Shown piece by piece: positions 1 through 64,000 of a stretch of 64,000 nt of DNA. The stretch lies in the IMG/VR virus record IMGVR_UViG_3300024999_000068, positions 22,551 through 86,550 of that record. One strand, 5' to 3'. Source of the DNA: a virus. Within the stretch, counting starts at the first letter, position 1. Each line of letters begins with the position of its first letter. A model generated the notes under the pieces. It did not search any database and was not told the DNA's origin. It was given only the letters and a program-made list of their open reading frames with translations. A program made the translations under genes and the position numbers.

Positions 1-329
1 ATTTTGATGTAGAAGATGTTTTAGAATTATATGATGAACTTAAAGAGAATTTGGTAATTAATACTATACTAAAATTAATTCCTGAGTCAGAAAAAGAATT
101 TATTGATTATATATTGCGAAAAGAAATTGAACAAATTCAAGTTGTCGATAATAGTTTGGCAACTGTAATTAGTAAACAGTTAAGTAGACTTGTAGAAAAA
201 CTTCCAGATAGTGTAGAAATTAATAAAATGATTCCTAAATTAAGTAAACAAATAAATAAAATATCTCCTGATTCTTTTAAGTTTTTAACAGATGCTATTG
301 GATGGAGTAAAGGAGACAAAAAAGAATAA
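1..329 (+). CDS. Partial phage protein (5' end off window), possibly tail assembly chaperone
   Basis: Frame open from position 3 to stop at 329; lies upstream of the tape measure gene. Confidence 0.45.
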   Translation, partial: FDVEDVLELYDELKENLVINTILKLIPESEKEFIDYILRKEIEQIQVVDNSLATVISKQLSRLVEKLPDSVEINKMIPKLSKQINKISPDSFKFLTDAIGWSKGDKKE

Positions 330-544
330 TATTTTATTAAAAGATAAAATCAATATTATTTATATTTTAAGAAAACTTATAGAAATGTAGGTTTATTTTA
401 TTGTGGATTTATAGATTGAATATATTTAACAGATAGTCTTTGGCAACATCTGCAATTGCAATGCAGTAGAAGAGGTAAACTCCCCTCTTCTTTTTTGTTG
501 CCTTTTTATAATGTTTTGGATGGAGTAGTTAATAAATTTAAGGA

Positions 545-1669
545 GTGATGGAAATGTTCGAAGATTTTTATTGGGAAGAAGATAGTATATCTGATTTTAG
601 AAGACTAAATATTATACATAAAAAATTTATTAGGGAGAAAGAAAAATTTATAAATTACAATGGACAATTTCGTATGTGTAGTAAATGTAGAGAAAAATTA
701 CCTTTAAATAGTTATTTCTTTCATTCTGGTGGAAAAGATAAATACCATAGATATTGCAAATTATGTGAAGGGTCTTCATCATACGGATGGGGACGAAAAG
801 AAAATAATTTGTTTAATGAATCTGGACAGCACTATTGTACAAAGTGTGATAGAATTTTGCCATTAAACGAATACTATTTTAGCAAAACAACAGGGCGATG
901 TAATAAAACAGGATTTTCTAGTAATTGCAAGGAATGTAGAAATAAAGATTCTAATTTCCAATTTCATAGTTTAAATAATTATCATGAACTACTTGATATT
1001 AAAAAAGGATTTAAAATATGCTCAGATTGCTTATTAGAATTACCAGATAATGATAATTATTATTTCAATAGAAATGATCGAGAATATGGTCATACTCAGT
1101 GTAAAAATTGTAAGGGTTTTGAATATGGTGTTCATAGAATTAATAGAGTTATGGAAAAACATTTACCAGTAGGATATAAATTTTGTTCAAATTGTTTAGA
1201 TATTTTTAAAGTAGAAGATATGTCTTATGGTATGGTATATTGTCAACCATGTGCAAATGAAAAAAGTGGTGTTTGGTCTAAAACTGACAAGGGCAAACAA
1301 TATAAACGACAATTTAGACAAATCCGTAGGGCTAAACAATTATTTTTACGTAATGATTTAACGGAAGTTCAATGGGATGAAACATTAAAATATTTCGATC
1401 ATTCTTGTGCATACTGTGGAACTACAGAAGAAAAACATAAACAAGAAATAGAGCAGGTACTTCATCAAGAACATGTAATTCCGATATCTAAAGATGGTGA
1501 ATATACAAAAAATAATATTATTCCTGCATGTAGAAAATGTAATTATGCGAAATATACAATGTCTTTAAAAGAATTTTATATAAAAACAAAACATTTTTCT
1601 GAAAAAAGATATAACAAAATATTGAATTTTATACTAGAAAATTCAGAAGTAATTCAAAATACAAATTAG
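545..1669 (+). CDS. HNH homing endonuclease with tandem N-terminal CxxC zinc-finger repeats
   Basis: Repeated CxxC...LP....YF...CxxC units; C-terminal CAYCG...EHVIP..GEYTKNNIIPACRKCN HNH motif. Confidence 0.85.
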   Translation: MMEMFEDFYWEEDSISDFRRLNIIHKKFIREKEKFINYNGQFRMCSKCREKLPLNSYFFHSGGKDKYHRYCKLCEGSSSYGWGRKENNLFNESGQHYCTKCDRILPLNEYYFSKTTGRCNKTGFSSNCKECRNKDSNFQFHSLNNYHELLDIKKGFKICSDCLLELPDNDNYYFNRNDREYGHTQCKNCKGFEYGVHRINRVMEKHLPVGYKFCSNCLDIFKVEDMSYGMVYCQPCANEKSGVWSKTDKGKQYKRQFRQIRRAKQLFLRNDLTEVQWDETLKYFDHSCAYCGTTEEKHKQEIEQVLHQEHVIPISKDGEYTKNNIIPACRKCNYAKYTMSLKEFYIKTKHFSEKRYNKILNFILENSEVIQNTN

Positions 1670-1695
1670 TTAATAAGAATCGTCTTAATAATAAT

Positions 1696-2127
1696 ATGGG
1701 AGATGACATCATGGATTTTAAAGACTTAAAATCCCTAGAATTGTATTTACAAAAAAAAATATCCGAATCTCTCCAAACCGATGTAGCGTTGGAAAGTAGA
1801 CATCTTATACGTGAAAAAATACAAACAGTGGTGCTAGAGGCATATATTCCCCAAGATTATATTCGCACATATGAAACAATTAATAGTTGCGTATCTATTC
1901 CAATTGGTAATTATACAATTGAATTAAAAAATACAAGAGAAGGAGATAATGGAGAGAATATACCTTATATTTTAGAGAGTGGAGTTGGTTATTCTTGGGG
2001 AAATAATCTAGATGAAAGAATTGGACCAAGACCATTTATGAGAAAAACATATGAAGATTTAGCAATAGGGAAAGCAAGATTATTTATGAAGATTGCGTTA
2101 AAAAAACGAGGTATAAATACTATATAG
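1696..2127 (+). CDS. Phage structural protein (HK97 gp10-like tail completion, tentative)
   Basis: 143 aa, Y.RT motif and C-terminal GPRPFM; directly before the tape measure gene. Confidence 0.5.
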   Translation: MGDDIMDFKDLKSLELYLQKKISESLQTDVALESRHLIREKIQTVVLEAYIPQDYIRTYETINSCVSIPIGNYTIELKNTREGDNGENIPYILESGVGYSWGNNLDERIGPRPFMRKTYEDLAIGKARLFMKIALKKRGINTI

Positions 2128-2199
2128 AAAAACAACTCCCTACTCTTTGAAGTGTAGGGTATCTTTATGCCCGAAATTACATAGAGAGGATGATTTAAT

Positions 2200-3606
2200 T
2201 TGGATGATTTAAATATTCTAATCAAAGCTAAACTATCATCAACAGCAACAGAGATTGGAACACAAATAAAGGCATTAAACAAACAGATCACAGAAGTCAT
2301 TTCTGTAAAAATGAAGATTGATGCAAAAGATTTAGCAATTATTAATGATACTTTAGATAATATAAGAAAACCAAAAAACGGTGGTAAGATAACTGTTTTT
2401 AATGAGGCAGATTTAAAAGCACAAGGGGTTAAATATAAGCAAGGTGTAATGAAAACTATTGAAGATGTTGAAAAATATCTTAAAGGTGCTTTTAATGGTA
2501 AGAAATTTGATCTAGGAGCAATTGTAGCAGATTCAAGTGGGAATATCAAATCATTTGAAGCAGGTATTAAATCTGCAAATAATCAATTAGAAAAAGTAAA
2601 ATTTAATTTAGCAGAAATATCAAGAATAAGCAAGAGTGGAGTTGCTAGTACAAATTCAGGATATGTATTAAGTAGTTCTCAATTATCAAGAATAGCAGTC
2701 AAACCTGAACAAATTTTTGATAGGACAAAATTAGAAGCAGAAGGTAGGCAATTTTTTGTTTCTTCGTCTAATATTGTTGAACGAGTTAAAAAAGAATTTA
2801 AATCTCTTGGAGATGTAGATGTTAAATTCTTAAAAAATTCACAACAAGAAATAATTGGTTTTACTGCTAATGTTACTAAGGTTAATGGTGTAATAGAGCA
2901 ATTAAAATTCAATATGGCAAGAATACAATCTGGAAATAGTGTGCAAAGAGGATATGTATTTTCTGGAGAAAATTTAATTGATAAAAATGCAGGTTCTAAT
3001 ATACAAAAATCATTAGATAAATTGCAATTATATGAGAATAAAATTGCTAAATTAAAGGCAGGATTTACATCTCCCACAACTGGAATATCAAACACAGAGA
3101 ATTTAGCGACATTAACTTCCCAATACGATAGAATTAAGGCAACTATAGACCAAACAAGACTAAGTAGCACAAACCTATCTAATGAACAAAGAAGAGGCAT
3201 GATCCAAAGTATAACTAATTTGGAATTAGAAATTTCTAAATATAGAGATTTACAAAGAGTTATGAAAACAAGCACTGGAGGTTCTTCTAGTACTTCTGGA
3301 ACTTTAAGCGATAAAGATATATCTCTATATCAAGATAGTATGACAAATAAATTAGCTAGTTTACAAGTTGGGAAAAGTGCAGTTTTTGCAAGACCAGAAA
3401 TTATAGCAGAAATGAATCGTTTAACACAAAGCGTAGCAAGATTTGGAGAAGTTGGAGGATTATCTGCTAGAGAAGTTAATTTACAATTTGCTCAATTAAC
3501 AACATCTGTACGAAGAGCAACTGCTGAAATCACAAGAATAAATGGTGCTGCAGATAGTGTAGCAACGACCTTCGGGAAGGATATTTTTAAACTCGGAATT
3601 TGGAGT
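2200..3606 (+). CDS. Tape measure protein, exon 1
   Basis: ORF 2200-3642 reads into an intron after ...FKLGIWS; helical, internally repeated; continues in ORF 4133-8722. Confidence 0.8.
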
Positions 3607-4116
3607 AATAAGTATTATTTTGTCGAATATATGTATGATTAATTACATATTCTACAAAAACGTAAAGCTCCGCATATAGTGTGAACTGTATGTAGTGATA
3701 GATGACGGATAACAATCTATCCAATATCTCATCAATTGCTGGCAATCGCTAAGAGCTAACTAAACTACAACGTAGGTATGAAATAAGGCCAAGCGTGAAT
3801 GTTGCGAAAGTAGAAAAAATTAGTTAGATGGCATATGGTTAAATCCTAAGTGCTATAAACAATGGGTCTTCAGCATCTTATATCCGAATAGGATACAGTT
3901 CAACGACCATTCCCCTTGAGGGAAGTAGGGCCAAGTGGTGGGCGAAAATCCCTTAAATCGAAATGAGAGACTTTCTTATAAATAAATATAATTTATAAGA
4001 AATGATGATATGGTCTGGGCTTGCATGGAAATCATGCAGAAGTTCATGTTAAATAATAATATATAATTATTTAATTGAGAACTGGCAGAAATTAACGAAT
4101 TCTGTCGAACACTCCG
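3607..4116 (+). ncRNA. Group I self-splicing intron (IA-like, no ORF) in the tape measure gene
   Basis: P AATTGCTGGCAATC 3734; R GTTCAACGACCA 3898; S GATGATATGGTCT 4004; P7 GACCA/TGGTC; P3 TCTCAT 3727/ATGAGA 3963; P1 TGGAGT 3601/GCTCCG 3667 with U.G; P9 GCATG-GAAAT-CATGC; P9.0 GG 4017/CC 4114 before G4116; extra P7.1/P7.2 hairpins. Confidence 0.88.
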
Positions 4117-7100
4117 TCTAGCCGCTACGCTAATGTACGCGCCATTTAGAGCCTTGAAGGATGGTATTCAATACGTTTACCAGATGGATACAGCTTTGAC
4201 TGATTTGTCGAAAGTTGTCGATTTTTCGTCTAATCAATTAAGTGAAATGGCAGATTCAGCAGTTAATCTTGGAAAACAGCTTGGGCAATCTAGTGTTGAA
4301 ATTATGAAAGGAATGGCAGAATTTGGAAGAGTAGCAAAGAATCAAAAGGATATTATCGAGTTGACTCGCGTGGCTGGGATGGCAAGTAACGTCACTACTA
4401 TGTCAGCCGCAGATGCCGCCAAGAATATTACGAGTAGTATGATTACTTTTGGAATAGAAGCAAAAGATTCTATGAAAATATTAAATTCTTGGAATGAGAT
4501 CCAGAATAACTTCCGTGTTAGTGCTGAAGACCTTGCAGCAAGTATTTCCAAAATTGGGGCAGCCAGCAGGTTAGCAAATACTGATATGCAAGATTTAGAG
4601 GGCATGAGTTCTGCAATCGTGCAATCTTTGGGAATTTCTGGAAATGAAGCTGGAACAGCTTTAAAAAGTTTCATGAGCAGAATATATAGAACTGATGAGT
4701 CTGATCCTGAAGAACTAGGGAAAACTGCAAAAGCATTAAAAAGTATTATGGATATTGATACATCAAAAGCGAACGGAGAACTTAAAAGCTTTAATTCCCT
4801 AATTTCAGAAATTCAAAGTGGATGGGGAAAAATGTCGAAACAAGAACAGTTGGCAGTGGCTCAAAGTATGGGTTCTACGTATCATTACTCGAAATTTGTC
4901 GCATTAATGGAGAATTACCAGATAAAACTTGATGCTGCGGCAATGGCCCGTAACAGCGAAAACAGTGCTTTGGAAGAAAATGCCAAAAAACTTGACTCAA
5001 TTTCAGGTCGTTTAGGATTGTTGAAAGTCGCATCAGAAGAATTTTGGAGATCATTAATTGATTCTAATGCGCTAAAGTCAATGGTATCATCTTTGACTTA
5101 TTTAGTTTCTACTTTTGCTAACTTAAGAACAATCATTATGACTGCAGTCTCCGCACTTCTTATACTTAAAGGAACGCAAATTGCCTCTACTATTTCTACA
5201 TGGTCAAGTTCATTTCTTATGTGGTCTACTTCTGCTAGGACTGCCACCATATCATCGACTTTGTTTAATTCAAGTATAGTTCAGACACAAGCAAGATTAG
5301 CGGGATTGTCATTTGCTGAAATTGGAGCAATGACAACCACTACAGGATTAGGAGTTTCTATTAAATCACTTGGTTTTGCCTTCAAAGGATTATTAGCATC
5401 TATCGGCCCAATTGGATTACTAGTTGGTGCTATTACTGCTGTCTCAATAGGCATGAGTATTTATAATCAAAAACAAGAAGAAAATGCTATGGCATCAGAA
5501 CAAGCATCCCAAAAATTAAATCAAGAACAAGATGCATTAAGCGGATTGTCAGAAGAATATTCAAAAATAATCCAATCAGGAGACAAAACGGCAGAATCAA
5601 AAAGTCGTTTAAAGGGCATTCAAAATGAACTTATAAAAACTTATGGAATAGAGGCCGAAGGTCTAGATTTAGTTAATGGAAAATATACAGACCAAATTGC
5701 TTTAATAAATAAAGTTATATCTGATAAGGCTAAAGAACAATTAGCATCAATGGGCAATTCAGGAGCAGAAGCGTTAGCAAATTCTACAAGGGTTTTAAGT
5801 AGTCAATTTGGCGCAGGAGACTCTAGAGGGAATAGAAGTGTAGTTGACCCTGTTTTTAATTCTATAGTTGGAAAATCTGTTGGAGAATCTACTCAAGGTA
5901 AAGAATTATTCGAAGTTAATGGCACTCTGAAAGAAAGAGTTGCAATATTAGAGAAATTAAAATTATCTTTAGATAAAACAAATGCCAATGACGTATATTC
6001 AAAGTCTGTAATTAAAGATGTTACTGACGAATATAATAAATTAAATAGTGAAATGAAGGCAAATCAAACTGTCCTTGACAAATATCTTGAAAATAAAAAC
6101 ATTGTAGATTTCTATGACTCCTTCAAATCTAATATTGGTGAAGTTTCAGATTTAATGAGTAAATTTTTAAAAAATCCTAATGATACTGGTTTAACTAAAC
6201 AATTGAATGAATTGCATGATAAAATGATAAACTTAGCAGATTCAAAAGGAAGACTTGGAGATTTTCAATCTTTCATTGATGAATTATTTGGGGGAATACC
6301 AAATAAAGCAAATGATGCATCTGATGGCACGAATAATTTTTCAAACTCTCTTAAAACACTTCAAGAAACAATGTCCACATCTGCATCATCTATATCAGAC
6401 ATCCAATCTGCTATGGATGAATATAACGAATCTGGAAAGTTTAACTTGGATACCATCATCAAACTATCTAAAACATATCCAAAACTTCTTGAAATGCTTG
6501 GCAATGAATCAAAAATAAGAGATTTCTTAACTAGTAAAATAAAAGAGGAACAAGAAGTCTCTCGTAGAGCATATGCTCAAATGCTTATGGATAGCGAAGA
6601 ATTCTATAAAGCAAAAGTTCTAGGCAATGCACAAGTAATGGATGCCTTATCTAAATTATATAATGGAGATTTAAGTCAATATAAATCACTGGCCGAAGCA
6701 AAAGCAAAAGTGGATCAAGAACTAATTCAAAGATTAGCATCACTTTGGTCTAATTATTATAGGGCAGGAGCATTGGTAGCTCAACCTTTAGATGGTGGAA
6801 GAACGGTTGTCGGGGCAGATGGTTCAGAGCAGTTCATCACACCTGAAATGAAAGCGCAATTATCTGGATTAAAAGAATATTCAAATCAAATGAGTGCGTT
6901 GGCATCTGCTATGGATGGAATTGCAATGAAAGGCACTTCAGGCATTGACTTCTCAAAAATAGGCATGTCAGGTTCAAAAGCATCTGGTTCAAAAGACAAA
7001 ACAGACAAAACTCAAGATCCATCATACACAGATCCTACGGATGCCTTAATAGCAGAAGCAAATGCACAGTCACTTCTTACAAAAGCAAAATCAGATGCAA

Positions 7101-8722
7101 TACAAAAAGAAATAGATCAAGCAAAATCTGCTAAAGACTATTCTCTAATCTTATTAAAAACGACAGAACTTATTGCTAACCAGAAATTAGAACTTCAACA
7201 ACTCAACGATGCTCGTACAAAAATAAATACGGCAAAAGATACTGCATTATCATCATCTCCATTTGGAGACACGTCACGTTGGTTTAATGATGCAAATGAA
7301 GCATCTTCTAATTATGTTAATGAATTTAACAATTCTACAGCAGAAGTTCAAAAAACTATGGAATCAACTTTTTCAGTGATGCAGAAGTTAAGAAAAGGTT
7401 GGGTAGATAACAAAAAGTCAGTAGATGAACTGACTGATTCACAAGTAAAACTTAAACAATCTCTCCAAGACATAATCACAACCCAAGCAGATGAAGCAGT
7501 AGAAGCATTAAAAGCATCATTAGAAAATCAGAAAAAACTAGATGACGAAGCATGTGACGCAAAAATAAAAAATCTTGATGCAACTCATCAAAAAGTTCTT
7601 GATTATATAGATGAAGAATTATCTGCACAAGAAGATGCAATTAATAAACAAATATCATTAATTGATGAACTTGCAAATGCTGAAGATTATAATAAAAATT
7701 TATCATCTAAACAAACTTCTGCTCAAGAAACACAAAATCAAATTAATATTCTCTCACGAGATACTTCTCCTGAAGGAAAGGCCAAACTAGCAGAACTTCA
7801 AAAAACTCTAGCAACTCAAAATTCTGAAATTGAAGACCTACAAAATAGTCATTCTCGTGAACTTAGGAAACAGAATCTTCAAGATGCTTTAGATGCTATT
7901 AAAAAAGAATCAGAAGCAAAGAAAAATTCTGAAAATGAAAAGTATAATGCCACCAAAGATAGATTATCAAAAGAAAAAGCAGAAACAGACACAAATTATA
8001 CAGCAATGATGGGTAGCGATCAAACTTTTGCGGCATTAAGACAAGCAATTATTGATGGAAATATTGTAAATATTAAGGAAGCTTTATTAACTTTTAATAA
8101 AGATTTTACTAAAGATTTAACAGACAAAGCAGATGCAATTGATAAAAGTTTTCAAGCAATTATTGCTACAATTAAGCAAGTAAAAGATGTTGCTAATACC
8201 ATTCCTGAAATACCTGCAAATGCAAAGGGGACAAAATCATCTGCTAGTGGATTATCCATAGTTGATGATGGAAATGGAAGAGAATTAATAAGAACTCCTA
8301 ATGGCAAAATGTATTTAGGTGACAACAGTGGACCCAAAATAGTAAATTTACCAGAAGGTTCAGAAGTTCTTAACAATAGTGAAACAGAAGATTTTCTAAA
8401 AAAAACATCATCAATTAAAGAAATCCCTAGATATGCTAGTGGAATTGGAAATTTAACCTCTAACACAATCATATCAGACATAATATCAAAATTTGATATT
8501 CCATCACTCTTAAAATCCATATCATTACCAACATTTTCCATGCCATCATTCCAAACTCCACAATTGGCAAATAATATTTCTACAAATACGAACGTCACTA
8601 TCCCTAAAATAGAATTTAATGTAACTGCTGAAAATGGTGAAATATCTAAAAAGAATTTACAAAAAGCAGCAGATTATGTAATCCGACAAATAGAAAAAGC
8701 TCAGACAATTAGAGGAAGATAA
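4117..8722 (+). CDS. Tape measure protein, exon 2 (TP901-family core)
   Basis: 1529-aa ORF, MDTALTDLSKV...GNEAGTALKS TMP core, hydrophobic segments, long coiled coil; frame open upstream of ATG 4133 (LAATLM). Confidence 0.9.
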
Positions 8723-8858
8723 ATTCATTAGTCTTCCTCTTTCCTATTATTCAAATCAATTTTAATTAAATAAGAAAAGTTTAAGAGCAGATATATTGGA
8801 GTTATAAACCAATGAAAAGTGTTCCTCAAGCACTCTGCTCTTTTTTACTATGTAATTT

Positions 8859-10100
8859 TTGAGGTTAATGGTCAATAATTTGAGGAGGTTGAAAATATTG
8901 AATAATTTAGGTAGAAATATTAAACTCACTATTGAAGAAGTTAGAGAAATTATTAAATGTTTGGGGTATATATTAATTAGTAAAGAGTATTTAGGTATTA
9001 GTAAAAAATTAATAATGTGTGATGTATTGGGTTATTATTATACTTTTCGTTTAAATGATATAAATAGTGGAAGATTGCCAAGAAAATTTTCCAAATCGAA
9101 TATATATACTATTCAAAATATAAAATTATGGTGTAAATTAGAAAATAAAGAGTTTGAATTAATTAGTGATATTTATAAAGGTAGTAAAGTAAAATTAAAA
9201 TGGAAATGTCTTAAAGAAGAATGTGGGGAAATATTTGAAGCAGAGTGGGATAATATACAAAGTGGGAATAGAGGTTGTCCGTTTTGTTCTGGGCATAAAG
9301 TGGGTTTATCTAACTGTCTTGCAACTAAAAATCCTAAATTAGCAAAAGAGTGGCATCCTACTTTGAATGGTGATCTAACCCCTTATGATGTAACAGAGCA
9401 TAGTGGTAAATATGTTTGGTGGAAATGTTCTAAAAATTCAAAGCACGAATGGAGGACTATGATAGCAGATAGGAGTGATAATAATTGTCCATATTGCAGA
9501 GGTTATTATCCATCTGAAGATCATAATCTATTATTTAATAACCCTAAACTTTGTGAAGAATGGAATTATGACAAAAATGATAAATTACCTTCGGAATATA
9601 CACCATATACTATGCAATCAGTTTGGTGGAAATGTAGAGATTGTGGGAATGAGTGGGAAGACACTATTAATCATAGAAATAATGATAGAGGTTGTCATCA
9701 ATGTAATAAACCAAAAGGAGAAAACAAATGCAAGGAAGTATTTATTAATTATAGTTTTGTCGAAATAAATCAAAGAGATTATTTTAAATTACCAAATAAA
9801 AATGATAATACATACTTTATTCCACAACAGAAATTTATAGGGCTTGTTGGTATTGGTAATGGCCCATTATCATATGATTTTTATATACCAAAATACAACC
9901 TTCTCATAGAGTATCAAGGAGAATTCCATGATGGGACTGCAAAAATACAAACAAAAGAAGGATTTGAAATTCAAAAAGAACACGATAAACGTAAAAAAGA
10001 ATATGCTCTTTCCAATGGATATAATTTTTTAGAGATATGGTATTACGACTTTGATAGTATTGAGGAAATACTAAATAAATATTTAGGAGGTGAAAAATAA
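8859..10100 (+). CDS. Putative homing endonuclease: zinc-ribbon repeats plus C-terminal Vsr/DUF559-like PD-(D/E)XK domain
   Basis: Repeated EW...N......VWWKC..C.HEW...CPYC units; YDFY.P.YNLLIEYQGEFH...HD..KK.YA...FLEIWY. Confidence 0.75.
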   Translation: MRLMVNNLRRLKILNNLGRNIKLTIEEVREIIKCLGYILISKEYLGISKKLIMCDVLGYYYTFRLNDINSGRLPRKFSKSNIYTIQNIKLWCKLENKEFELISDIYKGSKVKLKWKCLKEECGEIFEAEWDNIQSGNRGCPFCSGHKVGLSNCLATKNPKLAKEWHPTLNGDLTPYDVTEHSGKYVWWKCSKNSKHEWRTMIADRSDNNCPYCRGYYPSEDHNLLFNNPKLCEEWNYDKNDKLPSEYTPYTMQSVWWKCRDCGNEWEDTINHRNNDRGCHQCNKPKGENKCKEVFINYSFVEINQRDYFKLPNKNDNTYFIPQQKFIGLVGIGNGPLSYDFYIPKYNLLIEYQGEFHDGTAKIQTKEGFEIQKEHDKRKKEYALSNGYNFLEIWYYDFDSIEEILNKYLGGEK

Positions 10101-10103
10101 TAA

Positions 10104-10919
10104 ATGCCAATATCTGAATCAATTTCATTTATGTTTAATAATCAATTATCAACTGATTATGGAGTAATAAATTGTCATGTTGATACTAGTGGACTATATG
10201 AGGAAACTTTTCTCCCATCTAGAGAAATGAAAGAAATAACAACACGTATGTCTGATAAACCATATCTTGTCCAGATAAAATCTTCGCCAAGAATATTAAA
10301 CTTAACAATTGCGTTTTTAAATTCATTTGATGAAAATAATCTTCGCAATGTAAAACGATGGCTAAGTTCTTCCGAATATAAACCAATGTCCTTTGAATCA
10401 ATTCCAGATACAATATTTTATTGCACACTTATAGATAGTACACCATTACTGCATAATGGAAATAATCAAGGTTATATAAATTGTCAAATGCGTTGTAATT
10501 CTCCATACTCATATTCTCCAGTATATCTCGACGATTTAATTGACCTCTCATTAAATCCAATAGAAGGTACTCAAATAATTTTCACTAATCTTGGAGATGT
10601 TCCGTGTCAACCTCAAATATCATTATTAAAGGTAAATGATGGTGATATTAGTATAATAAACAATTCTAATGGAGGAAAAGAATTCAAATTATCCTCATTA
10701 TTAGATGATGAAGGAGCAATAATTCCATTATCTTCTTTAAAAAACAATGAAGATTTGTTCATTGATAATGAGAATGAAGAAATAATATCTTCGATACCAT
10801 TAACTTATCGAATAAATAATCTTACAGGTGATTTTATTTCCCTTGGTAGAGGTATCAACAACCTAATTATAAAGGGAACTTGTAAAATACAATTCAGATA
10901 CCAATTCAAAATGATTTAA
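10104..10919 (+). CDS. Distal tail protein (Dit, siphovirus)
   Basis: First structural gene after TMP; SF.FN...S.DYG start, C.SPYSYS, N.GD, L..G.N.L.I.G end. Confidence 0.8.
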   Translation: MPISESISFMFNNQLSTDYGVINCHVDTSGLYEETFLPSREMKEITTRMSDKPYLVQIKSSPRILNLTIAFLNSFDENNLRNVKRWLSSSEYKPMSFESIPDTIFYCTLIDSTPLLHNGNNQGYINCQMRCNSPYSYSPVYLDDLIDLSLNPIEGTQIIFTNLGDVPCQPQISLLKVNDGDISIINNSNGGKEFKLSSLLDDEGAIIPLSSLKNNEDLFIDNENEEIISSIPLTYRINNLTGDFISLGRGINNLIIKGTCKIQFRYQFKMI

Positions 10920-10947
10920 AACCATATTCAATGAGAGGAGAATTAAT

Positions 10948-13900
10948 TTGTTTTTAGATATTGACTTATCAAAAACTCCACAACGTCCAAAATTATATCT
11001 ATGTAAACCCAATAAAACAATTATTGCTCCATTACCAGAACACTATGGAGCAAATTTAAAAATCAACCTAACAACTCTGAATGAGTTAACATTTGATTTA
11101 CCATATAAATTAGATATTAACAATAAAATTCAGCACAATATCCATTGTGATTTAATTAAAAATAGATTTCTCATAAAATTAATTTTAGGAGAATATATTG
11201 CATATTTTATAATTAATAATCCAGCACCCAATGCAGATGATAGTTCAGATTTCTATCAAATTAATTGTTACTCTCTTGAATATGAATTAAAGGATAAAGA
11301 AATTAGGGTTTATAAATCTGATTCGGTAAGTTTAAAAGAAGTTATGAATGGATTTTCTCGCGATACAACTATTATAACGGATGGAATATCAACTACTACA
11401 ACAGATGTAACTCCTGGAATTTTAAAAGATACTGCGTGGGTTTTAGGTAATTATCCTGTTGATTTAGATTCAGTATATCGTTCTTTTGATGTTTCAGTAA
11501 AAACTAAACTCGATTTCGTATTAGATGTTGCAGAAAAATTTAATCTAGTTGCCCAATTTGATTCAACAACTAGATTAATTAATTTCTACACAATTGATAA
11601 AATAGGAGTCAATAAGGGATTAAGAATTTCCGACAAGAGATATTTGAAGACAATCGTACAAAATATTGATAGTGAAACTTTTTGCACTCGGTTAAAATTA
11701 TATGGCAAAGATGGATTAACAATTAGTGAGATTAACCCAACAGCTCAAAGTCACATCGAGAATTTTAGTTATTTTCTTTTCCCCTTTGAAAGAGATATAA
11801 ACAGAACAGTAATATCCCACAGTGATTATATGTCAGACGAATTATGTCATGCTATTTTAGATTATGAATTACTATTAGTTCAAAATAAAGGTACTTATCC
11901 TATATTGTTAGCATCATTAGCAATATTGCAGACAGAAATGACAGTTTTAACAAATGAGATGGCAGAATTAGTAATTGTAATGAAAGAAATAGAAGATAAT
12001 ATTGCAACTGCTAGTGGGTCTAAAAAAGCAGGGTATGAAGAAGATAAAATAGCACAACAAATATTAATTAATGCACAGCAAGCATTAATTACAGTAAAAC
12101 AACTATTGATTGACAATCTTAATACTCAAATTACAAATGCAACAACCTCATTATCTTATGAAACTTTTTTTCAAGATATGCCTAAATTATTAGAAGAATT
12201 ACAAGAATCATATATTATTGAAAAAAGTTGGACAAATGATAGTTTAATATCGGCAGAAGATTTATATATCTATGGTTTAGATGAAATGGAGTCAAGAAAA
12301 AATCCTGTAACTATTATCCAAATTAATATTGTTAATTTTCTGGAAATAATAAGTGAACAATATAATTGGAATAAAATTAATTTAGGTGACTCTATTGCAA
12401 TTAAACATGAACAATTAGGTATTGATTTGACAGCTAGAATCATAGAAGTATCATTCGATTTCGAAAGTGCTGAAATACAATTAACAATTTCTAATGTTAA
12501 AAGTAAAAATTCAAAACTAGAAGATATTTTATATCAAACAAGTTCATTGGTAGATATTATTGATGTAAATAAACTCAAATGGGACAAATCACAAATTACT
12601 GCTACGGAATATGTTGACCAGCAAATTCAGGAAATGGTAGGGACGTTACTAAATTTAAGTATTGATATTAGTAGATTTGGAGAAGATGGATTCATAACAA
12701 AGTCAGAAGCAAATGCTTTAAAGTTAACATTAGAACAAGCAATTGCTGAATCTGAAAATGTTATTAAAATTGCAGAGGATCTTGAAATAGTAACTGAAAA
12801 AAATGATTATGTAATTGCTTTAATTGACTTAGAAACAGAATTAAGACAAGATTGGATAGACCAACCAAATTACCCTATTCAAATTATTAGTGATGAGAGT
12901 CCTGAAGATGAAAGAATTATTATAAGCACACTCTTCAAAACAGTAGAAGATACGAAATCAAAACTTATTAATGCAATTGGTCAAGCTAGGCAAGATGATG
13001 GAAAAAGATATGTTGAAACTCAAGTAGCAGAATTAAATACTGCATTATCTGCATTTCAAACTCAAGTTAATGTCTATATTAATGCCAAACCCGTGGGTCA
13101 AATTACTGAAACAGAATCAATAACTCTAAGTGGTTTATTTGTTGATGTTCAACATGAATCTGATGATATTGTTGCAATTGCAAATGGATTGATGGAAATA
13201 ATTGGTGATGATAATGACTTATATAATGATTTGCGCGATGCAAAAAATGCATATTCAAATGTTCAAAGTAGTTCAGGTGCAATTTATGATGTTCTACATG
13301 AAATAGATGATTGGTTTAATAAGTCTAGTTACCCAATCACAATTAAACCAAGTAAAGGAGTGAGTGTCAATAAGAAAATAAAGAATGTTGAGACAAGAAA
13401 AAATACCTTGGTTGATTTAATTACTCAAGTACAAATTGATAATGAATTAACTCTTGTAGATCAACAGTTGTTTGAAGTAAGTGTTGCTATTACTTCTATG
13501 CAAATGGATATTACAACTTTTGCTAAAGACAACTATATTACCTATGATGAATCTGTTTCCCTAAAAGCATCTTTTAATAAGATAAATAGTGAAAGTGAAC
13601 AAATAATTGATATAGCAAATAGTATGTCAATTTCTGCTACAATAATAAATAATTATCAAAATTCTTTAACTGGCACAATTGTATTAAATGGTGTTGATGG
13701 ATTACAAGTAGAATTATTAAAATGGGTTGATTTACCACTAGAAAGCTATGCTGGCAAAGGATTAAAAATAACATCAAAACAAAGGAAAGCACTATTAAAG
13801 AAATTTGATTTAGTTATGAGTACGAAATTAATTTTAAGTAATGCAATTACATTGGCAACACCAGAGTATAGCATAGATGGTGAGATATCTATTCAAGGAA

Positions 13901-16245
13901 CGGGAGCTAATCACAGTGGAAGTAGATTTTTAAAATTAAACAAAAAACAAATTAACGCAAGCAGTTTAAGTAATTCATTAAATAAAGGATTGATGTTAAC
14001 AGTAATTAGTAGGGAAGATTTATCAATAGTATTTACACAATGCTATCACACATTTGATAGTGATGAAGCAGATAGAAATACATTAGCAACAAAATTAAAT
14101 TCATTAGATGATACAGTAATTGTAGTATTAACATCTTATGATTCAATTGGATGGAATCAAACACTTTTAGATGCTATGATTAGATGTGGAGGCACTGGTA
14201 CAAATACAGGAGTAGGTAAATTCCCATTTGCATTTATTGGTATTCCAGGTTTATTCAAAGGTAACGCTTTAGAAGTATTTACAGATAGTGGTAGTCATGC
14301 TCCTTATGCAAATATTACTACAAAAATATTAGATGGTACTCCTCAGGGAATTGCTATTGGGACAACTGTAATTTCAGCAGAAGCTATGTTAGCAGTTCAA
14401 AAGGCAGAATCAGACAAAGATGTAGCAATGATTGATATTAATAAAATTACTAGTAATGTAACATTAACATCCACAGAAAAGAAGACAGCTAAAAAATATT
14501 GGGATGCTATTGTAAATGAAAAGGTAACTGTTGAATTACAATCAAGTTATTGGAATACAGCAGATTATCCAGATGTTGTAAGTACATTGGCAATTTATGA
14601 AACAAAATATTCCGACTTAAGTTCATATATTGTACCAATATTGTCAATCATGACATCAAGTTCTACCATTGTTACTTCTACTTTTATAAGTGCTTTTACA
14701 CAATATTATGATTCTAAAATATCATTATTAAAGGCAATTATGGGTGTTGCTAGAAATTATATTGGAGATGCAATTTCTGGTTTAGCGGAATCCTTAATTG
14801 GATTAGCAAAAGATATTAGTGATGCATTTAGCGATAGCAAGATTGACGCAAAAGAAGCTAGTAAATTTTTTGACGATTTAACATCACTTAATGCAGAATC
14901 TACGCCATTAATAGATCTGGCTTCCACTTTAGGATTAATTGATGCAATTAAACCTGCAACAAATGAAAAAACTGATTATCAAGATGCATTAACCACTCTT
15001 TCTGCTACGTTAGGGTTATATATTGGTAAAGACAACTATCCAATTTCTGTAGATGCTGATGATAAAAAGAAAGTTACAGATGATTATGCAAATGTTCAAA
15101 CAACAAAAACACTTTTAATTACTAAAATATCAACATTACAATTAGATAATGCAAAAACATATTCTAATACCATTTTGACTGATTTTCAAAATAATGTTTA
15201 TAATATTGACAAAGAAGATTTCCAAAGTCAAATTGATGGTAAAATTGAAGTTTGGTTTAGTGGTTATGTTCCAACGCTATTAAATTCTCCTGCAAGTACA
15301 TGGAGTGTAAAAAGCACTACAACTACAAAAACATTGAGAGATGCCCATTTAGGTGATTTGTTTTATCAAACTAATGCTACAAATACTAATAGTGGATTAG
15401 CTTATAAATTTACATTAACTGGAACTACTTACGCATGGACTCCTATAACTGATATTGCTGTCATTGAATCCCTATATCAAGCATCAATTACAGCAGATAC
15501 ATTAGATGGCAATAGGAGGATATTTACAGAATCACCAAGCCCTCCATATGATCTTGGAGATTTATGGAGCACAAATGGAGCAAGTGGAGATTTATTAATA
15601 TGTACAACTAAAAAATCATTAGGAGGAAGTTTTTCTTCTTCAGATTGGACAAAAGCATCTAAATATACAGATGATACATTAGCACAATCTATATTAGATG
15701 ATATTAGTATTGATAATAAATTATCAATATCTGAGAAAAGAATTGTGTCAAGAGAATGGAACATTATTGAAACAGAATATTCATCAATTCTTTCTCAAGT
15801 AGAGATATCTGTGAGTTCTGGAGGATTGTACATAGCTCCATTATATATAATTCCTTATAGTAATGCGTATAATGGATTGGCAAGTTATATTACTACTTTA
15901 GAATTAGGGTCATCTACTACAACTAATATAAACAGAACAGACTTTAATAACTGGTTTGAAGGCTATAATAGTGCAAAATCTCAGATATTAATAGATATTG
16001 CTAACAGTGTAGCAGTTAAAATTGTTTCGTCAAGTGGTTTAGAAGATGCAACATTAGCTTTAAGCACAGCCAATAATGCTCTAACTATTTCCAATGGTGC
16101 TAATTCTACGGCAAATAGTGCAATATCGGCTGCAAATTACGCAACAGTTGTAGCAGGATCAGCAGTTCCTACCTCTAATTCCTATACTGATGCACAAATA
16201 GTTGATCTAAAAGTTTGGATTGATGCAAATTATGTAGCGAAATAA
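10948..16245 (+). CDS. Baseplate hub / Tal-like tail protein with helical repeats and ILEI-like domain
   Basis: Follows Dit; prophage tail endopeptidase-like N-terminus (TRLKLYGKDGLTI, LGDSI.I.HEQLGI...ARIIE); repeated D..IT..E...LK units. Confidence 0.75.
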   Translation: MFLDIDLSKTPQRPKLYLCKPNKTIIAPLPEHYGANLKINLTTLNELTFDLPYKLDINNKIQHNIHCDLIKNRFLIKLILGEYIAYFIINNPAPNADDSSDFYQINCYSLEYELKDKEIRVYKSDSVSLKEVMNGFSRDTTIITDGISTTTTDVTPGILKDTAWVLGNYPVDLDSVYRSFDVSVKTKLDFVLDVAEKFNLVAQFDSTTRLINFYTIDKIGVNKGLRISDKRYLKTIVQNIDSETFCTRLKLYGKDGLTISEINPTAQSHIENFSYFLFPFERDINRTVISHSDYMSDELCHAILDYELLLVQNKGTYPILLASLAILQTEMTVLTNEMAELVIVMKEIEDNIATASGSKKAGYEEDKIAQQILINAQQALITVKQLLIDNLNTQITNATTSLSYETFFQDMPKLLEELQESYIIEKSWTNDSLISAEDLYIYGLDEMESRKNPVTIIQINIVNFLEIISEQYNWNKINLGDSIAIKHEQLGIDLTARIIEVSFDFESAEIQLTISNVKSKNSKLEDILYQTSSLVDIIDVNKLKWDKSQITATEYVDQQIQEMVGTLLNLSIDISRFGEDGFITKSEANALKLTLEQAIAESENVIKIAEDLEIVTEKNDYVIALIDLETELRQDWIDQPNYPIQIISDESPEDERIIISTLFKTVEDTKSKLINAIGQARQDDGKRYVETQVAELNTALSAFQTQVNVYINAKPVGQITETESITLSGLFVDVQHESDDIVAIANGLMEIIGDDNDLYNDLRDAKNAYSNVQSSSGAIYDVLHEIDDWFNKSSYPITIKPSKGVSVNKKIKNVETRKNTLVDLITQVQIDNELTLVDQQLFEVSVAITSMQMDITTFAKDNYITYDESVSLKASFNKINSESEQIIDIANSMSISATIINNYQNSLTGTIVLNGVDGLQVELLKWVDLPLESYAGKGLKITSKQRKALLKKFDLVMSTKLILSNAITLATPEYSIDGEISIQGTGANHSGSRFLKLNKKQINASSLSNSLNKGLMLTVISREDLSIVFTQCYHTFDSDEADRNTLATKLNSLDDTVIVVLTSYDSIGWNQTLLDAMIRCGGTGTNTGVGKFPFAFIGIPGLFKGNALEVFTDSGSHAPYANITTKILDGTPQGIAIGTTVISAEAMLAVQKAESDKDVAMIDINKITSNVTLTSTEKKTAKKYWDAIVNEKVTVELQSSYWNTADYPDVVSTLAIYETKYSDLSSYIVPILSIMTSSSTIVTSTFISAFTQYYDSKISLLKAIMGVARNYIGDAISGLAESLIGLAKDISDAFSDSKIDAKEASKFFDDLTSLNAESTPLIDLASTLGLIDAIKPATNEKTDYQDALTTLSATLGLYIGKDNYPISVDADDKKKVTDDYANVQTTKTLLITKISTLQLDNAKTYSNTILTDFQNNVYNIDKEDFQSQIDGKIEVWFSGYVPTLLNSPASTWSVKSTTTTKTLRDAHLGDLFYQTNATNTNSGLAYKFTLTGTTYAWTPITDIAVIESLYQASITADTLDGNRRIFTESPSPPYDLGDLWSTNGASGDLLICTTKKSLGGSFSSSDWTKASKYTDDTLAQSILDDISIDNKLSISEKRIVSREWNIIETEYSSILSQVEISVSSGGLYIAPLYIIPYSNAYNGLASYITTLELGSSTTTNINRTDFNNWFEGYNSAKSQILIDIANSVAVKIVSSSGLEDATLALSTANNALTISNGANSTANSAISAANYATVVAGSAVPTSNSYTDAQIVDLKVWIDANYVAK

Positions 16246-16336
16246 AAAAATAAAATAGAATAAACATTATGATTAGAGATTAGGTTATTTTTATAATTTA
16301 ATCTCTTTTTTATGATGCTATAAGGAGGTTTACTGA

Positions 16337-18748
16337 GTGGCTTTTGAATTTAATAATCCTTTAGTAATGCAATTAAGAGCAGGTACTATTTCAGATCCAT
16401 ATGTTGATAAATCAGATTTGAGAGTTATAATAAATAATCAGATTACTCTTGATGAGATACCTGATCAATTTAACCACGTTTCAATAGGTGGATATACTGA
16501 AGTTTTTAAATTAGAAGAATTAACATCTTCTAATTTTTATGTAAATTATTTAAATGGTTGTGTGACGTTTTTATCTTCTGAAGAAAGTAAAACAGTGACA
16601 GCAGTTTACAAGGGAAGAGGAATAATTCAATACCCAGGAGAGAGGGTCTATATACCTGATATAAATGGGGGAAATGTATCAACTGCAATTCAAAATATTA
16701 TCAACACAGAACTATCAACCTTAGAAACAATTAATACATTAACAGGTAATATATCATCAATTAGTCAGTCTATGGCAACCCTAGTAAGTGGTCAACTAAC
16801 TATTGATACAACTGCTAAAACCATTACTACTTTGGCAGGAAGTTTATATGCAATATCAAACAAAATTAAAACTTTAACAGGTGGAACATTATCATATTCA
16901 GGACTTGATGGCACAGTTTTTTATGTTTATGTAAATGAGGCAAATATTTATGTATCTTTACAAGGATATGAAACATCTGGAACAACTTATCTGCTAGGAG
17001 TCATAAGAAGTAATCGTTTTTATGCTTTGGATGCTAGGAATATACAAGTAGATGGAAATTGGAATGGTGGAGAAAAAAATTCTACACAGATAGTAGCTGA
17101 AGCATCTTTAGAAGCAGTTGTCGCGAGAAGTGGAGAATTATCTCTAGACGCTAGACTCAGTAAAATTGAAAATGGAGATAGAAATTCTGCAATTAATCCT
17201 GTCTTAATTAGTGGTCAAATAACTATTGATACTGTTGCTAAGACAGCAGTCGTTTTAGCAGGTAGTATGTATAGTTTGAATAAAGCAGTCGTAGTATTAA
17301 ATACACAAACAATAAATTATTCTGCAATTATTGGAACTGTTTTTTATGTTTATGTAAAAGGTGCAGTCATAATTATTAGTGGACAAAGTTATACGGTTGA
17401 TAAAGACACCCATTTATTAGGAGTTATTAGAAACGAACGTTTTTACGCTTTGGATACTAGAAATATAATCGTAAATAATAAATGGAACGGTGGAGAAAGG
17501 AATGCAGATCAAATTATTACAGAAGCAGAAGCAGAAACAATTACAGCTAGAAGTACAGAAACTTCATTAGATGCTAGACTTAGTAAAATTGAAACAGGAG
17601 TAAGGAATGTAGCAATCGTAGCAACATTATTAAGTGGAAGATTCACTGTTAATTCAATTGCAAAAACTTTGGTTGTTTTAGATGGCAGTATGTATAGTTT
17701 GAATAAATCAGTAGTGGTATTACCAGCACAAACTATTGACTATTCGGCAATTGAAGGTTCTGTATTTTATGTTTATGTAAAAAATACTACTGTAATTGTA
17801 AGTGGACAAAATTATGTTTCTTTAGATAAAGATACACATTTTATGGGAGTTATTAGAAGTGGTCGTTTTTATGGACTTGATACTAGGAATATATTAGTTG
17901 ACAATAAATGGAATGGAGGAGAGAAAAGTGCAGAACAAATTGTTGCGCTTTCAATTGTTGGAGCAAAAGCATTAACATCTACTATTGTAACTGTCGGGCA
18001 GAGTGGAGGAGTAGACTTTTCTAATATTCAAGACGCAATTGATAGTATAGTTGATGATAGTGCAATAAAACCTTATGTCATAGCAGTTATGCCAGGGATA
18101 TATCCAAGATTTACACTAATGTATAAACCAGGAGCTTTAAGATATGTGTCTATTATTGGGATAGATAAGAAATCATGTATAGTTAAAGACGATAGTGGTA
18201 ATTATTTAACCCCTCCTGCAAATATAAATACGAATGGCGATATTAAAAAGCTAACATTTATTGCTACTCACGATGTTCCAGTTTGGGAATCGGATACAAG
18301 AAAGGCATATGCTATTCATTGCGACTTCAATACTGAACAGCTAAATATTGAAGATTGTATACTTATATCATATCAAGCTCCTGCCATCGGCATAGGTTTA
18401 CATCCTAACGAAACTATAACACTTAAAAATTGTGAATTATACTCATATGCAACTGCTGATTATGGAAATTTAGTTAATCATGGAGCATTGTTTTGTCATG
18501 CTGCTGAATTGGCTAATACTTTGAATCAAAAATTAATTGTAGATAATTGCAAGTTATATCATGCAAATAGCTTTGGGTTAAGAGTTCAAGATTCTTTGCT
18601 AGAAAACTCAAAGGTTACATTTACAATTACAAGAACTGGAGTTTATTCAGGTGTGCTTGGCAAAGATTGTATTTATACAAACGGAACAACTGACGTTGTG
18701 CCAACACCAGATAGTTTTGGAAATTCACATGTTTCACTAAATCCTTAA
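16337..18748 (+). CDS. Tail fibre/tailspike with three ~140-aa repeats and C-terminal pectin-lyase-like beta-helix
   Basis: Repeats start ATLVSGQLTID / NPVLISGQITID / ATLLSGRFTVN; C-terminal VTVG..G.DF..IQDAID...I.V.PGIY motif. Confidence 0.75.
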   Translation: MAFEFNNPLVMQLRAGTISDPYVDKSDLRVIINNQITLDEIPDQFNHVSIGGYTEVFKLEELTSSNFYVNYLNGCVTFLSSEESKTVTAVYKGRGIIQYPGERVYIPDINGGNVSTAIQNIINTELSTLETINTLTGNISSISQSMATLVSGQLTIDTTAKTITTLAGSLYAISNKIKTLTGGTLSYSGLDGTVFYVYVNEANIYVSLQGYETSGTTYLLGVIRSNRFYALDARNIQVDGNWNGGEKNSTQIVAEASLEAVVARSGELSLDARLSKIENGDRNSAINPVLISGQITIDTVAKTAVVLAGSMYSLNKAVVVLNTQTINYSAIIGTVFYVYVKGAVIIISGQSYTVDKDTHLLGVIRNERFYALDTRNIIVNNKWNGGERNADQIITEAEAETITARSTETSLDARLSKIETGVRNVAIVATLLSGRFTVNSIAKTLVVLDGSMYSLNKSVVVLPAQTIDYSAIEGSVFYVYVKNTTVIVSGQNYVSLDKDTHFMGVIRSGRFYGLDTRNILVDNKWNGGEKSAEQIVALSIVGAKALTSTIVTVGQSGGVDFSNIQDAIDSIVDDSAIKPYVIAVMPGIYPRFTLMYKPGALRYVSIIGIDKKSCIVKDDSGNYLTPPANINTNGDIKKLTFIATHDVPVWESDTRKAYAIHCDFNTEQLNIEDCILISYQAPAIGIGLHPNETITLKNCELYSYATADYGNLVNHGALFCHAAELANTLNQKLIVDNCKLYHANSFGLRVQDSLLENSKVTFTITRTGVYSGVLGKDCIYTNGTTDVVPTPDSFGNSHVSLNP
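16777..17945 (+). repeat. Three intragenic ~420-bp imperfect tandem repeats
   Basis: Recurring TTTTATGTTTATGTAAA, GGAGT.AT.AGAA.....CGTTTTTA and TGGAA.GG.GGAGA. Confidence 0.85.
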
Positions 18749-18834
18749 GAGATTTATTATTAATTCCTTCAATGATCTTCGATATTGTAAAATTCTAAAT
18801 TATATTGTCGCAAAACAATTATTAATGTCGCACG

Positions 18835-18862
18835 GCAGGAAATTAGAATTGACTCATAGAAA
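18835..18862 (+). promoter_or_regulatory. Possible sigma-H-type promoter for the 310-aa gene
   Basis: GCAGGAAAT-12 nt-ATAGAAA, near RNAGGAWWW/RNNGAAT; two TGTCGCA 0A-box-like heptamers just upstream. Confidence 0.35.
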
Positions 18863-18897
18863 TAAAGTATAATAGGAGACAAAGGAGGAATTATATT

Positions 18898-19830
18898 TTG
18901 TCTAAAAGAAATAAGAAACAATTAACATCTAGGTTTATAATATCATCATTTACTGCATTGGCAATTTTTGCAATTATTATAGCAGTAATAACACAATATA
19001 CACAAAAAGAAATAGTTGTGGCATCTAATAATATTGTTGTAGCAAAATCATTAGGTAAAAATCATGATAATCTTATTACTGTTGGTCAAAATGAAAATGT
19101 GGATTATAACAATATTCAGGACGCTATTGATAATGCCAAAGATGATGAATCAAATCCTGTTACAATAACTGTAGATTCTGGAATATATCCAAGATTTTCC
19201 CTTAAACCAAGACCAGGAGTTCTAAGATATGTATCAATAGTTGGAGTGGACAAAAAGACTTGCATCATCAAAGACGATAGCGGGAATTATCTGACGCCTC
19301 CTGCTGAAATATGTACAAATGGAGTCATAAAAAGCTTAACGTTTATTGCAACCCATGAAAAAGAAGTATGGGAGTCTGATAAAAGAAAATCATATGCTAT
19401 TCATTCAGATTTTAATACACAACAATTAATGATAGAAGATTGTATATTGAAAAGTTATCAGGCTCCAGCTATAGGAATAGGATTACATCAAAATGAGACA
19501 ATTACACTAAAAAATTGCGAATTATATAGTTATGCAGAATTAAATTATGGAGGATTATATAATTACGGAGCGTTATTTTGTCATTCAGCAGAATTAGCTA
19601 ATACTTTGAATCAAAATTTAGTATTGGATGAATGTAAAATTTATCATGCAAATAGTTATGCTTTAAGAGTGCAAAATTCATTATTAGAAAATTCAAAGAT
19701 TACATTTACGTCTATTAAAACCAATACTTATTCTGGCGGTTTAGGGGATAAATGTATTTATATGAATGGAATTACAGATGTTGAGCAAACACCAGATAGT
19801 TTTGGTAATTATCATAGTGAATTTAATTAA
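18898..19830 (+). CDS. Signal-anchored paralog of the tailspike C-terminal beta-helix domain
   Basis: Basic N-terminus + hydrophobic helix (FIISSFTALAIFAIIIAVI), then a domain co-linear with the last ~250 aa of 16337-18748; RBS AAGGAGG. Confidence 0.85.
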   Translation: MSKRNKKQLTSRFIISSFTALAIFAIIIAVITQYTQKEIVVASNNIVVAKSLGKNHDNLITVGQNENVDYNNIQDAIDNAKDDESNPVTITVDSGIYPRFSLKPRPGVLRYVSIVGVDKKTCIIKDDSGNYLTPPAEICTNGVIKSLTFIATHEKEVWESDKRKSYAIHSDFNTQQLMIEDCILKSYQAPAIGIGLHQNETITLKNCELYSYAELNYGGLYNYGALFCHSAELANTLNQNLVLDECKIYHANSYALRVQNSLLENSKITFTSIKTNTYSGGLGDKCIYMNGITDVEQTPDSFGNYHSEFN

Positions 19831-19887
19831 TAATGATAGTAGATGATATAAATCAGGGAGGTAACATATAGTTTTAGGAGGTAACAT

Positions 19888-20202
19888 ATGATCACACGAA
19901 TTGAATTATCTAATGGAGAATCATTTGAAAAAATAATTGAAGTTCAGGAATATATTGATACAACATTGACTACTACAATCGCTAATATAATTATTGGAAA
20001 AAATTCTGAAGGTATTCTGCCTAATATCACAGATATTTATGATGAGTTTTCTGCTTCATTAGAAGATATAAAAATTTATGCCAAAGATAGTGAATTGTTA
20101 GAAGAATATTTAAGTGCTACTCTTACAGGATATATTAATATTCGTTCTGTGAGTAAAAGCTATAATTATAATTCTATATCGGTTGCGTTGACTAAGGTTT
20201 AA
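19888..20202 (+). CDS. Hypothetical phage protein
   Basis: 104 aa ORF with GGAGGT RBS. Confidence 0.6.
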   Translation: MITRIELSNGESFEKIIEVQEYIDTTLTTTIANIIIGKNSEGILPNITDIYDEFSASLEDIKIYAKDSELLEEYLSATLTGYINIRSVSKSYNYNSISVALTKV

Positions 20203-20302
20203 TGTTTAAGGTTTTTGGAGATGTTGGAATAGTGATTTAGGGATGAGAAGTTGCTTTGAGTGACTTCTTATTTATTTTTATTTTGTTTAGGAAGGTGAAA
20301 GT

Positions 20303-21163
20303 ATGCCGATAAGTGTATTAAATAGTGGGCATGGTGATTCTGATACAGGAGCTATTGCAAACGGGTTAATTGAAAGAGATATTAACATGGTAGTTTCTAA
20401 AATAGCAAAAGAATTAATGGAGTTTAATGGGATTACAGTTCCACCTATTATTAGTGGATCTGATTTAAATGAAGTGATTCGTCAAGTAAATTTAATTAAA
20501 AATGCTAATCTTTGCCACAGTATCCATCATAATGCAGGTGGAGGAGATGGTTCCGAAACAATTCATTCTGTTTTTTATGGTCAGGGTACAGTTTTTGCAA
20601 AAATAATGGAAGAGGAATTTGATAAACTTGGTCAGAACAGACATGGATCGGGGGACTTAATAAAATTAAGTTCAGATGGTGTTCATGATTATTATGGATT
20701 TATTCGCAGTACCAATCCACCTGCAATTATTTCTGAATATGCTTTTATTGATAGTAGTGATTATAAATCTATTGACACTTACGAAAAACAACATGCTGAA
20801 GGTGAGGCGATTGCAAAAGCTCACTGTAGATTCTATGGTATTGAATTTAAGAGTCCTAAAAATACTTCAACTACTCAAACAAAAAATAATAATAAAGGAA
20901 GTGATAATAATATGTTAGACGTTGCAATTTTAAAATATTCTTCAGAAGATGAGTGGTCTGCAAAAGATATAGACGCTAAATTCGGTGGAGTAGCTAATTT
21001 TACTAGACAAGGAACAGATAAAAAAATCCCCTCTGCTTGCTTAAATTCAAAACTTCTAATTATTATTGGTGGATCAGATATTCCAACACATTCAAATCGC
21101 ATTTATCTTTCTGGAAACACAAAATATGACACGGCAATTTTAGTTGGGAAGTATTTAGGATAA
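20303..21163 (+). CDS. Endolysin, N-acetylmuramoyl-L-alanine amidase (Amidase_3) + C-terminal cell-wall-binding domain
   Basis: GHG.SD.GA...E, SIHHNA, PAIISEYAFID; T/N-rich linker; LSGNTKYDTA. Confidence 0.9.
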   Translation: MPISVLNSGHGDSDTGAIANGLIERDINMVVSKIAKELMEFNGITVPPIISGSDLNEVIRQVNLIKNANLCHSIHHNAGGGDGSETIHSVFYGQGTVFAKIMEEEFDKLGQNRHGSGDLIKLSSDGVHDYYGFIRSTNPPAIISEYAFIDSSDYKSIDTYEKQHAEGEAIAKAHCRFYGIEFKSPKNTSTTQTKNNNKGSDNNMLDVAILKYSSEDEWSAKDIDAKFGGVANFTRQGTDKKIPSACLNSKLLIIIGGSDIPTHSNRIYLSGNTKYDTAILVGKYLG

Positions 21164-21182
21164 AGTAATTTTAAAAACCAAA

Positions 21183-21215
21183 ATTAGAGATACGAAATAA
21201 AATCGTATCTCTAAT
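21183..21215. terminator. 13-bp perfect hairpin, likely bidirectional terminator
   Basis: ATTAGAGATACGA / TCGTATCTCTAAT. Confidence 0.6.
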
Positions 21216-21352
21216 AATATGATTTAATTGATATTTTAAAAATTAAAATCAAATTATTATTTATTAAATTGTCTATGTATTCGCAAGCCCAGACTTACAT
21301 TCTGAGACTTGCTAGACTATACAAAATTGCCCTTTTGTGTAGTCTTGACGTA

Positions 21353-21381
21353 ACTATATCATAGAAAGGGGCAGAAGTCAA
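21353..21381 (-). promoter_or_regulatory. Antisense sigma-A promoter overlapping the RBS of the 125-aa lysis gene
   Basis: Minus strand TTGACT-17-TATAGT with extended -10 TG. Confidence 0.55.
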
Positions 21382-21759
21382 ATGGATAATATAATTATGG
21401 AAGAGGTGTTAAATGTGGATGAGAATGATTTTAAAGAGGTTAAAGAGGTGTTGGATAGTCATGGTTGCAGAATTGGTAAACTTGAAATCGATAGTGAAGT
21501 TATGAAAGAACGCTGGGGAAACATAACTTCTCAATTAACAAGAATTGAAAATAGTTCATTGACTGGTAATAATGCCTTGTTAGCAAGCAATAATGCTGTT
21601 TTATCAACTTTAAACAAAGTAATAGAAGGGAAAGCAACTCAATCAACAAATAACAAAGATATAATTATTAAAATAGTAACTATAGGTGGTTCAATTATTA
21701 CTTTATTTATTTTGGGATATTTTGCTTTAAAAGGTGTAGATGTAAGTATTATTAAATAA
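21382..21759 (+). CDS. Holin-like/XhlA-type lysis protein (coiled coil + C-terminal TM helix)
   Basis: In lysis cassette; single C-terminal hydrophobic helix. Confidence 0.6.
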   Translation: MDNIIMEEVLNVDENDFKEVKEVLDSHGCRIGKLEIDSEVMKERWGNITSQLTRIENSSLTGNNALLASNNAVLSTLNKVIEGKATQSTNNKDIIIKIVTIGGSIITLFILGYFALKGVDVSIIK

Positions 21760-21785
21760 AAATAAAAATAAGGAAGTGTATTTAT

Positions 21786-22139
21786 ATGGATTACAGTATT
21801 TTTAACCTTGGATTATCTCTTTTAATTTTAGCCACAATTAACATCGTCTTAGGAAGTGTCTCAGGTATTTTTAACCAACAATTTGATAAAACAAAATTCC
21901 TAAAAGGGATTGTAAAAGCATTAATTGTCGTTTTATCATTCGTAGCAGTAATATATGTTGGCTCATTGAACCCAAATATTTTGATGGTAAACGTTGATGG
22001 AAATCAAGTAAATTTATCTAATGCAACATATTTGCTTATGATGTCAGGGTATTTATATTATGGCAAAAATGTTTTGATTAAATTGTCAAGTTTTGTAAGT
22101 GGAAAATATAAAATAGACGAAACCAAAGAGGTGGAATAA
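21786..22139 (+). CDS. Holin (three predicted TM segments)
   Basis: Hydrophobic segments, FDKTKFLKGIVK motif, charged tail, next to endolysin. Confidence 0.7.
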   Translation: MDYSIFNLGLSLLILATINIVLGSVSGIFNQQFDKTKFLKGIVKALIVVLSFVAVIYVGSLNPNILMVNVDGNQVNLSNATYLLMMSGYLYYGKNVLIKLSSFVSGKYKIDETKEVE

Positions 22140-22302
22140 TAATTATGACAACTATAAAATCGGCATTAGAAAAATTAAACAAATCATACACGAATATTTG
22201 CATTACAATTTATTTTGGGTACAGGAGTATTTTACTAAAACTAAATTTGATTGAAATGTAAAATATTACTATCGACCAACAAATAACTCAAAATAAAACC
22301 TT

Positions 22303-22440
22303 TCTAAGTCTCTAAAAAACATAGGTCCTAACAATCTATCACAAAACAAATTTAAACTCAACCTATCATCATTTCTGTACATATCATAATATTACACAAC
22401 CTGAAACCATTGCTATGAGCGTGTTTCAGAGAGTGAAAAT
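22303..22440 (+). repeat. Dispersed ~140-bp imperfect repeat, copy 1
   Basis: Shares CCTAACAATCT, AAAACAAATT and TGTTTCAGA at matching spacing with 46369-46505. Confidence 0.65.
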
Positions 22441-22461
22441 ATCATAAAAATTCCAAAGTTT

Positions 22462-22491
22462 AAGAAGTCATCTTAATGGTGACTTCTTTTT
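22462..22491 (+). terminator. Rho-independent terminator closing the late region
   Basis: AAGAAGTCA...TGACTTCTT followed by T run. Confidence 0.7.
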
Positions 22492-22655
22492 GCTTTTATA
22501 ATATTAAATATAAATCCCAGAAAAGGGCCAATTTAATGGATATTTTGTGATTTTTAGGTTTTGAAAATCAAGATATAGGCTGGTTGTAGAGGTTGTCATT
22601 TATTGGCAATCTCTATTTATTATGTTAAAAAGTAAAAATATTAAATAAAGGAGAT

Positions 22656-22850
22656 ATGAATTATATGATTACTAAGGAAAAGGAATTTGTTTATATTTAT
22701 AATCAATTTCAATCACAATTCTACTTTTCTAAAGGAATCTTGCCTATCAAAGTTGGAACTGGTAGTAAAGGTGATCCATATACAATGTTTAAAAATAATG
22801 AAGATATAAAATTAGCTTTTACTGAGTGGTGTACTCGTCGTAAGAAATAA
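22656..22850 (+). CDS. Small phage protein
   Basis: 64 aa, AAGGAG RBS. Confidence 0.6.
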   Translation: MNYMITKEKEFVYIYNQFQSQFYFSKGILPIKVGTGSKGDPYTMFKNNEDIKLAFTEWCTRRKK

Positions 22851-22897
22851 TAATTCTTACATGATATGAAGAGATATGAAAGGAATAGTGAATTTAT

Positions 22898-24445
22898 GTG
22901 GAAGAGGCATCAACAAAGAAAAGTAAAGTCTATGTCAAAGATGGTATTGAAATTGCAAAAAAGATGGGACAACTTTATGTTACATATAGAAAGAAATTTA
23001 TTGAACAATATCAAGACAAAGAAAACAATGATATTAAATGTGCAGAGCGTAAATTTGCATTAAATGATTCTATGATATTAAAACATTTAACTCAAGAAAA
23101 AACGATTGGAGTATTTTCAGGAAGTATAATAACTTCATTCATGTGTTTTGATGTAGATATTAAAGATGATAAATTATGTGAGTGGGCAGTTTATAAAATA
23201 GTTAATGCTTTGCAAGATTTGGGAATAGCAGGTAAATATATTCATATTAGTATAAGTGGTTCAAAGGGATATCATATCGAAATTTTCTTTGACGAACCAG
23301 TTTATCTCAATAATATAGAAACATTATATTTAATGGTTCTTAATGAAACAGATTTACTAAATATTGATTATGGAGAAATAGAACTTAGACCATGCAAAAC
23401 AAAGACTAATAAGGTATTAGGAGTTAAATTACCTTTAGGCAAAAATCTTAAAACTAATAACACTTGTTGGTTTTGTGACTATGGTAAAGGGTTATTGCCT
23501 ATTAAGAAGTATGATTATGTTTTATCAATTGAATCAATGCCAAAAGAAATATTATTGGATATTTTAGAAAAAGAAGATGATATTACAGTAACTCCCGAAC
23601 AACAAGACAAAATTGAAGCAATTACAGAAAAACACAAACCATTATCAGAATACAAAAATAATGTTGATGAGAAATACACAGTAGAACAAATAGAAAATAT
23701 AATAACTAATGGGTTACAAATTAAAGGATCGAGGCATAATGCTTTATTCAATATTATTAAGTATTATAAACACTTAGGAGTGTCCCAAGAAGATAACAAA
23801 GAATGGGTTACTGAATGGATGCATCAACAAGATAAAACAACTTACACAACAAAATGGGAAACTGTATTATTAGATATTGAGGAAATTCTTGAATATGTCT
23901 ATACAAACAATTGTAGTTTTGTAATTAAGAATTTAAACATTGATGTTAGTATGGAAGAAATAATGGAGATTATTAAAATTAAAGGTAAGAATAATCAATT
24001 AACATTATACTCATTGCTTGTCCATAGTAAAAGATATTCTGTAAAGAGTGGGCAATTTTATATGTCTTATAATCAAATGATGGAAGTTACAGGATTAACA
24101 AAAATGACATTAATTAAAATAATACATCAGTTAGAGGATTTAAAATTGATCGTAGTTACAAGAGGAGGTAAAGCGAAATATAATACCAAATTAAATAAAC
24201 CAATCACAGATACTAATAGATATATTATAAACCTATTGGGTATAAAAACAGAAATTGAGAATGAAGTAAGTATTGCTGAATTAAAATCATTTAAAGTATG
24301 CGATAAGAATTGTGTAGGATGTTTTAATGCTTGTTTGTTTAATATGTATTCTAAGAAAGATTTAAAGGTAATATTAAGTGAAAGAAATTATAGTGAAGTA
24401 ATAAAGTATAAGGATTATTGTACTAATATTATGGTTAATGTTTAA
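22898..24445 (+). CDS. AEP-superfamily primase-polymerase (TOTE/PrimPol-like) with PriCT-like and wHTH C-terminus
   Basis: CFDVD, SGSKGYHIEIFF, ELRP, VKLPLG, GSRHNAL; C-terminal MSYNQMMEVTGL...LEDLKLI. Confidence 0.75.
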   Translation: MEEASTKKSKVYVKDGIEIAKKMGQLYVTYRKKFIEQYQDKENNDIKCAERKFALNDSMILKHLTQEKTIGVFSGSIITSFMCFDVDIKDDKLCEWAVYKIVNALQDLGIAGKYIHISISGSKGYHIEIFFDEPVYLNNIETLYLMVLNETDLLNIDYGEIELRPCKTKTNKVLGVKLPLGKNLKTNNTCWFCDYGKGLLPIKKYDYVLSIESMPKEILLDILEKEDDITVTPEQQDKIEAITEKHKPLSEYKNNVDEKYTVEQIENIITNGLQIKGSRHNALFNIIKYYKHLGVSQEDNKEWVTEWMHQQDKTTYTTKWETVLLDIEEILEYVYTNNCSFVIKNLNIDVSMEEIMEIIKIKGKNNQLTLYSLLVHSKRYSVKSGQFYMSYNQMMEVTGLTKMTLIKIIHQLEDLKLIVVTRGGKAKYNTKLNKPITDTNRYIINLLGIKTEIENEVSIAELKSFKVCDKNCVGCFNACLFNMYSKKDLKVILSERNYSEVIKYKDYCTNIMVNV

Positions 24446-24671
24446 TATAAGGTAATAAATACTAGTATTTAATCTATATCATTATAATAGTTAATCAATA
24501 GTAATAGTAAAGGTAGTAGTGAGGGACTAGGGTAACGAGGTTACGAAGAACCCAACGTGGGTTTTATATAATAACCTATTGGGTATAATATCGTCGGTTT
24601 TTTCGGAGGGGGTTTGCCCCCTTATTTTTATTCCATAAATTAATTAAAGATATGAGGAGATGTGATTAATA

Positions 24672-25235
24672 ATGATAAAGCAAATGGGGATTTATAAGAT
24701 AGAAAATAAAGTTAATAAAATGATTTATATTGGGAGTACAACTAATTTTGATAATAGAAAAAGGAAGCATATAGATGATTTAAAGAATGGCGCACATTGT
24801 AATTTTAAACTACAAAATGACTATGATAAATATGGCGAGAATAATTTCAATTTCTTCTTTTTCAATATGGTAGAAAATAGAGATTCTTTAGAAAGAGAAG
24901 AAGAGGATGAAATTAATGCTTACTTAAAAATAATGGGAAGAGAATATATTTACAATATAAACTTAACTCCTAGTATAGATTTTAAAGATATAGATAGAAA
25001 AGAATTTAATTATCAGATGGTTAAGGATAATTCATGTAAATATTGTGATGATGTTTCAGGAGATGTTCTTGTTTCAAATGAAAATAATATAATTAGAGAA
25101 GATGAAGAATATTGGGTTTATATTCAAGATAATTTAATGATATTGTTGGAAGCAGACGATGGTGGTTCAAGTTATCTTGGGGATAAAGTAATTAATTATT
25201 GTCCAATGTGTGGAAGAAAATTATATAGTAAGTAA
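24672..25235 (+). CDS. GIY-YIG endonuclease
   Basis: GIYKIEN....IYIGST.....R...H...L...H.N..LQ. Confidence 0.8.
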   Translation: MIKQMGIYKIENKVNKMIYIGSTTNFDNRKRKHIDDLKNGAHCNFKLQNDYDKYGENNFNFFFFNMVENRDSLEREEEDEINAYLKIMGREYIYNINLTPSIDFKDIDRKEFNYQMVKDNSCKYCDDVSGDVLVSNENNIIREDEEYWVYIQDNLMILLEADDGGSSYLGDKVINYCPMCGRKLYSK

Positions 25236-25409
25236 GTTCTATGCAAACCAATAAATAAAATTCCACATGACATAAATCTATAAATAATGTTACAATATAT
25301 TTGTAAGTGATTAAGTAATTCACTTTCAACCTCACTTACACTCTCTTTCATCCTAAGAGGTAATCTTTTTGTAATGAAAGGATTATCTCTATTTTTCCAA
25401 CTTTTCCTT

Positions 25410-25438
25410 TTGACTTTGTATGACTTGTACACTATAAT
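25410..25438 (+). promoter_or_regulatory. Sigma-A promoter
   Basis: TTGACT-17-TATAAT. Confidence 0.75.
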
Positions 25439-25471
25439 TATCTAATAAACCAATTAGGAGAGATTATTATA

Positions 25472-25981
25472 ATGGAAAAGATTAAAAATGAATTCTTCTA
25501 TACAGAAGATATGTATAAAGAGTATTGTAAACTTAAATCTAATATAGCGAGTGATGGAAATGGAGTTAAGCATCACTGGATATTATCAAGATGTTCTTTA
25601 AATAAATGGATTAAAAAGAATAAAATATCTGAACATATGCTATTGAGAATGAAAATGCGAATAAAACAAGAACGTGAAGTAAAATTAGAAAAAGTTACTG
25701 AAACCAATACTAAAGAAGACGATGCTGAAATTTATGAATTTGCATTAGAAATCTTTAATATGAAAGTTAATTCTACTATTGATTGGGAATATGGAAAAGT
25801 AGATTCAGATATATTAATGGGAATAAAGAAATTATGGATGTTTGATTGCTTATTGATTATGTCTGCGTCATATGGTGGAGGTTTTGATAGTATTTTATGG
25901 ATAAATAGAGATACCAAACCTAGAGATATTTATAAGTGGTTGATGGACACTTATATAGAACCTGTAATAAATCCAACATAA
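25472..25981 (+). CDS. Hypothetical early protein
   Basis: 169 aa, AGGAG RBS, own promoter. Confidence 0.6.
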   Translation: MEKIKNEFFYTEDMYKEYCKLKSNIASDGNGVKHHWILSRCSLNKWIKKNKISEHMLLRMKMRIKQEREVKLEKVTETNTKEDDAEIYEFALEIFNMKVNSTIDWEYGKVDSDILMGIKKLWMFDCLLIMSASYGGGFDSILWINRDTKPRDIYKWLMDTYIEPVINPT

Positions 25982-26002
25982 TTACCTTCTATCTATTACC
26001 TT

Positions 26003-26031
26003 TTGACAATCATATACTCTTCCTCTATAAT
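26003..26031 (+). promoter_or_regulatory. Perfect consensus sigma-A promoter
   Basis: TTGACA-17-TATAAT. Confidence 0.85.
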
Positions 26032-26054
26032 TAGTATAATAGGAGAGTGATTAA

Positions 26055-26726
26055 ATGATTATTTTGGATGATAATAAAGTACAATTTACCGTACAAAGAC
26101 AAAAACACATTATTGGAGGTAAACTATTTCCTGTTTCATCAAAAAGTAAACTCCAAGTATTTAACTCTGAATATACAGAAGAATTAGATAAAACTGATCC
26201 TAATATTCTTAGATTTACTAAACTTGTAAATCAATGTAAATTTGAAATGGGAGATGCTTATACAAGTTCTGATATTATTCTTCAAATTGCAGATGCGATA
26301 AATTTAGAAGCAAAATTCTTTTCTGGTTGGTTGATTTATCCTTTTAGCAACACATTCCCTACTCATCATGCTTGGACAGTAATTAATGGGAGTAGAGTTG
26401 TAGATGCGATGCAATTCCCTGAAGAAATTGATATTATGATGAAAACTGATATGACTGATCCTGATTTCAAGAGGAAACTTGCTGTTAAAATTGCTGAAAT
26501 ACGGAAGAAAGAAAAACCTCTTTCTGAATCATGTTTCTTCGGTAAAATTAATTATGATTGGGTTTATTATGTTGGGAGTCCTGATACTTCAGAAAATGCA
26601 AAAAGGATATTTAGAGAATTAATTTCAAAATATCCTAATCATCCTTCTTATATTCGTAAAGGGGTAAGAGAGTCAAATGGCAGAACTGAATTACAAAATT
26701 TAATTAATAAGGAAATGGGAGAGTGA
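26055..26726 (+). CDS. Hypothetical protein, possible transglutaminase/papain-like fold
   Basis: HHAWTV.NG..VVDA motif. Confidence 0.45.
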   Translation: MIILDDNKVQFTVQRQKHIIGGKLFPVSSKSKLQVFNSEYTEELDKTDPNILRFTKLVNQCKFEMGDAYTSSDIILQIADAINLEAKFFSGWLIYPFSNTFPTHHAWTVINGSRVVDAMQFPEEIDIMMKTDMTDPDFKRKLAVKIAEIRKKEKPLSESCFFGKINYDWVYYVGSPDTSENAKRIFRELISKYPNHPSYIRKGVRESNGRTELQNLINKEMGE

Positions 26727-26732
26727 GGAAAT

Positions 26733-27203
26733 ATGAACTCTGAAGAACTATGTGAAGAATGCATTGATAAAGAGGATTTAACTATCAAAGTAAACGAGCT
26801 TTCTAAATTGATATATGATGAAACAGTTCAAGTAGTATTTGATTTCGGATATTTACAAATAGAAGATGGAATTGGTGAATGTGAAATCTGTTTATCGGAA
26901 CTATATAGAGATAAATTATATATCCGTATAAAAAGATATGAAGAAGAAACTATGCAACCTTCTTATAAAAACTCTACTATTGAAATTAAAAGTAATCAAA
27001 TTAGTGATATTGATATTCACTCTGAAGAATTTAAAGATGGTTTCAAATGCATAGCAACTATCTATTTAATAAACCCAGATCACGATGTGACATTTTACTT
27101 AGTAGGAGATACTATAAAAGATCAGGAAAAACGTCCCAATAAATTTTATGAGATGTATAAAGAAGATATTATAGAATTTCATAACTCTAAAAATGAGTCG
27201 TAA
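26733..27203 (+). CDS. Hypothetical acidic protein
   Basis: 156 aa, GAGG RBS, coupled to the upstream gene. Confidence 0.6.
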   Translation: MNSEELCEECIDKEDLTIKVNELSKLIYDETVQVVFDFGYLQIEDGIGECEICLSELYRDKLYIRIKRYEEETMQPSYKNSTIEIKSNQISDIDIHSEEFKDGFKCIATIYLINPDHDVTFYLVGDTIKDQEKRPNKFYEMYKEDIIEFHNSKNES

Positions 27204-27280
27204 TGTAGTAATAAGAAGGTGGGGAAGTAACTTTCCCTTTCTCTCTTTTCCTCCATGTAAATATAAAAATAAAATTATAC

Positions 27281-27309
27281 TTGACAATATAAATTGCTAG
27301 TGGTATAGT
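27281..27309 (+). promoter_or_regulatory. Sigma-A promoter
   Basis: TTGACA-17-TATAGT with TG extension. Confidence 0.75.
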
Positions 27310-27501
27310 TAGGACAAGAGAAAGCGAGGTGAGGAAATATATGATTGTAACCGATACATAACTGATACATAAACTACAAACTACAAAATTCACAAGTGTC
27401 TATAAAGACAAAAATAAAAGTATTACGTTATTAACTCCTTACCTACCAAGGATTAATATAAATAGGGTTGTGACCTACACTAAATTAGAAAGGGGCAAAT
27501 T

Positions 27502-28062
27502 ATGTCTAAAAATATTAATATTGAAACTCAAGTTCAACTCGATGAAAAAAGTCACACTATTCTCAATGAGAAATTAAAAACCTTCAATTTAGACAGTGAT
27601 ATGAATTATGCCGTAGCAGTTCTGAAAATATTTATTACAAATTCAGAATCAAAGAAATATAATAAGTTAGCTGTTAACGTTGTGCCTAAAGTACAATTTG
27701 TTGTACCATTTGTTTCAAAAATATTAGCAACTGAATATATGAAGGAATTGTCTCAGAAAAACAAATTAATGATGTTTCTTCATGTTGAAAAAGGCAATAT
27801 TGTTGTAAAAGATGAAGATATTGATTTAGCTATTAATAATTTATTAAATACATCAACAAGTCCAGAAATAGAATATGAAGAAATATCTAGATTAAGTTTA
27901 TTCAATCTTATTGCCTATAATTGGATGAATTTTTCAGAACAAGAAAAAGATGAATATGCTTATAAGTTGGGAGGATTGAACGGGCATTATCATATACGAG
28001 CATTACTTGATAAGTGGGAGTTTAGTCCTGAGTTTGAGAAAGAAGTAGTAAACTATATATAA
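27502..28062 (+). CDS. Hypothetical protein
   Basis: 186 aa, AAAGGGG RBS. Confidence 0.6.
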   Translation: MSKNINIETQVQLDEKSHTILNEKLKTFNLDSDMNYAVAVLKIFITNSESKKYNKLAVNVVPKVQFVVPFVSKILATEYMKELSQKNKLMMFLHVEKGNIVVKDEDIDLAINNLLNTSTSPEIEYEEISRLSLFNLIAYNWMNFSEQEKDEYAYKLGGLNGHYHIRALLDKWEFSPEFEKEVVNYI

Positions 28063-28150
28063 AATTTATTAAATATGGTTAGCAATATCTACTGTGGTGG
28101 GCAGTAGATAATATATAAGATTAAATAAATATTAGAAAGAGGTTGTAAAA

Positions 28151-28501
28151 ATGGAATTTACAAAAGTCATTAAGCATGAAATCAGTGGAGTTTATGGAAA
28201 TGTTACATATGGAGATCTTAATTTAAATGGAGAATATTATCCTTCTAGGTATAATTCAGAAGAAAGAAGTATTGATACAGAAGAAACTATTTCTCAAACA
28301 GATGAATTAAATGGGTTGCCAGAAGGTATAAGTATGAATGATTATTTCAATATGGCATTATTACAAAGATTAGATAGTATTGAAAAGAATATTAAGGGTT
28401 TACAAAATGTTTCTGTAAATATTACATTAGATAATATTTCAAATGAACTTCTTGTTAAATTGGCATCACTTATTTGTGGAGAGAGTGTAAAGATAAAATA
28501 G
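28151..28501 (+). CDS. Hypothetical protein
   Basis: 116 aa, AGAGGT RBS. Confidence 0.6.
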   Translation: MEFTKVIKHEISGVYGNVTYGDLNLNGEYYPSRYNSEERSIDTEETISQTDELNGLPEGISMNDYFNMALLQRLDSIEKNIKGLQNVSVNITLDNISNELLVKLASLICGESVKIK

Positions 28502-28510
28502 AGTATCTTT

Positions 28511-28746
28511 GACTAACCCATAGCAGAGGGGCTTATACTCTGCTAGTTAATAAAGGCAGACTTAGTGGCCTAAAATCGAAGAAGGGTTTGTAAATCCTTA
28601 TTTATAAGGTTGAATTGCTCTCGATGAGGTAATGGGAGTTATGCGAATGTGAACTATACATAAAAAATATTAAGATATTCGCACCTATTGAAACTGCTGG
28701 CACAAATACCGTCAGCACATCTTATATGTATATGCAAAATTGCAAC
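28511..28746 (+). ncRNA. tracrRNA of type V-F (Cas12f1) system; 5' boundary approximate
   Basis: Ends in a 30-nt anti-repeat (28717-28746) perfectly complementary to 28812-28841; CTCGATGAGGT-stem-GAAACTGCTGGCACAAATACCGTCAGC parallels the AsCas12f1 tracrRNA as recalled; loop CTTATA of the 5' hairpin can pair with repeat end TGTAAG. Confidence 0.78.
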
Positions 28747-28811
28747 AATTTAATATGTTCGCACTTTATGCGGTTGCAAGGGTTGGTATGATAGGGAATT
28801 GGTGTTGGATG

Positions 28812-28955
28812 GTTGCAATTTTGCATATACATATAAGATGTAATTTTCTTTCAAAATTTATTTTATTGGTTGAATTTTCATATATGTAAAGATGTAAGTG
28901 ACAAGGGATTTTTGACGCTAGTTACCGTAATATTTGTATATATTAAAAATGTAAG
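28812..28955 (+). CRISPR. Degenerate mini-array, 3 repeats
   Basis: R1 GTTGCAATTTTGCATATACATATAAGATGTAAT 28812-28844; R2 GTTGAATTTTCATATATGTAAAGATGTAAG 28869-28898; R3 ...GTAATATTTGTATATATTAAAAATGTAAG ending 28955; spacers ~24 and ~22-28 nt. Confidence 0.7.
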
Positions 28956-29007
28956 TTATATCTTTTGTTTGTCTTTGTATAAAATAATTATAAAAAGGAT
29001 GATATAA

Positions 29008-30327
29008 ATGAACAAATGTGTAAAAATTGAAATAAAGAATTATTTTAATTATAAACAAGTGCTTAGAGATTTAAGATATCAATCTTGGTTAGCTTGTAAC
29101 AAGGCAATGATATATTATTATACATTTAACTTAGAAAAAATAGAGTATAAGAACCTAAACGGTATTAATATAGATGAAAAAAATAAATTTGGTAAATCTT
29201 ATATGACATGGGTAGAAGATCATATGAAAAAAGTTATGAATATACATAATACCAGAAATATATCTCAAACAAATCAATTTGTTTCCAAAAGATTTAAATC
29301 AGATATTAAAAAAGGATTATTTAAGGGGCAAGTGCTCTTATCAAACTTTAAACAAAATATTCCTATACTCTTAAAAAATGATAATTATAAAATTATACAA
29401 GGTAATAAAGGGTTTGAAGTTAAATGTAGTTTATTTAATACATCATATCAAAAAGAAAACGATATAAAACAAGTTAATTTCACTATTAATACATTAGATA
29501 CTAGTAAAAAATCAATCTTAAATAGACTAATATCAGGCGAATATAAACAAGGATCAGCACAAATCATTGAAGATAAAAAAGGGAAGTGGTACTTAATAAT
29601 CAGTTTTAGTTTTGAACCAGTTGTAAGACAGTTGGATATGAATAAAGTATTAGGGGTTGACTTAGGAATTGTAAATACAGCAACAATGCAAGTATTTGAT
29701 ATAGTTACTGAAAAATGGGATAGAATATCATGGAAAGAAAGTAAAATCAATGGTAGCGAGTTAATTCATTATAGGCAAAAGATTGAAGCAAGAAATAAAC
29801 AAATGTATATTGCCAGTAAAATAGTTGGTAATGGCAGGATAGGACATGGTAGAAAAGTTAGATTGAAACCAGTAGAGAAAACTAGAGATAAGGTTAGTAA
29901 ATTTAGAGATACATATAACCATAAAGTTAGCAAAAATATAGTTGATACTGCATTAAAATACAATTGTGGAACTATTCAAATGGAGAATCTAAGTGGATTT
30001 TCTGAACAACAGTCAGAGAAATTTTTAAAAAATTGGTCATATTTTGATTTACAGACTAAAGTTAAATATAAATGTGAAGAAAAGGGTATTAAATTTATCT
30101 TGATTGACCCAAAATACACTAGTCAAAGATGTAGTCATTGTGGATGTATTGATTCTGCTAATAGGGATTGTAAGGGCAATCAGGCTAAATTTAAATGTGT
30201 TACATGTGGACATGAAGAGAATGCAGATATAAATGCTGCAAAGAATATTAGTATTCCAATGATTGATAGTATTATTATAGAGTGGTTGAAGATGATGAGT
30301 AAATTTAAGGATAAGAAGGTTGGTTAA
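29008..30327 (+). CDS. cas12f: Cas12f1-like (type V-F, TnpB-derived) RNA-guided nuclease, 439 aa
   Basis: RuvC triad GVDLG / IQMENL / NADINAA; Zn ribbon CSHC..CVTC; co-linear with AsCas12f1 as recalled (SGEY..SAQII, KWYL.IS..FEP, GHGR..R.KP.E..RDK...FRDT.NH, FL.NW.Y.DLQ). Confidence 0.85.
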   Translation: MNKCVKIEIKNYFNYKQVLRDLRYQSWLACNKAMIYYYTFNLEKIEYKNLNGINIDEKNKFGKSYMTWVEDHMKKVMNIHNTRNISQTNQFVSKRFKSDIKKGLFKGQVLLSNFKQNIPILLKNDNYKIIQGNKGFEVKCSLFNTSYQKENDIKQVNFTINTLDTSKKSILNRLISGEYKQGSAQIIEDKKGKWYLIISFSFEPVVRQLDMNKVLGVDLGIVNTATMQVFDIVTEKWDRISWKESKINGSELIHYRQKIEARNKQMYIASKIVGNGRIGHGRKVRLKPVEKTRDKVSKFRDTYNHKVSKNIVDTALKYNCGTIQMENLSGFSEQQSEKFLKNWSYFDLQTKVKYKCEEKGIKFILIDPKYTSQRCSHCGCIDSANRDCKGNQAKFKCVTCGHEENADINAAKNISIPMIDSIIIEWLKMMSKFKDKKVG

Positions 30328-30362
30328 TTAATTTTAAATCAAAGAGAATAAGGAGATTTAGA

Positions 30363-30808
30363 ATGATATATTTGGAAGGTTATTTTGATGGAAGTGTAAA
30401 AAATAACAAATCAATTTATGCTTGGATTTACACAGTATACAAAAAGAAAAATTTAAACCAAAAATATTATTAAAAACAGAAAGTGGATGGGATTTTTGCT
30501 TCAATGCTAGTGTTTATGAAACTGAGTATTTAGGATTAATTAGTTTATTAGATTATATTATTCATAATGAACAATATATTGTAGAAAGAATTTTAATAAA
30601 AGGAGATTGTAAAAGTGTTTTTATTACAATTAATCCTGTCAGATACAGATTGAAAAAATCTTTTAATGAATATATATTGTTGGCAAGAGAATTAAAAGAT
30701 AAGTTGCATTTAAAGTATTTAATACCGATTGAACTTAATTGGGTTCCTAGAGGAGGTAATAAACCTGCTGATAATTTATGTAAATATGTTTGGAAGAATA
30801 TAATGTGA
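30363..30808 (+). pseudogene. RNase H-like gene split by a -1 frameshift (pseudogene, recoding site or sequence error)
   Basis: ATG 30363 gives MIYLEGYFDGS... and stops after 36 codons; -1 frame carries E.EYLGL, IKGDCK, WVPRGGNKPAD. Confidence 0.65.
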
Positions 30809-30828
30809 ATATAAATTTCTAAGTAAGG

Positions 30829-41242: not shown

Positions 41243-41353
41243 AAAAATCTCCTAAAGCGTAGAGTTTTGCCGACACATCGCTTTAGGAGATCCAGAAGAC
41301 TAGATGAAATTTCTAATACAAGTATATTGTATCAAATTTTTAGAAAATGTCAA
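41243..41353 (-). ncRNA. Putative countertranscript RNA (promoter + terminator) in rep leader
   Basis: Minus strand TTGACA-16-TACAAT (41353-41326) pointing into hairpin ATCTCCTAAAGCG...CGCTTTAGGAGAT followed by T run. Confidence 0.55.
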
Positions 41354-41400
41354 CTAGTTCTTCTAGCTTTGCTGTGCAATGTTAGAAAGAAGGAATTAAT

Positions 41401-41805
41401 TTGTTCAGATTGCCAAAACCTCAGAAAAATTATATGGAAGTCCCAAATATTGTATTTGATGAATTAATACCTAGAATTAGTAATCTATCAGCTTTAAAAT
41501 GTTACTTACTCATGTTAAGAAAGTGTTGGGGTTTCTCTAAGACAGGTGACTGGATAAGTATATCGCAATTAACAAAACTCACATTATTGTCAAAACCAAG
41601 CGTAATAACTGGAATGAAATGGTTAGAAGAAGAAGGGTATTTATGGTCTGCTCAATTTGGCGATTTAGGAAATATTAAAAAGATGTATTTTTTATGTTCG
41701 GAAGAAACTGAGGAGGTAGAAAATATGTATAAAACTGGAATGATTAGTGCAGAAAAATTATATGAAATTATGATGGAAGAAAGGGAAAACTCAAATGTCA
41801 AGTAG
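41401..41805 (+). CDS. Short replication initiator (lambda O / DnaD-N-like wHTH)
   Basis: Y..VPN..FDEL...S...LK.YL...RK..GF.K..DWIS.SQL..LT.LSK.SV......L.E.GYL; iterons directly downstream. Confidence 0.75.
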   Translation: MFRLPKPQKNYMEVPNIVFDELIPRISNLSALKCYLLMLRKCWGFSKTGDWISISQLTKLTLLSKPSVITGMKWLEEEGYLWSAQFGDLGNIKKMYFLCSEETEEVENMYKTGMISAEKLYEIMMEERENSNVK

Positions 41806-41977
41806 TCAAAATTCTTTACTAGAAAAACGGTACTTATCCACAGAAAATAGTAGTAAAGAATTTTAACTAGTAAAGAATTTTGACTAGCGACTAGTAAAGA
41901 ATTTTGACATACAAAAGAAACCAATACAAGGTTTATATATCTTAATATTAATACGCGCGAGAGTAAAGTTATCCACA
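41805..41977. repeat. Replication origin: four 17-bp iterons + two perfect DnaA boxes
   Basis: TAGTAAAGAATTTT(G/A)AC at 41851, 41868, 41892 and inverted at 41805-41821; TTATCCACA at 41834 and 41969; AT-rich tract between. Confidence 0.85.
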
Positions 41978-42006
41978 GGCAACAAAAGAAAGTCAAAGGT
42001 GACATC

Positions 42007-42795
42007 ATGTTTGAATCAGAGCAACCAGAATCAGAAATATCACGTATGTTAAAAGCAGATATTCAATCTCAAAAGAAAACTGCATTAGGTATTCATGGTA
42101 GAGCACTACGTCTTAGAAAACATGAATGCGTAAGAATGCCAAGTGATTGTTTGTCAGGTTTGGCTAAGAAAATAGTTACTCTACCATCCATTTTAAGAAT
42201 AACAACAATTGGAGTGATAGCAATGGAAACACTTATTAATCGCATAAAAACAGGTGAAATTCCTCTCAAATCAGAATTTGAAGAATTAGATTTTGAGAAC
42301 AACCAAAATGCTATAGCAGAATTAAGAAGATTGCATACGAATCATGAAATTATGGGTGTTTGGAAATGTTCTAGTGGTACTCTTTCAAATTATTTTGAGA
42401 AGGTTCAAGTTGCAAAAAGTAAGGGAAACAATATACTCACAGGAAAACCTGCTGTTGATTATTTAAACAAAAATCGAGTATCAAAAGGTTTACCCAAAAT
42501 TGAAGAAGAAAAAGAGAAGCGTCCATATCATAGAACTGCTCCTCTTACTGATAAATCTAATCTAAATGAAAATATTATTTTGGATGATAAAATTATTAAT
42601 GATATTCATGTTCCTGTACAGAAAGTAGTAGAAGTTAAATCATTTGCAATAGAGAATAATTATTTAATTAATGTTAAACGAAAGTTTAAAACTAAAGAGT
42701 TAGAAAGTTTCTTAGAAAGATTGTCTCTGTTTCTCAGTGAGGATGGTCAAGAATTTCTAGTTGAAATTAAAGTTACTGAAGTTGTAAGTAAGTAA
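42007..42795 (+). CDS. Hypothetical protein (start may be 42223)
   Basis: 262 aa ORF; GGAGTGA RBS before internal ATG. Confidence 0.55.
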   Translation: MFESEQPESEISRMLKADIQSQKKTALGIHGRALRLRKHECVRMPSDCLSGLAKKIVTLPSILRITTIGVIAMETLINRIKTGEIPLKSEFEELDFENNQNAIAELRRLHTNHEIMGVWKCSSGTLSNYFEKVQVAKSKGNNILTGKPAVDYLNKNRVSKGLPKIEEEKEKRPYHRTAPLTDKSNLNENIILDDKIINDIHVPVQKVVEVKSFAIENNYLINVKRKFKTKELESFLERLSLFLSEDGQEFLVEIKVTEVVSK

Positions 42796-42818
42796 AAAGT
42801 CTACCATAGTTTATTAAC

Positions 42819-43061
42819 TTGAAAGGATTTGTATCAATAATGCAAAGACAAAAAACATGGGAATTACAAGAATGTAAAGATTCTTACACAGAATTAATTG
42901 AGTCAGTTGAATCATTAGAAATTAAAATGAGTGAAAGAATGAAGATTATCGCTAAAGAGATAGTGATAACTTCATTCCTGAATAATTTAAAACCTAATTT
43001 AGAAAATTTTAAGAACAGAGTTATGCGTGAGAATAGAATTATGAATCATAATATTTATTAA
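42819..43061 (+). CDS. Hypothetical protein
   Basis: 80 aa ORF; AAAGGA before ATG 42840. Confidence 0.5.
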   Translation: MKGFVSIMQRQKTWELQECKDSYTELIESVESLEIKMSERMKIIAKEIVITSFLNNLKPNLENFKNRVMRENRIMNHNIY

Positions 43062-43071
43062 TAGACCATCA

Positions 43072-43428
43072 TCAACCCTTTACAATCTCAATATAGAATT
43101 CGCCACCTCCCTCATTATCAAGCACTCCGTCAATTCTAGCTATCAATTCCGTTCCATCCTCATATTTAGCAGATTCATAATTACATCCACACTCACATTT
43201 TAAATCACTAATCATAATTAATTCGCCACATTCTGCATCAGGAAACATTCCTTTAATTGCTGAATTATATGTTTCATACAGTTCTTTCTTGGCATCCTCA
43301 ATTGTATTAAATGATGTAGGTTTACCAAAAACTCCTGATTTACCTTCTTCAAATAGATTTACTCCGAATCTAACTTGATATTTAATATTATTAGTATTTT
43401 TGCATTTGAATTGTTTAATCTTTCCCAT
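43072..43428 (-). CDS. Hypothetical protein
   Basis: 118 aa, AAGGA RBS. Confidence 0.6.
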   Translation of the reverse strand: MGKIKQFKCKNTNNIKYQVRFGVNLFEEGKSGVFGKPTSFNTIEDAKKELYETYNSAIKGMFPDAECGELIMISDLKCECGCNYESAKYEDGTELIARIDGVLDNEGGGEFYIEIVKG

Positions 43429-43579
43429 TTTTAATTCCTTCTTTCAATTGTTTTATTTGTTTTATTAAATATTCTTCATCTTCACTATGAAAACACGTTT
43501 CACAAGTTAATCCATATTCTTTTGATGAGCAATTGTTTATATTGTAATTTACTGGACATTTGAATTTCATATTATTCTC

Positions 43580-43984
43580 CTATCCACCACACCTAGTACA
43601 AACCATCATTCTCTCTTGACATTCTCTACCGAAATGCTCACCTCTTGATTCTTTTACTTCTACTAATTCACTTCTGCAAGTCTCACATAAACCTTCTTCC
43701 TTGCAGAATTCTTCATTCTTTTCGCTCATATAATCAAGCAATAATCTGAAGTTAATAGCATCGCTTGGCATTCTTAATCTATTTACTATTTCTAAATATG
43801 ATGGATCTGAAACATCATATACGAGAACATCTTTAATATCGTATGTGTCATAATTGTTCATATTATTAATCTCCTTTTTAATTTCTATATTTAATGATTG
43901 ATTAATTATGTAGTCGGTATATTGTTCACAAGGATAATCACATGAAGAAATACGATTGCATTTTGTTTCATTACAATATCTCAT
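43580..43984 (-). CDS. Cys-rich hypothetical protein
   Basis: CxxC pairs, AAGGAG RBS. Confidence 0.55.
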   Translation of the reverse strand: MRYCNETKCNRISSCDYPCEQYTDYIINQSLNIEIKKEINNMNNYDTYDIKDVLVYDVSDPSYLEIVNRLRMPSDAINFRLLLDYMSEKNEEFCKEEGLCETCRSELVEVKESRGEHFGRECQERMMVCTRCGG

Positions 43985-43999
43985 TTTGTCTCCTTTATT

Positions 44000-44431
44000 T
44001 TATATTTTAAAGTTATTTTGGTCAAACATATTTTCTAACAGCTCTATTACATCGTCCAATGTATCGCAATAATTACTAATACAACAATTAATATGTGGAC
44101 TCCAATGTTTACCTTGCTCTCCAAATGCTATTACTGGTTTGCCTAATTCTTTAAATCTAGTTAATTCAAATATGGTTCCTGGTGAGTAATCTATATCATT
44201 GATACAAACAACACAAATATCTGATTTGTTAATATAATAATTATTTTGATCAACTATTATTTTTTCACTATATGTATGATTCATTTCTTTTAAGAATGTT
44301 TTTACAGGGTTAAATGTTTGAATATTATTGCTGTATGCCCATTTGTCTAAGATTTCTCTCCATTCAATAGCTTTGTGTAATTCATTGTTGCGATGATAAT
44401 ATGTCATGCAACTTGCTTCGTAAATATACAA
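44000..44431 (-). CDS. Nucleoside 2-deoxyribosyltransferase-like protein
   Basis: FNPV, D...I.KSD..V, SPGTIFEL...K.LGKPVI. Confidence 0.75.
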   Translation of the reverse strand: MYIYEASCMTYYHRNNELHKAIEWREILDKWAYSNNIQTFNPVKTFLKEMNHTYSEKIIVDQNNYYINKSDICVVCINDIDYSPGTIFELTRFKELGKPVIAFGEQGKHWSPHINCCISNYCDTLDDVIELLENMFDQNNFKI

Positions 44432-44950
44432 TTAAGCAACTCCTTTAATTTTATTTAATACTTCTTGTAAGCAATCATTAATAGCAATATTATTTACAAC
44501 ATAATCAACTTCTTTATCAATGAATTGAAATAATCCTTGATCTGAAAATATCCTTCTAAATACTTCCATAAGATTATCTCCCCTATCTACCATACGTTTT
44601 AATCTTACACGTTCAGGGACTTTGATATAGAATGATTTAATATGTAAATTAGGAATCTTTAATAATTGTCTAAGGCCGTGAGGCTCAACAACTACACAAG
44701 AATTATCTAAGCAATCTTCACGAGCAATTCCATAATACCATCCATTATACATTGTATATTCTGCAAAGAAATTAATTTTTAAATGATATAGAAAATCCTC
44801 TTTTGATATATAGTGATAATCTACTCCATCAATTTCTCCATCTCTTATTGGTCTTGTTGTATAGCTAATTATTTTGTTTAGTCCATTTTTCACTAATTCT
44901 TTTTCTATGGTTGATTTTCCACTTGCTGATTCGCCCACTAGTATAATCAT
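44432..44950 (-). CDS. gmk: Guanylate kinase-like dNMP kinase
   Basis: GESASGKS, SYTTRPIRDGEIDGVDYHY, YNGWYYG. Confidence 0.9.
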   Translation of the reverse strand: MIILVGESASGKSTIEKELVKNGLNKIISYTTRPIRDGEIDGVDYHYISKEDFLYHLKINFFAEYTMYNGWYYGIAREDCLDNSCVVVEPHGLRQLLKIPNLHIKSFYIKVPERVRLKRMVDRGDNLMEVFRRIFSDQGLFQFIDKEVDYVVNNIAINDCLQEVLNKIKGVA

Positions 44951-45604
44951 TTATTTAATCACTCTCCCACAACTATTTTTTTCATTGCAATATCCAAGTA
45001 TTTCACATTTTACTTTTGCATAACTTATAATTGTTTCCCATTCACTATTCAAACTACCAACAACACTTTTTAGATCCTTAACAAATTTTCTAAACTCCCA
45101 ATATGCCCTATTGCATTCTCTAACCTCTACCATATGTAAAATAGCTCTAGCATTAATTTTTAATACAATTTTACTTTCCATGGCTAGTGGAAGGATATTA
45201 GCAATATCTTCTTTTGGAATATCTAAGCTTTCTAATTCTTTGTAAGAATTTTGAATTGATAGCATAATTCTTTGATACACACTAAGGGCTATAATATTTT
45301 TTGAAATAGATTCTGGAGTAATATAATCAAATTCTCCATATTTAATATATCTTGTCGAAGCTTGAAGTCTTGATGTTCCAATGATATGGGTATATATTTC
45401 ACGAATAACTTTTGCAGAGTAACCACTTATTTGTAAAGTAACATCTGCATATTCTAGAACTCTACCATGATTTGATTCAATGCAATCAACTCCTATTTGT
45501 GGAGATGGCTTTGAATCCCAACAATAACTAGCACATTCGCCCATTAGTGACAATGGGTTTTGTGTATAATCAATAACTTTAATCAATCTTATCTTCCTCC
45601 TCAA
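44951..45604 (-). CDS. thyX: Flavin-dependent thymidylate synthase
   Basis: HGRVLEYA, S...ASTRY, EDIANILP, NAR...H....R.C.RAYWEFR. Confidence 0.85.
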   Translation of the reverse strand: MRRKIRLIKVIDYTQNPLSLMGECASYCWDSKPSPQIGVDCIESNHGRVLEYADVTLQISGYSAKVIREIYTHIIGTSRLQASTRYIKYGEFDYITPESISKNIIALSVYQRIMLSIQNSYKELESLDIPKEDIANILPLAMESKIVLKINARAILHMVEVRECNRAYWEFRKFVKDLKSVVGSLNSEWETIISYAKVKCEILGYCNEKNSCGRVIK

Positions 45605-45920
45605 TTACTTCTATTTCTATTTCTATTTCAACTTCTTTTTCTTTAAAAACTTCCATAATACTTTCCAATAGTAAACCATCTTCAAATTCAACTTTATAAT
45701 ATTGTTTACCGTTTCTGGTTTTACTTCTACCAATTATTTCACAAACAGCAGATTCTTTACCTTTGCATAAACCTCCTTCATATGTGACAATAGTTCCAAT
45801 CTCAAATTTATAATCGTTTTTATTAATTGATGATTTACTAATCTCGCTATATTTATTTTGCTTTTTTGGTTTAGTTCTGGGATTTAAGTTTATTGATTTA
45901 CCCTTCGCTATAATTCTCAC
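45579..45920 (-). CDS. Hypothetical protein
   Basis: 113 aa ORF in operon. Confidence 0.55.
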   Translation of the reverse strand: MRIIAKGKSINLNPRTKPKKQNKYSEISKSSINKNDYKFEIGTIVTYEGGLCKGKESAVCEIIGRSKTRNGKQYYKVEFEDGLLLESIMEVFKEKEVEIEIEIEVIEEEDKID

Positions 45921-45998
45921 ATCCTTTATAATTTATTTTATTATATGTACTTATAAAAACATTATATCTTACTTTAACAATAATATCAACATATAGTA

Positions 45999-46355
45999 TC
46001 AATACTTTATAAATCCAATAACCCTATCATCTTCCCAACATTCACCTTCAGGCAAACTAATCTCAATTAAATCATCATCATCCCTATACATATGTAAAAT
46101 ATGACTACACTCTTCAAGTTTATCTTGTTTATAATCATCAAAATAAATAACTATATTACCATTATTTATTTTAAGTTTGTATCCACCACACCATTGAGTA
46201 TTTTCAATTTCTGCATCATTTACAACTAATTTTACTCTAACCCCTATTAATCCATTGTCTGTATGTACTGATTCAATTTTAATTTGCTTGTCTTTTGTTT
46301 TATCACAAAACCACTCTAAATCAAATTCTTTCATAATAATTCCTCCTAATTTCAA
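45999..46355 (-). CDS. Hypothetical protein
   Basis: AGGAGG RBS before internal ATG 46334. Confidence 0.55.
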   Translation of the reverse strand: MKLGGIIMKEFDLEWFCDKTKDKQIKIESVHTDNGLIGVRVKLVVNDAEIENTQWCGGYKLKINNGNIVIYFDDYKQDKLEECSHILHMYRDDDDLIEISLPEGECWEDDRVIGFIKY

Positions 46356-46368
46356 TCAATTTTAGTCA

Positions 46369-46505
46369 TCTAAGCGTCTCAAAAACACAGCACCTAACAA
46401 TCTTACCTAAAACAAATTCTGACTCAAACTTGCTATCATTCTGTTGACTATGTAATTACCTGATTCTACAATCGGCCTGTAGCAATTGTTTCAGAATGTG
46501 ATATT
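46369..46505 (+). repeat. Dispersed ~140-bp imperfect repeat, copy 2
   Basis: Matches 22303-22440 in the same orientation. Confidence 0.65.
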
Positions 46506-46697
46506 TAGCTAAAAATTTTAATTGTCAATAGATGAATCAACATATTCAATACACTCCTAACTTTCTTAATATTTTCTTAAACTTTCCACATTTCAAACAA
46601 ATATAAGATTTAATTTTATATATTGCTTTATATTCAGATTTGAGATAAGTATAATCATGTCTGCAAAACAGTTGTTTTAAAAATTTATTTATTAATT

Positions 46698-46928
46698 TCA
46701 TTGTGTTTCTCTTTTTGCAAATAATGGTCTATGTTCAAATCTTCTAGTGCTAGTAGGATCATAACAATTACAGTCTCCACAAGGACAATTTATATCACCT
46801 TTATTATTTAAACATTCTGTTCGACATCCAAAATAGTCTTTTTGTCTTTCTTTAACTAAATCCCAATTAACACAATCTGTACAAGTGACGCGAGTGTCTT
46901 TATCCATTTTATTTTTCACTCCTTTCAT
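46698..46928 (-). CDS. Cys-rich small protein
   Basis: CTDC, CRTEC, CPCGDC. Confidence 0.5.
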   Translation of the reverse strand: MKGVKNKMDKDTRVTCTDCVNWDLVKERQKDYFGCRTECLNNKGDINCPCGDCNCYDPTSTRRFEHRPLFAKRETQ

Positions 46929-47074
46929 TCAAATTCATTATGATAATACATTTCTGCCAAACCTCTTCTGGCATCCTCTTCTGATACGTTATATTCTTTC
47001 ATAAATTCTTCTGTCAATCTATCATTCATTTTATCCATTGCTACTAAAATCCATTGTTCTTTATTTACAATCAT

Positions 47075-47854
47075 TTATTTATTCATTCCTTTCAACCTAT
47101 TCTTTGTCACCTCAACATATTTTAAATCAAAATCATTTACAATAAAATTCCTACCAGTATTTTCACAAGCAATTGCTGTAGTTCCACTTCCTACACAACA
47201 ATCAACTACAACATCATTTTCATTTGTATATGTATTAATTAACATTTCAAATAGTTTTACGGGCTTTTGAGTAGTATGTAACCCTTTTTCAACATTAAAC
47301 TTCTGTACACTTCTTGGATATCTTTTTCCATCATACTCACCACTTGTACGCTCATACCCTTCACTTGTAGCAAGATTTTCTGTCATGCCTTTTCTTTTAA
47401 CTTTATATGGTTTCCCTTCAGTGAATTGAGGATTATAAAGCATATTATTTCCACTCTTAGTATAGGTTGTAGCAGATTTTCCAAATACTAATATTTGTTC
47501 ATGAACTTTAAATGGCTGATGTTTTACATGGACAAAATTACTGCCATTATCTTTCTCCCATATCCATTCATATTTGAACATGTCAAGATGATTAATGACT
47601 AAATAACTAGCAAATGGATTTGTAGCAGTTAATACAATTGCACCTGAAGGAGTTAGCATTTTAGTTGCTAATTCAAATAATTTTTTTTCATCAATTGGTA
47701 AATCCCATTTATTTGCTGTGACACGATTTTTGCCTTTGAATGTGTATGGAAGATCACATAGGAATAGATTGATTGATTCATCTCCGAATGATGAATGGAG
47801 TTTTTCTAGGAATGTGATAGCGTCTAGATTGTAGATTTGATTTAGTTTTATCAA
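47075..47854 (-). CDS. Orphan beta-class N6A/N4C DNA methyltransferase
   Basis: DLPY motif IV, HTTQKP, VVD...GSGTTA. Confidence 0.88.
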   Translation of the reverse strand: MIKLNQIYNLDAITFLEKLHSSFGDESINLFLCDLPYTFKGKNRVTANKWDLPIDEKKLFELATKMLTPSGAIVLTATNPFASYLVINHLDMFKYEWIWEKDNGSNFVHVKHQPFKVHEQILVFGKSATTYTKSGNNMLYNPQFTEGKPYKVKRKGMTENLATSEGYERTSGEYDGKRYPRSVQKFNVEKGLHTTQKPVKLFEMLINTYTNENDVVVDCCVGSGTTAIACENTGRNFIVNDFDLKYVEVTKNRLKGMNK

Positions 47855-47898
47855 TAGTGGATGCTCCTTTCGTTTAAACCATAATTTTTAAATGCTAA

Positions 47899-48123
47899 TT
47901 ACTTTTTATTTATTAAACTTATCATAAATTCATAGAATAAATCCCTTTTATCCTGAACTGTTTGTTTAAACATTTCATTTGGTTCTCCACACCCTCCAAC
48001 ATCTACATAACTGTCTTCCCATTTTCTTGTGTCTATAATCTCAAAAATAAATTCAATTATATCCTCTTCTGTTTGGAAACTTCCTCTAAACACATTCCAC
48101 CAATCGTCATTTAATTTTGCCAA
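47899..48123 (-). CDS. Hypothetical protein
   Basis: 74 aa, GAGGGGG RBS. Confidence 0.5.
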   Translation of the reverse strand: MAKLNDDWWNVFRGSFQTEEDIIEFIFEIIDTRKWEDSYVDVGGCGEPNEMFKQTVQDKRDLFYEFMISLINKK

Positions 48124-48180
48124 TTTTTATACCCCCTCTTCTAAAAATTATTTCTAATCCTAGCAAATTTCACTTTTATG

Positions 48181-48378
48181 CTAATATAATTTTTCGCTTA
48201 ATTCTTCTAAGAGTTTAAATATTGTATTAATTTCTGTCAGATTGGTATAATCTTGAAGCATGTCTTTAATTAGATTTACATCTTGCTCAATAATATCTAA
48301 CATATCTATTGCCTCAGATAGTTCTACTTTATTATCTTCAGAATTATATTCTAATCTTTTTCTGTATTCGCTTTTCAT
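48181..48378 (-). CDS. Hypothetical protein
   Basis: 65 aa, AAAGGA RBS. Confidence 0.5.
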   Translation of the reverse strand: MKSEYRKRLEYNSEDNKVELSEAIDMLDIIEQDVNLIKDMLQDYTNLTEINTIFKLLEELSEKLY

Positions 48379-48462
48379 TATTAATCAATTCCTTTCTTAT
48401 CCCAAGAAATACAAATTTTATATGGGTTAGGAAAGGCAATTAAGCCTTCCCTATATTCAATA

Positions 48463-49079
48463 TTATCTAGGTGCAAATTCACCAAAGTATTTTATTTCTT
48501 CTTCTTTACGAATTTTTATTGCATCGTCTATATTGTTAAAATAACCTAAATTAATATGCTTTCTGTTAACCATTATCTGTGCCACCCATTTATACCAACC
48601 CACTCCAGTAACTCCTGAAGTATTATTTATTGCTAAGCTTAAATTTCTAGAGTTTTCTTTAGATTTGCATATTCTTAAATTATCGTTTGTACAATCTAAT
48701 GGATCTCTATTTATGTGGTCTACAATAAATCCTTCTGGAGTATCCATAATAAGATTATGTAGTCTAAATTGATTTTTCTCTATATTTGTAGTAGCATATC
48801 CAGTATTACTTAATCTCCATTTATAATCTTTTGCCTTATCTAATTTATCAAAAGAAATTTTAACCCTTGCTCTTTCCTTACATTGCCTATCTTCAAGAAT
48901 TATTTCAGCGTAATTTCTAAGATAATTATAATATTTTTATCCTTAGTTGTACGATCTCTTATTTCTCCTTATCTTTCTATGTGGTGTCTATGTTTTGAGC
49001 ATAAGTATTTATTTGATTCTTTATTAAACTGTACATATTTATTGCTTTGACATATTTCACATGTTTTAATATTTTTCAT
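48463..49079 (-). pseudogene. Decayed HNH-AP2 homing endonuclease
   Basis: ATG 49079, in-frame TAA at 48969-48971, then a frameshift; remnant VDHINRDPLD...NLR + SGVTGV...W.AQI...LGYF. Confidence 0.75.
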
Positions 49080-49089
49080 ATATTCTCCT

Positions 49090-49692
49090 TTACTTAATAA
49101 ATTGCTCTAGTGAAATTTTTGACCATGATTCTAATTCTCCTTCAAAATTAAGCAAATCTTCTTTTGAGGTCCAATCCCCAATTAAGGTTTCCGTTTCTTT
49201 AACACTAACATCTAATCCGTCAACAGTTACAACGTAAATTAAACCAAGATGTGTTGAATCAACTTCTGTATTATTAGAACAAATCATACCAATTAGATCA
49301 ATAGATTTGATGTTTGATTTAATATCCATTTCCTCATCTAATTCTCTCATCATACCTGACTTAATATAGTTACCATCTTCACTATCTACACGCTCTAGAT
49401 GCCCCCCTACGCCCAGAGAATACTTGCCTGTAAGTCTAGCGTCACCTTCAAGTCTACGAGTGATGAAATAGTTGTCAGCACATTTCACCAAACAATATGG
49501 AATGATTTGTCGATTATCAAAATTTAGTTCTGCATCATAACGAGGAATGAATTTGCCAACTGAGTTAAAAATATCACTATATTTATTATCTTTGTCTAAT
49601 TCAACAAATGTGTCAAAATCCTTTGTTAATTCATTGCTTACTACAAATACTTCTATATTACCATATTTAGCTTTTAATTGTTCTTTATTCAT
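49090..49692 (-). CDS. NUDIX-family phosphoesterase
   Basis: RQIIPY, SLGVGGH, GMMRELDEE, HLG, LESWS. Confidence 0.8.
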   Translation of the reverse strand: MNKEQLKAKYGNIEVFVVSNELTKDFDTFVELDKDNKYSDIFNSVGKFIPRYDAELNFDNRQIIPYCLVKCADNYFITRRLEGDARLTGKYSLGVGGHLERVDSEDGNYIKSGMMRELDEEMDIKSNIKSIDLIGMICSNNTEVDSTHLGLIYVVTVDGLDVSVKETETLIGDWTSKEDLLNFEGELESWSKISLEQFIK

Positions 49693-49731
49693 CTTTATTT
49701 CCTCTTTTCAATTTATAAATTTGTTTTTAGA

Positions 49732-52700
49732 TTATGAGCATTTGCTATAACCACAGGATTTACAACAAATACACGAACCTTCATTAATCAATGGTTCTTT
49801 ACATTCAGGACAAGAATTTGTGTCATTGATAATTTCTATGCTTTTTAACTCAGTTTTAATCTCTGTGTTTGTATTAATGATTTCAAATTTACTCTTAACA
49901 TCTTTTACTGCTTGTTTAAGAATATTGGCAATAGCATGAGGACAACTAGCACCTTTACTAACTGGTTTTCCTTTAACTCTAGCATTTGTATATGAAGAAC
50001 AAACGTCTACACTTTCTAGTTGGTCGATAATATTCTCAATAGGTATGCCACCACGTAATGAAAGTGAAATTAATCTTGATACTGCTTCTTGATTGCTTTT
50101 ACATGTGCCACTACTACCTTTGTTAGTAAATGTTTGATTGATATTGCCTTTTTCATCCCATGTTACTGTAACATAAGCATTTCCACAACCACTAACAAAT
50201 TTATAGGTTCTACTATCTGCTACAGATGGTGCTTTAATAACATGCCCTCGATCAATTATTTCAATAATTTCTTCGGTTGTATTACTATTCCCTGTGCTTA
50301 ATATTTGGTTTTCTCTACAACCATCTCGATAAACGGTAATACCTTTAACCCCACTCTTTGCTGCCATTATGTATACATTACCTACATCTTCTATTGTAGC
50401 ATTATTTGGCATATTTACTGTTTTTGATATGCTCAAACTTACATATTTTTGAATTTGTGCTAACACTTTCACATGCCACTCAGGAGAAATATCATTTGCA
50501 GTTACAAATATACGTTGAATTTCTTTTGTAAAAATATCATCTAATCCTTGAATTGAACCATTATTCTTGGCTATTCTATCTAGAATTTCTTCTGTATATA
50601 ATTTATTTTCCCTCAAATATTTCTCAAAAACAGAATCAAAAGTATAATATTTATCATTGTCATTATCTGTACGAATTGTTCCTAAAGACCATTCTGGTTC
50701 GATTCCACCAGTTGTTTTTGCGATAAAGGCGATAGAACCATTGGGAGCAATACTTGTCATACTTGAGCATCGTACCTCAATATCTTCTTCTTCCCATTTA
50801 CTGCCTTTCCATGCAGGATAAACTCCTCTTTCTTTAGCTAATTCAATATTGTATTTCAATGCTTTTTCACTAATAAATCCATATAATTCATCAATAAAAT
50901 CTAAACATTCTTGTGAATCATAAGGTATTTTAAGAGTATATAATAATTGTGCAAAACCCATAGTTCCTAATCCAATAGGTCTTAACATTTTTGTCATATC
51001 TTCGATCTTTTTAAGGGGAAGTTTATTCATAGTAATCATATTATCTAAGAATCTGAATGTTAGTTTAATATTTTCTTCTAATTTGACCCAATCAATTTTA
51101 TTATTTTTAATCACCTTCATTAAATTAATTGACGCTAGATTACAAGATGAATAAGGTACATTTACAAACTCATGGCAGTTATGAACCACAATACCTCCAA
51201 CTACTCCCCAATGAGTTAATGGTTCTGAAAAGTCATAAACTTTCTTTTTACCTAAATTTTTGATAGTCATTACTTTTGGACTTTTTAATTTAATTAAGTC
51301 TATTAAGTCATTAATCTTATATTGTTGCATGAATCCAATATTTTGATAAAAGAAAATTACATCGTTTAATCTACCAATATTTATATCATAACTTTCTTTA
51401 CACAAATAATCACCATTTGTAAATTTTACTGTAGTTGGTTTGTTTGTAGTGATATATGCTACAATACCGAATTCTTCTAAAGCTTTTTTCAATTGTAATG
51501 AGAATACTTTCGAAGTGGTTTTGTAAGATACTCTATGTGTTTTTATTACACATCCATTGGCAGAAAAACAACCTTTTAAGAAGTCTAATCTTTGTTCTTT
51601 CGTCCAATTAGTATATGTAATAGGGAATACTCTTTCTGGTAAAGAACTACCATCAAATCCATACTTAAGTAAAGTATTATTATATCCAGTTGTATAATAT
51701 GCTCTTTTCCCTTCAATTGGTTCTATATTGAACAGATCAAATACTTCTTTATCCTTATCTCCAATATGTATTTCTAATCCTAGATGTGCCTCAGAATTAA
51801 TTCTTCCAATACCTCCATCTCCTTGTAAAAAACCTAATTGAACAAATAAACTTTTAGACATGTTTGTTTTTCCAAAGTATGGCATTACTCTTTTCTTTAA
51901 TGCATGTTGAATTTCGCATTCTGTACCATTATCCAACATAAATGTGTGATTGGGAGTGCATTTCATTACTTGTTTATTGCTCAATTTTACTTCTATAACT
52001 TCTTTTTCTCCACTACACCAAACATTACCATCAGATACATCGCCATTGAAATTAATAACCTCTACTGTTTTTCCTGTTAATTCTCCAAATGTTTTATATC
52101 CTTCTACCGTTAGTAGTTTCATATCTTCTGTGAAACATGGATTTCCATAAACTTCCAAATTAATATGCGGATTCATATTTCCTTCATCCATATTAGTTTG
52201 ATAGCTAAGACCTGGTTCTCCTGTTTTATGAGCACATTGCATTATTTCATTCCATAAGTCTATTGCTTTAACAGTTTCATATACTAATCCGTTAAATTTT
52301 AAGTCCCAATTACTATTTTTCTCTACTGCTTCGACAAATTCTCTTGTAATACTGACTGAAATGTTCATGTTATTTAGCTCACTGGTATCATCTTTTGAAT
52401 GCACAAAGGAAAAAATTTCGGGATGATCACATGGTAAATCAATTTTAATTGCACCATTTCTTTTATTTCCTTGTTTAACTCTATTAACTACTTCATTAAA
52501 GATAAACATAAATGATACTACACCTGAAGCATTAGATCCAGAAGATTTACAACTTGCTCCATTAGGACGAATTTTTCTCATTGAAAATCCTGCTCCACCA
52601 GACATTTGAAAAATCTTAGCACATTCTGCCACCGTTTGAAAAATTCCTTCAATATTGTCTTCAATGTCAACAATAAAGCAAGAACTTAAAGATTGCGAAA

Positions 52701-52959
52701 GAGTTCCAGCATTAAAGATACATGGAGAAGAAGGAATAAATTCCATATTATTAATTTTTTCGTAAAATATATCTATGTAATAAGAAATATCTTTTTCGTT
52801 TTCAGCTTGAGCAATATTAGTTGCAACTCTTACAGCTATATCTGACCATGAATGTTCAATTAATTGTTTTTCATTATCTCTTAAAAAATATCTTTTTTCT
52901 AATAGTTTTTGTACGTTGTCATCTATTTTAGTCATTTTAGTCAATTGTGCTTCCTCCAA
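49732..52959 (-). CDS. nrdJ: Class II (B12-dependent) ribonucleotide reductase with intein and C-terminal TSCPD/Zn ribbon
   Basis: PSSP..FNAG, LSSCF, GGAGF, GEPG, NP|C.E, CNLASINL, RPIGLG.MG, SIAPNGS, SISKTVN, KGITVYRDG. Confidence 0.92.
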   Translation of the reverse strand: MEEAQLTKMTKIDDNVQKLLEKRYFLRDNEKQLIEHSWSDIAVRVATNIAQAENEKDISYYIDIFYEKINNMEFIPSSPCIFNAGTLSQSLSSCFIVDIEDNIEGIFQTVAECAKIFQMSGGAGFSMRKIRPNGASCKSSGSNASGVVSFMFIFNEVVNRVKQGNKRNGAIKIDLPCDHPEIFSFVHSKDDTSELNNMNISVSITREFVEAVEKNSNWDLKFNGLVYETVKAIDLWNEIMQCAHKTGEPGLSYQTNMDEGNMNPHINLEVYGNPCFTEDMKLLTVEGYKTFGELTGKTVEVINFNGDVSDGNVWCSGEKEVIEVKLSNKQVMKCTPNHTFMLDNGTECEIQHALKKRVMPYFGKTNMSKSLFVQLGFLQGDGGIGRINSEAHLGLEIHIGDKDKEVFDLFNIEPIEGKRAYYTTGYNNTLLKYGFDGSSLPERVFPITYTNWTKEQRLDFLKGCFSANGCVIKTHRVSYKTTSKVFSLQLKKALEEFGIVAYITTNKPTTVKFTNGDYLCKESYDINIGRLNDVIFFYQNIGFMQQYKINDLIDLIKLKSPKVMTIKNLGKKKVYDFSEPLTHWGVVGGIVVHNCHEFVNVPYSSCNLASINLMKVIKNNKIDWVKLEENIKLTFRFLDNMITMNKLPLKKIEDMTKMLRPIGLGTMGFAQLLYTLKIPYDSQECLDFIDELYGFISEKALKYNIELAKERGVYPAWKGSKWEEEDIEVRCSSMTSIAPNGSIAFIAKTTGGIEPEWSLGTIRTDNDNDKYYTFDSVFEKYLRENKLYTEEILDRIAKNNGSIQGLDDIFTKEIQRIFVTANDISPEWHVKVLAQIQKYVSLSISKTVNMPNNATIEDVGNVYIMAAKSGVKGITVYRDGCRENQILSTGNSNTTEEIIEIIDRGHVIKAPSVADSRTYKFVSGCGNAYVTVTWDEKGNINQTFTNKGSSGTCKSNQEAVSRLISLSLRGGIPIENIIDQLESVDVCSSYTNARVKGKPVSKGASCPHAIANILKQAVKDVKSKFEIINTNTEIKTELKSIEIINDTNSCPECKEPLINEGSCICCKSCGYSKCS
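51178..52137 (-). mobile_element. 320-aa intein with LAGLIDADG endonuclease in nrdJ
   Basis: Starts CFTEDM after NP, block B CTPNH, LGFLQGDG and FLKGCFSANG, ends VVHN followed by C+1. Confidence 0.92.
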
Positions 52960-53013
52960 TATTTTATTTATTATTACTATAATCCAATCAAAAGATTATT
53001 TTATTTACTTTTA

Positions 53014-53346
53014 TCAATCTTCAACAATCTCATATGTCATTTCAAAAATGTCTGCTTTACAAGGATATCTTTCACCTTTTACACCTGTAATAATATAATC
53101 TCCTTTTGTAATTAGGTGTTTTCCTTCCAAAGTATCTATGTATGGAATAGCTCTTTCTTCTTTCTGACATTTATCTCTATATTCTTTACCATTTCTACAA
53201 TTGAATTTGCATTCTGATTCTCCTCTTTCCCCATACGCTAAACATCTAAAACCATCTTCTAGACCATAGCGATAAATTTCTGCTTCAATAATTACTGGTT
53301 TCTTTTTATATCTTGTCATTTTATTTCCTTCTTTCTTGTAAATCAT
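53014..53346 (-). CDS. Conserved phage protein
   Basis: YKKKPV.IEA...I.TLEG.....GDYII.GV.GE.YPCK.DIF..TY. Confidence 0.75.
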
Positions 53347-53365
53347 CCAACTATAATTTTAATCT

Positions 53366-53554
53366 TCAAAAACAATCAACTACACTAAAACTACACAACA
53401 CAGGAGTACCATCTTCTCTTTCTGCCAAAAATGTTTCTTTAATTATATCTAATCTTAATAATTTTACTTTATATGTATCACAATAATCTAATACCTTTCT
53501 AGCATCATTATTCGTAACTTTGCTCCTTTCACTTATTACCAATTTATTACGCAC
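53366..53554 (-). CDS. Hypothetical protein
   Basis: AAGGAGGT RBS. Confidence 0.55.
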   Translation of the reverse strand: MRNKLVISERSKVTNNDARKVLDYCDTYKVKLLRLDIIKETFLAEREDGTPVLCSFSVVDCF

Positions 53555-53576
53555 TAAACCACCTCCTTAAATCAAT

Positions 53577-53819
53577 TTAACTCCAATGATTATTTTTCCT
53601 CAAAATCTCAACAACATCTTCAGCATAACTCTCATCAACATTAATTACAAAATATTTATTACTAGTGCTTTTACTATCCTCAGACCTTCCCTCTCTAATA
53701 TTCTTAAGTATCCTAGATAAATCAATTTGATCTTCCTGCGAAGTGTATTTATATATGTCTTCATGTTTGATAATTAAATATTTGTTAAAATCAATACCAC
53801 TTAAATCAATATTACTCAA
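53577..53819 (-). CDS. Hypothetical phage protein
   Basis: KYLIIK.EDI...NKYFVINVDE.YA. Confidence 0.6.
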   Translation of the reverse strand: MSNIDLSGIDFNKYLIIKHEDIYKYTSQEDQIDLSRILKNIREGRSEDSKSTSNKYFVINVDESYAEDVVEILRKNNHWS

Positions 53820-53825
53820 ATGTTT

Positions 53826-54050
53826 TTATTCACATCCTTTCTCAACAGTTTCCACAATAATTTCATCATTGATTAAATCAACTTTAATCATTTTATCTCT
53901 ATCGCCATAAAACCATTGATAATTATTTTCAGAATAACAAAGGTTTCGAAATCTAATTTCAACAGGATTGGTAGAACCCTTATTTAAGAATCTATTACAA
54001 ACACTATGTTGTAGGCAGTTGGAATTAGTGCATAAGCAGAAATCGAACAC
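53826..54050 (-). CDS. Cys-containing small phage protein
   Basis: C....C.....C.RF. Confidence 0.5.
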   Translation of the reverse strand: MFDFCLCTNSNCLQHSVCNRFLNKGSTNPVEIRFRNLCYSENNYQWFYGDRDKMIKVDLINDEIIVETVEKGCE

Positions 54051-54235
54051 TAACTATTTCTCAATCCTTTCATCCTAAAATCTTTTACTTCTTTACCATA
54101 TTCTATTAAGATTTCTTTGCGATAATAACCAATTTTACTTGTATCTTGATCAAAACAATACATAAAGTTTATTTTATCAGTATAATTATTTTCATATTCT
54201 TCTTTACTTACTTCAGCCCAATTAGATCCGTCCAT
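54050..54235 (-). CDS. Hypothetical protein
   Basis: Short ORF coupled to the next gene. Confidence 0.4.
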   Translation of the reverse strand: MDGSNWAEVSKEEYENNYTDKINFMYCFDQDTSKIGYYRKEILIEYGKEVKDFRMKGLRNS

Positions 54236-54474
54236 TGCATCTTTTAGAATTTTTATATGTATTCACCTCTTTATATAAAGGGATTATAGTTAATTTTATA
54301 TAACCCCTTTATATATTATTTATGTATTATACGTTGGTATATTTCAAAATACTTGCCACTAATTGTTCATTTGTAGAAGTAAGTTTTTTGACTGTGACTT
54401 TACTAATTAATTCACTAAATTTAAACATTTAATCACTTCCTTAATTTAATAAATTATTTTACAATTTATAATGA

Positions 54475-54660
54475 TTAACCAATTTTTTTGTAGTATGTAG
54501 TGATGTTTGTGTCATTGTTTTTACTGAACATGAAGTTTGATGTGTCAGCAGGATTGTATTCTTGGAAAAAGCATTGTGTCCATTGACCGTCTTTACTATT
54601 GATGATTTTTGTGGGATTCATTTTTGTTTTCACCTCCTTTCTGTATTTATATTGTAACAT
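54475..54660 (-). CDS. Small hypothetical protein (start probably 54621)
   Basis: AAGGAGGTG RBS, downstream of a consensus promoter. Confidence 0.45.
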   Translation of the reverse strand: MLQYKYRKEVKTKMNPTKIINSKDGQWTQCFFQEYNPADTSNFMFSKNNDTNITTYYKKIG

Positions 54661-54679
54661 GTGGGGAGTTTGATGTCAA
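54651..54679 (-). promoter_or_regulatory. Sigma-A promoter
   Basis: Minus strand TTGACA-17-TACAAT with TG extension. Confidence 0.75.
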
Positions 54680-54689
54680 GGAATTTTAT

Positions 54690-56954
54690 TTATTGGTTTG
54701 TTTGGTTTATTAGTAGTAACTCTTTAAGGTAAGTTTTTCTATTGAAATCTGCTTTCTTTTTTATTGCTCTATTTACAGTTTCTTTATCTCCAAAATGAAA
54801 TACTTTTTGCTTTGCCCTTGTTAATGATACATACATCAGATTGCTATTGAGCATAAAAGTATGTGCTTTAGGAGTTATCATTATAACTATTTTGGCTTGC
54901 CCTCCTTGAGATCGGTGAATAGATATACTATATCCAAGCTTAACATTTAATAAATCATTTTTAGTATAAATAACTAATTCATCAAACATTATAATTGCTT
55001 TTCCATATTCTATCTTAACAATTTTCCCAATCTCTCCATTTGCTACAAAAGTTTTATCATCTTCGTCGATATAATTATCATTATATCTTATTGCTTTGTA
55101 ATTATTCACTGACTGAATAACAAGATCATTCTCATAAAATTTTGTATCTCCAATTTGAATATGCATATTTCCTGATAATACATTAGGATTTGCTATAGGT
55201 TGTAAGTGTTTATTTATTGCTACTGTACCATAATCTCCAACATTATATGAAGATAAAATCATGATATCTTCTATAGAATTTCCTGATGATAATAGTTTTT
55301 TATATACTCCCATAACATTTTTCATTATATTTTCTTGCAACATAGGAACAAACATATATCCTTTATCATCACCAAATATTTGTGGATTCTTAGAATCTTC
55401 TAAGAATTTTTCACCATTTCTTGTTTTTGTTGCTACAGTTAATACCCCTCCTTCACCATATCTAAATATTTGAGTAAGAGAAACTATTGGAATTAAATTT
55501 GAATTAATTAAATCATAGAAAACATTACCTGCTCCAACAGAAGGAATTTGGGAAGAATCTCCCACCATCAACAATTTAGTTTTAGAAAAATCAATTGCTT
55601 CTAATAAATGTTTCATTAAAAATACATCTGTCATCCCAAATTCATCGACAATCACTACGCTATATGGTAATTTACTTTCTTCGTTATAACCCCATATTGG
55701 GGGTTTATATAATAATCCTCTGTGTATTGTTGATGCAGATTCTTTAGTAAATTCAGCAAGAACTTTACTCGCTCTGCCAGTTGGAGAAAATAAAGCAAAT
55801 GATCTATTAGTATCCTTCAACATATCAATTACTGATTTAGTTGTAGCACTCTTCCCTGAACCGGCATTTCCATTCAATATACAAACATTAGAATTACATA
55901 CCATAGGTAAAATTTTATGTTGTTGATCCGTAAGAACAATATCACCATTATTCTTATATTTTTCTGTATCTATATTCCATTTATTTGTTAACTTCAAACC
56001 ATCGAGTATTCTTTTAGCAATATATAATTCTGTTTGATATGTTTCTTCTAATGCAACAGTGTTTAAACCTTTATCAAAGTGAATATCCTTATCATTCTTA
56101 ATAATATCAACAAAGTGTTCAATACATTTTTTTGCTAAAGATTCGGATTGTTTTCTTAAAACTTTAATATCAATTTTAGTATTTCCATCATTCTCATTTT
56201 CTTCTAGTAAAAACATAATTGCTGATTTTTGTCTTTGGCTAGAAGTTTGTAAATCAAATGTGAAATCAATTGGTGGTTTTTCTCCCTTGTTTTTCATTGC
56301 TATACAATCTTTATTAAACTCAAGAAGTATTTTATCTGCTGTTTTGAAGGCTATTCTGGATAATCCACACAAACACTTATACGGATTATCTTGTAGTTTT
56401 TCTTTAATCTTATCCACTGAACCATATTTATCATATAATGCTTTTAATATTTTAAATTCAATAAATCCTTTAAATTCCGTAACTAACTCTCCTAATACAA
56501 AGTTTTCAATGATTTTTCTTTTGATTACCTCAAATCTAACTTCTCCAATATTGTATAATTTCTTTAAATCAATATCTTCTAAACGATTATTAATAACTCT
56601 ATCAATAATATCTGGATATTCTCTCATTACTTCATCAACTTGACTAGTGCTGTCTAATATACTTTGCAGAAATAATCTAGTAGAAGTTTCTGTTTTTGGT
56701 ATATCTCTTCCTATATTAATTACTTTATAAGATATACCATTTTTACCTTCTTTTTCTTCTGATTTTATACTGTACTCAATTCCTATCTCAAGATCAGGTA
56801 GATTGCCCAAAATACTAACATTGCCATATGTGTTTTGTGATATATGTGGATATTTAGTTGCGTCAACTTCTAAGGCATATATTTTATAATCATCTGTATT
56901 GTAGGGGTTTGCGACTACAACGCCTTTAAATTCGTAAATTATTTTATTTTTCAA
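54690..56954 (-). CDS. recD2: RecD2-like SF1B helicase
   Basis: GNAGSGKS, SPTGRAS, STIHR, IVDEFGM, VGD..Q.PSVGAG, L.QIFR, GY.ISIHRSQG, YV.LTRAK. Confidence 0.9.
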   Translation of the reverse strand: MKNKIIYEFKGVVVANPYNTDDYKIYALEVDATKYPHISQNTYGNVSILGNLPDLEIGIEYSIKSEEKEGKNGISYKVINIGRDIPKTETSTRLFLQSILDSTSQVDEVMREYPDIIDRVINNRLEDIDLKKLYNIGEVRFEVIKRKIIENFVLGELVTEFKGFIEFKILKALYDKYGSVDKIKEKLQDNPYKCLCGLSRIAFKTADKILLEFNKDCIAMKNKGEKPPIDFTFDLQTSSQRQKSAIMFLLEENENDGNTKIDIKVLRKQSESLAKKCIEHFVDIIKNDKDIHFDKGLNTVALEETYQTELYIAKRILDGLKLTNKWNIDTEKYKNNGDIVLTDQQHKILPMVCNSNVCILNGNAGSGKSATTKSVIDMLKDTNRSFALFSPTGRASKVLAEFTKESASTIHRGLLYKPPIWGYNEESKLPYSVVIVDEFGMTDVFLMKHLLEAIDFSKTKLLMVGDSSQIPSVGAGNVFYDLINSNLIPIVSLTQIFRYGEGGVLTVATKTRNGEKFLEDSKNPQIFGDDKGYMFVPMLQENIMKNVMGVYKKLLSSGNSIEDIMILSSYNVGDYGTVAINKHLQPIANPNVLSGNMHIQIGDTKFYENDLVIQSVNNYKAIRYNDNYIDEDDKTFVANGEIGKIVKIEYGKAIIMFDELVIYTKNDLLNVKLGYSISIHRSQGGQAKIVIMITPKAHTFMLNSNLMYVSLTRAKQKVFHFGDKETVNRAIKKKADFNRKTYLKELLLINQTNQ

Positions 56955-56970
56955 TTATTTACCCTGCTTT

Positions 56971-59900
56971 CTAATATACATCATAGTTGATAAGTATCTC
57001 TTCATCTTCATCTGACTTCATCCACTTGCCACCAACGTTCTTTGTCTTCTTTTGAGTTTTGAATTCATTGACTTTTAAGACATCATACAACTTGAATATA
57101 TTCTCATTAAATATCTTCCTATCTTTAATTTTTGTTTTCATTTCTTTTCCATTATTTATTTGCCTTAAAGTTACGTAAGGTTTTGATTTATCTTTATAGG
57201 TTTCAAATTTAACCACTATATAAAAACTATCCCCTGCTCCTTCATTAATATATTTAGCATATTCTAGATAATCCATTTCAAACTTAACTTGATCTTTAAT
57301 TGACATTGATTTGTCTTCTATTGTTTGAATAATCTCTCTAACATATCCTATCATATCTAATTCTTTATAAAGTGTTTCAGTTGTTTTATTACTATATTTT
57401 TTTAACACATCTTCATTGATATTTAATTTAGCAATATCTTTGAAATTAATTTGTTTACGACTTGCAAAGGTATCATATATATCTATAATTTGTAAAAGTT
57501 TTTTATTCTTACCAAATCTTTTAAAGAAATCTAGTCCAGTTAATATTTTTAGTTGCCTTGAATTAGTTGAAGTATTTTTTATATCTTGCAATAGAGTTAC
57601 AAAATCAGTATATTTAGTTTGTTGTGCTAAATCATATAACTCTCTAGCTACTTGCCCATTGAGAAATTTGATTGAAGTTATAGATTTATATATTGTATTA
57701 GTATTTCTGTCAAATGAATATGTATCTATGGAATTTCCAAATTCAATATCCGATAGTTTTATATTAAAATAAGGCAATTCTTCAAGAATTTTATGAGTCT
57801 TTTCTGTATCAGAATCATATTCATTTAATATAACGGTGTAATATTCTAATGGATAATTCGCTTTTAAATATGCACCATATAAACTATCCCAAGCTACGGA
57901 TAGGCTGTGACTAGCATTAAAACTGTACCGAGATGCCGCCTCCACTACTTGCCATACCTCTTCAAAATTTTCATCATTTCCTACATTTTTTATAAAACCT
58001 GCAATCAATTCGCTTTTAAGTTCTGCTATTTCTTCCTCTTTAAATTTTTTCTTTGCAATCTTTTTGATAATGTCATAAGTATGATCTTCTTTAAGACCAC
58101 ACCATACTAAAAATGCCATAATCGATTCTTGATATAACATAAAATGATATGAAGGTTTAAGAATATCATCAATTTCCTTAGTTCCTGTTGAATATTCATT
58201 TCTCTCTAAAAATGTATTAAGCAAACTTGCAAATCCTGGTCTAATCGCAGCCACAAAACCAGAAATCTCTGCTACATTAATTGGGCAATACCTCTTAACA
58301 AAAGTTGTACTTAAATCAGTGTCCACTTGATTTAATGTTGCAGTTAATCCATTTTTATATAAGTCCCAAACCTTATCATTAAGTAACTTCTTTAATTCTC
58401 GAATATTTGGAATTGGTTTATCAAGTAATTTAAAAGTATCTGATACAATTTTCCAAACTTTAACTGTTAAAAAATCATTTTTCAAGTATTTCCAAACATC
58501 AGAGGTATACCCATCAATACATGCACAAATTTGATCCCCTACTCTTAGTAATCCTAATTCTTTAGATATTGGTTTATTTAACATGACAAAACTACATGGA
58601 CTTGGAGATATGCTATCTATCACACCTATAAATTTTTTCGATTCTTCAATTAAGTCTTTCCATTGTGGATCTTTAGCATATTTCTCTACATCTTTACCAA
58701 CTTCATTGTATTGATCCATTGGCATATCATATGCTCTACATATATTTCTAAAAGCAGATGACTCTTTCATAGTCCCTATGGCATACATATAGTAAACATT
58801 ATCTTCTCCTAAAATATCCTTAGAAGCTTTAATTGGCGCATCTACATCCGACCAATTAAAGTCAATATCTGGTAAAGATTTAGATTCTAGAATTCTTGAA
58901 ACAGTCATAAATCTTGAAGGATAAAGTGGAACTTCAGATTCAAACCGATCTATTTCTGTAAATCCTAAAAGTTTGTTTACATAGAAGCTCACAGCCGATC
59001 CTCTCCCCGTCCGAGTAAGAATGCCATTATATACATTAACTGCTCTATCAATAATTCTCTCATTTAATAAGAAATAATCTGCCATATTTGTATTTTTAAT
59101 TGTATTATATTCAAAAGCAATTCCATCTTGGTATTCTTTATGTCTTTTTAGATCAATATTTTTCTTTTCTTCCTCCCATTTTTCTAAAATAATCGATTTA
59201 AGTTTTTTATTTGAATCTTCATTGGGATAAATGGTTGGCATTTTAACTTCTTTTGTGAAAACCAAATCTTCACATTGATCAAATATTAATGTATTATTTA
59301 GTGACTGGATAATTTGATTACTTGATAAAACATTTTGAACTTTATATCTTTCAACTATAGTATCATAATCAGGATAATCTAAGATAAATCCTTCTTCTTC
59401 TTCATATCTTAAACCCTTTCCTCTTAGAAATAAATCTCTGTCATGTCTTTGTTCTGGATAGATATAATGCGAGTCATTAGCATGAATAATTGGAATATTA
59501 AATTCTCTAGCTAATTTAGTTATTTTTATATTATGTACAACTTGAATTTGATGAGCATGTGCTTGTGTTTCTAGGTAAAAATTATTACCAAAATGTTTTG
59601 CTATAGGTTCTAAAAATATGTTTGTAGTATCATCATCTCTTAATATTCCAGCAACACAAGCAGATGTGATTATGAAATTATTAGGATTTAACAAAAGCAA
59701 TAAGTTTAAATCGATTCTTGGTTTATAGTAAAATCCTGTCTTATTTGATTCGGACATTATCTCATTTAATTGATAAAATGCATCTTGATTTTTACCAATA
59801 ATGATAATATGACTATTTTTATTATCTTTTTCAAATCTATCTTTTACAATGTATAATTCTGCTCCAAAGATCATCTTAATATCATTCTTTTGACATAAAT

Positions 59901-60063
59901 CATACATTTCTAAAAAGTTCCCACCCCACCCATGTTGAGTTGTAAATAGAGTAGTATGATTTAATTCTTTTGCTCTGTCTATGTAGTCTTGTGGTTTTAC
60001 TATACAATCTAATGTTCTTATGTTTGATCCGTGATCGTGGCGATGGAAATTATTATATCTCAA
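56971..60063 (-). CDS. dnaE: DNA polymerase III alpha subunit (family C, with PHP domain)
   Basis: PHP H.H, NDSHY; GRGSA.S, PDIDF, KNDFL, RPG, YQE, YSFN.SH. Confidence 0.92.
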   Translation of the reverse strand: MRYNNFHRHDHGSNIRTLDCIVKPQDYIDRAKELNHTTLFTTQHGWGGNFLEMYDLCQKNDIKMIFGAELYIVKDRFEKDNKNSHIIIIGKNQDAFYQLNEIMSESNKTGFYYKPRIDLNLLLLLNPNNFIITSACVAGILRDDDTTNIFLEPIAKHFGNNFYLETQAHAHQIQVVHNIKITKLAREFNIPIIHANDSHYIYPEQRHDRDLFLRGKGLRYEEEEGFILDYPDYDTIVERYKVQNVLSSNQIIQSLNNTLIFDQCEDLVFTKEVKMPTIYPNEDSNKKLKSIILEKWEEEKKNIDLKRHKEYQDGIAFEYNTIKNTNMADYFLLNERIIDRAVNVYNGILTRTGRGSAVSFYVNKLLGFTEIDRFESEVPLYPSRFMTVSRILESKSLPDIDFNWSDVDAPIKASKDILGEDNVYYMYAIGTMKESSAFRNICRAYDMPMDQYNEVGKDVEKYAKDPQWKDLIEESKKFIGVIDSISPSPCSFVMLNKPISKELGLLRVGDQICACIDGYTSDVWKYLKNDFLTVKVWKIVSDTFKLLDKPIPNIRELKKLLNDKVWDLYKNGLTATLNQVDTDLSTTFVKRYCPINVAEISGFVAAIRPGFASLLNTFLERNEYSTGTKEIDDILKPSYHFMLYQESIMAFLVWCGLKEDHTYDIIKKIAKKKFKEEEIAELKSELIAGFIKNVGNDENFEEVWQVVEAASRYSFNASHSLSVAWDSLYGAYLKANYPLEYYTVILNEYDSDTEKTHKILEELPYFNIKLSDIEFGNSIDTYSFDRNTNTIYKSITSIKFLNGQVARELYDLAQQTKYTDFVTLLQDIKNTSTNSRQLKILTGLDFFKRFGKNKKLLQIIDIYDTFASRKQINFKDIAKLNINEDVLKKYSNKTTETLYKELDMIGYVREIIQTIEDKSMSIKDQVKFEMDYLEYAKYINEGAGDSFYIVVKFETYKDKSKPYVTLRQINNGKEMKTKIKDRKIFNENIFKLYDVLKVNEFKTQKKTKNVGGKWMKSDEDEEILINYDVY

Positions 60064-60747
60064 TTATACGTCCTCCTCTATAAAACCAAATTTCCAATTT
60101 TTATATGTATGACGTTCTTTTCTTAATACAGTTTGAATACCACTGCCAATTAAATCATGTTCTCTTCCAAATTGATTTGAATTATAAAATGTATATCTAA
60201 TGCCTTCTGGTGATAATCCCCAAGCTTCCTTTTTAGATACATGTCTCAAAGAAACAATATTCGATTTAGCTGTGTTTTCTGCTTTGGTTATCCATTCACA
60301 ATTACTTGGTTCATAATTACCATCATTTTCTATTCTATCTATTGTCAACCCCTCTTTATATCCATTATTTAAAGCCCAATCATAGAATTTAATAAATCCA
60401 TTGTTTATATCCATCCATTCATCGCATATAGAAATCCCTCTTGCTCCATAATTTTTATATGGTCTAGATTTGGGGTTATAACACCTATCTTTCATATTAT
60501 GAAATACTGAATATAATTTTATTTCGCTTAATCCATGTGTTTTATTTATACATCCACACGAAGTAGTATGGCCTAGTCTTAAACTTGTTCCATCAACATA
60601 TTTTTCATTACCATCGCATTCACATCTAACTAACCAATGCACTCTTTTTCTTTTTTCACCAACGTATTTATATTTGTTTAATACAGTTAATTTTCCGAAT
60701 ACTCTCCCTTCCATATTTATCATCAATCCATTAGTCCTTCCATCCAC
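60064..60747 (-). CDS. HNH-type homing endonuclease
   Basis: G..FGKLTV, C.CDG, SCGC, M..RC.NP....Y.NYG.RGI.IC.EW, TIDRI.NDGNYEP.NC.W. Confidence 0.8.
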   Translation of the reverse strand: MDGRTNGLMINMEGRVFGKLTVLNKYKYVGEKRKRVHWLVRCECDGNEKYVDGTSLRLGHTTSCGCINKTHGLSEIKLYSVFHNMKDRCYNPKSRPYKNYGARGISICDEWMDINNGFIKFYDWALNNGYKEGLTIDRIENDGNYEPSNCEWITKAENTAKSNIVSLRHVSKKEAWGLSPEGIRYTFYNSNQFGREHDLIGSGIQTVLRKERHTYKNWKFGFIEEDV

Positions 60748-61874
60748 GACAAATCATCTTCATCAACCTTATTATTTTTATTTTTAAACATATCTAATTT
60801 CTCAAGATATTCCCTATAAGGTTTATGAATCAAACTGCTATATCCATTCAAATTTGCTAAAAAATAACTTTCTGTATCAGTTACCTCTTGCCACCATATT
60901 TTATTATCCAATGTTTTCTTATATTCAACTTGTTTCTCTTTAATTTCTTCTACTATCTTAACAATATCATTAAGTAATTCTTGAATAGATTCATTATCTA
61001 AAGATATTTCAACATAACAGTCTTTAACCACAAATTTACTTTTAACATCTTCAGGTAAATAATCTATAGAATTATCAACTACCATTTGACTAAGATAATC
61101 ATCAATTTGTTCTTCTGTAAATTTACTATCTGATTTTTTCAACCACATTTTGGCATTTGAAGATAAACTATTTCCTATATCATTTCTTTCAATGATTCTA
61201 CTTTTTAATTTTCCATTTGCTTGCATACATTCCACTTCAACATATTTTAGAAACGCCCATCTAGCTATAATCTGATCCATTGGTATGTTTAGTTTCTTAT
61301 GAACACCATAACTATATAAAATAATTTGGCCTTTTTCCTTATCAATTTTTTTACCTTTATATATACTTGATGTTTTAAAGTCAGTAATTACACATATATC
61401 TTTATCGTTTCTTTTTTCCATATGAATAGCATCTATATAAGCTTGAACTAAAATATTATTTATTTTTATTGGGACAAAAACTTCACACTTTAATTTATAT
61501 GGAATTTTCTGATGATTCTTAAAAAAATGTCTCATACATGCTTCATATTTATTACCTATCTTTTTATTTTTATCCTCGTCACTTCTATCATATTTTAAAC
61601 CACCTATAGTAAATTCAAATAATTTTTCCTCAAATATTTCTATCATATCCTCATATGATATTTCTTTATTATAATATTTCTCTAATATATCATGCGATGC
61701 GTTACCGAATACTCCATAAATTGAATCTTTTCTGTCTTCTGGTATTTTAAGTATGTATTTAAGGTAAAAGGTGTAAGTGTCTCCTTTGTATTGATTGTAT
61801 TTAGACCATGAGTATATCTCATCACAATCTAGTTTATTAGCTATTAATTGAATTTCTTCAAACTGTTTTCTCAA
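60723..61874 (-). CDS. PD-(D/E)XK exonuclease (RecB/Cas4-like)
   Basis: SWSK, G...H.ILE, E, YID, DFKT, Q..LY. Confidence 0.8.
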   Translation of the reverse strand: MRKQFEEIQLIANKLDCDEIYSWSKYNQYKGDTYTFYLKYILKIPEDRKDSIYGVFGNASHDILEKYYNKEISYEDMIEIFEEKLFEFTIGGLKYDRSDEDKNKKIGNKYEACMRHFFKNHQKIPYKLKCEVFVPIKINNILVQAYIDAIHMEKRNDKDICVITDFKTSSIYKGKKIDKEKGQIILYSYGVHKKLNIPMDQIIARWAFLKYVEVECMQANGKLKSRIIERNDIGNSLSSNAKMWLKKSDSKFTEEQIDDYLSQMVVDNSIDYLPEDVKSKFVVKDCYVEISLDNESIQELLNDIVKIVEEIKEKQVEYKKTLDNKIWWQEVTDTESYFLANLNGYSSLIHKPYREYLEKLDMFKNKNNKVDEDDLSWMEGLMD

Positions 61875-62943
61875 GTCTTTTGTCCCTCTCTTTTATATAT
61901 TTTTTCTGTTCTGATTCGTCATAAGTAACTCGATGCTTTAGTAAATATCTATATACTTTCTCAGGTTTATCTGCTGGAGATTCTTTTTCTTCTAGTAATC
62001 CATATTTATCAAATATATAACTTACTGTACGAATCCCATAGAATTTCTCACACATACTTCTAACATGTTGTAAAGAAACATCTTTATCCATACAAATTAC
62101 TATTTCTGTGTTTAATGAAATTAATATTTTTACTTGTTCTTCGGATATATCATGAGATCCTATAGACACGCCAGTTCCATCTTTTCTACTATGTCTTTTT
62201 AATGTTGATTTCTCCGATTCGAATACAACAACTCTATTTTCTTCTTGAATTGTTTTGTAATTTTCTTGTAATCCATACAAATGCATTGACTTAGGAAACT
62301 TTTTCAAAGGAAAATATTTAGGGATGTCTAACATTTTATATTCAGGAATTGTGGTTCTTCCAATCACTCCAACAAAATCATTTTCATCTCCCGACCAAAA
62401 TCGCCACGGAATTATGATTCTTTTCTTTTCTGCACTATAACCTATTTTAAATAACTCACAGGTAAAGGGTAGAATACCATCCTCCTTTATCCAATCAATG
62501 TGAGGTAATGGAATGTACTCTTTAATAATTCCTTCATCATACAACTCAATGTCATCAATGTTTACAATGCATCTTTTTCTTTTGACTTTCTTAAATACGT
62601 TCAATGGATCTTCTTTATCAGATTTATCTTCCTTCGTGGTTTTAAATTTATATTCTAAACCAAATAATTCATGTAAATATTTATTAGCTTTTGAAAATGA
62701 AATATTTTTTATAGTTTGACAAAGAGTAAATATATCTCCTCTGATTACTTCTCCATCAGATTGAAATATTTTAGTAGATAAAGTTTCTTTGTTTATTGCA
62801 ATAGTATTATTAGATGTGTGTCCTGGTAAACCTGCTCTATATTCTTTTGTATATTCCTTAACACCATGACAATCTAGGGATTTTAATATCTCCTGTATTT
62901 TATCATTCTCTAATATGTATTGCTTGAGATCAATATAATTCAT
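61858..62943 (-). CDS. dnaG: DNA primase (TOPRIM)
   Basis: RIIIP, GRT, KY, LYG, VFESEKS, ICMDKD; downstream of helicase. Confidence 0.8.
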   Translation of the reverse strand: MNYIDLKQYILENDKIQEILKSLDCHGVKEYTKEYRAGLPGHTSNNTIAINKETLSTKIFQSDGEVIRGDIFTLCQTIKNISFSKANKYLHELFGLEYKFKTTKEDKSDKEDPLNVFKKVKRKRCIVNIDDIELYDEGIIKEYIPLPHIDWIKEDGILPFTCELFKIGYSAEKKRIIIPWRFWSGDENDFVGVIGRTTIPEYKMLDIPKYFPLKKFPKSMHLYGLQENYKTIQEENRVVVFESEKSTLKRHSRKDGTGVSIGSHDISEEQVKILISLNTEIVICMDKDVSLQHVRSMCEKFYGIRTVSYIFDKYGLLEEKESPADKPEKVYRYLLKHRVTYDESEQKKYIKERDKRLEKTV

Positions 62944-62962
62944 TCAAGTATATTCACTACCT

Positions 62963-63727
62963 TTACTTAACTATTTTTGCATCAAATCCATATTTTTCAT
63001 ATAAATGACTATTGTTAAAATTTTTTATTTTTATCTCCTCATTTAATCTTACTATAATAGCATCATCTAATTCATCAAAATAACCTAAATGTTTTTTCTT
63101 TCCATAAAATATCTGTAAATGCCATTTATTCATCTGTTTGTTAAAATAAACTCCTTGGCAACCACTACTATTATTTATATTTGGGTTCCTATTAACATTA
63201 TTTTGTCTATGATCTGTAGTTCTGAGATTATATTTACGATTATTACTTTTTTTTCTATCGATATGATCAATTTCTATTTCTGGATTATTGACACCCATAA
63301 TAAGCCTATGTATTCTAATTGTTTGTTTTTCGTCTTCATCATTTTCTGATATACTAGAAACAATATATCCTCGTTTGTTTTTATGCCAACAATATACTTG
63401 TATCTTATCATAGTCTTCTAAATCAAATTCAAAGTAATTATTTCTAAAATCATAACCTATACTATATTCACCAGTTAAATCATATGTATTAGTTTTGCTA
63501 CATCTAGCAATATTAACTTCTTTTTGCAAACATCCACAACTTCTAGTATTTCCATTTCTTAAACTAGTTCCATTTACTGTAAATATAGTTTTAAGATGAC
63601 AACTACATTGAACAATCCAATGACACACCCTGTGTTTATTAATGTGAGAAAACTCTAAAACTAATAATCTATCAAATGTTTTCCCTTTTAAATCAATTAT
63701 TTTTCCCATATATAATATCCTTACCAA
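62963..63727 (-). CDS. HNH-AP2 homing endonuclease
   Basis: DL.GK.F.RL.V, SCGC, IHRLIM, DHIDR...NNRK.NLR, SGCQGV. Confidence 0.85.
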   Translation of the reverse strand: MVRILYMGKIIDLKGKTFDRLLVLEFSHINKHRVCHWIVQCSCHLKTIFTVNGTSLRNGNTRSCGCLQKEVNIARCSKTNTYDLTGEYSIGYDFRNNYFEFDLEDYDKIQVYCWHKNKRGYIVSSISENDEDEKQTIRIHRLIMGVNNPEIEIDHIDRKKSNNRKYNLRTTDHRQNNVNRNPNINNSSGCQGVYFNKQMNKWHLQIFYGKKKHLGYFDELDDAIIVRLNEEIKIKNFNNSHLYEKYGFDAKIVK

Positions 63728-64000
63728 TCCATAGGTATATTAACTATACCTAATTCTTTATATAAATTTCTCGAATAATCATTTTCGCTGATAATCTGAA
63801 ATTCATCTGTACTTCCAAATCTATTCTTAGTGACAAATATAATAGTATAAGACTTATTTTTGTCAAGTTTAAATGGTATGCGAGTAAGTTTATTTTTACC
63901 TTCTAATCTAAAACATTTTAATTCATTTTTACCACCTTCAAATTCATCATCAAATGGTTTTCTTATCATTAAATTTGTTGATGCTACATCTACGATATTC
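63721..64000 (-). CDS. C-terminus of DnaB-like replicative helicase (5' part off window)
   Basis: IVDVAST..MIR...IIFVTKNRFG motif H4; upstream of primase. Confidence 0.7.
   Translation of the reverse strand, partial: NIVDVASTNLMIRKPFDDEFEGGKNELKCFRLEGKNKLTRIPFKLDKNKSYTIIFVTKNRFGSTDEFQIISENDYSRNLYKELGIVNIPMDW

Follow-up and report, generated by a model that had tools for sequence, protein, structure and literature searches.

A likely self-contained type V-F1 CRISPR-Cas12f cassette carried by a tailed phage

Is the nuclease locus at positions 28,511–30,327 of this viral sequence a CRISPR system that the virus carries as its own and, if so, are its guides still usable? The window that we analysed is a stretch of 64,000 nucleotides, corresponding to positions 22,551 to 86,550 of the IMG/VR record IMGVR_UViG_3300024999_000068, an 86,550-bp record that covers ~57% of the phage. 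It contains matches to the phage hallmarks tape measure, tail, DNA polymerase and RNR, and its AT-rich carrier is a tailed phage of about 150 kb. A preliminary description, made from the letters alone, had read the locus as a phage-encoded type V-F system. This classification was upheld by protein homology, by covariation in the tracrRNA, by the arrays found at 49 of 59 homologues and by the phage hallmark genes; moreover, the elements it had named are all present, each stronger than chance. We consider it likely that the locus is a self-contained type V-F1 (formerly V-U3) CRISPR-Cas12f cassette, which the phage carries as a moron-like insert. As such it would be a natural example of a minimal CRISPR effector module, about 1.8 kb in size and without adaptation genes.

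The cas12f gene (29,008–30,327; like all elements of the cassette, on the plus strand) is an intact open reading frame that encodes a protein of 439 aa, which scored 78.3 bits against Pfam PF07282 (Cas12f1-like TNB; cut-off 26.3) and 167.8 bits against the NCBIfam model guided_TnpB. When the PDB was searched using phmmer, the top five distinct sequences were 8j1j, 8j12, 7wju, 8dzj and 8j3r (422–446 aa; E 1.9e-89 to 4.7e-88), the alignments of which cover query residues 14–428. Entries 8J12 and 8DZJ we take to be AsCas12f1, the V-F1 nuclease of Acidibacillus sulfuroxidans, although the depositors' names do not say so. Entry 7WJU is the structure named in the AsCas12f1 preprint (bioRxiv 10.1101/2023.07.03.547593). 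The 422-aa AsCas12f1 chain aligned full-length with the phage protein (E 3.6e-88), followed at a distance by Un1Cas12f/Cas14a.1 (E 1e-24 to 1e-25) and by a 384-aa chain named 'Transposase' (E 1e-10), so that the parallel with AsCas12f1 drawn in the preliminary description now has the closest solved relatives behind it. The three RuvC acids noted earlier could also be placed: in the alignment to the AsCas12f1 chains, D218, E326 and D407 stand opposite D225, E324 and D401, and D225A is the published dead mutant of AsCas12f1 (PMC8548392). All 36 homologues carry D218 and E326 and at least 90% of them D407, while the zinc-finger cysteines C375, C378, C397 and C400, which AsCas12f1 shares, are invariant across all 36. 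With an intact Asp/Glu/Asp triad, and with a zinc-finger/TNB insert in its C-terminal RuvC domain, the protein has the make-up of a type V-F1 effector and falls within the size range of that class (~400–700 aa). Finally, comparison with the orthologue of the related locus L001 (82% identical) gave a dN/dS of 0.154, indicating that cas12f is under purifying selection.

Upstream of the repeats and the gene lies a tracrRNA region of ~200 nt (28,549–28,764, the 3' border being approximate), which is conserved, with covariation, in nine loci that were aligned from nhmmer matches down to E 2e-14; further loci match more weakly. Folding across these loci predicted stems at 28,554–28,571, 28,596–28,629 and 28,695–28,717, with a nested stack at 28,630–28,690. 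RNAalifold returned 54 pairs, 19 of them with compensatory changes, and 92.4% of the alignment cells were paired, as compared with 31–40% when the partners were slid by 1–3 columns. The observed covariation was reached by none of 500 shuffles. The tracrRNA of this phage keeps every conserved helix, and from the relatives gathered here we obtained, for this branch, a tracrRNA model that is backed by covariation.

The anti-repeat (28,717–28,749), 3' of the tracrRNA stems, is complementary to the first repeat, as in type V-F1 systems, where the tracrRNA pairs with the repeat through its anti-repeat. Its 33-nt arm is 97% complementary to the repeat arm at 28,809–28,841, and within these arms we recovered the perfect 30-bp pair described before. 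The duplex has an energy of -41.7 kcal/mol versus -6.9 +/- 2.7 for shuffles, and the anti-repeat:repeat helices 7–8 hold 11 pairs with compensatory changes across the nine loci. A gap of 59 nt separates the anti-repeat from repeat 1 (R1) on the same strand, and their joint fold reaches -96 kcal/mol (z = -5.3). Between them, a leader (28,765–28,811) carries a TG-n-TATGAT-like element in columns conserved in the nine-locus alignment, a possible extended -10 box.

Three diverged repeats had been reported, and three were located: R1 (28,812–28,844; 33 nt, 3' end GTAAT, 30 nt perfectly complementary to the anti-repeat), R2 (28,869–28,898; 30 nt, with indels relative to R1 and the 3' end AAGATGTAAG, which is the family consensus) and the terminal, most degenerate R3 (28,926–28,955; 3' end AAAATGTAAG). 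Their pairwise scores (14 for R1/R2, 10 for R1/R3 and 13 for R2/R3) exceed the 99.9th percentile of the background, which is 7, and R1 and R2 share 27 identical positions. Both R2 (-23.3 kcal/mol; best shuffle -16.8) and R3 (-17.1 kcal/mol; best shuffle -14.2) form a duplex with the anti-repeat that is stronger than any shuffle, so the adjacent array that marks a type V-F1 locus is represented here by three repeats that are significantly alike, though degenerate. As for the short spacers, their shortness stood and their borders had to be corrected: the AT-rich spacer 1 (S1; 28,845–28,868) has 24 nt and spacer 2 (S2; 28,899–28,925) ~27 nt, its 3' border being uncertain by +/- 3 nt, giving a repeat period of 54 and 57 nt versus ~66 in relatives. 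The 20 nt after R3, which the preliminary description had proposed to search along with the spacers, belong to the 5' untranslated region of cas12f: the flank at 28,956–29,007 includes a ribosome-binding site, with AAAGGA 8 nt before the ATG, and were R3 processed, this flank would serve as a pseudo-spacer. The array of this phage is thus eroded, with spacers of 24–27 nt and 5'-degenerate repeats.

In its RNA layout the cassette resembles that of AsCas12f1, the single-guide RNA of which has stems 1–4 and R:AR-1/2 in a 171-nt scaffold (bioRxiv 10.1101/2023.07.03.547593); the four stems and the two-segment repeat:anti-repeat duplex are matched here, as is a crRNA in which the repeat precedes the spacer. 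Both tracrRNAs are long (169 nt in AsCas12f1, about 200 nt here), and the proteins are alike in size (422 aa versus 439 aa) and alignable over residues 14–428. However, the tracrRNA of AsCas12f1 lies between gene and array (PMC8548392), whereas the order here is tracrRNA-array-cas12f, on an AT-rich phage and with an array of only three decayed repeats. The two also differ where the PAM is read. Of the four PAM-reading residues of AsCas12f1 (H72, Y76, S92 and K96), only S92 has an identical counterpart in the HMMER alignment (S86), the others being aligned, in a weakly aligned stretch, with T67, D71 and Q90. For this reason the NTTR PAM cannot be assumed here, and the expectation of a T-rich PAM finds no backing in the protein.

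By analogy, the tracrRNA would pair with a crRNA derived from the repeats, possibly as part of one transcript with R1, and a Cas12f homodimer would bind the resulting duplex, with ~20 nt 3' of the repeat directing a PAM-dependent cleavage of double-stranded DNA. For AsCas12f1, a spacer as short as 16 nt suffices (PMC8548392). Since the features that a Cas12f crRNA needs, the 3' ends of the repeats and at least 16–20 nt of spacer, have been kept, the R1-S1 guide is likely still usable, and the R2-S2 guide probably so.

Evidence that cas12f genes of this branch are associated with arrays comes from the relatives. Among 59 homologous loci, 49 have a repeat pair with a period of 58–75 within 1 kb, as compared with 1 of 103 control regions; their arrays hold 2–8 repeats, with spacers that vary among relatives. 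The repeats of this phage fail the array stringency that these 49 pass. Searches of the whole 86,550-bp record, ~57% of the phage, returned no match at E<=1 to Cas1, Cas2, Cas4 or the Y1 transposase TnpA (PF01797, 0 matches), in agreement with the earlier observation, and no second CRISPR array elsewhere in it. Rfam had no match at E<=1 in 27,000–32,000, and a terminator scan found 0 terminators. A consensus promoter scan gave 21 sites, as in shuffles (21.9 +/- 5.2), and no promoter was assigned; the related loci L001 and L018 carry a strong promoter-like site (TTGACA-17-TAAACT) upstream of the tracrRNA, which is absent in this phage, where the cassette starts exactly at the tracrRNA. Among the sequencing runs listed as containing this sequence there was none of RNA, and four DNA runs from one study contained at most 0.32 of the sampled words.

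Comparison with L001 and L018 also defined the insertion. A hairpin motif at 28,517–28,545 (plus strand), present as a single copy in the window, falls within the range first given for the locus. In L001 and L018, however, the same hairpin is found ~700–1000 bp 3' of cas12f, where it immediately follows the homologue of the open reading frame 27,502–28,062 and lies just ahead of the homologue of the sequence from 30,811 onward. The first 38 bases of the locus (28,511–28,548) are therefore phage backbone, and the hairpin marks the left insertion boundary, outside the CRISPR cassette. On the other side, an RNase H-like gene (Pfam RVT_3; 30,363–30,808, plus strand), split by a frameshift, came in together with the cassette, as judged against the L001/L018 backbone, whereas in these two loci another phage gene follows ~20 nt after the cas12f stop. 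Because the cassette occupies different intergenic sites in near-identical phages, the flanking gene of which is 97.7% identical at the protein level, it evidently moves. At the junctions, this comparison showed neither terminal repeats nor a target-site duplication. A GIY-YIG/NUMOD3 homing endonuclease gene lies 0.8 kb downstream.

Turning to targets, spacers were compared with sequence collections, along the lines that the preliminary description had proposed, and no credible protospacer emerged for this phage. Within the window, S1, S2 and the flank after R3 matched only themselves at up to 3 mismatches, and they had no match in the whole records of four relatives (0/4). When the arrays of the window, L001, L018, L012 and L002 were compared by blastn-short with the related loci and the whole record, only AT-rich matches of 17/18 nt were found; two near-matches of S1, in L001 and L012, were rejected on inspection, as they did not extend. 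In GenBank phages, 58 records came up with the limit set at E 10, the best of them at E 0.4; among the matches listed, alignments span 43–52 nt at 75–80% identity and none covers a spacer. In IMG/VR, S1 and the flank, the latter in two registers, had 0 matches. An 18-mer of S2 was found in one IMG/VR contig, where the match stops after 18 nt; ~1 such match is expected by chance, a rough estimate, as are all those for the collections, since the size of the IMG/VR collection was assumed. The S2 20-mer had 0 matches in metagenomes. Its 19-mer without the first T did occur in 23 contigs, which count as one event because all represent one conserved gene; these come from organisms with a GC of 0.60–0.65, the flank reads CGCC, and we attribute the match to chance. 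S2 was likewise absent from five bacterial genomes that carry homologues (0/5), and its single match in 301 genomes of one family, with 3 mismatches including positions 1 and 3, is at the estimated chance level. As for the relatives, searches of phages and plasmids returned nothing for the L084 array, and one spacer each of L018 and L002 matched only its own contig in IMG/VR.

By contrast, the array of L011, a relative with 49% identity, does have targets. Its spacer 1 matches (35/35) the tape-measure genes of 37–38-kb C. perfringens episomes and of phage phiSM101, its spacer 4 matches (36/36) a plasmid replication (rep) gene, and the two protospacers have a common 5' flank, AATCA. For this phage, the fixed guides against other phages or the host that the preliminary description put forward stay a hypothesis, the only evidence of targeting being that from this relative. 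The perfect matches of L011 to a rival phage-plasmid of C. perfringens and to a plasmid lead us to suggest, by analogy, that the cassette probably acts against competing phages or plasmids that share its host.

Could the gene instead be an IS200/IS605-type TnpB with its guide RNA, mistaken for a CRISPR system? Homologues have been automatically named 'transposase' or 'TnpB', the guided_TnpB model matches, the cassette has moved, and TnpB has a common RuvC/zinc-finger nuclease core, RNA-guided DNA cutting and a mobile context. However, a TnpB would have its omega-RNA at the 3' end of the gene, and that flank differs between the window and L001/L018; here the conserved, guide-bearing RNA lies upstream and has two parts, a tracrRNA and CRISPR repeats, with spacers that vary among relatives. 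With regular arrays adjoining most homologues, array-associated Cas12f1 proteins as the closest solved relatives, no Y1 TnpA in the record of ~57% of the phage, and junctions that showed no terminal repeats or target-site duplication, this alternative is close to refuted. The comparative data, that is, covariation, the 49 of 59 arrays, the L011 targets and the lack of matches to Cas1, Cas2, Cas4 and TnpA in the record, thus identify a CRISPR system rather than a TnpB transposon. A different doubt is whether this system is a decaying relic, functional in an ancestor but with its array eroded beyond use, in which the nuclease is intact because little time has passed. The indels and shortened period of the repeats, the array test failed here, the lack of targets for this phage's spacers and the missing upstream promoter-like site are consistent with such decay, as are the apparent frameshifts that break cas12f in the close relatives L018, L012 and L004, from which it follows that the lineage tolerates loss of the system. 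Set against this are the full-length reading frame with all its catalytic and zinc residues, its low dN/dS relative to L001, the preservation of every conserved tracrRNA helix and the perfect pairing of R1 with the anti-repeat. In addition, what R2 and R3 have conserved is precisely the 3' portion retained by a Cas12f crRNA, and spacers of 24–27 nt exceed the 16-nt minimum. We therefore regard a relic as unlikely.

The closeness of the anti-repeat to R1, and the stability of their joint fold, raise the further question of whether the tracrRNA and R1-S1 form one self-folding transcript, a natural single-guide RNA whose hard-wired guide serves one particular function, such as regulating a host or phage gene or spreading the cassette by homing, and which would be more omega-RNA-like than an adaptive array. 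The mobility of the cassette between intergenic sites and the nearby homing endonuclease gene would fit. Yet the spacers of the window, L001, L018, L012 and L002 match neither empty sites nor related loci or records, and guide-directed homing was rejected because no spacer matches the empty sites. Pairing in cis with R1 is not a family trait either, since in L018 the repeat that pairs best with the anti-repeat is R3, not R1. A pairing of repeat ends with the loop of the 5' hairpin fails as well, because that hairpin lies outside the cassette. Relatives have variable multi-spacer arrays, and the nuclease is catalytically intact, unlike those of known regulatory dCas12f systems, all of which makes this reading very unlikely. 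The two ideas can be combined, with erosion as a stage in the return of an adaptive array to a hard-wired guide on a single tracrRNA-R1-S1 transcript, in a 2-kb cassette that hops, as a selfish moron, from one intergenic site to another among closely related phages. We think this distinctly improbable; if true, it would mean a CRISPR system converging on a TnpB/omega-RNA lifestyle inside phages.

As a type V-F1 cassette, the locus joins a known group. Phage V-F/V-U systems without Cas1, Cas2 and Cas4 and with compact arrays have been known since 2020 (PMC7162821), and our findings leave the knowledge of this kind of system unchanged. In the huge phages of Al-Shayeb et al. (2020, PMC7162821), which likewise carry Class 2 type V effectors, nearly all systems are described as lacking Cas1/Cas2/Cas4, and their type V effectors mostly keep the catalytic residues and are interpreted as serving against hosts or rival phages; that work treats phages >200 kb and, in its main text, other V-F/V-U branches, as opposed to a carrier of about 150 kb. 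Type V-F is also enriched on plasmids (review PMC11656645), and Cas14a-like genes adjoin solitary arrays on clostridial mobile elements (PMC8473940); relatives of the phage protein are present on C. perfringens plasmids as well, and both studies describe neither the tracrRNA nor this phage lineage. Orphan viral mini-arrays that use host Cas proteins (PMC11656645) are also very short, and there too rival elements are targeted, as in our L011 relative, but this virus brings its own effector and tracrRNA, with an intact cas12f directly downstream of the array.

The locus illustrates that modules of this type travel in phages as movable cassettes. It also supplies, from a groundwater metagenome, a nuclease of the AsCas12f1 type whose native tracrRNA is well defined, a candidate compact editor. 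The nuclease could be tried as such because AsCas12f1 itself prefers 45–55 C (PMC8548392). The lineage also shows different stages of wear, which bears on the useful lifespan of phage-borne CRISPR modules: in L018 and L012 a regular array accompanies an apparently frameshifted gene, whereas this phage combines an intact gene with a worn array.

The ORF at 29008-30327 on the plus strand encodes a protein of 439 aa that scored 78.3 bits against the Pfam Cas12f1-like TNB profile (cut-off 26.3) and 167.8 bits against NCBIfam guided_TnpB; its scores against OrfB_IS605 from Pfam (29.3 bits) and CRISPR_Cas12f2 from NCBIfam (122.3 bits) fell slightly under the cut-off of 30.5 and well under the 450-bit cut-off, respectively. 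When all PDB chains were searched, the top five distinct sequences were the 422-446-aa chains 8j1j, 8j12, 7wju, 8dzj and 8j3r, which aligned to residues 14-428 at E values of 1.9e-89 to 4.7e-88; we take 8J12 and 8DZJ to be structures of AsCas12f1, the type V-F1 nuclease of Acidibacillus sulfuroxidans. These were followed by a 433-aa ‘Cas12f’ (9nzq, 3.8e-76) and a 500-aa Cas12f1 (9i8y, 1.7e-64), and much weaker matches were Un1Cas12f/Cas14a.1, at about 1e-25, and a ‘Transposase’ chain of 384 aa (1e-10). With 7WJU, which is named in the AsCas12f1 structure preprint (bioRxiv 10.1101/2023.07.03.547593), among the best matches, the likeness to AsCas12f1 put forward in the preliminary description was borne out for the protein. 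The three RuvC acids it had reported were likewise found in place: in a HMMER alignment, D218, E326 and D407 stand opposite D225, E324 and D401 of AsCas12f1, where D225A is a dead mutant (PMC8548392, available excerpt). Among 36 aligned homologues, D218, E326 and the zinc cysteines C375, C378, C397 and C400 were invariant, and D407 was kept in at least 90%. In a comparison with cas12f of the closest related locus, L001 (82% amino-acid identity, dS 0.70), dN/dS was 0.154, and the window gene is under purifying selection.

Rfam gave no match for the RNA part upstream of cas12f. The tracrRNA region at 28549-28764 is conserved, with 85% identity to L001 across 295 nt, and was present by nhmmer in at least nine distinct loci (E to 2e-14 for those used). 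From a nine-locus alignment, RNAalifold predicted 54 pairs and found compensatory changes in 19, and the two anti-repeat:repeat helices alone held 11 compensatory pairs. In this alignment 92.4% of cells were paired, as against 31-40% when partners were slid by 1-3 columns, the slid controls having 5-7 pairs changed on both sides against the 19 observed; none of 500 shuffles reached any observed measure of pairing or covariation. The predicted stems lie at 28554-28571 and 28596-28629, in a nested stack at 28630-28690, and at 28695-28717, and are followed by a two-part repeat:anti-repeat duplex. This agrees with the stems 1-4 and R:AR-1/R:AR-2 of the AsCas12f1 guide, which has a 171-nt scaffold (bioRxiv 10.1101/2023.07.03.547593) and a native tracrRNA of 169 nt (PMC8548392, in the part available), so that a comparison of layouts supports the parallel drawn earlier for the tracrRNA core.

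The perfect 30-bp anti-repeat/repeat pair was recovered as the core of two 33-nt arms upstream of cas12f (28717-28749 and 28809-28841) that are 97% complementary. The three repeats, R1 (28812-28844), R2 (28869-28898) and R3 (28926-28955), all end in ATGTAA(T/G). Their pairwise global alignment scores were 14, 10 and 13, the 99.9th percentile of 5,000 random 32-mer pairs from the window being 7, and their predicted duplex energies with the anti-repeat were -41.7, -23.3 and -17.1 kcal/mol, where shuffled repeats gave means of -6.7 to -8.9 and best values of -17.2, -16.8 and -14.2 kcal/mol for R1, R2 and R3. Because both measures beat random pairs and shuffles, R1-R3 are real repeats, diverged but conserved at their 3' ends, as originally described. 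R2 and R3 contain indels and are best kept at these 3' ends. Successive repeat ends are 54 and 57 nt apart, so that the first spacer is 24 nt long and the second about 27 nt, and the sequence after R3 forms the 5' UTR and ribosome-binding site of cas12f.

Of 4,942 candidates, 1,589 were relatives of the protein at E<=0.001. Many belong to Clostridium, C. perfringens plasmids among them, and are labelled ‘transposase’ or ‘TnpB’ at source. Viral contigs supplied 71 loci (of 224 pattern matches, 72 were confirmed) and genomes 47; removal of five duplicates and of all loci lacking a near-full-length gene left 59, some of them near-duplicates and so not independent. An array was scored where at least one pair of 26-mers, identical at 23 or more positions, recurred with a 58-75-nt period no more than 1 kb from the gene. 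Such arrays were found in 49 of the 59 loci (21 upstream, 26 downstream, 2 on both sides) and in 1 of 103 control regions 1.6-2.6 kb away; homologous loci had 2-8 repeats per array. The window and L001 were both among the 10 negative loci, because their repeats are too degenerate. Overall, the locus is well supported as a genuine phage-borne type V-F1 Cas12f cassette in which nuclease and tracrRNA are intact and the array is worn.

The system looks usable, at least for R1 and its spacer, since the gene is under purifying selection, the spacers (24-27 nt) are longer than the minimum of 16 nt given for AsCas12f1 in the accessible portion of PMC8548392, and R2 and R3 are conserved at their 3' ends, the portion retained in Cas12f crRNA. 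Several observations count against this. The repeat period is 10 nt below that of relatives, and the cassette lacks a promoter-like site that precedes the tracrRNA by some 120 nt in L001 (3290-3325) and L018 (2300-2335), a strong sigma-70-like TTGACA-17-TAAACT with TG before TAAACT. Frameshifts also interrupt cas12f in three close relatives, one in L018 (3001-4319), two in L012 (3001-4364) and one in L004 (3-681); these frame-broken loci have regular arrays, and the intact genes of the window and L001 accompany degenerate ones.

The window corresponds to bases 22551-86550 of an 86,550-bp IMG/VR virus record, 57% complete by CheckV. Its large ORFs matched PHROGs for tape measure protein, tail proteins, DNA polymerase, exonuclease V/helicase and ribonucleotide reductase, which makes the element a tailed phage with a genome of about 150 kb. 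Across the 57% of the phage that the record covers, profiles for Cas1, Cas2, Cas4 and Y1 TnpA had no match at E<=1, in line with the absence of these genes noted earlier for the neighbourhood; a scan of the whole record found no further array-like repeats. Phage-borne systems of this kind are already known, and the window copy is another example. Huge phages were described in 2020 as encoding type V-F and V-U systems without Cas1, Cas2 or Cas4 (PMC7162821, in excerpt); a 2024 review, in its available text, has V-F enriched on plasmids and viral mini-arrays serving inter-virus competition (PMC11656645); and the part available of PMC8473940 places Cas14a-like genes next to arrays on clostridial mobile elements. 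We found no paper on this AsCas12f1-like phage clade in the literature on phage-encoded Cas12f and mini-arrays, supplements and subscription journals lying outside that scope.

The search for targets proposed in the preliminary description gave no credible protospacer for the spacers at 28845-28868 and 28899-28925 or the post-R3 flank (28956-29007) in the window, related loci, GenBank phages, IMG/VR, metagenomes or bacterial genomes, and the array of a related locus, L084, had no database match. The relative L011, 49% identical and located on a viral contig, has six clean 30-nt repeats. Spacer 1 of this array is identical at 35/35 positions to tape-measure genes of three C. perfringens ‘plasmids’ of 37-38 kb and at 33/33 to phage phiSM101, and spacer 4 at 36/36 to a plasmid replication gene, which is direct evidence that arrays of this clade are aimed at rival phages and plasmids. 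Both protospacers share the 5' flank AATCA, as a 5' PAM would give, and have unrelated 3' flanks. Beside such more distant homologues, L011 (2501-2860) and L013 (2512-2628) carry 30-nt repeats ending TATTTAAAT and 35-36-nt spacers. For the window protein itself, the T-rich 5' PAM expected at the outset would be unsafe to assume: of the AsCas12f1 NTTR PAM readers H72, Y76, S92 and K96 (bioRxiv 10.1101/2023.07.03.547593), S92 alone has an identical partner (S86), the others facing T67, D71 and Q90, in a weakly aligned stretch of the HMMER alignment that calls for caution only.

The cassette moves between sites. The product of the ORF at 27502-28062 has homologues in L001 and L018 (97.7% and 98.2% identity), where the cassette lies upstream of this gene and a hairpin motif directly follows it, abutting the homologue of window 30811 onwards. 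In the window, the cassette and a frameshifted RNase H-like gene are placed between the hairpin (28517-28545) and 30811. Since the placement differs from that in L001 and L018, and comparison with these loci revealed no terminal repeats or duplications at the junctions, the insertion is moron-like, between the hairpin and the ribosome-binding site of the next gene. The hairpin, counted as part of the system at first, lies outside the CRISPR module, because the two sit apart in L001 and L018.

The hairpin itself, about 30 nt with an 8-bp stem (TAGCAGAG/CTCTGCTA) and a 9-10-nt loop, recurs at the ends of genes in several related phages (L001 6031-6069; L018 5341-5370; L031 2571-2601; L038 2174-2204) and marks the insertion site in the window phage; it was rejected as a standard intrinsic terminator, as no T-tract follows it. 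An extra 116-aa ORF (28151-28501), without a Pfam or PHROG match, separates the 186-aa ORF from the hairpin and is not there in L001. The RNase H-like gene (30363-30808; Pfam RVT_3, 25.3 bits) that directly follows cas12f has no counterpart at this position in L001 or L018 and is broken in two: its N-terminal part, an ORF of 36 aa with the motif GYFDGS, ends at 30473, and the remainder continues in another frame (30422-30808), so that the gene is a pseudogene unless the assembly went wrong in an A-rich run. Further on, 0.8 kb downstream of the cassette, is a SegE-like homing endonuclease gene with GIY-YIG and NUMOD3 domains (31112-32173), homologues of which adjoin cas12f in L003, L004 and L012.
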